A DNA stretch of 60,850 bases, counting the filler, from Dugesia japonica (taxonomy: Eukaryota), in assembly GCA_001938525.1 (NCBI GenBank). It is 5 parts of 5 records of this genome, joined end to end, with 100 filler letters (N's around TTAATTAATTAA, not from the genome) between each part and the next. Parts side by side here need not be neighbours in the genome. Positions count along the whole stretch, not along the records: positions 51,854 to 60,850 come from MQRL01179267.1; 4 more parts are not named here. The stretch is one strand, 5' to 3'. A program made the position numbers and the translations under genes. Shown here in pieces: positions 1 through 60,850 of the stretch (position 1 is the first letter of the stretch; the number at the start of each line of letters is the position of its first letter). A model generated the notes under the pieces. That model saw only the letters and a list, made by a program, of their open reading frames with translations. It had not been told where the DNA came from and ran no database searches.

Positions 1-12194: not shown

Positions 12195-13165
12195 GAACAT
12201 GGGCCTATTTGCTTGATATACAGTGAGTGTTTAGCTAGTGAAAGCGTAAAATCTACAAAATTAAAGCAGCATCTTGACATAAACATGTTTAATATGCTAA
12301 TACGCCAGTGCAATGTTTCAGAGGTTGTTGCAGTCTTCAAAATAGCAAATACTAAACATAGAGATTCTTGTACTTACTAGTTTAAAGCACTTAGAAGCAT
12401 TTTATGAAGCCTCTTAACTAATCGAAAAACTAAAAATTAATAATCCGTGAAGAACTTGCTTCTCTAACAGCTATGGGAATAGCTGAAATTATCCTCTACA
12501 AAAAGCATAGTTTTTTTGTCAGACACTACTATGAAAAGACGTGTTTTAGAAATTAACCAAGACCAATTTTATCAGATAATTGAACAGCTAATTCATGATG
12601 ATATAATTTTCTGTAGGTCATTAGATTGCCATATTATAATTGAGGCAATTTTGGAAAAGTTGATAAATTATTTTAAAAATAATGTGATTGAAATGCGAAG
12701 ATTGTGTTGGAGTTTTCACAAATACAGCAGCAGCACTAACGGGAAAAATGTTATTTACGCGAAAATAAAATTTGTAAGCAATAGACCAATTACATATTTC
12801 ATGATTTACAGAGAAATTCTTGCAGCCAATGAAATTTCACCAGAATTAAAAACAATAAGTCGAGAATCATTAAGAATTATGATTTATATTACAAGACGTG
12901 TACTCAACTTTGGCTTTTTTCAAATTTCTTTAAATAAATGTGTTCTGAGATGGCAGTTAAGAGGCTGATGGTAGTTATTTCTATCAGAAAGTAACTAAGA
13001 TTTTCTGAAATATGTGGGAGGCAAAAGCTTACTTTGTAAACAATGTTACATGTCTGATATATTTGAAAAACTTAATGGAAATAATTTATCTTTGCAAGGA
13101 GAAAACATAAATACTTTTACTTTAATTTCTAAAATTCAATGATTCATGAAGAAAATTAACATTAG
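12195..13165 (+). mobile_element. hAT (Buster/Charlie-type) transposase remnant
   Basis: PICLIYSECLASESVKSTKLKQHL, LSDTTMKRRV, MIYREILAA, SDIFEKLNGNNLSLQG motifs, with stops and deletions. Confidence 0.85.
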
Positions 13166-13549
13166 TTGTCCAGGGCTTAAATTATGGAAATCCATGTTCA
13201 CCTGACATTATATGCTCTCTGACACATACTATTAGATGATCCGATATTAAATGATCCCTGGCTCATTAATATTAGCTGTTCACCCAAAACAACCGTTTCT
13301 CTCATTGTTAACTTCATTGTTAATATTTATGTTTAAGTAAAAGTTTTTTGTCTTAGTATAATTAATGAAATCAGTATATTATTTGAATTCCAAGTAAAAT
13401 TATTATCAATAATATTATTAAAATTGTTTCATACATTGTTTCAATAACAGTTTCAATACAATTATATTACCTTCTGCAACATGTACAGTCCAACGGAGCT
13501 AATACATTAAAGTCCGTTAGCATTCAATTGAGTTTGTTCATACCTAAGC

Positions 13550-13690
13550 TTATCGATCAGTTTGTGTAGTTGCTACAACCGTATAACATTTATAAGATAA
13601 AAACAGTTCGTCGTCAATGTCAATATTTGGCTAGATACAGATGCACAAATGGTCAAGAATTCAAAGTCAACTGTTATCAGTTTAAATAAA
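13550..13690. repeat. Dispersed repeat, paralogous to 47680-47900
   Basis: Shared TCGATCAGTTTGTGTAGTT..TGCTACAAC.GTATAAC.TTTATAAGATAAAAACAGTT..ATTTGGCTAGA..AGTCAACTGTTATCA. Confidence 0.8.
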
Positions 13691-15065
13691 ATCAATAAAT
13701 ATATTGAGATTAGTGAAATTATTTAAAATTAATAAAGCTTGTAAATATATTTATCATTCATTAAAATTATTAAATTAAAAAAATTAAGTTCAAATATTAT
13801 TAAATAAAATCATTAACGTATAACTCATTAAATTATGATCACAATCATTTAAAATATAAATCAACAAAATTCATAAAACTTAAATTATATTCATTAAATA
13901 AAGTTTAAATCAAATCAATAAAAAAAAACTTAAGTTATGTTCAGTAAAATAAATTCATTATTTTAAAAACATACAAAACTTTCGAGACAGCCAATGCATC
14001 TGAAGAATAACATAGATGAGGCTATCAAGAACATGTTTGAAAATTATTCGCAAGAGAAAACAGCGTTTTTTAAAAAGAATGAACAGTATTGCTCCACAAG
14101 AACGTCAATTGGTATTGTTTCAGGAACTTATGACAAATATTTAAGGAAAATTGATTGCAATGATGGTTTTTATACATTATATATTGATATTATCAGATAA
14201 GTTGGGACAAAATTTTAATTTCTTACAATGTGTACTGCAAAGGTATGTTTTATATTATTTAATTTAAAATGTCATTTAATTACTTACAATTATGTCGGTC
14301 TGAAATCTTTCTCCTGAAATAGTTTGATTAAGATTGATAAACAAATTCTTTTTAACAATATATTATCTAATTTTTTTCGTTATTCCGTAAATGTTTTATG
14401 AAAATAATATCACAAAAATTTTTAAATATTATAAATTGTTTCACAAATGATTCTTTTAAAAAAGAGTTTACCTTTTTCAATCCCTTCTTTTATCTTGTAA
14501 AGTATCTTTTCAATATCTATAGAATTGATAAATGTTAGAAAAAATCATAGATAATAAAAAGAATAACTTTCATTTATGTTTGTTTGAAATTTTGTATCTA
14601 AAATAATATATTATTGCTGATATTTTTTATTAATTCATGTAAACTATAAATTCCCAACAAATATTATTTTCACTGTAGCAAAATATAAATAACTGAAAGT
14701 ATTATTTCTCAGGAACTTATAAACTTCTGAAGTGAAATATCAGTACGTAGAAAGAAGCACGTGGGAATCCATTCCACCACGCCCTCGACACCGAAACAAT
14801 TTAATTCCGGCCGACTTTATTTTTGAAATATTTTAAATTTTAGTGAAAAAATAATATAATTTGGAATTTGGGAAGTTTTAATTAAATTAAGTTTTTGTTT
14901 TATTTTTAGGTTTGGATATTTGAATCAATAATATTATGTTTATCTAAATGCATTTATTACTTTGAAAAGTGCTAGAAACTGCTGTTGTAAATTTTAAATG
15001 ACAATTAAATAAATAAAAGGTTTCGATTTTAAATTTAAAGAAAAAGATCATCAATTAAACACGGG

Positions 15066-16150
15066 AATAGGTAGATAGACGTCCACTGTCTAACCCCCCA
15101 TCAAGGAAAATTTTTTTCAAGGTCTTTGATACAGTATACTTTATTCTGATTGGTTTTTCTTCTAGTGTACTCAATTCTGGTTGGCGGAAAATTTAAAGTT
15201 CAGACTGATACAGTATACTCGATTCTGATTGGTCGAAATATTTTCAAGGTCAAAGTAATATAGTATCCTGTGAAGTGATTGGTCGAAGTGTTTCAAGGTC
15301 ATCCTGCCATACGTTCTCTTCCAGACTTAATATTTTAATTCCCCATGGAGACTTAATATTAATTTTATTTGTTTGATTTAATATTTCTAATTTTTTTTAA
15401 AATTTTAATTTTTATCACAATAAAGAAAATTAAAAAGTAAGATAGGATTGTCTCATGAACCTGTAGCGTAAAATAAATCTTTCCCTATAATTAAAGATCA
15501 AAGTAGTGAAACATTTCAGCATTACCGCACCCCCTCCCCCCGTAGAAAAGTTTTTTTTCGTTTTTTATGATTTTTTTTCAAGGTTAAAGTTATTCAAGGT
15601 AGCGCTATCGGATAGATAAATAAAAAGTAACATAGAAATGTGCAATGAACTTGTAACATAATATAATTCCTTCCCAATTAAAAACGCATTCAGCCAATTA
15701 ATTTTTTTGGATTACGTAATCGATCACTTAATATTACACAGTTTTTCGTTTGTATTGTCTACACATCTTATTTTACAGTCGCAAATTTGATAGCAATAGA
15801 CGCGCAAAACAAAACCGCGCTATGTTGTGCATTTACATTCTTTGTCAGGCGGACCCCTCAGACGTTATTAAAGATTAATTTAAAACCACAGCCATTTTGA
15901 AAGATATCATTTAGTAATTTCTGGCAATTTTACTAAAATTAAAAACTACCTATACATTACCTAAAGTACTTGTATCGAAAAATACTTCAATTCACCATAA
16001 AAAGTTTGTCAGCATGAACGCATTACCAATTTAAATTACAATATATGTTTAGATGTAAAATTAAAAAGTAAGATAGGAATGTCTCATGCTTCCTTTAAGT
16101 CAAAAAATGGGAAGAATGGAATTTAGTTTTTTAATAACAGAGTCAAGTAG
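15066..16150 (+). mobile_element. AGTAG-family terminus with CCAAT/TCAAGGTCA repeat array and three internal ~60-bp repeats
   Basis: AATAGGTAGATAGACGTCCACTG start; repeated CAGTATAC..CTGATTGG and TCAAGGTC; AAAAGTAAGATAGGA.TGTCTCATG repeats near 15435, 15622 and 16064. Confidence 0.55.
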
Positions 16151-16329
16151 AAACATATTATCGCGCCAAACAAATTGCAAATGGATACAATTTATTTTAA
16201 AAACATTACGGACAATTTTAAAAATGTATTTATTTTGCATTCCTGTTGCACATGTCATATTTAATAAAAATGAACACACACAAATACTTTGTTATATTTT
16301 CATAAAAGTAATTTTTGTAACATTTCACT

Positions 16330-17920
16330 GACTTCTATGTAATTTTTAAACTTTTTTGGGACTTCTATGTTATTTATAAAAAAGTGTAATGACTTCTATA
16401 TAATTTTGGAAATATTTTAACGTTATCTTATTAATCTAGTAAAAATATCTATGTAAGATAAAACACAAAACACAATTGTGGAAAATTTATTTAAAGGACA
16501 CACATGTTCTTTATTAGAAACTAGAACCTTTAATAATAATATTTTAAATAGATGAGTATATTTGCTGTATAATGTATATTATATGAATCAATTTGATTTT
16601 GTTGTATGTATTTAACTGTATGTATAAGGTGTATTGAATCTTTTAAGTAGTTTAATCGATGTATTTGTATGTATTTTATAAGATAGCTCTTTTTAAAAAC
16701 AGATTAAAATTTCTTATTTTTGAAAGTGGAATTTATTAAAATCAAAAGTATATTTAAAATTGTATCAAGAAAATAATTTATAAAATAAATTACTACAATT
16801 TAAGGATTTTTAAAATATACAATTAAATTAATAAAATATGTTTAATGTAGTATATTGTATATAATGTGTGTGTAATTAAGTGACTTTATTAGGTTTATTA
16901 TGTGTATAATATTTTTCTATTGAGTTAATTGTATGTATTATAAAAACATATCAAGTTTATTGTATGAATCTAGTGACTTTATATGGTTTATTGTGTGTAT
17001 ACATTGGTTTATTGTGTATAAGACTCAATTAGTTTACTTTATATGAATCTCTATTGAGATTGTTTTTAGATTCTATTGACATCTATGTTATGTTTGTAAA
17101 AGTTACACATATATCTGTTATGTTTAAAAATATTACATAAACATCTATGTTATGTTTGAAAATATAACGTAGACGTATATGAAGTTTATGTAAACTTTAT
17201 AGACTTCCATGTAATATTTGTGTTATTTTTTCTATGTTAAACGTTTAGAAACATATATGCAATGTTTATAGAAATACATATATATCTATCTTATGTTTGA
17301 AAATATTACATGTATATATATGCAATTTCTAAACATGTGATCATTAAGATTATATAAAATCCAATAAAATACGATAATAACATATACAACCTTATAATTA
17401 AGATATAAAAACATTAAATAATATAAAACCATAATATAACCTTATAATAATCTTATAGGTACTCTATAATATCCCCATAATTTCAAAAAAGATAATAATA
17501 ACATATAAAACCATATAATTACCATATGAAATCCTATAGTTACCATGTAAACCTAATAAGACTATATAAAACCCTATAAAAGTATATAAAAATCCTTATA
17601 TTTACTTAGTAAACAACCTTTTGTATACTTAAATTTATATTTGCAAACCTATAATGTCTTTGTTAACTTGCACAAGTATGACTCATGCTCTTTGTTGCAG
17701 TTGCATTTGTGTTGTAATGTCTTTGTTTGGCTTTCATTTATGATGTACAGGTATGACTCATAACATTGTTAAACATGTATATGTGTATGCATTGGTTCAT
17801 TGTATGTGTATTAATTTATTATGTGATAAAAACCTAATATAAGTTCGATAATATTTAATACGATAATATAAAACTATATAAAACCCAAAATAACGGTATA
17901 CAAGCCATATAAAAACATAT
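16330..17920. repeat. Degenerate low-complexity tandem arrays (GACTTCTATGT.., AAAACC.TATAA..)
   Basis: Visible short-period degenerate repeats. Confidence 0.6.
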
Positions 17921-20900
17921 AAAAGTAACAACATGATCAAATTATAATCAAAGATGAAAGTTTACTAGAAGATAACATTAACGCATTTCGTAATACATAT
18001 TAATTACCTTGCATGCTCGCGTCATGTTCATGAATATATATGAATTCATTAAATAAAACGTTGTATTTATAATTTAGATAACAAATAATATCATTAAACT
18101 CCATTATATATATTGAAAGAATAATAACTAATAATTTCTTTTAAAACAGGTAACGAATAATGGAAACTACCAAATAACGTGTATGTATGTATCATAGAGA
18201 GTATAAAAGCAGTATTTTTCATAAAATCAATTGGAAAAAGAAATTAAAAAGTTGTCACATACAATTAACAGCGGATCCCTTGGATATATTCAATTCGTAA
18301 CTGAGCTAAAAAATGGTCCCATGAGTAAACATGACTATGTTGAACTCTTAGACGAAACATTATTCATGAACAAATTTAAAGATAAATTGAAAAACAGAGA
18401 AGAATTAAATTTGCTGCTATGACTATATTCACATCAGTTGTGTTATTTTATTTGTTTAAAAGAAATTAATATAATTTTTGTTTTTTATTGTTAAATAAAT
18501 AGAGTTGAATAATGATTTTTTTTCATTTTGTTAGTCTTAGCATTCGTATTGCATTTTATCAATAAAATTATGTTAGGCTGAAACAGCTTAGTTAGAAAAT
18601 AATTTTGAGTAAACTAAGGAAGTAAGAGAGAAAGAACTACAAGTGCGTTAGAAAATGATTAAAATTAGAAACTAAAAGAAAGGATGTAAAAGAAATAAAT
18701 ACTAATTAATCATTCCTGATATAATTGGTAAACAATAAAATGAAATTTTAATAAACGAACGTACAAAGTGAGACCAAAACTATAAAATGAAAAGTGATAT
18801 AAAAATTCCGAATAAAACGAATGTCCATTCAAATAATAAAGTTGAAATTAGAACAACGATGCTCTAAGAAATACTTATTAAAACAAATAAATAATTAAAC
18901 AAAATGATTATAAGAAATGTTAAATCGTCAATAATAAGAAAATGCAGATGGGATTAAATTTGGACGAATTAAATAAATTAAACATAAACAAATGGATAAA
19001 TTAAAAATACAATTGAAGAATAAATTAAATTAGCGGCTATCAAATTGTTGAATTAAAATGATAAAAGAAGAAATGAACCAAAGACGAATAAATGGCTAAA
19101 ATAAAATGTCAAAGAAAAGGGAATAAATAATAATACTCAAGAAAATAATAATAATCGAATTAAAACTCAGAAATCGCAACGATAAAAGTTAGAAATAAAA
19201 AGTTTCGAATTAAGTAATAAGAGATCGACTTGAATAGTGAAAGAAATGTTGAACGTACATTATTATTTACAATTTATATAATTGTTATATAAGTAGAATT
19301 TTAAAGAAATAATTATTATAATATAATAAAAAGATTATTATAGAAAGTAGAATTAAAACAAAAGTATTTTATTAAAAGATTATATTAAATTAAACGGAAA
19401 ATGTAGAAAAAAATATGAAATAAATTAGTATTATCATTTTATGAAAATATAAGTAGAAAAAATCATATTAGAAAAATAAAGTATTAAATAGTTAAAATGT
19501 AAAATATTATTATCTTGTAAATATTAATTTTATTATTATTATTAGTTGAATATTATTATTTGTAAAGAAGGAATAAGAATTTGGAGAAGAAAGTAATATA
19601 TAAGTTAGCAAATTAAAGGAACGAGATTTAGCCTTATCACAGTCCTGTCGAGCTATTGCCGACACTATCAAGGCCTATGTAGATAGAGAAGGGGTACTAA
19701 TATCTACAGTCCGCACACATACCCAGGTGTCGAAATAAACCAAGGAGATCAGCAAAGAGAAAGAAATCATTAACATCGATGAATAAATAATTCCATTTAA
19801 AATAAAGTTTCTTCGTCAATTGTTGCACTTGAAAAGTGTATTAATAATTAATGATAATTAAAAAAACATCAACAAGTCGAGAGCCGGAGAAAACAGAAAT
19901 TCCGGGAATGGGGGATCGTGTTGCTGGAGAAAGCAACGCAAATGTCGGTGGTTACTAGGTATCATCCCCAGACAGAAGTCACCATTGAAAGAAAGAAACA
20001 TTGGTTCTACTGAACATTATCTAAAAGTGTCAAACAAACAACATTAAAAAGCCTAGTAACCCAACAAGAATTTTGGGGGCTCAGCCGGGATTCTCATTTT
20101 CAATTTCTTGAAAAATCAAAGAGAAACAAAAAGAAAAACAACAAGAAACCGAATGATGAAGATAATGAATATTTCCAACAGATCATGAAGTCAGAGTAAA
20201 ATGTGTTTTTAAAAGTAGAAATTATTTTGTAAATGTATTTAAAATCATTTGTTTAAAGGTATTGTAGAGTAGAATTATTATTAATATACTTTTTTTTCTT
20301 TAAATGCTTTGCTTGCTTTTCTTAGTGTGATTGGAAAGGATTCAGTCACCACTGGACGATAAAATCAATAAATTGATAAAGTGAATAAAATGAAATATGC
20401 TTCAACAATGGATAAAAACCCGAGTTAAAATGAGTTTTTAAGAGAAATGAGTGGATGATCTCGTGGAATAAAAGTAGTAAGCTGTGAGCATTGTGAATAA
20501 TAATTATTTTGATATTTTAAATGAATTTTATTTTATTGATATTTTGATAAATATTATTTAAGCAGTGTTCGAATTTGTGGGCTATTTGTTTCTCAAAAAC
20601 GTTAAGCAATTTCTACTAATATCCTGCTGGCACTATCATAGTCATTACCAAGAGTTCATTAGTTGCTTTGATCATTTATATGTTAGGACGTTATATTAGA
20701 CATACCCTCATTATTTCTCTTTAACATATTAGTGTAACAGTTTTTTAATCCTAGTATTTTTTTCTCTTTTTCTTTCAGTGAGTTTAGTAAACGACTACGT
20801 AAACGTCACAATCGAAAAACTTTAAATACTGCATTTATTCCTTCTTTTTCGTTTCTTTAATTATTTTGGATTTGCATACTAAATTAAATAAAAGATTAAT

Positions 20901-22214
20901 GATTTATCTTAATTGTAGTGTTACGTGAATATTACGTGACTAATTGGAATCAGGAAATCTAATTTATCTAGAAAACAATCCAGTAATAGCCCGACATTAT
21001 TCAATAAAATGAAACAAATTAATCTAAATGAAATGTTTAATTAATTAACTAAAATATCCAGACGGAATTTATATATAAAATATATTAATCTCACTATAAT
21101 ATCATTTAACAACAATTATAAAAAATACAAAAATAATACCCCATTGGTGGGGAATATCCCACCAGCGTCAAGTAGGCACAACATATCCGTACCTGGAATA
21201 ATTAAATTTCTGTCTTGAATATATTCACTTATAAATATATTTTCCTGTTAGTCGATATTGAACTGATTGGAAATAACTTGCTGTTAATTTGTACTGTCAG
21301 CTTAAAAAAGTGGAATAATATTGCAAACGACGAAACTATCACAAAAACTCTAACGATTACTTGAAATTCAGCCGCTTATATAACTGTATGAATTTTACTA
21401 CCTTCTCCTGGTTGGCTGTTCACTTTTTAATGTTTTATTCTCTCATTGGTTGTTATCTATTGCCTGATATTCTTCTCTTGAAACTGATTTGATGATGGCA
21501 CTTAGCTGCATTTACTTTTCTTTTCTCACGCTGTTAACATGATAATTATTGTGATTATTTTTCTCGTTAATTATTATTTGACACAGTTGGTGATTCTTTT
21601 GCTGAAGTGATACTTATTTCTTATAACAATTATTTTGACATTTGAGACCAAGGCAACTATTATATCTTCCTACCTGCTCGTGTTTCTGGTGAATAAACAT
21701 ATATTGCCATTATGTAATTATAATTTTATTATCTTACCAGGCTACTCCACTTAGCCTGTCGCAGTAGTTATTGTAGCTGCTAACCCGATAATTACTGATA
21801 AACTGATTTTTTGGGTAAGGTAATTATTAAATTGACGTATAATTATATATTTTTTCAGGAACAGTTATTTTAAATTATTTTCTCTATGTTAGGCTTAATT
21901 AATGGATTATTTTAAATTATTAGTATTTGTTACTTTTTAATTTGGTTTGATGGATCTTATTTTGAATTGGCTTGATCTAAAGTAGGTATTCAATCCTGAC
22001 ATTAATAATAGTATTATTAATATTATCANNNNNNNNNNNNNNNNNNNNNNNNNNNNNNNNNNNNNNNNNNNNNNNNNNNNNNNNNNNNNNNNNNNNNNNN
22101 NNNNNNNNNNNNNNNNNNNNNNNNNNNNNNNNNNNNNNNNNNNNNNNNNNNNNNNNNNNNNNNNNNNNNNNNNNTTACTAAATAAATTATAACAAAATCA
22201 TAAATTAGACATAC

Positions 22215-22265
22215 GTGGAATTTTTTCTTCGCTGAGTAAACTTTGTTTGTCGTGACGAGATTCTG
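22215..22265 (-). CDS. Isolated putative 51-nt exon (ESRHDKQSLLSEEKIP)
   Basis: TTTTAG acceptor, GTATGT donor, open frame, length divisible by 3, higher GC than flanks; no partner exons identified. Confidence 0.3.
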
Positions 22266-23301
22266 CTAAAATAAGTAAATAAAAATAAAGATAAAAAATG
22301 AAACAATTTATTAAATTTCACAAAAATATTAATTCAGACATAAAATGAAATTTACATTTAAAATTACTTAATTTACTTTGCTTAAATGAAAGCCTGCAAT
22401 TTTTATCAAACAAAAATATTTAAAAAGTTTTTAGGTCTAAAAAGAAAATTAATATTTTACAATAAACAAAACTGATTTTCAACGCAGTTTTATTAATGTA
22501 TAATTAATTTCACACTGTTTATAAAAACTATAGTCTATAAAAAATATTAGAAAACGCAACTGTTTTAAATTTTTATTTGCAGGACTTGTTTCGGATAAAT
22601 CTATGTTCATTATCAGTTACTGTTGTAAAATAAGAAAGAAAATTGTTTATATATTGACAAATAATACTTGTTAAGTTATCAATTTAAAGAAATAAGGCTA
22701 AAATAAATTTAAAAGTAGATGTGTGTCAATCTGAGTATTCAGAATCTTGTTATGCGATCCAAGTCTTTTTCTCGAAATTATTTCAAAATAATAACTAATA
22801 CCGCTGTTAAAAATCAATAAGTAAATATTATTATTAAAATTATATCCATAATTTAGCGAGAAGTTTGATTTTTTATGCTTCGATCACTTAATAATATTTT
22901 TATTTTAAGTTACTTTTCATAGAAATAAGCTTCATAAATAAGAAAGAATCTTCTCTTAGCAGTATTTTCAAATTCGAACATTTTTGAATATATTAGTCTC
23001 TCGCCAATAGTCATATAGAACTGTTACCTTATAAGTTATCAACTAATTTGGGAAATTTTATTAATAAAGCAATCCATTCAATCTAAAACTTTCTAATTAT
23101 TTTCAACTTTGAAATAAATATTTGTTTGTATTGACGAGGATATATATCGAGTATAACTGTAATTGTTATTCACTGTTACGGTTGTACATTTTGGAGCGCC
23201 GGTTTTGGCGGAAAGAACTTTTTTATATTTGAACAAGATTAAAAACTTATCTCTGAAGCAAAATGGACTGTTAGATTTATTGTTGGGTTTAGCGTTAGAA
23301 C

Positions 23302-23401
23302 NNNNNNNNNNNNNNNNNNNNNNNNNNNNNNNNNNNNNNNNNNNNTTAATTAATTAANNNNNNNNNNNNNNNNNNNNNNNNNNNNNNNNNNNNNNNNNNN
23401 N
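23302..23401. other. Artificial 100-bp scaffold joint (N44-TTAATTAATTAA-N44); also at 31745-31844, 41961-42060 and 51754-51853
   Basis: Identical six-frame-stop linker centred in N runs four times. Confidence 0.95.
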
Positions 23402-23661
23402 TTTATATATTCACTTTTAATTATAATAAATGAATATATCACAGCATTTCATTATCTAAAATTCCTTGTCTTCTAGATTTAAATATAAAACTATTAATGT
23501 TATTGCCAAAAAATAAAATAGTAGATGATAAACTTTTTTCTCCTCGAAGAAAGTTTTCGGTTGAGTATCAATGTTCAATCATTTCAATTCAAGTTCTTTG
23601 GATAAAATATTTAATTTAATGAAATCAACAGTTTTCATTGGCTCAATGGAATGTAAAAACA

Positions 23662-24299
23662 AGTAGATAAATAGTAGCGCACTGTATCACCCATCCCTGG
23701 TGGCAGTGATATAGATTTTCGATGACACAAAATCCTGCAATCTGGTTGGTCGACACATTTTGGCTGAAAAATAAGTGATACAGTATCCTGAAATATGATC
23801 AACTGACACATTTCAATAGAAAAATTTCGGTGAAATAGTATCATGTAATCTGATTGTCCGTCTCATTTCTTTGTTTAAATTTAAAATTTATTTTTAAAGT
23901 TTTAATTTAGTCTTTAAAATTTTTTTAACTAGCTCCCTTAATTAATGTTAGGAACACTAATAGTAGTAAATTTACTGTGGTGAATTTCAAAACTGCTGTT
24001 TTATTTGCTTGTGGCCTAAACAATATTCGAAACATTTTTATATTTGGGTCATATCAATTGAATTACCGCGTCATTTAAATACTTATTTAACATAACAGCT
24101 AATCGTGTTTTAGGTAGATTTTAATAAATGAATGGCAGCATAATATTGATTTAATGATTTATCCAGTTGAATGTAAGGTACAAGAATATTATAAATGTAA
24201 TTTTTAACCATGTTATTCAAAATGAGCAAAGAATTTCATATCAAATATATGGTTTGATAGTAAGAATCGATTAAGCCAATGCACCACTATCTACCTATT
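23662..24299 (+). mobile_element. Short non-autonomous element bounded by inverted AGTAG-family termini
   Basis: Left AGTAGATAAATAGTAGCGCACTG; right end (reverse complement) AATAGGTAGATAGTGGTGCATTG; internal CCAAT-like repeats. Confidence 0.55.
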
Positions 24300-24322
24300 A
24301 ATATATTTACATTAAAATGCAT

Positions 24323-24550
24323 AGTAGGTAAATAGTGGCGCACGGTTACAACAATACTCTTGAAAAATTGTTTAAAAAATTCTTAAAAAATTTAAGCACA
24401 ATTTAAAAAATTCTAAAAAATTCTTAAAAATTAAAACACAATTTAAAAAATTCTAAAAAATTGTTAAAAAATTAAAACACAATTAAGAAATTTTCTTGAA
24501 AAATCAAACACATTTTTTAACATGTTTTAAAAATTGAAACACATTTAAAA
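24323..24550 (+). mobile_element. AGTAG-family terminus followed by an A-rich tandem array
   Basis: AGTAGGTAAATAGTGGCGCAC followed by repeats of AAAAAATTCTTAAAAA..AAACACAATT. Confidence 0.55.
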
Positions 24551-24626
24551 AGTCAAGCGAATGAGGGAGGTAATCATGTGTGTTCCAGAGTGTTGTGCCC
24601 TTATGTACTTACTTTTTCTCGAAGAA

Positions 24627-24665
24627 GTCAATTCCTGACGAAGACAAAGTCCAAATATAGAATTA
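24627..24665 (+). ncRNA. Degenerate copy of the minimal hammerhead at 30961-31000
   Basis: GTCAATTC-CTGACGA-A-GACAAAGTC-CAAA-TA-TA-GAATT (GAAA>CAAA); flank to about 24702 also matches the 30919-30960 arm. Confidence 0.65.
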
Positions 24666-24739
24666 TTATCAAAAACCAAAAAAAAACAAATTTTGATCGA
24701 AGGTTTTATTTTAATTGAATTCTGATAAACGATCCAACA

Positions 24740-25150
24740 ATTATTCTCCCAATAATTGCAATTGTAAAACAAGAATATTATCTAACGGTTTAGACTTAAT
24801 AATTTCTCTTATCAAGCAGTAGCTGGCCATTTTGCCATAAACACCATTTCACAGTAGTAAAGAACCCGCACCATATTGTTTAATTACAATAAAAACAACT
24901 GATTCACCCAAATATCATCGCTTTTCCTCTGTAAACCATATTTTGAACTTATTTATATGTATGTTTGTCACTTTCTCTCGTTTTACTTTATTTATTTTAT
25001 AGAGCTTCTAGCTGTTTTTTTCTAAAGCAGACATGCTCAAGGAAATAATGACCCTTTTATTCCTTTAGTATTTTCGTTATTATTCTTTGTTTTTGAAAAA
25101 TATTGAGATGCGATCAAATGAACGTCGCATTCTGTTAATGGTTTCATATA
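24740..25150 (-). mobile_element. Tc1-like transposase remnant
   Basis: KFKIWFTEEKR and KQYGAGSLLL*NG..CLIREIIKSKPLDNIL resemble Tc1 KFNLFGSDG and KHGGGSVMVWG..Y..IL. Confidence 0.45.
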
Positions 25151-25479
25151 TTTAGACTTTTAGCAAATAGCTTTTTTAACTTATGAGAGTAGAAATGATG
25201 AATTTTGTTAGAACTTTTATTTGAAAGGGAATACATTTTGAGTGGAAATATTTATAAAATGACATTGTTACAACTTATCTGTCCATGAACAAACGAGTTT
25301 TTCAGGTCAATGTTTTATTAAAAATTATTTTTTTGTTATTTTAGTTCACATACATAGAAAAGTTCCTTCTCATGTTATTGACAAATTTTAAAAAATGTTT
25401 ATATGATTTACTTCAATGGGGCTGCTGTTTTTAACAATTCAACGTGATAACAATATAGCATAAAAAGTATTTATTTATA

Positions 25480-26480
25480 GAAAAAAATCCATATGAATTT
25501 GAAACTTCTTGTTAACGTTTTGATAAAAGAAAAGATACCATCATAAGATAAATTTGAATAGTTGTTTGATTCAAAGAACTTAACAATCGCAGCAATGATC
25601 TCAATGTGATCTTTGTAAATTTGACATAGATAAGAAAATATGGTAATCGAAAGGTGACATGTCTGTGTTATATGGTGGATTTTGTAAAGTTTCCCAATCC
25701 AGATTTTAAAATATTTCTTGAGTCAACTAGGCAACATGAAACTTTGCCTTATTCTGCAAAACAACAATCCCTTTTCAATTAATTCAACTTGGTTATTTTT
25801 AAGCAATGCTGAATGAACTCGGTCTCATTTCTGGCAGTATACATTGAAATTGAATGTCTGGTCGCATTCTAAGCATTTGCCATATATAATTCTACTTGCT
25901 GAATACCAGGCACTTTGCAAAATATTCGGGTAAATTTTAAATTTGGGGAAATACTTCAGAGGTTCAACCATGTTTTATCAAAGAAAACGAATGCTTAGTA
26001 ATAATATATAGAACCGATTTTTTTGTCTACAGTATTTATTCGATCAAGTATATACATATTTTGATTGAGTAAAAACAAAGAATAACAAATATCAACCTAT
26101 TGCTTTTATTTAAAATTACTTAAATCGCGAGGCACAATTTTGTACAATCTTTTGGAAAATCTTAGACTTTACAAATGATTCCAAATGGTTGATAGGGAAC
26201 AGGTAAGGTCTAAAGATTGTTCTTTTATTGTTTGCCTTTGGATTAACTTGAGTTGTCTTAAGTAAGTCATAATCAATATCAGCCAAAAGTTGACCAGAAT
26301 ACAGTTTTTCTTCAAGATTTGAATGTAATTTTCAAAGGATTTGAAATATTTCTTGTGCATTCGTTGGAATGTGCGCCTACCAAACACTTCAATTATTCTT
26401 CGAGTGGTTTCCGTCACGCTACAACCACTCTTGAACTCATATAACAAACAAGCGTGAACTTTGAATTTTGCTAGCGACAT
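25480..26480 (-). mobile_element. Mariner transposase remnant
   Basis: ACLLYEFKSGCSVTETTRRI HTH N-terminus, LDRINTVDKK and WETLQNPPYNTDMSPFDYHIF (YSPDLAPSDY-like). Confidence 0.85.
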
Positions 26481-27588
26481 CTAAAAATAGAATAATTCTA
26501 TAAAACATTAATAAACTATCAATTAAACAATTTATCCTTTAAAATACACAACGCACTTGAAAATGATAAATTCAAACCAAAATTACGATTATTGGTTATA
26601 ATGTTACATTGTTTTAAGGTTGAATTTGTGAAAAACGAGAAAATCTTTTTGAAAAACGTTATACATTTGTTTTCTTGAAATAACATTTATTATTATTATT
26701 ATTAACATTATTAGTGGTTCCCACCAAGAAATTATTTATTTAATTGGTCTTTGGTGTGTTTTGGTTTGAGAAACAATTATTTAGACGAATCACAACAGGG
26801 TTGAACTTTAGATAGAAATACCGGAGATGAGTCTAAATTACGAACCAAGTTAGAATGTCTGCGAACTATAGAAAAAATTAGTAAAGTTGAATCTCTTTGA
26901 TCATTTATAAGTGAATATAACTTCAATAAATAGATAACACAAAGAAATAATTGAAATATTTTAATTTTCATAAACTTTGATTTTTAAAAAAGGTTTAACA
27001 CATTGTTTTAATAAACGTGTATTTTGCAGATAGTTCAAGTACAAAACAAACTATAAAAATTGATAGTAACATAACAAGATATTTTGTTTAATAGGGACAT
27101 TTTCATTTTAATATGACAATAATCAATATTCAATAATCAAATTTTAAATCAATATTAGAATTTTGAAAAATTTTAAAAATAAATTTTAATTAATTAAATT
27201 TTTTATTGAAATAATTATATAACTAATGGCATAGTTTTATTTTAAGTACATAAGTATATATAAAAGTGTATTACCCCGTTTAAAATTTCACCTGAAAATG
27301 ACAGTTATTTGATCGAAAGTTGTTGCCGTTAATAAACATTTCTTATATTATTCTTTTTTACTAATTTCTATAATTAATTAAAATTTGATTATACATTAAG
27401 TATCAAAAAATAGAATGATATGTCAGTTTTGTAAGTTAAATAATATTGTAAAACTATCAATGCGTGAAGTGACACACTTGACAGTTATCATNNNNNNNNN
27501 NNNNNNNNNNNNNNNNNNNNNNNNNNNNNNNNNNNNNNNNNNNNNNNNNNNNNNNNNNNNNNNNNNNNNNNNNNNNNNAAAGTTGAGA

Positions 27589-30500
27589 GAGACATTGACG
27601 GTTTTGTCGAAGCCATGAAGTCCTTATATCAGGATCACATAAATGAGATCCCTCGCAAAGATTTAAAAGGATAAAGAACATCATCAACGAATCGCCGAAA
27701 AGGAAGATATCTATATGACACAAAAACGATAATTATGAAAATTTAATGAAATCCTATATAAATGGAGTTGGAGAGGAAAGTACGTATGAATAATTCACCA
27801 GTAAAAAGAGTATATGAGCGGAATATTCAACCAGTGATGACGGAAGATAGAATACAGACGATGAGGCAAGATATTATTTTATTAGACAGAGTGGGTTTTC
27901 AGAACTTGGCGAGTAGAAACTTTAGTAGGGACAATGTTATTGTTGGTGAGAATATAGACTCATATGTTGCCAATGCCTGTGGAAAAATAATTGTTTAATT
28001 TGCGGAAGTTTGATATTACAGGGTTGGTATTATATACAGAACACTAAACATTTGTGTATTTAGTNGAAATGAAACGATTTAAAAGAAGATACTAACATAA
28101 CAGATCATGATGTATTAAAGGAATAAACCAGAATAACTCCATTGGTTTCATTTTGTCAATAGAGTCAGAATAGAAGAAAGATAAAATAAATCGAAATTAT
28201 GATGAAAAAGTAGAAATGTTTGATAAAGAAGATGAACGAGGGTAAAGTAGAGTAGATAGTAGTGAAGTTAAGTTAGAGATGTTGTGGGATTCAGGAGCTT
28301 TAGTAATAGTCAAACATTAAACTATTGGATAAAAATTGTAAAACAGTTGTTGCCAGTGGGCAGCATCCCATTTAATAGAGCATTTAATAAGGACGTTGAA
28401 AATATGTTGGGTATTGCAGAATTGACTACAAAGTGGAACAAGAAATACAATAAATTAAAGTCATCATAGTTAGACAGATCCACTCAGAATTGACAAGTAA
28501 TATTGATACAATTCATTGTTTTGGAGTGAAATTAACAGAAATAAATTACATTGAAAATAAAATTTTGAAAATTAGACATTTGGATGAAGGTAGAAAAAAC
28601 AACTCGTTGAAGATGTTTTAAGGAATTGATAACCGAAAAGTAGTNCAGAAAATTTCGAATTTTGGTGAGATATTTATGGCTTCGAAATTCAATATTAGAC
28701 ATACGAGGAAGGTAACACGTGAAATAAAAATTAAAAGAGATTCAACAGTACACTATCAAATACATTCCATGCATTCAGAAAAGAAAATTGAATATATGAT
28801 TAAAAAATTAGAAAATATTGGTGTGATAAGCAGGCGTCATTGTCATTTGCTACTAGTCATTGTGTGTAAAAAGAACGGCTTGAATAGAATGTTCACGGAT
28901 TACAGATAAGTGAAGTTAAACACACAAAAACTGTCTATCAAACTGTTAAAAAAAAGTTTATCTGTAACGTAAATATTTTTTTTGATTTATCTGAGACAAG
29001 CTTAATACCAGATATTCAGCTATTATTATATTGTTTATCTGTAACGTAAATATTTTTTTGATTGANNNNNNNNNNNNNNNNNNNNNNNNNNNNNNNNNNN
29101 NNNNNNNNNNNNNNNNNNNNNNNNNNNNNNNNNNNNNNNNNNNNNNNNNNNNNNNNNNATTATTTACATCACCGGTTATTTTTCAAAAGATAATTTGCGA
29201 GTTATTGGATGGATTAATTTTCAAAGATGTGTATGTAAATCTGGAAAATATTCTGGTATATGGAAAAACTTTGGAGGATCACAATAAAATGCTAGCGAAA
29301 GTCTTTTATAGGATCAAGGATTACGAATAAGCCCGGATAAATTTAAGTTTTATCAAGAAGAAGTTGGTATTGTTGAGATATATAGTGGATGTAACTAGTA
29401 TTCATACCAATGAAGTTAGGATTCTGGAGACTAAGAATTCTAAAGTCTCAGAATATTCTTCAAAACTTTATTCGTTTTTCGAAGATAAGAGCTCTTATAT
29501 GTCAAGTAAGATCAGGTTGTATCAAACGATTAAAAGCGTTTAAAGAGATTCATGTCAGAATAGTTTTAATACGTTAAAATTCATTATGTAGTGCTTCAAT
29601 ATTAGAATATCAAAGGGAGGTCAGATGTTCATTTTAGATACCGATGCTAGTTTAAGTGCTATAAGCGCAGTTCTTAGTCAATACATTTGAGGAAAAGAAA
29701 GTAGTAATATACGTATAGATTAAGACATTTGACAGCTCAGGAAAAACAGTACTACGTAATAAGGAAAGGATTATTAGTTTACACGAATTTGTAAAATTCA
29801 AACAACATTTATATGAAAAGAGATTTTAAATTAGAACAAGCCGCAAAGTGTCTGGGTTTTTGAACCACACAGAGAAACCAATCAGTCAACAATTCCATAC
29901 GTGGATAGTGAATTTGGGAGAGTATGATCTTAAAAAATCAAAAAGGTGAAGAACATAACAATGAGAATGAGCTGTATAGGCTAAAGTAGAGTGTATGTTC
30001 CCAGTTCAGCACGAAACACATAGACGCATACATAAACATACCAATGGAGTTCAACATGTGACCGAAATAATTACAATGATTTGACAAGAAGCCAACATTT
30101 TTAGAATAAACTATACTGAATTTACCCCAAATAGAACAGAGGAAGTTGGGAAACAAATATATGGCGGTAATTATTGATCGTTTTAGTAAACTAGTCAGCT
30201 TATCTGCAGTTTTAATAAATAGATAAAGTCAAAATTTTATGGTAAATTTAAACAAATGGATATAACGTTTTGGGAAACAAAAGAACATTCTGACAGAGAG
30301 ATGAAAAGTGTTTGAAAGTCATGTGATGGGAAAGAAACTAGGAAAATTCGGAATTGTGCGGGAATTTAGTTCCCTGTATCAACATAAATCGAATGGTTTG
30401 GTGTAACGAATGATTCAAAAAGTAAAGAACAGTAACACAATTTCAGTAAAAGGAAATTTAGTGAAAAAGATTGGGAGGTATTATTAACGAGGTTGAAATT

Positions 30501-30900
30501 TAGTATTAATGCTACAATGTAAGAGTCAACAAAATTCTATCTTTTTGATATCGTGTTAGGTCAGAAAATAAATCTTCATACGAAAGAAGAAACNATCTAA
30601 GGTGGAAAGACAGACAAAGAAAAAATGTTGTAACAGAATTTGGAGAAAGAGACCCAGAAAATGGAGAATTCCAAGAAAAGGAAATCAGTTTAAAGATTAT
30701 TTAAGGAGAGATACATTATTAGTCTGAGTAGAACCACACAGACAAAAGAAGAGCGAATTGTTTTTACGAGCACATTAAGTAAAAATAAAGTTTTCAAATG
30801 AGTTGAAAACCAGGAGATTAGAATGGCTAAAAGATGGAAAGCATTATAAAGTAGGAGAGATTTAAAGAAATTTAAAATAATATTTTTCAATGAAATGAAA
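27589..30900 (+). mobile_element. Ty3/Gypsy LTR retrotransposon internal region, decayed
   Basis: Protease MLWDSGA (~28280); RT VCKKNG..RMFTDYR and SPVIFQ..VYVNLENILVYG; RNase H FILDTDAS..AVLSQ; integrase IIDRFSK and YQHKSNGLV, in Gypsy order. Confidence 0.9.
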
Positions 30901-30918
30901 TAATTCATTTAATCTAAA

Positions 30919-31074
30919 AGCTTTGATCAAAGTTTTGGTTTTTTTTATTGATATTAAATAACAATTCGATATTTCGACCTTGTCTTCGTCAGGAATTGAC
31001 TTTTTTGAAGACAAGGTCGAAATATCGAATTTTTATCCAATATCAATAAAAAAACCAAAATTTTGATCAAAGCT
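30919..31074. repeat. 156-bp near-perfect palindrome (arms 30919-30987 and 31007-31074)
   Basis: AGCTTTGATCAAA..TTCGATATTTCGACCTTGTCTTC / GAAGACAAGGTCGAAATATCGAA..TTTGATCAAAGCT. Confidence 0.95.
30961..31000 (-). ncRNA. Minimal type I hammerhead ribozyme with intact core
   Basis: Minus strand GTCAATTC-CTGACGA-A-GAC(AAG)GTC-GAAA-TA-TC-GAATTG: CUGANGA/GAAA/UH core, 6-bp stem I (CAAUUC/GAAUUG), 3-bp stem II, GAAA-YR-UH minimal stem III. Confidence 0.8.
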
Positions 31075-31415
31075 NNNNNNNNNNNNNNNNNNNNNNNNNN
31101 NNNNNNNNNNTATGTCCAACATTTATTCTCGCAATACTTGGAATTGTAAAATGAAATAATGTTCAAATTTTTAATTAATAAATATTCGAAGTATTTAGTT
31201 ATTGTTCAATTGTGATAGATGACAATATTATAGTAACTACAAATAAATTAAAAATTATTCAAATAATAAGAAAACAAATTGAAATATTATGACAATCTAC
31301 TTTAACAGTTTTTTAAAATATGTTCCATTTTAGAATTACTAAAAAATAAATTCATCAAATAAAGTATGGCAATAGCAAAAGCATAATTAATATCAAAGCA
31401 ATTCATGTTTTCAAT

Positions 31416-31727
31416 TTATGGTTTCAGAACATTAGCAGTAAATTTATCTTTAACATTGCCCGATGGATGATAAAAGCAAACAATATATGATTTCCCTGAT
31501 CTATGTTGACCTATTCCGATTCCTATTTTCTTTGAATCTTTCCAAACTAATTGAGTAAAATGTCCTTAAAAATTTAAGTTTTAATAATATATCAATTTTA
31601 TCATTTTCTTTTTATTGTGCTAAAATTAAATTAATTTACTAACCGACTTGTTTGAAAGAATTGCCTGGCTCATTTCGATAATTATAATTTTTACCTTCAT
31701 TATACCAACTTTTCACCAGAGCAATAC
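31416..31727 (-). CDS. CAP/SCP (GAPR-1/PR-1-like) protein, C-terminal two exons (31727-31644, 31564-31416); 5' part in gap
   Basis: VKSWYNEGKNYNY..VG|HFTQLVWKDSKKIGIGI..YIVCFYHPSGNV..F.ANV CAP signature motifs; GT-AG intron. Confidence 0.9.
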
Positions 31728-32303
31728 CTGAATAAGAAAAAATANNNNNNNNNNNNNNNNNNNNNNNNNNNNNNNNNNNNNNNNNNNNTTAATTAATTAA
31801 NNNNNNNNNNNNNNNNNNNNNNNNNNNNNNNNNNNNNNNNNNNNACAATGTATTAACCAATGGGAATTAAATTAAATTTCACTATTTAAAGAATTCATAA
31901 AAAGGATATTGAAAAAATTAATTAAAATTTTAAATGTTATCCTAAAAATTAACATTAAATTAATTTTAATATATTACCAATAAAATGCTATTTGTTGAAT
32001 TTTCTTATTTCTAATTCTTTAATTCTATTAATAAACGACTTAACNNNNNNNNNNNNNNNNNNNNNCCAATTCGATTGGGTTAAATATATAGTTATCATAA
32101 ACACTGAAAATTATATTATTTACTAACAAATTAAACATATGAAACAAATACTTTAACAGAAATTCTAACATTATTCTAAATTATTTTTAAAAATATAGTT
32201 ATATATCAAATGGTAAAATGAACTGTAAAAAGTTCTAAATTCTATTATTTCATTAATTAAATTTACATAATTTTAAATTAAATATTTTACAATAAAAATT
32301 AAC

Positions 32304-33101
32304 TTTTGCTTTTCGGATCTTCGCAGTTAACTGCAAAAATAGCATGATCTTTGGATTTTAGTTTTTCCGAAGCTTTATCTAAATTCGGTTTTGATTCTTG
32401 GCAGTGTGGACACCATGGTGCATAAAAGAAAACCAACGCGTGTTTAATTTTAAGTAAAGTTTCATTAAAAGTTTCTTTGTTTAAATATTTTGTATGATTT
32501 AATGGTAAATCAGGCATCTAAAGAACATAATTTAAAAAAAACTGTGGTTTATAAAACTTTAACATACATTTTCATCATCACTATTGGATCCTGGTTGATT
32601 GTGAGTTGTATCAACCGTCTTTGAAAATTCAGCTGGATTTTCAATAAATTTCAAAAAATTCTCTTCTGTTGGTTGACCATTATAAATATGAACCTTATTA
32701 TCAGGACCGAACGCTTTAATAGTTGGATATCCTTCAATATTTTGTTGTTGACAAATATCTAATACGATAATAAATATTGTTACATTATTTGTTTGAATAT
32801 TTTAGAAAAATAAGTGATCAATTAATGAAATTTATCTACCGGTATTTTTAGAGTCTTCACAATTTAACAAAGCGAATGTATTTTTCGAATTGGAATTTGC
32901 CATTTTCGATGCTGCCTTAAATAATTCAGGTTTTGCATCTTGACAATGTGGACACCAAGGTGCATAAAACATTACCACAGTTGTGCCGTCAGTTTTCTTA
33001 GTGTAATTTTCAAAGAATTCTGCTGTCAATTCAAGTACTTTAACATTTGATGTGACGGATATTTTGGTGATTAATAAGAAACAAATTAACGACAATAACA
33101 T
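32304..33101 (-). CDS. Secreted protein-disulfide-isomerase-like protein with two thioredoxin domains (PDIA5-like CPHC sites); exons 33101-32840, 32758-32568, 32517-~32304; 3' end not found
   Basis: Signal-peptide-like MLLSLICFLLITKISVTS; two FYAPWCPHC motifs; IEGYPTIK cis-Pro motif; in-frame GT-AG introns. Confidence 0.88.
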
Positions 33102-33609
33102 TTTTTTTAAATAAAATTAAATGTTATAATTGAAATTACTCTTAGTTTATAAATAAGTGAACATTTTAGGAGTCATGGTACACGTTGATTTACGACATAT
33201 AATGGCACCCGTATTTTAGTACTATTTTATTGTTTTTAAAAACTAAAATCAATAAAATTATAATTCCTGTTTTTCAGCTTACTAGTCAAAATTCTATTGG
33301 TTAACCTCTAGTGTTGAAATTTTGTGACATTTTACTATTATTTCAATTTCAAATTTGTCATTATGGTAAAATATTTTTATTATGGTTTATACTTTTGTGC
33401 TACATTGTTGTATTACTTATTTTTACGGTCATGAGTTTTATTTCTATTTAAAATGGATTATTTGTAAAATTAATTCTTTGATGATATTTAAAAATTATTG
33501 ATAAACTAATTATTAAATCAATACAAATACACATTAAAATTTTTAGCTTTATAATTACAATTATTGAGAGAATAATTGTTTGGACTTAACCGTTTATCGT
33601 ACTTGAGAT

Positions 33610-33888
33610 TTCATTAAAATAAAAGCTTCTGTCGAAATGTTGTATTTTTTACATTTTTTATAATTTTTTAGTATTTTTAATTTTTCGACTTTTATCANCT
33701 TGAGGATTTAACTTTTAGATTTATTCAAAGTTTAAGAGGAAATGACAAAAATTTGATACTGTATTTGAAATCAAATAAAAAATAAATGCTTTCTAGTTTT
33801 TTCATGCTGTTTGGTAGTTATAAATAATAATGTATTTACAATTTATACATCTTTTACACATTTCAATCGAAGCTTTTAATTTAATGAA
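33610..33888. mobile_element. MITE-like element with ~34-bp imperfect terminal inverted repeats
   Basis: TTCATTAAAATAAAAGCTTCTGTCGAAATGTTGTA versus reverse-complemented TTCATTAAATTAAAAGCTTCGATTGAAATGTGTA. Confidence 0.6.
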
Positions 33889-35829
33889 GTGTATATGTGC
33901 ATTAAATTATATATTTAAATATATTTAGAATTCTGGATTTTTGCAAAAAATTTAAACAAATGAAAGATTTATATAAAATAAGATAAATTAGACTTAATAA
34001 AGTTCAACGATGATAAAGAATTATAATAGAAGAAGAAAAGTGAAATTACAAAAAAATGAATATTCAGTTTGGTGATGATCATTACAATGTCATACATGAC
34101 AATTTATTCAAATATATTACAAATCTCAATCATTAATTAAAGTTACTGCATTTGTACTATGGAAATGTANGGAATTGTCTATCGATTGATCATCTTTCAT
34201 TCGTTTTGAAATTTAATACCAACAATAATAATAGTTGCAACAAGATGCTAGTATAGAGATTATACAATAATAGTCACCCTGATCACAAGGCTCATGAAGT
34301 TGTCTGTCAAACCAGAGCAAGTATTATTGAATTGTGAACCTGAACCAAAGGAATGTGACCATGCACTTGAACTATGGGTACGAGTCACCGGCTCCATTCT
34401 GAAAATCTAGCATGGGAAAGCTAAATTAAATTCTTTGCGGGGTTTCACTAGCCCATGAGCTGCTTACATGGAACTCAAACAATTTTACGGAAACTACGTT
34501 GCTTATACCATAGGAAAATGGATCCAGCAAAGTGGTGGGTATGATTATGACGAAATAATAATGTAAGCACAGCTTTTCTTCTTTATAAATATGTCAAAAT
34601 CAAACTTGAAAAAGTCAACAAATGTCTGAAGTCTTTTGTCTGGTTAAAATCAAAAATTGTCTCAGTTTCACTAAAACTCGGATGGTTATATGGTTCTTCT
34701 TTAGTCCGAGGTCATCTTTCTAATTAGTTCCCTGATTTTTTCTAATACTTTACTGTTGTTCATTGGCGGTTATTTTTAACTTACTCTTTTTCTTTGTCTT
34801 TTTTTGGTGTTTATTTTTAGTAATGAAATGCTTTTTCGTTCTTTCTCTTTATTATATTCCAAAACTTCTCATTTAAAAATCTTTTATTCTTCTTTCCAAC
34901 GACTTTTTGAATAAACTATTTATGAAAAGGAATTCTTTTTCCTTATAGCTATTCACTTTTTCTTAATTCTTCTCATTTTGACTTTTCTACCGAAAGTTTG
35001 AGCATTTGTTATATTTTAATTAATTATTTTTTATTTTGTTATCAAATTGTTATTTTTCCCGTTGAAGTTATTGATAATTATTCGTTGGTTTGTCGTAACT
35101 CGTAATTTCTGCCCCAAATTTATTATTTTTCTTTTCAGGTCGATTATTTTCTAGTTTCTTCCTGATTAATTTGAATTTTGGTTGATGGAATTTATTGAAT
35201 TTTAATCTTAATTTATTGATCTCCTAATTTGACTGATAATTATTTTATTTGGGGACCCGTAACTATTTTAATTTTTATTAATGAGTGTTTCATCCAAACA
35301 CTAAAATTAAATAATAAAACTTTATAATTGTCCTACCAGCTAGTATCTAAATCTTTTTAGTATCTTTTTGGTTCGAAAATATCATGGACATAGTCCATTC
35401 TGGTGACAATAAGAATAGATTAGTTCATAATATTGTTCGAGGTGAGTTAAAAGTTGTAATATTTAATTAAATATAAAAATTAATTAATAATTGTAAATAA
35501 GTATAAATTTACGTGAACCGTTTAATGATAGTCTTATGGTTCACTGGAACCAGTTAATAAACGGAAATAAAATACTTTCGAATTGCTTTGTATTTATATT
35601 TCATTTTTACTTTTTCTCGAAAGAAATTTTTTTCAAATTTAAAAACTTTTGTGATAAGGTGAAAACGAACAATAGCATTATTATAATCAGAAATTATCTA
35701 AATAAAATAACTTATTTATTAACTTAAAATAATATTTTACGTTTGTAAGATAGTTTTTAAAAGAACAGATTTAAAATTTTTTATCTTTAAAAACTTAAAA
35801 AAATGAAATGAATAAAAGATTTTTATTTT

Positions 35830-36090
35830 AATCTATTTTTCTAATCAAATATATTTTAAAAAGAATAAAATATAAAATTAAATTTCTATTGTAATGTATT
35901 TTTTTTAAAAAAATAAAATATATTTTAAGAATAAAATATAAAGCTAAATTTCTATTGAAACGTATTTTTTTAAAATTAAATATAATTTAAAAAGAATAAA
36001 ATATGAAATGTTATAAATAAGGGATGTTTATTTAAGATATTATTTTAAAATCAAATATAATTTAATTATAATAAAATATAAAATTAAATA
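35830..36090. repeat. AT-rich ~60-bp tandem repeat, 3-4 degenerate copies
   Basis: Repeated AAGAATAAAATATAAA..TAAATTTCTATTG. Confidence 0.65.
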
Positions 36091-36551
36091 TTTGATTTTT
36101 CCGTATTTGAATATGAATTTTTAAATTTGTTTGTTTAATTAACTTATGATATTATAGTTTTGTTATATTAATAAATCGTTGTAATGAATTTGAATTCTGA
36201 TGTTCATGATGTAATTTCATTTTTATACTTCAAATATGAAAAGACAAAATGTGTTAACATCATAGTTTTTAAAAGAAATAAAAGAGAAAACATTGACCAG
36301 TGGTACCAAGGCGACTGTATTAAAGGCAAACAAAGGTATATCAACTTTGAAGTAACGTCTATCAGAGATTTTCACTAATCATATTAATATAACTAGCCAT
36401 TTATCGATTTGTTGGAATTCGGAACAATTAAACTAGATCAAGGGAAATATGACAGATTATTTGTCAGTAATAAAAAATTGGTATACGAGTTGTTAGACTT
36501 AGAAAACTAATTAAGCATAAAATATATATTCTAAACACAAAATGATATTGT

Positions 36552-36556
<5 letters not shown>

Positions 36557-36585
<29 letters not shown>
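36557..36585. repeat. (TA)n microsatellite
   Basis: Directly visible. Confidence 0.9.
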
Positions 36586-36586
<1 letters not shown>

Positions 36587-38429
36587 CTTTTGAGCAATAA
36601 TGCAATAATGCTTTTGAGCAGTTATGCAATAATGTTTGAGCACTAAAATCATACACACATTCAAACAGTCAATCACGCATTCACATATTATCACATACAT
36701 ATCTCAATTTAGTTATATACAGGTCAATATGAAGATATTATATTATTCTCAGTCATATCTCACAGCAGTATTGTAAAAATTTGAGTCAAATTTAATATGT
36801 AAAGAATGGAAAGAATGTTAGGTATCGGCCTCGGGGTAAAATAAAACAGTACAACAAGCATCTTTAAGAAAAATTTTATTTATATTTTGCATCGAAAGCA
36901 CATGAGATAGCTGTTGAACATAAAAATGTACTTGAGAATAAAATCTTTCCCGTATGAGTCGTTAAGATGAATGGAAAACTTATTGATTCTACTAAAACAT
37001 TTTACAAGTAGAGGTTGTGATTTCTCGAATTGTTTTGATTCTCGACAATCTGAAGTATATAAATTTATTTTTAAATATATTGAATTTATTTTTTTACAAC
37101 ATAAAACGAAAGTATAAAAATCAAAAGAAACAAAACTACTATAATATATTATGTTAGGGCTTCCAATCAGCAGATAAAAGGCTCTAACAATAGATTAAGT
37201 AGATCTTCGCAATGACAATAAACATAATATAGAGCTTAGTCAATTATTATAGTAATAATTGACTTCGCTGTAAATACAACTTCTCCTAAACGGATCAGAA
37301 AGATTTTTATTGATTTTAAATACTTTTTTATATATAGATTATATAGTTTTTAATAACTGATATAACTTTCCTATGTTAAATTAAAGTAGTATTTACTTGA
37401 TAAAATTTATTGAATAACAAGTTAAAATTCAACAGTGAATTTAAATAAAAGAACAAACGAGTCGCAATGACAGAGTGTTCAGTTATAGCTCTTTCAGACG
37501 ACACGATCAAATCGATTAGAATTAAAGCGCAATTTCGACTGAATTTTCATCGGTATTCATACCAGGATAAAATACCGCAACGCTACAATTAACAGAAAAA
37601 CAAAATCATAAATTATTTTCTAAAAAGAAAAATAAAATTTATAAATAAATATAGTACTTTTTGTTTTTTGAGAATTTTTTATTAAGAAAAATAAAATTAA
37701 TATAATAATAATTTTTTAAAATATATTTTTGATTACAAAATTTTTATAAGAATATTTACAAGAATTTTAATTAGATAAAATTGATAGTATTATANNNNNN
37801 NNNNNNNNNNNNNNNNNNNNNNNNNNNNNNNNNNNNNNNNNNNNNNNNNNNNNNNNNNNNNNNNNNNNNNNNNNNNNNNNNNNNNNNNNNNNNNNNNNNN
37901 NNNNNNNNNNNNNNNNNNNNNNNNNNNNNNNNNNNNNNNNNNNNNNNNNNNNNNNNNNNNNNNNNNNNNNNNNNNNNNNNNNNNNNNNNNNNNNNNNNNN
38001 NNNNNGGTATTGGTTTGTTTTTGGATTGTCTAGTTTGATTTGAAAACGGCTGATTTTTTTCTTTGATTGTTCATTGTCAAGATCATGATTGTTTTGGATT
38101 GAGAATGACTGACCATTTGTGGTTATGTTGATGTTATATATTTGGTGAGTTTATTATTATGTTTGGGGGATTGCTAGTTGTTTGATTGTTGTTTTGTAAT
38201 GCATGTTGTGTAAACCCAACAATTATGGGTTTATAACTTTTTAAAAACACAGAAAAAATATGTAGGAGTATATAAAAATAGAATATAAAATAAAAAATAT
38301 GAAAAATTAAATTAAATTAAATTGTAAAAGAAGACATGAAAAAAATATAAAATAGTATTTAAAAATATTTAATAGTATTAAAACAAACATAATTAATATT
38401 AAACGAATAGTGTAATTGTAGCAAAGTTG

Positions 38430-39125
38430 GTGATACTGGTCCCATTGTTTGTTACAGAGACTTTTTTTCAAAACCAATTCCGAATGATAAAAATTTTAAA
38501 TTTACTAATTTGTATAAACGCTCTGTTGGACAAGAACCTTTTATCCTAATTAACTTGAGGTTATCAGAGTCACCATTACAATAATAAATATTAATGTGCA
38601 CATAACGTCGATTTTTAAAACTGCATCATTCATCTATGGACAAACTAATTTTGTTTTCTCAGAAATCATAATGGCAAATTTTTTATATAGTTTGTTGTTT
38701 AATGATTTCATAATATTTGTGAATCAAGTTTATCACGTTTGATGGCTGCTTTGGTAATTTAAGATTATGAAACTTCTAAGTATTGCGTATTACATATTGT
38801 AAATATTTGTATACCATCCTTAGCAGTTAACTTAGAAACAATTTCTTCATTAGTAATATTANNNNNNNNNNNNNNNNNNNNNNNNNNNNNNNNNNNNNNN
38901 NNNNNNNNNNNGATAGATTGAAAGGAAATTTTGTTTTTTTTTATAGGTTTTGCTGCTTAGAATTGCTTTTTAGAGCTGCTTTTGCTAATTTCTCGTGTGA
39001 TTTGCATTGAAAACTATGAATTATTTTATAAATGACAATATAAATCTTTTGTTGATGATGTTCNACATGCCAAAATCTTAGAACATAAATCGCAAGGAGC
39101 TTTATCAATAACTCCAAATATCATA
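38430..39125 (-). mobile_element. hAT transposase remnant with BED-type zinc finger
   Basis: KAPCDLCSKILAC..SSTKDLYCHL, EEIVSKLTAKDG, SLSIDE*CSFKNRRYVHINI..LKLIRIKGSCPTE. Confidence 0.75.
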
Positions 39126-39924
39126 ATATTCTTTCATAATTCACGATAAAATAAATAATATAAATACATATTTCGAATTTATTTTAAGTTTCATAGATTA
39201 CAAATGAAATAAAATACAAAATCTTATTGGTGAGATAAGATAAATAAGATATGTGTTGTTACTATATAATTGGTTCGAAATCTCCTTAAAAAGTTTGAAA
39301 TTGTATAAATTATCATTTTACAAATATTCTTTAAATAATAAAAAAGTGAAAATGGTAAAACCTAGCGATCATCTAATCACTACTATTTAAATAATATATT
39401 TTCAACGATCGTTCGAAAAAATGCAAAATTAAATACTGAAAATAATTTTTCGATTGCATAATTGTTTTAAGTTTTATGATTCTGATGATCAATTGTTCAT
39501 ATTTTATTTAATTAAAAGCACTTATTAGTTAAATCACAGTAAAAATTTTTGAAATTATTGAGGTTCTCAAGAAACGAGATTTTTGATATTTTCATAATAT
39601 TATTGTTAGGTATATCTTCAATTGGTAATTCATTTTGCAAATCACAATTAATATTTTTAGACAATTTATTTCACTATTACAATACAAGATTAGTAAGATA
39701 ATTTTACTTGAAATAGAACTGATTACGTATTAAAATGGAATTTGATCACTTTATATTGACTAAAATTATTAAATAATCATAATTTCCTTATAATTATAAT
39801 CTCGAGAAATGAGAAAAATAATTTCTCTGGAATTCTCGAGATTTATCAATCACAACATCTTGTTACAACCTATTTAGAGTGAATGTAATATAGAGCTTTA
39901 AGTGAAAAACAGCTTAGATATGGG

Positions 39925-40175
39925 AGAAGATTCTATAGTGGCGCACTGGACCAGACCCCTTCGTCAAGGTCAATTTTTTTCAATGTCAAGTATCTAGTGA
40001 GATTAGTTGAAACATTTCAAGGTCAGATTTATTTAGTATAATCAGTTCTGATTGGGGAAATATTTGAAAGTGNAATCAATGTAGGTCAAGGTCATTTCCG
40101 TTACAACATTTTTAGGTCAATGTCAACTATAATCCCCTGGAAGACTTAATATTAAAATTCCGCGTACAGGTTTAA
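39925..40175 (+). mobile_element. AGTAG-family terminus with TCAAGGTCA/CCAAT array
   Basis: TATAGTGGCGCACTGG; three TCAAGGTCA; CTGATTGG; CCCC.TGGA.GACTTAATATT shared with ~15340. Confidence 0.6.
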
Positions 40176-40283
40176 TATTTTTTGTTTTAATGTTTTAATT
40201 TTTTTTGAATTTTTTTTATTTTATTTATTTATTTATTTTTTTAAAATTTTATTTATTTATTTATATATATATATGTGTGTGTT

Positions 40284-41450
40284 GGGATTCCACCTAAGAT
40301 GGGGTTAGAAAAATATGGCTGAGGGAAAAAGACAGCCCTCAGGGGTACCCCTCGAAGAATTTACCTAACGCTCCTAGTTAAGTTCTCGATGCGAAGTGGT
40401 TGACTCTCATCACGTATTTGCAGTTCGCGTTTTCACGCCTTAAGTTCGGGTTCATCATTCCCCTTAATATGTGAAGAAAACAAAGATAACAAAATAACCG
40501 AGAAAAATATTATTAGATCAATCAAAAGACCTCGGATCGAGACATTCATCGGGCTCGTCGCTCGTAAAGTCGAACGTAGCCACGTCGCCCTCACTATGTT
40601 ACGGTGACCAGTGCTCTATTTCTAGGCGGGTTGACAGATCCATAATGTAGTGCGTTAGTAAATTGTTTTTATTCACTAAGATTGAGTTTGTGCGATTTGC
40701 CAGCTCCATTTGTTTCTTATTAATGATTTTCAACTTTTTTATAATTTGATTACTCTGCGTTAAGTGGCCAAGNAGGGCACGCTTACACCGCTTGGAATTG
40801 TATTGGAAAATTGTATTGCCAGATTCTGACTTAGAACTTTCCAGTTGTAATAAGCCTGCCGTTTCCCGAAATTTCTAATTCTCTTAGCTTCAAAATTTTT
40901 GGTAGGCAAATTGGAACGGTCATTTTCAGGGGGTTTATATACTTCCTCGTTGACACTCCAACTTGGGCGGTTATTTTTGGTTTTCAGTTCTATCATTTCA
41001 TTGGTGTTAACTCTAAAACTCTTAGACTTTTTGAGATTTTCTCCGATTCCATTGGTACCTATTTTTGTAGAACCTGCTGATTTTTGGGGCTTTGCGTTTC
41101 GTTTATCTTTTGGCCTCTCATTGGGATAATTTTTAACTCCTTTTCCCAGATCTTTCTGATAGAGATAATATTTTCTCTGTGCAAAACTCAATTCTTCGGG
41201 TCATTCTTTTTCTGAATTTTCTTTCCGGGGCTTCCTCTGACTTTCTAGTTAAAAGATATCCCCCTTTAACTGATTTTGCACTTAATTAATTTTGTTTTTC
41301 TAAAATAATTAATTAATTTTCTTTTCTTGATTTCCGATTTTATTTTTCATGATAAATAATTAATTTTAATATTTAATAATTTTCTTGGTAATTATGAGTA
41401 ATTTACCATTGGCTTGACGATAATTTTCCATTATTTTCTTTATATTTTAC
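40284..41450 (-). mobile_element. Decayed repeat element with structured end next to a microsatellite; Lys/Arg-rich ORF remnant 40760-41191
   Basis: End segment 40284-40385 paralogous to 56434-56530; ORF has no recognised motif; orientation inferred. Confidence 0.35.
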
Positions 41451-42060
41451 CAATTTTCTCGCTCTTCTTTAATTGCTCATTTTAACCTATTAAAAAAACA
41501 TGCAATAATCAATAAATGTTCTTTCTTAATTTCATCTTTTCATTTTAGTTTTATATTTAATATTGTTTTTGGGTATTACAACTCAACAAAAGATTTTATG
41601 GTTCGTTATATCCAAATAGTTTATTAAACGTTGGGTGTGGATATTTTATTGTGTGTGTATTACGATAGTGTATAACTGCAATATATTAAGCAAAATATAA
41701 ATAATGTGATATATGTGTTTCCTTATATAAATAAAATAAAACACACCTTTTCAATAATAATATTTTGATATTTAACAAATACGTGTACACTATTTCTATC
41801 AGACTTATCGCACTAAATTTAATTAAATGAACGAGTGCCGCCCTTAGAGGTTGGAGTGTTCAATAATTGAATTCCGATTTACACTGAAAACTAATCATTA
41901 TTTATACTGAATCTATCAACTACATACACTTACATTACTTACATAAAAATCAATCTTTTTNNNNNNNNNNNNNNNNNNNNNNNNNNNNNNNNNNNNNNNN
42001 NNNNTTAATTAATTAANNNNNNNNNNNNNNNNNNNNNNNNNNNNNNNNNNNNNNNNNNNN

Positions 42061-42098
42061 TAAATGTTTCGATAGAATATCTGTTATCTTCGGATACA
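42061..42098 (-). ncRNA. Degenerate minimal hammerhead downstream of the second Penelope element
   Basis: CCGAAGA-T-AACAGA(TAT)TCTATC-GAAA-CA-TT; U4>C and two stem II mismatches; same strand as and 3' of the PLE. Confidence 0.45.
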
Positions 42099-42229
42099 AG
42101 TTTCATTCTTTTTGGAAAATTCTTTAAAAAATCAATATTTTTTCTTTTTTTCATTTTTTTAAAACATTCTTTTATATAAAAAAATTATGATTATGTAAAC
42201 CATTATGCAATCTCTCTAATAAATCAAAT

Positions 42230-43400
42230 TTATTAAAAACATTCAATAAAAATTTAGAAAGACCAGTTTGAACATTAATTTTTGGATCAATTGATCTAAT
42301 CATCAATGCTTCACATATGACTCTCTCCCAATAATCTTTAAAGTTTTTTGCACAAAATTTTAAAAGTATTTATACTGATAACTGATTATCAAAAAATATT
42401 ATTGCGAAACAATTTTAAAATTCAACGAGTCAATTCTGTATTTAAATAACCCATTTTTAAATTGTTTAAATCCTTCTGAATATGGAATAGTTAATACGTA
42501 ACTAAGCTTATCTACCTTTTTGGGTCTTTGATAATATTTTAACAATTTAAATTATTATTAACATTATTATTGACATCTTTAATTTCATTATTATTTTTAT
42601 AAACGATTTTATCAACTGTTTCACGATTTAATTTCTCCACAATTGATTTAGAATAACCATTTTTATTTAGTAAAGAATTAAAACTTTGAATATTAGCACA
42701 AGACTTCAAATATGAAGAGGCAAGAGTCCACGGTTTATACAACATTCTTTTAATCATATTNNNNNNNNNNNNNNNNNNNNNNNNNNNNNNNNNNNNNNNN
42801 NNNNNNNNNNNNNNNNNNNNNNNNNNNNNNNNNNNNNNNNNNNNNNNNNNNNNNNNNNNNNNNNNNNNNNNNNNNNNNNNNNNNNNNNNNNNNNNNNNNN
42901 NNNATTTCTGGATTGAATCTAATGTTTCTATGTAACGAATTCATATATTTTAGAAATGAGTCAATATCTACTTGGTTATTGGAAACCAGTAATATATCAT
43001 ACACATAACGTTTATAGACTAGTGGTTTATTTCCAATAAACAAATCGATCTTTACCTAAATATTTGACAAAAAACAAAGAAGCTAAAGTAGGTGCAAGAG
43101 GTAAACCTATACCAACTCAATGAACTTATTTGTACATCATTAAACAAAAAATATATATTATTTGAGTTCCTTACATGCAGTCACACTTAACAAATTATGC
43201 CCAGACAATGTTTTCTCCCAAAATTCACAACAAAGATTAATAGTTTCATCTAATGGATCAGTTGTAAATAAATTAAAAACATCAAAAAAACCATACATTC
43301 AGTACCACTAAAAATTTCAGAATTAGAAATAAAATTACAAAAATCAAAGCTATTCTTATTAATTTTAAAATTACAATTATTGTTGCTAAGGAAACAATAA
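42230..43400 (-). mobile_element. Second Penelope-like retroelement, decayed
   Basis: KPLVYKRYVYDILLV..MNSLHRNIRF, LNKNGYS, LTIPYSEG, WERVICEALMIRSIDPKINVQ; related to the element at 1990-3888. Confidence 0.85.
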
Positions 43401-43872
43401 CTACAAATTCTGAGAAATCCTTTCTTTAGAATAATTAAATGTATATCAAAAAAGAATTAAACTTAACTTAATAAAGCATCAATTTTTTCAAGATATAACA
43501 ATCGAAAAAATATTTTCATTTGTTATTTATTTACATTTAAAGTTTTATTTTACCCAGAAAAAGTATTAAAACAAAATTGAACATTTTCAGTATAGTTATC
43601 ATGGAACAGAAATTTTTGAAATATAAATTATTATCTTATTAAAATTATTAAAGTCATTAATTATTAATGTATTATTCCATTTAATTGTTTCACTCTCATT
43701 AATACTCATTGGTTCAATTATTTGACTTTTTATGGAATAAAATTAGATGTCGTTGTCAAATTTGTTTAACATAGTAGATGAATTTTACTCTACGACAAGA
43801 AATATTATTGGCCTAGAAAAATTGAATTTTTAATTATTCCACTTAACTAGTTTTTTGTATCAAATATTTATG

Positions 43873-43873
<1 letters not shown>

Positions 43874-43940
<67 letters not shown>

Positions 43941-43990
43941 NNNNNNNNNNNNNNNNNNNNNNNNNNNNNNNNNNNNNNNNNNNNNNNNNN

Positions 43991-44059
<69 letters not shown>
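43874..44059. repeat. (TAT)n microsatellite with gap
   Basis: Directly visible. Confidence 0.95.
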
Positions 44060-44060
<1 letters not shown>

Positions 44061-44099
44061 ACTGCCATCGAGAATCCGTTTTTGGTCATTAAATTTACA

Positions 44100-45300
44100 A
44101 TACTCTCACAGCAATAAATTCATTGCATATTTTTATGTATTTCGATAATCAGTCACAATATATTAATTTGAAATAATTTTAAAATTTCTTCAGATCAGAA
44201 TTATATAGATTTGCCTAAAATGAAAAGATTTTCATCAGCGTTAGATTCTTTAATACAATCCATATAAATAAATGAAAGAATTTAGCTAGAAATATGTGCG
44301 AATCTATATAAAAGTGAATTATAAAATATTCTTCTGGTAAAGAGACATAAATTTAATGACATATTTTTCAAATAATAGTTAATATAATAATGTGTAGAAA
44401 TATCAGCTCGTAGTTTTGATTATATAAAATTTATATTAGCAAATAATTTATTCATTAAGTAATTCACACAATGCCTTTTTAGAATAATTACTTAGTGATT
44501 AAATTATTTGGTAATTCTATGAATTCCCGTGTACAGTTCTATATCAATTCCTAGAAATATTGACAACAGCGTAGGTAATTTTTGCCTGAAATTAAGGAAG
44601 TCATGTAATTTATCGTCGTCTTATTTGGGTTTGTTAGAATTATTTGAGAAATACTAATGCAACAGTTACCTGGCAGAAATAAATCTAATTGAAATCAATT
44701 GAAATCTATTTTCCAGTTTACAACAAATACTTGAAGAAAATGGACTCATAATATTTGCATATGAGAACAATTGTAAAATTGATTTAAAAAACAACAGCAA
44801 TTGTAACAACAATAACAAAAATACTTGTATCCCTTATTAATTCTTGAATATGGAATCATTTTTATTAAATTCACATACTATAAATTATCAATACCAAGGG
44901 TTATAAAAGGTCTTGTTGGAAATCTTTTCAAAATTGGTTTGTTCAGTGATTTCTCAACTATTCTGTAACTGTGACACAATTATAATATATATATGGCATA
45001 ATTTGCTCCTGTATAAATTTAAGAAACACACTATGTTTATCGCGTCATTAGAGTATGGCTCATTTGCCAGTATCCATTTACTCACCTGAAAATGAGCAAT
45101 GATAAATTACGGTATGCAAAGGAATACACACTTGCAATTGTCTGCTTTGCAAAGAGTTTATTTACTTATTGACATTGTTAAGTAGAACTTGTCGAGGCAT
45201 TCCAAGAAAAGATCGCATTTTCAGCAAAGCATAGAAAAGTTTGGTTTATTGTAATGCCACTCAATATTGTGGTGTCACTGAGTGCATTTCAACAATAATA
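44100..45300 (+). pseudogene. Possible heavily decayed non-LTR (LINE) reverse transcriptase
   Basis: Faint RSFDYI, LRKSCNLSS (RQGC.LSP-like), EENGLII and IYMA*FAPV remnants in LINE order. Confidence 0.25.
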
Positions 45301-45306
45301 AATTTC

Positions 45307-46650
45307 TTAGGTGGAAAAATATGACTTCGGCCTTTTTTAGTAAAAAAAGACTCTTTTAAAAGTTATATTTTAAAAACATTTACTCAAAATAAGTTCTATT
45401 TGAAGCTATGACTTCGTTCATTGTTCAAGCAACGAACAAGATAGGCAAAAGAAGAATTCTGACTCTAGTTATTTTCCCAATTTCTATGTCTTCCTTGGAA
45501 TTGAACGTGCTGATTGCATTGAGTGAAACAAATGATAATCTGAAGGAGCAATATCTGGTGAATATGNNNNNNNNNNNNAGATTTCTCGAATTACTCATCT
45601 TAAGTAATTCTTAACAACCGAATGAACATTTGCCTAGCGTTATTATATTGCCAAATTATCTTGTCTTTTGAATTATTGTCTATTCTTCTTTTCTGGTATT
45701 TTTTGGTTCCTCATTTGAAAATAATTAATTGCAATTGATAAGCTTCACCAGTGTCCGATAGTTTTAGCAGTTTATAATAATTGGCACCGTTTTGTACTCA
45801 CCAGATGTACAATGTTACACTTATTAATTTGTTTCATTTAATTCAATTAAAATAAGAATTTCATTTCATAACTTTATTAAAACACAAATAATTCTTCTGT
45901 AAAATTCTACTTGCTTTCTGAACGTTTCTTCCCAAAATTATTTTATGTAATTTATGTTTTATATAATTTATTAAAACAAATAGTTAAAAAAATATATTTT
46001 ATTAAATTATATAATATATTAACATTTAAAATTTTATATAATAAATTCCCAAAATTTCAATTAAATTTTACATTTACATTGCAAAAATTTAAAACATTAA
46101 AACATTATTTTAAAACATAAAAAAANTTACGCTTTTAAAAATACCTAATACTATCAAACCATAGATATTTGGTTTCGGAGTTAATATACCGAGTTCACTT
46201 AACTTTACCAAAGTTGCTTTGCCTTTTGAATTTTCAAAATGAATCCATTTTTTGCCTCCGTAACAATTTCAAGCAAAAATATTTTCTTTTCTGTCACAAA
46301 TTGTTTTTCACCATTAAATGTCTCTTTTCGTCACGTGGGACCCAATTGCTAATTTCCGAATGAATCCAATACTTTTTTGACTTTGCAAATTACATTGTTG
46401 GGTCACATTTCATGGAATAGCCAGTTAAGATTATGTTTCGTATGGGTATTTCAGTAACATCACTATGCTCTTTGCCCTTGATATTGTAATCAACATTTCT
46501 TAATCNGTAAAACCAATCATTGCATGTAGTATCTGAATAATCATACTCACCACAAATTTCTAAATGCAAGCTGTACATTTTTGCTGCCATTTTCCTGGCA
46601 ACATAATAATAAAGCAAGTCCTTACGCAAATGGTGCCTTTTTTGAATATT
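45307..46650 (-). mobile_element. Mariner (Mos1-like) element split by an AT-rich insert (~45840-46140)
   Basis: N-terminus LRKDLLYYY..AAKMYSL..GEYDYSDTTCNDWF; YSPDIAPSDYHLF at 45566-45525; TIR-like TTAGGTGGAAAAATATGA at 45307. Confidence 0.85.
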
Positions 46651-46879
46651 TGCAGGAATTTTGAATTGAAATATTTTTTAATCAATAAAGATTTAAACAG
46701 CAGACATACAAATATTTGTCACGTGTTAATATTTATTAAATGATGTTTGATTTTACAAATAATTATAACGTGTAAGCCCAATTTTTAACGGTGTCTTGAA
46801 AAAATAGCAGAGTGATAATTTTACAATTAACATAATTTAGTCGATATCCTGATATTTATAAATAATAAATATAAATAAT

Positions 46880-47090
46880 ATGAAGTATTCGACAACGTAT
46901 TGAGGAAATTAATCAAGGCGAATTTTTTAATAAACCTGAAAATATGTCAGTTTTTTCACGATGAAATCAAACCTTTGGGACATATAATTACCAAAGTTTC
47001 AAATATATTCGTCTAAATTAGCAGCTATAAGAACATATGATAAGCCTAACGGCGTCAAAAATAACGAAACGTTCTAGAACATTTACCAAG
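46880..47090 (+). mobile_element. Gypsy reverse transcriptase C-terminal fragment
   Basis: VLRKLIKANFLINLKICQFFHDEIKPLGHII..LAAIRTYDKP. Confidence 0.65.
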
Positions 47091-47093
47091 AAT

Positions 47094-47302
47094 AGCAACA
47101 TAAACACCAGTTTTAATACGATTGTCACAAAAAAGAAAAGAAGATAGAAAAAAAAGAAAAATAAGAATCTTTCCGTCTTTATCAACAGACACTAAAGAAT
47201 TAGCTGACAGGATATCTAAATTTGCTAGTTTATTTTAGCAACATAATAAGAAAAGCAACATAAACACCAGTTTTAATACGATTGTCACATAAAAGAAAAG
47301 AA
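47094..47302. repeat. ~48-bp direct duplication (47094-47141 / 47254-47302)
   Basis: AGCAACATAAACACCAGTTTTAATACGATTGTCACA.AAAAGAAAAGAA twice. Confidence 0.85.
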
Positions 47303-47454
47303 AATAGAAAAGTAATTGTTACGTATGGATCACATTCAATTGCGTATCATAAAAAACAATATGACATTATAATGAAGATGTTGTTAACTATGTACTATTT
47401 TTGTGAACATTGCAAAGATTATGTGTACAGTAGAAGATTCACTGATAGGAAACC

Positions 47455-47560
47455 AATTGACAGTAGTGGCGCATCGCTACAACCCTCATTCCCGAGGGAT
47501 TAGAAATCTTTGTTATGACAGAAATTTGATTGGTCGCACACATGCTTTCAACAATTTTAT
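47455..47560 (+). mobile_element. AGTAG-family terminus fragment
   Basis: CAGTAGTGGCGCATCG..CCC..TTTGATTGGTCG. Confidence 0.45.
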
Positions 47561-48312
47561 TGATCGAAATGGATCATAAAATGACGTGTAAAATTATTTG
47601 GATTTAATTGATAGATTTTTATGATTTTTTTAAAATTAAGAAGAATTAATAATTTGCTTTCTTTAAATTCATAACTGAACTTTTCGATCAGTTTGTGTAG
47701 TTTTAACTAGACTAATCTCGATTAAAGTATGTGCATCTCTGGCAGCAATGCCTCCAACCATTCAAATCCGGTCTCAAATATATATTGCTACAACGGTATA
47801 ACTTTTATAAGATAAAAACAGTTAGTCATCAACGCCACAGATTTGGCTAGACACAGATCCGCAAAATGGTAAAGAATTTATAGTCAACTGTTATCAATTT
47901 ATTGCATGATATTAAATAAATCTTTAAATTAAATCATTACTGAAAATTATTACATATTACGATTAAAGAAAAGCATTACTAAAAATCCATTAAGTTAAAT
48001 CATTAAAGAAAAACACAATCGTTTAAATAAAAATTATTACCATTTAATTTAAATAAAAATAAATCCTTACTTATTGTCAAAGTTCATAATAATGATCATA
48101 ATTCGCAATAAGTTACCATATAATAAGTTACCAAGAATTCATAACGTATACAATTATTAATATCATATGAAAATAAATTTAATGACTGAAAAGAAATTAT
48201 TAATTTTAAAAATTATTAAATTCAAATAAAATATTTACGAAAATCATTACCGTTTAATTTAAATAAGAATAAATCCTTACTTATTTTCATAATTTATTAT
48301 TATCCAGCATTT

Positions 48313-48592
48313 GGTACCCAGACATTTCACATAAAACTTTTTCACATAAAAACTTTTCACATAAAACTTTTTCACATAAAACTTTTTCACATAAAAACTT
48401 TTCACATAAAACTTTTTCACANNAAAACTTTTCACATAAAACTTTTTCACATAAAACTTTTTCACATAAAAACTTTTCACATAAAACTTTTTCACATAAA
48501 AATTTTTCACATAAAAACTTTTCACATAAAAAGTTTTCACATAAAAACTTTTCACATAAAAACTTTTCACATAAAAAGTTTTCATATAAAAA
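48313..48592. repeat. Terminal array of about 18 x 15-bp TTTTCACATAAAA(A)CT units starting GGTACCC; probable foldback-type TIR of the adjacent MULE
   Basis: Directly visible; produces the spurious KKFYV-repeat ORF. Confidence 0.85.
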
Positions 48593-48979
48593 CGTATAAT
48601 AATATTAAAAAAATTAAAACAGTAAATCTTTTTTATTTAGTTTTGTTACGAATAAAGTCGTTTTAAAATTATAATTAATTATTTTTTAATTACTATTTCT
48701 TTTGTCTTAATTAGTGCATCGAAAATAAATTAATTATAAAGCATACATCTCGGTTGTTCCAACATTGATACAGGAGACTCTGTCAGGCTCAACAGATTTC
48801 TCCACAAACAAAATAATAAAAGTTAACCGAAATAGTAAAAGTTTAAAATTCCTATATTAACATAATAAATATATTGGATCAAATAAATAAAAGATCAGAA
48901 GAACAACAAATAAGAATTAACTTTTNNTCATCAATAAATACAAAGTTATTTTTGAGTAATTTCCCTATGCTTAAAAGAT

Positions 48980-49720
48980 AGTCACCTATATCTCCATTTT
49001 TTTACATTCTGTATAGGATTGAACAATAATTTCGATCTTACTATTATTGACAATATATTTTTTAATTGGATGCCTGATTTTAGTATGACCGCCAGCAGTT
49101 GCGAAATCAAAATTTTATTATCTCTATCATCNNNNNNNNNNNNNNNNNNNNNNNNNNNNNNNNNNNNNNNNNNNNNNNNNNTCATTTTTCAAATAATCTA
49201 TGAATTTCCATATTGTTGCATGCTTTGCAACAACTACTTTTTGGAATCGAGAATGGCATCCTTTGACAACATTATTTGTCCTCCTATATCCAGAAATTAC
49301 AGAATTATAACAATTNCAAGTATTGACAGCAAATTAAGNAGTAATTAAATTCCAATTTTCACCATTAGGTTCNGCTCCAATATAAACACGGCCAATATCT
49401 TTCACAAAATCTTTTAATACTGGAGATGAGCTGCTAAAAAGGTCTTTGAATACATCAATTATATCTTCTTCAGGTATAAATGGAAGTGCCATATATTTTA
49501 ACAAGGAATCTTTTATATCTCTACTTTCTTTACTCAAATATAGCCGAGAAAGACCTTTTTCTTGGACTTTTCTNNNNNNNNNNNNNNNAAAATGAAACAA
49601 ACATCCTTTAACTCGACTATTTGGAAGGACTTCTGATATTGCGCTTATAGCTCCAATTTCAAAGTCCATTATAATAGTTTCTAGATTAAAAATTAATTCA
49701 TTGCTAAGTGCAGCACTGAT
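48980..49720 (-). mobile_element. Mutator-like (MULE/Phantom-type) transposase remnant
   Basis: IMDFEIGAISAISEVLPNSRVKGCLFHF..RKVQEKGL..Y..MALPFIP. Confidence 0.85.
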
Positions 49721-49759
49721 GATATGCTGATATTATTTTTATTTATTATTTTTAAAAAC

Positions 49760-50245
49760 AATTCTATCTTGATATTTAAATTTTACTGTGTCTTTACTAT
49801 CAATCTTATTTATTTTTTCATTGATTTCTTTATTATTTCTCTACATTTCATATTTAATTAAATTTTCATTTACAACTAATAAACGAGTTTTGGCTTTTCT
49901 AGTTTCAGCATCAGTGCATTCCATATTACATTGCTTACACAACTGGTTATTCAATCTTGATAAAGCATCTGCGTTTGAATGTTTCTCTCCTTTTCTGTAC
50001 TCCAACTTGATATTTAAACTACTCAGAAAATTTATCCAATTTTGAAGTTGAGCTATTATTGATTTTCTTCTTGTTAACATAAAAGTTATAGGTTCATAGC
50101 CTGTTCGCAATACCAATTTTTCCGTATAAATAATGCTTAAAGTGTTGAGTAAAGTGAAATACTGAAATTAATTCTTTTTTCGTAATGCAGTATTGAACTT
50201 CATGTTTTGACATACTTTTTGAACCGTAAGCAATGATTCTTTTGT
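49760..50245 (-). mobile_element. Gypsy RNase H fragment
   Basis: RIIAYGSK..YCITKKEL..HFKHYLYG..LEYRKGEKHSNADALSR. Confidence 0.9.
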
Positions 50246-50362
50246 TAATGATAGATTATTAAAAAAATATTTATTCAAAATAAAACAGTTTCAAATTATC
50301 CTCTTTTAAAATCTGAATATTTAAACACTTCATTTTTATATTATATCACATTCCTATTTTTA

Positions 50363-51750
50363 TCATTCGAATTCCCGGAATCTTGTTGGTTTACGTCTTT
50401 CTCTTGTAGAATTTCTTCTTCCTTGTCTCTCGCTTATTAATTGTTCCGGTTTGATTATTGAACTTCTTTTTGATTGGCTTATTATTGTTGTGTCCATTAG
50501 ACGCTTTTCTCCTTTCTCCTCTAGCTTTTCTATTGTAAATCTTTTCATTTGATTAACATTACGAATTAGCGATTTCCCTTTGTAACTCATTCTTATATTA
50601 TCGTATGGTAATATTTCCGTTACTTCATATGGGCCTATATATCGCTTCTTTAACATTCTTTTCTTTTCTGATTTGAAACTTACCATATCGCTAATTTTTA
50701 TTTGATGGTTATTATTAATAATTACATTCTCTTTTGCTTTTAAAATTTGATTTATTCTTACTAAATTTACTCTAATAGTCTCTAAATATTGATCCAGACT
50801 TTTTGAGTTGGCTTGTTCTTTATTTAACTAAGCTTGAAATGGTTTGCTAAAAGTTATTTCGAAAGAAGAATAATTAGTTGTTTCATTTTTTGTTATTCTC
50901 ATACCCATTTCGACAAATGGAATGGCATCTATCCAATTTGTGAGAAATTTCAAGCTGGTTGCATAAATTCTTTCTTTTGCAGTTCTAAAGATTTTTTCTA
51001 CCAAGCCGTTCTCTTGATGATAGTATTGGCTTTCAAAGGTTTGATTTATTTTAAGAACTTTAAAAACTTCTTCCATAAAATTGTTTTTGAACTAACTTCC
51101 ATTATCAGAGTGAATAATTTTTGGCATTTCAAAGACAGTGATCCATATTTTAAATTATTTATTTATTACTTGTCTTGAGGGATTAACAATTATTTTATTT
51201 TAAGAGGGATTAACATAGTATATCTTGAGAAGACATCTATCACACCTAAAATATATCTATATCCTTTACATTCTGGTAATGGTCCAGTGATATCTATGCA
51301 TATTTTTTCAAATGCCTCTTTAGCTACAAAATGTTTCTCAGGAATGTAGTTTGAAATTATTCNNNNNNNNNNNNNNNNNNNNNNNNNNNNNNNNNNNNNN
51401 NNNNNNNNNNNNTAAAGGATTTTATCTCTTTAATCATATTCTTCCAGTCATAATAATTCTGAATTAATTCTTTTGTCTTTATAAATCCTGGATGGCCCAT
51501 GTTGTTATGATAATATTCCATTATTTCCTTGTTTCTTTGAGACGTGAAATCATTTTTTAGAATAATAGGCTTCTCATCATTTTCTTTCTGGATCAGTTTT
51601 ACATTTCTTCGTTTATTTTTTCATTAAGTCTGAGTTCACATTGTTCACATTATGGTCGGCTCATATAGTCTGCGTTTATGTGTAATCTGCTAAGTCGGTG
51701 TTCAATATTAAAATCATATTCATCTAATTCTATGATCCAAGTAAAATACT
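50363..51750 (-). mobile_element. Gypsy RNase H end + integrase (separate copy from 49760-50245)
   Basis: EYDFNIEHR..NADYMSR, HNNMGHPG, ICIDITGPLP..GVIDVFSR, YHQENGLVEK, RYIGPYEV (GPY/F module). Confidence 0.9.
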
Positions 51751-51854
51751 ATGNNNNNNNNNNNNNNNNNNNNNNNNNNNNNNNNNNNNNNNNNNNNTTA
51801 ATTAATTAANNNNNNNNNNNNNNNNNNNNNNNNNNNNNNNNNNNNNNNNNNNNG

Positions 51855-52478
51855 TATTCACATAGCAAAGCATACATGAAAAATGTTCATTTTTTGATTC
51901 TCAGTTCAACAATATCAAATTTGTTATTTTATCATAAGTATTTCTTGAAATAATAAATTTTCGTTCTCNGTGAGACATGGAACCTGGTGATTTTCTATCT
52001 TTTGAACTAAAAATATTTTTACAACAAACCCTATACAAAATATGTTTGGAATTTTATTCTAAGTCGAATAGTACCATTTACAAAACGATTCGATAAAAAT
52101 TCGTTGGGAAATTCTTGGATCAAGGTCAAAAGTGCCAGTGCGCTCATAACTTTTCTCGGAGAACCAAGCATATTCGCATAGCAAACCCTATATAGAAAAT
52201 GTTCACCTTTCAATTCTATGAAGATGCATATCAAATTTATTTGATCATCATTATTATTTTAAAAGTTCGATTTTCCATGCTCGGCGGGTCATGGTAATCG
52301 GGAATTTTCTATCTTTTGAACTAAAAATATTTTTACAACAAACCCTATACAAAACTTGTTTGGAATTTTATTCTGAATTGAATGCTATCATTTCTAGATC
52401 TATAGGATAAGTATTGATCAATAAATTCATGGATCAAGGTCTACAATGCTAGTGCGCTCATATCTATCTACTCCCTAC
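51855..52478 (-). mobile_element. AGTAG-family terminus with a ~315-bp internal tandem duplication, abutting the capsid-like ORF
   Basis: Reverse complement AGTAGGGAGTAGATAGATATGAGCGCACT; 51975-52148 repeats at 52288-52461; contains TCAAGGTC. Confidence 0.6.
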
Positions 52479-52855
52479 TGATTATATTGTTTTTTCCATG
52501 TTTCTGCTGTTAATATTATATTTAGCATCGTTGATATTACACATAGATCATTTATTGTTTCTACATCTGGTAAACCTAATGTTAATCTCATTGATTTAAA
52601 CAAACTTGGAATGACGTTATTTTCTAATGTTATTTTATCTTTCGATGTTTCTGGAATTATAATCTCAATTATAAAGTATAACATTGAATTACAAATGTCA
52701 AGTGGATTTGTCGATTGAAGTGATTAAAAAACTATGTCACCTGATGCATTTAAATTAATTATTGAACCTGATGATGGTGAAATTTTAAGTGTATCATTTT
52801 TTATTGGTGTATGTTGAAATTGAATATTACTGTCTAAATCTAACTTTGTCTCCAT
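52475..52855 (-). pseudogene. Polinton/Maverick (adintovirus-like) major capsid protein N-terminal fragment
   Basis: METKLDL..ISPSSGSIINLNASGDIVF*SLQSTNPLDICNSMLYF..ITLENNVIPSLFKSMRLTLGLPDVETINDLCVISTMLNII matches my recollection of the Polinton double-jelly-roll MCP N-terminus; one in-frame TAA at 52724-52726; intronless. Confidence 0.65.
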
Positions 52856-53242
52856 TTTATTAAAGTTAAAAATTAACCACTTCATTAAATTTTTCACCTA
52901 ACTTGAATGTGTAGCAATATAGTGTCACCAATATTATAAAAATAATAAATGATAAAAATAAAATAATATTTTTTTGTCGTTTAACATTTGAGTTTAATCT
53001 TTCATTAATATTTAAAAAACTTGTTAACACTTTTCTTCCAGCTACATTAGTATTTTTTTTCTTTTTGGTGGAGTGACATTTCTTTTTTCTAGATTTATCA
53101 TTTCATTTCTTTTTTCTGTTAAAGTCATTTTTGTTTTCTCTTCATGAATTTATTCAAAGTTTTTTGTTTTAACATTAAAAAAATAATTTCCATATTGATC
53201 ATTTATAAAAGTATTTGTTTTTTCATTATAATAATATTTTAG

Positions 53243-53494
53243 TCAATGATATTTTTTTCTTTCAGGTTTTACATTTAAATCTCTTAATGCTTTATTTAAA
53301 GCAACAGTTGATATCCCAAGTTCATTTGCTATAATGTGATCTTTTATATTTGGATTTTTAGATTTATTTTCTTTATATCTTGCAAGTATACAAATCTTTT
53401 GAGATTTCAAAAATAAATTAGAATCAAACTCATTTGCACATTTTATATTTTTTTCAGCATTTTTAAATGTCGACTTTTCAAATTCTAGAGCAAT
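53243..53494 (-). pseudogene. Helix-turn-helix protein, Polinton accessory type (ATG not present)
   Basis: FDSNLFLKSQKICILARYKENKSKNPNIKDHIIANELGISTVALNKALRDLNV; same strand as and upstream of the MCP-like ORF. Confidence 0.6.
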
Positions 53495-54147
53495 TTTCTA
53501 CTATTAAATATAAATCCCTAGTTTATTTACTAATTTTTAGCAACTTTTTAGCACTTTGTTAGCACTTTGTTAGCAAACTTTTAATTGATTCCAACAGTCA
53601 ATTATCTTTTCAATTATCTACTACCATTATTAAAATCATTTTAAATAGAAAATATTCTCTTGACATTTTTTTTTGATTAATAATTTTGAAATAAAATAAA
53701 AAATATTCGCAATTTTAAAATTTAAAATAATTTAAATATTTTTAATTTTTTATAATTTTTTTTATTATTTGAAAATTTTTTCTTGAATTGAATATTTAAA
53801 TTTTGAAATATTGAAAATGAATTTGATAAAATTGTAAATAAAATATTTTTTTATAATTGATTTTTTTGAAAGAATTATTTTCTAATTTAAACGAAGAAAG
53901 AAGTTTGGAAGATAAATTCAAATTCTAAATTTAAAACATTTTTAATATATTAAAAATAATTATTAGGTCTACAAATAAAAAATCCAAATTGTTATTATAT
54001 TATATAATTAATTGAATTGTTTAACTATTCCGTTTTACCATTAATTTTCAAATTAAACATTAATATAGCATTTAGTTTAAAAAGAATCAAGCAGAAACGT
54101 TATCAAATTTGAGTTCAACCGTAACCTGCTTGGGAACAGAAAAGGTT

Positions 54148-54330
54148 AGTAGGTAGATAGTAGCGCATAATACCATACCCCTGTGCTCAGTCACTTTTGG
54201 ATGATTGTATAGTGTACTATTTTTTATTGGTTTTCATTCGCAATATATCATTTCTGATAGGTTGATTACAAATTTTGACTAGTATACTATTTTTTCACTG
54301 ACTGCAAATTTCTTGTGACTTCATGTTTCT
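54148..54330 (+). mobile_element. AGTAG-family terminus
   Basis: AGTAGGTAGATAGTAGCGCA..CCCC followed by AGTGTACT/AGTATACT..ATTGG repeats. Confidence 0.6.
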
Positions 54331-54439
54331 GATTTGTACTTTTTCAATTCCTCCACAACTCGTTTCAGTTCTACTTTCGTTTTATTAACTTCTTGTTCAT
54401 GATTAGCGCGTTCATTTCTCGAATATTATAGAACTATTA

Positions 54440-54735
54440 TAGAACTTTCGCTACTATAGAACTTCAAATGAAGATCTCTTAATAGCGACTATTTGGCATT
54501 GATGGGAAGTTCAATATTGGAAATGTATTTATCCGCAGTAAAATTATTCTTGAGCAACATATTTCTGACTGATCTTCATACACGCTCTGCTAAACCGTAA
54601 GGTGATATCAATTCGAAATTTGTTAAAATTAATATTTACTAATATTGTCATTAACTCGTAAGAATTCTGATTCATTTTACCGAAGTTACTTATCACTTTC
54701 TAAATTTGAATTGCGATATTTTCCTTCTATTTATT
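54440..54735 (-). mobile_element. Retroviral-type integrase fragment (probably Gypsy-like)
   Basis: GLAERV*RSVRNMLLK..INA..SSFEVL resembles NGLAER..SPFE. Confidence 0.4.
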
Positions 54736-56433
54736 TTTCANNNNNNNNNNNNNNNNNNNNNNNNNNNNNNNNNNNNNNNNNNNNNNNNNNNNNNNNNNNN
54801 NNNNNNNNNNNNNNNNNNNNNNNNNNNNNNNNNNNNNNNNNNNNNNNNNNNNNNNNNNNNNNNNNNNNNNNNNNNNNNNNNNNNNNNNNNNNNNNNNNNN
54901 NNNNNNNNNTAATAGATAAGAAAATATTTAAAATATAAAAATATTTTTAAAAATATAAATTACAAAATACTGTTTAGTTTTTATAATAGAAAGTAATGAA
55001 TTTTCTAAATATAATTGCATAAACATAAACTTTGATGTTGCATGATTGAAAATTTTAAAATATATTTATTAAACTGTTATTTAAAAATTATGAACTTATA
55101 AAATATTCAAGATGATGTCAAAATGTTCGAAGAAGATGAAATACTGATCACAAAAGGTGATAAATCAGTCGATATATTTGATAAATACATTCTGCATGCT
55201 ACTCTGTCAATATTAACATTTCTAGCTAAATCAATAATAATAAATTTAGCAGAGAAGTGGGATATTAAAATTTGAAGGATGAAACTAATTAATTATGAAA
55301 TGGTTATTCAAATTGAAATAATTTATTACACACTTAGTAATCGTTACCTAGTAACAGTTAAAATAAATAAATAAATGGTAACATTAGTATTATTTGAAAA
55401 AAATGGTAAAACTAGGATTAAAACAAAATTTTTTATTGTTAATAAATAAAATATTGTTATAAAATAAAAATAAATATTGAGAACTAATTTATTGGTTAAT
55501 CATAAATCACATTAAATTACGAAATATTTCTAATAAATTTAATAAATAGAAAATTCAGTTTTCATAAAAATAAACAATATAAATAATCTAATTTAAATGT
55601 GTTCAAATTAAATTTATTAAATTTGCTTTCTGTAAAAAATAATTTATTGATATTTATTTACATAACATTGATCTTAATCAAATATATGACATCATCATAG
55701 ATAATATTACGCAAACATACTTTCAGACTGGCATTTTGGATTGGTAGATTTTTGAATAACTCGATCGATTTTGTCTATGAAATAATTGTGTTTACTGAGA
55801 GCTAAATCAAATAATACTTCAGTTGAAATTATACAGAAAATACCAATATTTTGGTAATAACAATTGTAATTATAAGTAGAAATAAAATAATTCATATTAC
55901 CCCTTATTATTATTATTATTATTGATATTATCATTTTGAATTTATTTTAGAAATTTAAATTTTGGAGTTATTCTCGCTAAATTTAATTATTTTAAAACAT
56001 GTCATTCATCAAATTCACTAATTCATCCGAATTATTTTATATTTTACATTAATTATATGGCTGACAAATTAAAAGTAGTATTTTATTTAAAACTATTNTA
56101 ATGCTCGACTAAATTAAAATTTATCTTTATATATTTTGAAATACTTTTTCTATAGATGAATCTTTAAAGATTTGAATTTCTCTATGAAATCTCAATATTC
56201 ATACATTTTTACTGATGATAGAAATACTTTATTGAGTTGCCCATTCTACATTATTATTTATAAAATAGTGAAGCAAAACCAAACTTTATCTGATCTTCTT
56301 TTAGTTTAAAATTTATTTCTTTAATTACATATTTTAATGAAGAGAATTGCTAAAGGTTAGATTTTGATATTTAATAAGTACATCTGTTTGTCCTACAAAG
56401 TCAGTAATACTTGTTATTTATAATAATAATTTT

Positions 56434-56830
56434 TGGGTCCCACCTGAGTTTGGATGGAGAACATGGCTGAGGAAAAACAGCCCTCAGGGGACCCTTTCAA
56501 GAATTTATCTAAAGTCCCTAATTAGATTATCAGTATAGAGCGGCTGTCTTGACGATCATCTGTGGTTCTAAAGGCATTCGTTTCCTTAATTCCAGGATAT
56601 CACTGACAAGTTTATTTTCTTGGTCATGGAGGCAAAAGATTCAATTTGGCTTTTCCAAAGCCGTTTTTTAGCATAAGAGGTTTCGGCTTCTTTACGAAAC
56701 GCTATACATTTGGCTTTATACCGTTTCACCTTGTTCTTTGTCGTGGCGGTGTCAGCCTGCCAGCGACGTTTAGCAATCATTTATCAGAAGGATGATAATT
56801 AGAATTCCAACGTAGAGAGCCACAGCAAAT
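56434..56830 (-). mobile_element. Second copy of the structured-end, microsatellite-adjacent element
   Basis: GGGTCCCACCTGAG..GGCTGAGGAAAAACAGCCCTCAGGGGACCC next to (TAA)n; paralog at 40284. Confidence 0.45.
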
Positions 56831-58265
56831 GAATTATTGAATCATGAATTCATGAGAAACATGTCAATAAAATACCAATAAATGATCAATGTGTATAAAC
56901 AAATTATATCAATTATCTTTTCATATATTTCATCATAAAATTTTATTGGCAACGAGAATATTTGAAATTATTTTATACAATTAATTTGATTGATCATTTC
57001 AAATAATAGATTTTATATTAGTTTTGAAATTTTTTGATTTACTTTATTTTATTAATTTTATTTTGTTTTATTTCATTAAAATTAAACATAAACCAATTTC
57101 TGTTGATTACAATAGTTTTATTTGGCAATTTATTAACTGTTCAAATTCTATACTATTTAATTCGGATAATTTTCGATAATTAATTTAATTTGTTATTAAT
57201 TATTACGATTGAATATTGACGAGTTCTGATTGGTTCATCAACTGAATTAGAATTTTCACAGATTATGTTTATTTCTTATCGAATCTAACAATAATTTTGA
57301 TATTTATTTCATGGGTTTAAATGTTGTTTTTTAGTTTGTAAAAATGTAAAAATTATTTTTGTAAATTCCCCCTTTTTAATAAAAATGATATTTAATTATC
57401 TGAAATTGAATTGAATAAATAAGTGTAAATGTATCATCAGTCACAATCATATCTATCAAAATAACTTCACAGAATATATCTGAATAATATTGAGAATCAT
57501 TCTACATCTAACTAAACAAAATTAAAAAATAATTGAAAAAGAATATTTGTAAAAGCATGATTTTGTGTTTCTAAATAAAAAAGAGAAAAATGAGATGCAG
57601 TAATTTAAAAAGTATAAAGAATTAACTAAGATGTATAAAGCAGACACGGACAAAGTGTGACTACAATTTTTTGTGGCTCAACTAAAATTTTTAAATTAAA
57701 CTTATCATTGGTTGATTTTTTATGCACGCAAAATAAATTTATTTTCTTTTTTTCCTTTCAGAAAATTAAATGCATAAATTTTGTTCCTCTTATTTAATAA
57801 TAATATACAAGTTTTTTTTTCATTTAATAAATTCAACAAATGCATCAACCACATTTTTCATTGATATTTTATTACAANNNNNNNNNNNNNNNNNNNNNNN
57901 NNNNNNNNNNNNNNNNNNNNNNNNNNNNNNNNNNNNNNNNNNNNNNNNNNNNNNNNNNNNNNNNNNNNNNNNNNNNNNNNNNNNNNNNNNNNNNNNNNNN
58001 NNNNNNNNNNNNNNNNNNNNNNNNNNNNNNNNNNNNNNNNNNNNNNNNNNNGTTTTTAAAAAATTAAGGCCAGGGGGCCAAAGAGGGGAAGTAATAAAGT
58101 AAAGCAGGGGAGCCAAAAAAGTGATTAGGAATAACTATCAATTGGTTAAAAATTATGTTTATATTAATAGAAATATAAAGAAAAGTCAAAAGGAAGAAAA
58201 AGAACATCAGACAGATGAAATATCAACTCTAATAAATGCTATTAATTAAAAGAAAATAAATCATT

Positions 58266-58330
58266 AGTAGGGACATAGTGGCGCACTACACCAAACTCCA
58301 CCCCCCCCGGGGGCTGAGGAGGGGGTAGGA
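58266..58330 (+). mobile_element. AGTAG-family terminus with GC-rich hairpin
   Basis: AGTAGGGACATAGTGGCGCACT..CCCCCCCCGGGGGCTGAGGAGGGGG. Confidence 0.6.
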
Positions 58331-58526
58331 TTTTTATTCTGGTGAAAAATATTATATTTCAAAAATTTTAGAATATAAATTTTTTAATAGTTTTATAAAA
58401 TTCCTAGCTATTTTTAAATTTTAAAAATTTTCAGATTTTTAATTTATTTTTCGAATTTTTTAATGATTTTGAAGCTTTTAAATTAACTTAAAAAATTTTA
58501 TTTTTAAAATAGAGAAGAAAATATTT

Positions 58527-59073
58527 ATGGATATTCAAACTGCTTTTATTAAAAAAATAGAAAGCAATGGTAAGTTTTTCTTAGCAAATGAAATTTCTGT
58601 GTCAGATGAATTGACAGTTATTGAATGTTTCATTACATTCAAAAACAATTTGTCAAGTAAATCTGCCATGAAATTTTAACAAGTAGAATCTATAAAAGGT
58701 AATATTTATTTAAATTTTAATATATGATTAAATGATATTTATTTTAGGTATTCCATATAGAGATGTTAATAATGAAGTCGATAAATTAAGCAAGGTTATT
58801 GGTAGTGCAAGAAATGGTATAAAAATTAAAATATGATACCGCAAAAGAATGGAAGATTCAACATTTTGGGCAAGTGTTTTAGAAAGTAGTTCAATAGTTG
58901 ATGGAATGGATCTTGTNNNNNNNNNNNNNNNNNNNNNNNNNNNNNNNNNNNNNNNNNNNNNNNNNNNNNNNNNNNNNNNNNNNNNNGGAAAGCCTACAAC
59001 TGCCAAATTTAATCGGAATTGGAAGATACCATTTTTTAATTGGGAAGATGGGAAAACAAAGTTTTTTATATGA
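58527..59073 (+). pseudogene. Unknown spliced ORF with two in-frame stops
   Basis: MDIQTAFIKK..F*QVESIKG, a ~49-nt GT-AG intron, then IPYRDVNNEV..I*YRKRMEDSTFW..WKIPFFNWEDG; frame preserved across the intron. Confidence 0.4.
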
Positions 59074-59404
59074 AGAAGTGGTAATAATTATATTTTAATA
59101 TATAGTAGTTTTATAATATTTTTTTTTAAGTATAGGCAAATCAAATTTTACTTTAAGTCATTTTAAATGTCCTCTAGAAACAAATGTGCACTAGAAACAA
59201 TATTAAATTAATAATTAGTTTTAAAGTCAAGTCAGTTAAATATCAGTGACCAAGGTCTATAAAACTAATTTATGGTGGAGTTAAATCAATTAACACAATG
59301 AATTAAATAATTAAATAAAAAATACATGGTTTGGAGTAAAAATATTTTATTAGTAATACCAAGAAAAACATAAACATCGAACACAATATTTATGAAGGAA
59401 GTAT

Positions 59405-59806
59405 CTAATCCATGGGTAACTCGACGTTTTCATCATTACCACCGCTCGAAGTATTCCGGATGCTCCAGAGTTTATCACTGAATATACCTTCTAACCATAT
59501 TGGAGTTTGAACAGGTTCAAGAGGAGGAGGTGTGTTTTCCCTCCAAGTCCGTTCATAAACCGTTATACCATTCACGTAGTCCTTGGATATCAACCGAAAA
59601 GCAAAAGTGACAGGACTGCGATCAGGGTCAGTCCAGTGGTATTACGCCTGTCTATCGTCCATAAGCCTTTCTTTATAAGTAAACCTAGCGGACAAGTTTA
59701 ACCGCTCTACTAAAACCCCGGCATCACGGTTATAAGGGTTTAAATATTTTTTGAATATCATCCGTCCACTGGCCCTGTCTTGAATAACTTTCGATTTATA
59801 TTCCAT
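59405..59806 (-). pseudogene. Unknown GC-richer ORF (133 codons, one in-frame TAA at 59642-59644)
   Basis: MEYKSKVIQDRASGRMIFKK..QA*YHWTDPDRSPVTFAFRLISKDY..TPPPLEP; composition differs from flanks. Confidence 0.4.
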
Positions 59807-60149
59807 TACCTGTAGTAATAATTGGTTATCTAGATTGACAAAGAAACAATTTGATAATAAATGGAAAATGAAGAAAAAATGAATTAATTACAATGCCGAA
59901 CACATTTATTATTGAAAAATCAAAAGAAATCAGAGTTTCAGGTCTAGATTAATTTGGTTGAAGTAAGACCTCTGTAAAACAAATGAGATCCGTCTCATCT
60001 GGGTGTAAAACCAATGTGAAGGCTAAAAGGTACCTTAGTAAAGAATGGTACCTTAGTATCAAGTGGAACATTAGAAAAAAAACGCTAAAAAAATTTATAT
60101 TCAGAAAATATAAAAAGTATTAAAAATTTTTATTCAAAAAATTCTACTT

Positions 60150-60850
60150 CCTCTTCACTAGCAAAGCTTTCTTCATCAAGAAATATATCAATAAGCTGAT
60201 CATGAATATCATTATCGTCATTTTCTTCTACATCTTTATCTTCCAACAGTTTCTCAACTATTGGCTCAGTAATATAGGGAACTTGCTTCATATTTCCAGA
60301 CTTTGTGTATTATTGATATCCTTTTACCATCCAATTCTCCCAATGACGTCAGAGATGAGTTCTAAATGATTTATTTACACTTATATCTAGAACTTGTAAT
60401 TCTTTTGTTAAACCACTTGGAATCCTACCAATCAGTGTCCCAGCTGCAGTAAATTTAGATTTGACTTCATCAGTGCAATGATAGGTGATTTTCTATTGAA
60501 AAACGCCATTTTTCTTTTAATCCAAACTTTTTCATGCCGCAGCAGAGTTTCCGTTTAAGTCATTTGAGATTTTCATTAGCTGATACGATTAAATTTGATG
60601 AAAAGGAACCTGATGGAATTGTTTATCATCGAAAAATCACATAAGCTGGTAATTTGCAATCATTTGCTGTTACACAAAAAGCAACAGTGAACCGATTTTT
60701 TTCAGCTCCAGTTNTTGTGATGCGAATGTCAGATGATCCTACTTGATCAATTGTAAACTTTGAAGGCATGTCAAATGTAACAGGTACTTCATCCATATTG
60801 CCAATATGTTGAAGCGAGTAATTATTTTTGTGCTGTGTAATGAAATTAAC
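60150..60850 (-). mobile_element. Pogo-family (DDE_1) transposase remnant, runs off the window end
   Basis: IGNMDEVPVTFDMP, TGAEKNRFTV..KLPAYVIF, IPSGLTKELQVLDISVNKSF. Confidence 0.9.

What the first reader, a model, noticed from the sequence alone, without database searches (positions are those of the whole stretch)
30919..31074. Intact minimal hammerhead ribozyme inside a 156-bp palindrome, downstream of a CAP gene
Seen: the minus strand at 30961-31000 has every hammerhead core element (CUGACGA, GAAA, UC cleavage site), a 6-bp stem I and a 3-bp stem II. An inverted partial copy lacking CUGAC forms the other palindrome arm. Known: Penelope-like element terminal repeats carry minimal GAAA-YR-UH hammerheads that are thought to cleave as dimers, and are often partly inverted. 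Inference: this is a solo inverted Penelope terminal repeat. It lies about 415 nt 3' of the CAP gene stop on the same strand, just past an AATAAA (31122-31127), so read-through RNA could self-cleave, be sequestered by the antisense arm, or feed hairpin small RNAs.
Basis: partly seen in the sequence, partly recalled or inferred. Interest (0 to 1): 0.8.

Follow-up and report, generated by a model that had tools for sequence, protein, structure and literature searches.

The report
Penelope-type minimal hammerhead in a repeat
The hammerhead ribozyme motif is real and belongs to the known Penelope-type minimal class, but it lies in one decaying head-to-head insertion of a very abundant short retroelement, beyond the end of the CAP messenger RNA, so it is ordinary for an invertebrate genome.

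Summary
The minus strand at 30998-30962 carries a complete minimal type I hammerhead: a 6-bp helix I, CUGACGA, a 3-bp helix II, GAAA and a UC cleavage site. It also has the three further hallmarks published for Penelope-like-element (PLE) minimal hammerheads. No Rfam hammerhead model reaches threshold.

It lies in a 156-bp palindrome whose other arm lacks CUGAC. The palindrome is not a unit. It is one insertion (about 30905-31148) of a ~151-nt repeat. An inverted copy holds the whole ribozyme. It abuts a direct copy that is 5'-truncated and 48 nt longer at its outer end. An exact 12-bp target-site duplication flanks both. A single-arm, decayed copy (G12 to C) lies at 24619-24769.

Read data show thousands of copies genome-wide, with the ribozyme module the most abundant part. 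This architecture matches published PLE insertion signatures.

The proposed link to the CAP gene is not supported. CAP-like mRNA ends about 50-95 nt past the stop. Read-through is about 1% or less. The AATAAA lies inside the repeat. In palindrome RNA the ribozyme fold is fully outcompeted. No read ends pile up at the cleavage site. This is a new member of a known kind, of low to moderate interest.

The parts
30893..30904 (+). Left target-site duplication, AAATGAAATAAT.
   Evidence: The exact 12-mer occurs only twice in the window, at the two element borders. Expected by chance 0.03.
30905..31006 (-). Inverted copy of the repeat, unit positions 1 to about 104. It holds the complete hammerhead and lacks the last ~48 nt of the unit.
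   Evidence: blastn 30902-31008 against 24721-24619, 81% over 107 nt. Alignment A2. The family boundary lies at 31005/31006, shown by variable loose ends (table 7).
30962..30998 (-). Minimal type I hammerhead motif. Predicted cleavage is between 30968 (C17) and 30967.
   Evidence: Direct reading. Only full-descriptor hit in the piece, 0 of 20,000 simulations. It is the most abundant bin of the family, and the only variant listed at 10% or more is the helix II loop base 30979.
30919..30987 (.). Left palindrome arm. The loop is 30988-31006.
31007..31074 (.). Right palindrome arm. It is the start of the direct copy and lacks helix I 5' strand and CUGAC.
31007..31148 (+). Direct copy, 5'-truncated, unit positions 22-151. 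It is interrupted by the 36-N gap at 31075-31110, which was left unfilled.
   Evidence: blastn 31007-31072 against 24640-24702 (83%) and 31115-31151 against 24733-24769 (89%). The family ends at about 31151 (table 7).
31111..31148 (+). Visible part of the ~48-nt extension ('tail') present on the direct copy only. It contains the AATAAA (minus strand, 31127-31122).
   Evidence: 31122 T>A in about 98% of family depth (table 3).
31149..31160 (+). Right target-site duplication, AAATGAAATAAT.
24619..24769 (+). Second copy of the repeat, with a single arm (~151 nt). It is decayed: G12 to C, C17 to A, helix II loop G to A, and the last helix I pair lost.
31416..31563 (-). Context only: last exon of the CAP gene, stop codon at 31418-31416. 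The intron is 31564-31642.
   Evidence: Pfam PF00188, 25.2 bits against a cut-off of 21.1. Translation. Splice joint 31563>31643 in 433+22 reads, and molecule ends at 31369 and 31322.

Best explanation
The feature is one insertion (about 30905-31148, flanked by a 12-bp target-site duplication) of a very abundant, ORF-less, ~151-nt retroelement. The element's first ~45 nt are a Penelope-type minimal type I hammerhead ribozyme. It inserted head to head. The left copy is inverted, begins at the unit's 5' end and so holds the whole ribozyme. The right copy is direct, starts at unit position 22 (so it lacks helix I 5' strand and CUGAC) and runs 48 nt further at its outer end. Shown: motif anatomy, copy relationships, the duplication, high copy number, and transcription of family members from both strands. 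Inferred: the element is mobilised by a PLE reverse transcriptase/endonuclease, which in vitro cleaves and extends both target strands from two start sites; this would explain both the inverted pair and the one-sided tail. Also inferred: in active source copies the ribozyme works as described for PLE minimal hammerheads, weakly and as a dimer through the palindromic AUAU. At this locus it is most likely inert. There is only one complete motif, and the antisense arm traps it in a hairpin of -87.5 kcal/mol. It lies beyond the CAP poly(A) sites.
For: All core nucleotides are present, with a 6-bp helix I and a 3-bp helix II. [quoted passage not shown] The full descriptor was found in 0 of 20,000 simulations. 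Family level: 8,836 and 10,604 contigs at 90% likeness or more were laid in two DNA runs. Summed word depth in 30962-31003 is 0.9-1.6 million, against about 12-15 in single-copy bins. The ribozyme bin is 2-8 times deeper than either flank. The only variant listed at 10% or more inside the motif is the helix II loop base (30979). An RNA loose end shows a CUGAUGA variant, which changes only the free position N7. Architecture: copy relationships; the 12-mer only at the two borders; many other loci join the left arm to the right arm at varied points (table 5). Published PLE signatures match: an adjacent inverted 5'-truncated copy, a 30-40-bp tail at one end, and assemblies that break there (PMC8557442); cleavage and extension of both strands and two RT start sites (PMC11167929); dual minimal hammerheads on opposite strands. 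Inertness here: the helix I pair probability is 0 in palindrome RNA, and the ribozyme fold is -5.3 against an MFE of -9.2 kcal/mol for the isolated 46-mer.
Against: No Rfam hammerhead model reaches its threshold. Helix II has 3 bp with a 3-nt loop, much shorter than the 6-8 bp described for PLE minimal hammerheads. No PLE RT/GIY-YIG ORF is in the piece; the only RT remnant looks LTR-type and scores weakly. The unit has a fixed 5' end rather than the graded 5' truncation typical of PLEs, and the inverted copy is the one that is 5'-complete. No covariation test was possible, because only three copies are readable as sequence. No read ends were flagged at the cleavage site (table 6). No contig spans the palindrome centre at this locus.
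Confidence: 0.75

Rival explanations
1. The hammerhead resemblance is a coincidence. The conserved ~42-nt module serves another purpose in the repeat, such as a promoter, an RT recognition site or a protein-binding site, and never cleaves.
For: No Rfam hammerhead hit at threshold. Helix II is very short. The isolated RNA prefers another fold. No read ends at the cleavage site. PLE minimal hammerheads cleave poorly even in vitro.
Against: Seven independent descriptor features coincide, including three that are specific to PLE minimal hammerheads. The descriptor was found in 0 of 20,000 simulations. The two variants seen (helix II loop, N7) both fall at positions the ribozyme tolerates. The insertion architecture is also PLE-like.
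Confidence: 0.12
2. The palindrome is a DNA transposon of the MITE or foldback type, with terminal inverted repeats, and the hammerhead-like string is incidental.
For: A near-perfect 156-bp palindrome, a flanking direct repeat and AT-rich sequence.
Against: Copy 2 is a single arm with no inverted partner. Homology continues 48 nt beyond the palindrome on one side only. Other loci join the arms at many different points (table 5). The family's sharpest boundary is at the palindrome centre, not at its ends (table 7).
Confidence: 0.05
3. The inverted arrangement at this locus is an assembly artefact next to a gap: two unrelated copies of a high-copy repeat were wrongly joined.
For: It abuts a 36-N gap. 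No contig spans the centre. Contigs of both DNA runs stop about 31 nt into the repeat (table 8). PLE structures are known to confuse short-read assemblies.
Against: The exact 12-bp duplication sits at both outer borders, which a chance misjoin would not produce. Both outer junctions are in contigs of two studies. Head-to-head pairs occur at other loci and in RNA reads (tables 5 and 7).
Confidence: 0.06
4. The element has been taken over by the CAP gene. It processes read-through transcripts by self-cleavage, or it yields hairpin small RNAs that regulate the gene.
For: It is on the same strand as CAP, 416 nt past the stop. A long hairpin is a plausible Dicer substrate.
Against: Molecule ends lie at 31369 and 31322, and depth is 2-7 at 31172-31297 against about 500 in the exon. 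The ribozyme fold is excluded when the upstream arm is transcribed. The locus is one of thousands of copies. Caveat: the RNA reads on CAP are only 90-99% alike, so they come from a divergent strain or a paralogue.
Confidence: 0.03

Closest known systems
Minimal hammerhead ribozymes of Penelope-like elements (Cervera and de la Pena 2014, PMC4209133; Lunse et al. 2017, known here only as cited in PMC6765202)
   Same: Type I topology. CUGANGA and GAAA boxes. No real helix III, only A15.1-U16.1 around a palindromic dinucleotide. [quoted passage not shown] The G10.1-C11.1 pair. Thousands of mostly solitary copies per genome. Pairs on opposite strands.
   Different: Helix II is 3 bp with a 3-nt loop, against the 6-8 bp reported. 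Helix I is 6 contiguous bp, against 4-5. The motif sits at the very 5' end of a ~151-nt ORF-less unit rather than in a pLTR next to an RT/EN ORF.
PLE insertion architecture (Craig et al. 2021, PMC8557442; PMC11167929)
   Same: An inverted copy directly abuts a direct copy. One end has an extra short tail. There is no poly(A). There is a target-site duplication. The short-read assembly breaks at the element.
   Different: The tail is 48 nt, against 30-40. Here the inverted copy is 5'-complete and the direct copy is the truncated one. The element is only ~151 nt long.
Non-LTR retrozymes of animals (PMC7229834; bioRxiv 10.64898/2026.07.22.740005)
   Same: Short, AT-rich, ORF-less elements with a type I hammerhead that are thought to derive from PLEs.
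   Different: Retrozymes are tandem arrays of 150-450-bp units with canonical hammerheads (loop 1-loop 2 contacts). Here the copies are dispersed or inverted, no tandem array is in the piece, and the ribozyme is of the minimal kind.
Schistosome Sm-alpha / Sj-alpha SINE-like hammerhead elements (as summarised in PMC6765202)
   Same: A very high-copy short interspersed element carrying a hammerhead.
   Different: Sm-alpha has a promoter upstream of a canonical hammerhead with a longer helix II. Here only about 6 nt precede helix I, and the motif is minimal.

Membership tests
Hammerhead ribozyme, PLE-type minimal type I | Conserved core: C3-U4-G5-A6-N7-G8-A9, G12-A13-A14, A15.1-U16.1, H17 | tested here: met
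   CUGACGA at 30992-30986, GAAA at 30975-30972, U at 30969, C at 30968. Descriptor hit.
Hammerhead ribozyme, PLE-type minimal type I | Helix I formed by the sequences flanking the core (4-6 bp) | tested here: met
   CAAUUC / GAAUUG, 6 Watson-Crick pairs.
Hammerhead ribozyme, PLE-type minimal type I | Helix II closed by G10.1-C11.1, usually 6-8 bp in PLEs | tested here: inconclusive
   G10.1-C11.1 is present, but the helix has only 3 bp with a 3-nt loop. The loop base varies G/A in the family.
Hammerhead ribozyme, PLE-type minimal type I | [quoted passage not shown] | tested here: met
   A at 30985. The hallmark is described in PMC4209133.
Hammerhead ribozyme, PLE-type minimal type I | Palindromic 15.2-16.2 / loop III that allows a dimer | tested here: met
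   A-UA-U at 30972-30969 is self-complementary.
Hammerhead ribozyme, PLE-type minimal type I | Match to a curated covariance model | tested here: not met
   No Hammerhead_1, _3, HH9, HH10 or _II hit at E of 10 or less. RAGATH-1 hammerhead scores 16.2 bits against 56.3. I did not check whether these models were built to include the minimal PLE form.
Hammerhead ribozyme, PLE-type minimal type I | Compensatory changes in the helices across family members | not testable with these tools
Only three copies are readable as sequence.
Hammerhead ribozyme, PLE-type minimal type I | Self-cleavage after H17 | tested here: inconclusive
   No pile of read ends at 30968|30967 in two RNA runs (table 6). Such ends were also absent for a PLE hammerhead that does cleave in vitro. 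A bench assay is needed.
Penelope-like element (autonomous) | ORF with a telomerase-like RT and a GIY-YIG endonuclease between pLTRs | tested here: not met
   No such ORF next to either copy. The only RT remnant (29157-29330) gives RVT_1 at 13.9 bits, below the cut-off, and looks LTR-type.
PLE-type insertion (autonomous or mobilised in trans) | Adjacent inverted copy, a one-sided tail, a TSD, no poly(A) | tested here: met
   compared with PMC8557442 and PMC11167929.
Non-LTR retrozyme | Head-to-tail tandem units, each with a type I hammerhead | tested here: not met
   No tandem repeat of the unit in 23402-31744. The 3' flanks of family copies are variable (table 7).
MITE / foldback DNA transposon | Symmetric terminal inverted repeats in all copies | tested here: not met
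   Copy 2 has one arm only. Homology is asymmetric beyond the palindrome.

The most novel reading that the evidence does not exclude
The ~42-nt ribozyme module (30964-31005) is the most abundant part of the family. It is shared by at least two subfamilies with different downstream sequences, and it sits at a fixed 5' end. This could mean a distinct class of dispersed, ~150-nt, 'hammerhead-first' elements that parasitise PLEs. In such elements an ultra-short hammerhead (3-bp helix II) would itself be the selected unit, for example as the RT/EN recognition or 5'-end-defining element, rather than a passenger of truncated PLEs.
Probability: 0.2. Interest if true: 0.5.

Novelty: new member of a known kind. 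Interest (0 to 1): 0.27.

Why it matters
The finding adds one more very high-copy family to the known spread of minimal hammerheads in animal genomes. It also gives a cleanly resolved example of a single PLE-type head-to-head insertion, with both borders, the target-site duplication and the one-sided tail in view, which fits the recent in vitro result that PLE proteins prime on both strands. It does not reveal a new ribozyme class or a regulatory device for the CAP gene. For annotation, such palindromes next to assembly gaps should be read as retroelement insertions, not as gene-linked RNA switches.

Tried and rejected
- **Rfam scans.** I scanned the whole piece and an 81-nt window. No hammerhead family reached threshold. 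The RAGATH-1 alignment proposes a long helix III (30971-30950), but its helix I does not pair and copy 2 lacks that hairpin, so I rejected it.
- **Pattern scans of public collections.** The metagenome, viral and prokaryote-genome collections gave one hit (L001, a lake metagenome) whose flanks are unrelated and which has no helix I. It is a chance match. The other two collections gave nothing. No covariation alignment could therefore be built.
- **Literature.** Searching the full text of papers for the motif strings found only unrelated primers and siRNAs. The supplements of PMC4209133 are not held, and PMC5785218 is not held.
- **Apparent A-to-G RNA/DNA differences** in the left arm (30947, 30954) looked like hairpin editing. 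The same letters exist in one to a few DNA contigs at single-copy depth, so they more likely mark particular expressed copies (table 3).
- **A hidden inverted arm upstream of copy 2** was considered. None was found.
- **Species.** I did not try to identify the species. The large protein searches were not needed for the claim.
- **The gap.** The N gap was left unfilled, although the read tool printed loose ends beside it.

Full report
**1. Observation**

Read on the minus strand, 30998-30962 is a complete minimal type I hammerhead:
- Helix I 5' strand CAAUUC, 30998-30993.
- CUGACGA, 30992-30986.
- One extra A, 30985.
- Helix II GAC/GUC, 30984-30982 and 30978-30976, closed by the loop AAG, 30981-30979.
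- GAAA, 30975-30972.
- UA, 30971-30970.
- U16.1 at 30969 and C17 at 30968.
- Helix I 3' strand GAAUUG, 30967-30962.

The predicted cleavage is between 30968 and 30967.

The 156-bp palindrome is real as assembled. The arms are 91-96% complementary and the loop is 19 nt. The RNA fold is -87.5 kcal/mol, z = -18. The right arm begins at GAAGAC and lacks helix I 5' strand and CUGAC.

The bare core pattern is not significant: 0.66 are expected per window. A full descriptor with the helices and the palindromic loop III occurred in none of 20,000 simulated 8.3-kb pieces and once in the real piece.

No Rfam hammerhead family is matched at E of 10 or less over the piece. In an 81-nt scan the only hit is RAGATH-1 hammerhead at 16.2 bits, against a gathering score of 56.3, and the helix I it proposes does not pair.

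**2. What the palindrome is**

A second copy lies 6 kb away at 24619-24769 on the plus strand. It has a single arm and is about 81-89% identical. It defines a unit of about 151 nt that starts about 6 nt before helix I.

Against this unit:
- The left half of the finding (31008 down to 30902, minus strand) is unit positions 1 to about 104.
- The right half (31007-31072, then the 36-N gap at 31075-31110, then 31115-31151, plus strand) is unit positions 22-151.

So the palindrome is the overlap of two copies placed head to head. The direct copy runs 48 nt further at its outer end.

The 12-mer AAATGAAATAAT stands at 30893-30904 and 31149-31160, exactly at the two outer borders, and nowhere else in the window (expected 0.03). 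This is one insertion event with a target-site duplication.

Copy 2 is a decayed ribozyme: G12 to C, C17 to A, helix II loop G to A, and the last helix I pair lost. There is no tandem arrangement in the piece and no inverted partner for copy 2.

**3. Family-level evidence from public reads**

In two DNA runs from different studies, 8,836 and 10,604 contigs were laid at 90% likeness or more. Nearly all of them lie in 30878-31171.

Summed word depth is 0.9-1.6 million in 30962-31003, against about 12-15 in the neighbouring single-copy bins. The tool warns that this is not a copy number. I read it only as thousands to tens of thousands of copies.

The ribozyme bin is 2-8 times deeper than either flank.

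Loose ends mark two boundaries:
- At 31005/31006 the sequences beyond are variable and AT-rich (agreement about 0.45). This is an element terminus.
- At 30963/30964 the sequence beyond is conserved but different (agreement 0.73-0.84). This is a second subfamily that shares only the ribozyme module.

Within the motif, the only variant listed at 10% or more of depth is 30979, the helix II loop base. A loose end in RNA reads shows CUGAUGA instead of CUGACGA, which changes only the free position N7, in another head-to-head pair. Many other loci join the left arm to the right arm at differing points (table 5), so inverted pairs recur in the family.

At this locus, contigs of both studies cover the left junction (30500-30935 and 30500-30931) and the right junction (31111-31204). 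None spans the centre, so the centre rests on the assembly plus the target-site duplication.

**4. Comparison with the literature**

Cervera and de la Pena 2014 (PMC4209133) describe PLE minimal hammerheads as follows:
- Type I motifs without a real helix III.
- Thousands per genome, mostly solitary, and sometimes paired on opposite strands.
- Inactive as single motifs and weakly active as dimers.

The present motif meets each of these structural points. It differs in its very short helix II (3 bp against 6-8).

Craig et al. 2021 (PMC8557442) describe PLE insertions with an adjacent inverted 5'-truncated copy, a 30-40-bp tail at one end only, and frequent short-read assembly problems.

PMC11167929 shows that a PLE protein cleaves and extends both target strands and starts reverse transcription at two nearby internal sites, which accounts for the tail. 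It also reports that no RNA-seq reads end at the hammerhead site, and that cleavage is not needed for insertion in vitro.

The inverted pair, the 48-nt one-sided extension, the duplication and the lack of poly(A) here fit this picture.

No RT/GIY-YIG ORF is near either copy. The RT remnant at about 28676-29330 is weak (RVT_1, 13.9 bits) and looks LTR-type. I therefore read the element as non-autonomous, or as an extreme 3' fragment, mobilised in trans. That step is inference.

**5. Mechanism at this locus**

The isolated 46-mer prefers another fold: -9.2 kcal/mol against -5.3 for the hammerhead fold.

In RNA that includes the other arm, which is made first on the minus strand, the probability of every helix I pair is 0.

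Only one complete motif is present, so a dimer cannot form in cis.

No pile of read ends lies at 30968|30967 (table 6). I conclude that the motif is most likely inert here.

Family RNA is seen from both strands, with the ribozyme-sense strand 1.3-2 times more frequent (table 2). Per copy the level is very low, which is compatible with passive co-transcription. One library was oligo-dT, which would miss circles.

**6. The CAP gene**

The last exon (31563-31416, minus strand) matches Pfam CAP at 25.2 bits, above the cut-off of 21.1.

RNA reads show:
- The 79-nt intron at 31564-31642.
- Molecule ends at 31369 and 31322.
- Depth falling from about 500 to 2-7 by 31172-31297.

The AATAAA at 31127-31122 lies inside the repeat's tail. 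About 98% of family depth has another base at 31122.

Caveat: the RNA reads on the exon are 90-99% alike, with many fixed differences from the window that the DNA runs do not share. They come from a divergent strain or a paralogue, so the poly(A) positions are transferred by homology.

**7. Verdict**

This is a genuine Penelope-type minimal hammerhead motif in one head-to-head insertion of a very abundant short retroelement. The kind is already described as massive and widespread in metazoans. The family itself and its very short helix II may be undescribed. There is no support for a role in CAP expression. The gap was left unfilled.

Noticed in passing
window 26169-26480 (-): Remnant of a mariner/Mos1-type transposase N-terminus (Pfam HTH_48, 32 bits, E 1.3e-07) in a short ORF. 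The rest of the transposase was not looked for.
   Followed up: partly
window 27400-30600 (+): A stretch with strong positive GC skew and broken ORFs that resemble the RT of an LTR-type retrotransposon (RVT_1 at only 13.9 bits at 29157-29330). It is interrupted by N runs. It is degenerate and low-copy, apart from short islands at 30500-30541 and 30710-30751 whose summed depths are in the thousands.
   Followed up: partly
window 24275-24346: A near-perfect hairpin that gives weak hits to a microRNA precursor model on both strands (mir-3927, 21-24 bits, far below threshold). It is probably another small inverted-repeat element.
   Followed up: no
window 24373-24492: A 40-bp AT-rich tandem repeat, 3 copies, 91% matches, about 130 bp upstream of the second copy of the hammerhead element.
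   Followed up: no
window 31400-31744: All RNA reads of run X22 on the CAP exons differ from the window at many fixed positions (for example 31416, 31444, 31488, 31506, 31538), while both DNA runs agree with the window. The expressed gene is a divergent allele or a close CAP paralogue.
   Followed up: partly
window 30947 and 30954: RNA reads carry G and A where almost all DNA copies carry A and T. The same letters exist in one to a few DNA contigs at single-copy depth, so a few particular copies of the repeat seem to supply most of the RNA. Editing of the hairpin is not excluded.
   Followed up: partly
window 30963/30964, loose ends: A large subfamily shares the ribozyme module but continues after the cleavage site with a different, conserved sequence (CAAUCUC followed by an A-rich run). 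Together with a GAG seen upstream in some RNA reads, this could form a helix I with an internal loop.
   Followed up: no

Follow-up and report, generated by a model that had tools for sequence, protein, structure and literature searches.

On the minus strand of a 60,850-nt stretch of Dugesia japonica DNA (the whole of which we refer to as the window) lie two frames, both intronless and co-oriented as the original prediction had it: a capsid-like frame and, about 390 bp upstream of it, a short frame for which a helix-turn-helix (HTH) fold is predicted (Table 1). The capsid-like frame starts with an ATG at 52855 and extends to 52478 over 126 codons without a frameshift, interrupted by a single in-frame TAA at 52726-52724, 43 codons past the ATG. 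The HTH frame, 84 codons from stop to stop (53497-53246), contains the residues IANELGIS and has neither an ATG nor an intron. At its low-coordinate side, the capsid frame abuts the end of a repeat element that begins with the letters AGTAG. On the right, the locus is bounded by another such end, at 54148, together with a stretch of 15.6% GC (53681-54147).

The surroundings are those of a repeat-rich eukaryotic scaffold, full of mobile-element scraps, with many assembly gaps and a GC content of 19-31% in 2-kb bins. Gaps of 100 bases at 23302-23401, 31745-31844, 41961-42060, and 51754-51853 carry a linker, TTAATTAATTAA, in their middle; as these gaps are scaffolding joins, adjacency across them is uncertain. 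Besides the elements listed in Table 1, two pieces at 3514-3885 (+) and 42542-42940 (-), near the reverse transcriptase frame, are by eye what we take to be Penelope-like. A 15-bp tandem array at 48265-48651, comprising about 18 registered copies of a 132-nt reference, is open in several frames on both strands. The ubiquitin-like and thioredoxin/PDI-like frames are probably host genes or exons.

Table 1. Features of the locus and of the surrounding window (positions in window coordinates; a dot marks features without strand)
Feature	Position	Strand	Basis
Pseudogene covering the N-terminal third of a major capsid protein (double jelly roll, Polinton-type)	52478..52855	-	phmmer, hhalign, profile
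AT-rich spacer, 19% GC, stop-broken Lys/Asn-rich frames	52856..53242	-	six-frame translation, GC
Open frame of 84 codons without ATG, predicted three-helix HTH	53243..53497	-	AlphaFold2 model, structural neighbours
Tandem repeat with an 11-bp unit (3.9 copies), a short way upstream of the HTH frame	53534..53575	.	
End of repeat element, AGTAG-led terminal motif (variant form), abutting and cutting the capsid gene; element runs to lower coordinates	52452..52479	-	motif, homology end
Body of the 52479-ended element: two direct repeats of about 314 bp, 75% identical, 30% GC	51855..52465	.	
Another AGTAG-type end, oriented away from the relic	54148..54167	+	
AGTAG-type ends	1416, 1792, 23662, about 24299, 24323, 52479, 54148, 58266	-, -, +, -, +, -, +, +	
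AGTAG-type ends, core only	39936, 47464	+, +	
Decayed Gypsy-like element with rve integrase and zinc-binding domains and, by eye, an RNase H-like piece	49844-51620	-	
MULE transposase remnant (piece at 49337-49732)	48982-49732	-	PF10551, E 2.4e-5, below cut-off
Reverse transcriptase frame, 348 codons	2209-3252	+	PF00078
Ubiquitin-like frames and thioredoxin/PDI-like exon with WCPHC motif (probable host genes/exons)	5533-7190, 32835-33116	-, -	

The capsid frame and its relatives

The original prediction had singled out a 126-codon frame with one stop and a capsid-like residue pattern; frame and pattern are there, and when the translation, with X at the stop, was used as a phmmer query against 1.84 billion proteins, it returned 38 matches at E<=0.001, the best at 4e-25, well beyond what chance would give. 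Three of these (P0015, P0029, and P0038), long multi-stretch repeat proteins, were set aside. The remaining top matches align at their own N-termini, and the full-length ones among them measure 408-482 aa. When 12 capsid-like matches were scanned, ten scored above the threshold set for PF21738 (double jelly roll-like domain), one fell just under it, and one gave no match. The fragment alone has no Pfam match, because the PF21738 match begins at residue 65-93 or later in its relatives.

Set against the profile of its relatives, the frame was aligned by hhalign to columns 6-132 of 429 with a probability of 99.8%. In the window, a profile built from 19 relatives matches solely at 52855-52478, over positions 1-131 of 421 (E 5e-36), every match in the rest of the window having E>0.4. 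Since positions 1-131 of this profile are the only ones matched, the 3′ two thirds of the capsid gene are missing from the window; with one stop inside it and positions 132-421 absent, the locus holds no complete, uninterrupted capsid ORF. What is left is 37-53% identical to the relatives over 115-135 aa (52-53% for the nearest ones, P0047-P0049) and retains 31 of 40 well-conserved columns, natural relatives retaining 63-100%. Judged by its sequence—one stop, no frameshift, conserved columns kept—the fragment is not heavily eroded. In a tree of 34 N-terminal capsid rows, it joined no well-supported set and sat on a terminal branch of 0.96 (median, 0.52). None of ten clusters looked up bore a real name, and the nearest relatives are almost all metagenomic proteins. 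By sequence, the capsid profile matched none of the solved structures; PHROGs yielded nothing useful, viral contigs gave no relative when scanned with the fragment or the capsid alignment, and a scan of genome contigs gave none either.

What would the intact protein look like? An AlphaFold2 model (pLDDT 80) of a complete relative, P0005, which shares 39% identity with the fragment, found as its top Foldseek matches the major capsid proteins of PBCV-1 (Vp54), an iridovirus, Sputnik, and mavirus (E down to 2.5e-14, TM about 0.55-0.63), and in BFVD it matched viral capsid proteins, including one entry each from an adintovirus and a MELD virus. As read from this modelled relative rather than from the fragment, the predicted fold of the family is a double jelly roll. 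By the same model, the part kept at the locus ends inside the first jelly roll, so that the fragment would be unable to form a capsomer.

Metagenome contigs encoding capsid relatives provided 15 loci, and most loci without a further core gene are contigs of 1-2.4 kb; 25 ORFs from seven of the 15 contigs were scanned with Pfam. A further core gene was recognized by tool at five loci (L001, L002, L005, L008, and L011), namely pPolB at L002 and L011 (the latter matching L002 at E 2e-91), an rve integrase with a PLA2 domain at L001 and L005, and an A32 ATPase at L005, L008, and L011 (L008 being 87% to L005). L005 additionally shows a weak adenovirus pX match, below cut-off. Further ORFs of these loci look penton-like and adenain-like by their motifs and have no Pfam match. 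As to domain arrangement, integrase, zinc finger, and PLA2-like domain are fused in one ORF of L005 (5191-6513, minus strand); separate, neighbouring PLA2 and integrase ORFs occur in L001 and in L018, a viral contig. The latter came from a scan with the polymerase, which brought up 21 pPolB-bearing viral contigs. Six of them match the capsid profile with E<1e-20, and in L018, rve, PLA2, A32, PF21738, and pPolB all occur together. The fragment's capsid type is related to the classic type of L018 weakly in pairwise comparison (E 3e-4), and clearly only by profile (380 bits). Scanning viral contigs with the ATPase alignment and the integrase alignment gave no relative.

Polintons and adintoviruses are defined by a gene set of pPolB, rve integrase, A32 ATPase, PLA2, and capsid (PMC8502044; PMC8097293). 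The PolBs of the relatives match PF03175 weakly or not at all, and the relatives carry PLA2 and pX-like genes, which are assigned to the Alpha-type virion module in section 3.2 of PMC8502044. A decayed capsid gene of this group, as originally predicted, is supported by the sequence, by the fold of a relative, and by the relatives' gene neighbours. Separately, one metagenome contig of 18% GC (L015) contains, at 782-1325 and directly behind a RING-finger gene, a broken piece of a capsid from this family, likely another endogenous relic.

The upstream frame

Does the HTH frame belong to the same element? Its AlphaFold2 single-sequence model reaches a pLDDT of about 95 over residues 31-70 and places helices at 26-47, 53-60, and 64-73, in the order of an HTH, in keeping with the HTH protein named beforehand; the frame likely encodes such a domain. 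Most structural neighbours of the model are HTH domains of the TetR, AraC, and sigma types, but their scores are tied and, at Z<=6.6, do not reach the threshold that the tool itself sets; among viral models, the best Foldseek match has E 0.036, and Pfam HTH_10 was matched at E 0.17, below cut-off. Atlas leads to HTH families point to bacterial, phage, or unrecorded proteins, with a recognition value of 2217, below the mark of 2300. A phmmer comparison with 1692 ORFs of 36 Polinton-type loci had its best match at E 0.27 (reversed control, 0.46), and no obvious HTH gene was seen by eye upstream of the capsid gene in the 15 cases checked. The spacer between the two frames, whose read-through translation gave no homolog, might derive from the HTH gene as its decayed tail.

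Some invertebrate Polintons may carry a similar small HTH protein. Strand, spacing, and the lack of introns incline us slightly towards a small DNA-binding gene that belonged to the same element and has decayed. It is nevertheless quite conceivable that the capsid relic is real and the HTH frame unrelated to it, being a scrap of another transposon or a chance frame: protein and viral-contig searches returned no sequence relative, all Atlas leads stay under 0.9, an ATG is missing, and the window harbours Mos1-type (Tc1/mariner-type) HTH remnants at 26172-26480 and 46393-46677. Against such an unrelated origin stand the shared orientation at 390 bp from the capsid gene, the absence of an intron, and the confidence of the single-sequence HTH model, along with the lack of any Pfam match to transposase HTH families.

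AGTAG-ended repeats at the edge of the capsid frame

The capsid homology stops at 52478-52481, and the repeat end begins at 52479 on the minus strand, its AGTAG overlapping the last capsid codon. That the capsid gene was cut by the AGTAG-ended element is supported by this very coincidence of bases, and the predicted cut at 52478 proves right to within two of them. This element runs into the gap at 51754-51853, and its far end was not seen. On the far side of the repeat, the 3′ remainder of the capsid gene was not found within the window, where the gap follows; its absence there, and the fact that no target duplication was seen, speak against a simple insertion.

The original wording, "another" AGTAG-type terminus, is justified: the strict motif (AGTAG, five bases, TAGTRGCGSA) occurs six times in the window compared to none in 100 shuffles, although this comparison overstates its significance, because the sites themselves supplied the pattern. 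At 52479, the motif has a variant form that solely a looser pattern detects. An end of about 20 nt (AGTAG, five bases, TAGTRGCGCA) is common to otherwise different sequences. There are at least 7 AGTAG-type ends in 61 kb, and two of them, at 23662 (+) and about 24299 (-), point towards one another over a distance of about 640 bp, as in a MITE; the flanks of this one inward pair showed no target-site duplication by eye.

What kind of element has such ends? More likely than Polinton ends, they are probably those of an ordinary short-TIR transposon family. Like MITEs and non-autonomous DNA transposons with short TIRs in general (MULE/Phantom-like ones among the candidates), they have a short common end motif, high density, an inward pair around 640 bp, and internal direct repeats, and the window also contains the MULE transposase scrap; they differ in that neither a target-site duplication nor a transposase is tied to the AGTAG ends here. 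Passages of PMC6446971 did not assign the AGTAG-ended repeats to a superfamily, and among the matches listed in the literature search no paper names an AGTAG terminus. A Helitron 3′ end was rejected as a candidate, because 60 nt folded at each of five ends had no hairpin in common (0 to -5.8 kcal/mol). The thought that the 52479 end might pair with the one near 47464, enclosing the MULE scrap, likewise found no support, as neither a capsid remainder nor a duplication was seen there.

We consider it unlikely that the AGTAG ends are Polinton termini, in other words ends of non-autonomous derivatives, and that one Polinton-type end cut the capsid gene of another Polinton. All strict sites do begin with AGTAG, one of them with AGTAGT, and (AGT)2 is given as the commonest end of vertebrate Mavericks in PMC8097293. 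Yet AGTAGT is found at just one of the six strict sites, the ends share about 20 nt as opposed to the 46-1447 bp of Maverick TIRs in that same text, and the MITE-like pair and the density of ends also speak against this. The motif is also found in none of the 21 viral pPolB loci and once, inside a gene, in the 15 metagenome loci, few of which reach their own ends. More improbable still is an undescribed Polinton lineage, hitherto represented by metagenomic contigs alone, with an HTH regulator before its capsid gene, with the dense AGTAG repeats as its mobilized non-autonomous derivatives; if true, Polinton-driven MITE-like elements would make up a major part of this genome. On the preferred reading as a short-TIR family, the repeats are abundant and represent a modest lead for repeat annotation.

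Origin and meaning of the relic

When the ORFs of the 36 Polinton-type loci were compared with the window by tblastn, no other Polinton gene besides the capsid was detected in this gap-containing sequence, merely generic rve pieces, and A32/FtsK ATPase, adenain protease, and penton had no match. The rve matches at 50.8-51.4 kb accompany an Integrase_H2C2 zinc-binding domain, are Gypsy-like, and are not tied to the relic. Elsewhere, at 44830-44964 (-), there is an rve-like integrase scrap, of either Gypsy or Polinton origin, matched by Polinton integrases at E about 1e-6, with no Pfam match and likewise no tie to the relic. Around the genes, we found no inward-facing TIRs of 46-1447 bp with a 6-bp target duplication, and the ends at 52479 and 54148 are not the relic's own TIRs, because both face away from it. 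With tests for a complete capsid ORF and for enclosing TIRs both negative, the locus is filed as a relic and not as an intact Polinton.

Together, our preferred reading, to which we assign a probability of about 0.88, is that the locus retains the first third of a Polinton-type capsid gene from an integrated Polinton virus, decayed and likely cut by insertion of an AGTAG-ended transposon. A full Polinton element would, by the known biology of the family, have entered the host chromosome by means of its rve integrase; an insertion of the repeat, or a deletion anchored at it, may then have deleted the 3′ two thirds of the capsid gene or moved them elsewhere; what remains, part of the first jelly roll, would be a non-functional fossil. 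The capsid relic is most likely the dead leftover of an old integration.

Could it have arisen otherwise? That free virus DNA, as a contaminant, was joined into a gap-rich scaffold during assembly might be suspected from the many gaps, one of them 630 bp from the junction, and from the environmental contigs that supply the closest relatives. We hold such an artefact to be very improbable, as no N occurs between 51970 and 54740, the stop codon and the broken upstream frames fit decay rather than a live virus, and the GC content matches that of the host. Of the words of this stretch, 0.22-0.51 also recur in six runs, which come from three studies and bear a single organism label; this is weak support for a host location, because one run may be the source and flanking repeats could explain these shares. 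Among the 24 runs listed, none was from RNA, which says nothing about expression. The good preservation of the fragment—a lone stop, an intact reading frame, most of the well-conserved columns—might instead recall a capsid piece domesticated by the host for some function. This seems hardly credible given a stop after 43 codons, an end set by the repeat, and less than one jelly roll, and recent inactivation would preserve the sequence equally well. Nor is there much to recommend a giant virus (Nucleocytoviricota) or a virophage as the source in place of a Polinton: the top fold matches are indeed PBCV-1, iridovirus, and virophage capsids, but at 7-16% identity they reflect a common fold, whereas the sequence relatives, 37-53% identical, belong to small elements that also encode pPolB and rve integrase. 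These gene neighbourhoods largely exclude such an origin.

With the preferred reading as an integrated Polinton, the locus can be placed among known systems. It resembles Polintons/Mavericks, or 'adintoviruses' (class Polintoviricetes; Starrett et al., PMC8502044), in its PF21738-family capsid, in being intronless, and in being degraded within a host chromosome, and its capsid relatives are linked to pPolB, rve integrase, A32/FtsK ATPase, PLA2, and pX-like genes as theirs are. It differs from them in being a 1-kb scrap without polymerase, integrase, ATPase, protease, penton, or enclosing TIRs in the window, and in having nearest relatives that are almost all metagenomic, at the identities given above. 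Comparable, too, are the degraded endogenous Maverick/adintovirus relics of vertebrates (PMC8097293) and of human chromosome 7 (PMC8502044), which likewise comprise a capsid pseudogene with a nonsense lesion, interrupted by mobile elements and without discernible TIRs; here, by contrast, the host is AT-rich, the capsid subclade is another one, and far fewer genes are preserved. To the capsids of PBCV-1 (Vp54), iridovirus, Sputnik, and mavirus, the likeness is confined to the fold of the relative P0005, at about 10% identity.

Degraded copies are the norm for Polintons in the vertebrate genomes surveyed (PMC8097293; PMC8502044 section 3.3). In this respect, the relic is an ordinary endogenous Polinton capsid pseudogene of a well-known kind. 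What it adds is the record of an AT-rich eukaryote that was once infected or colonized by a Polinton-type virus of this capsid subclade. Since its near relatives are nearly all metagenomic sequences, the locus could help to assign a host to the subclade.
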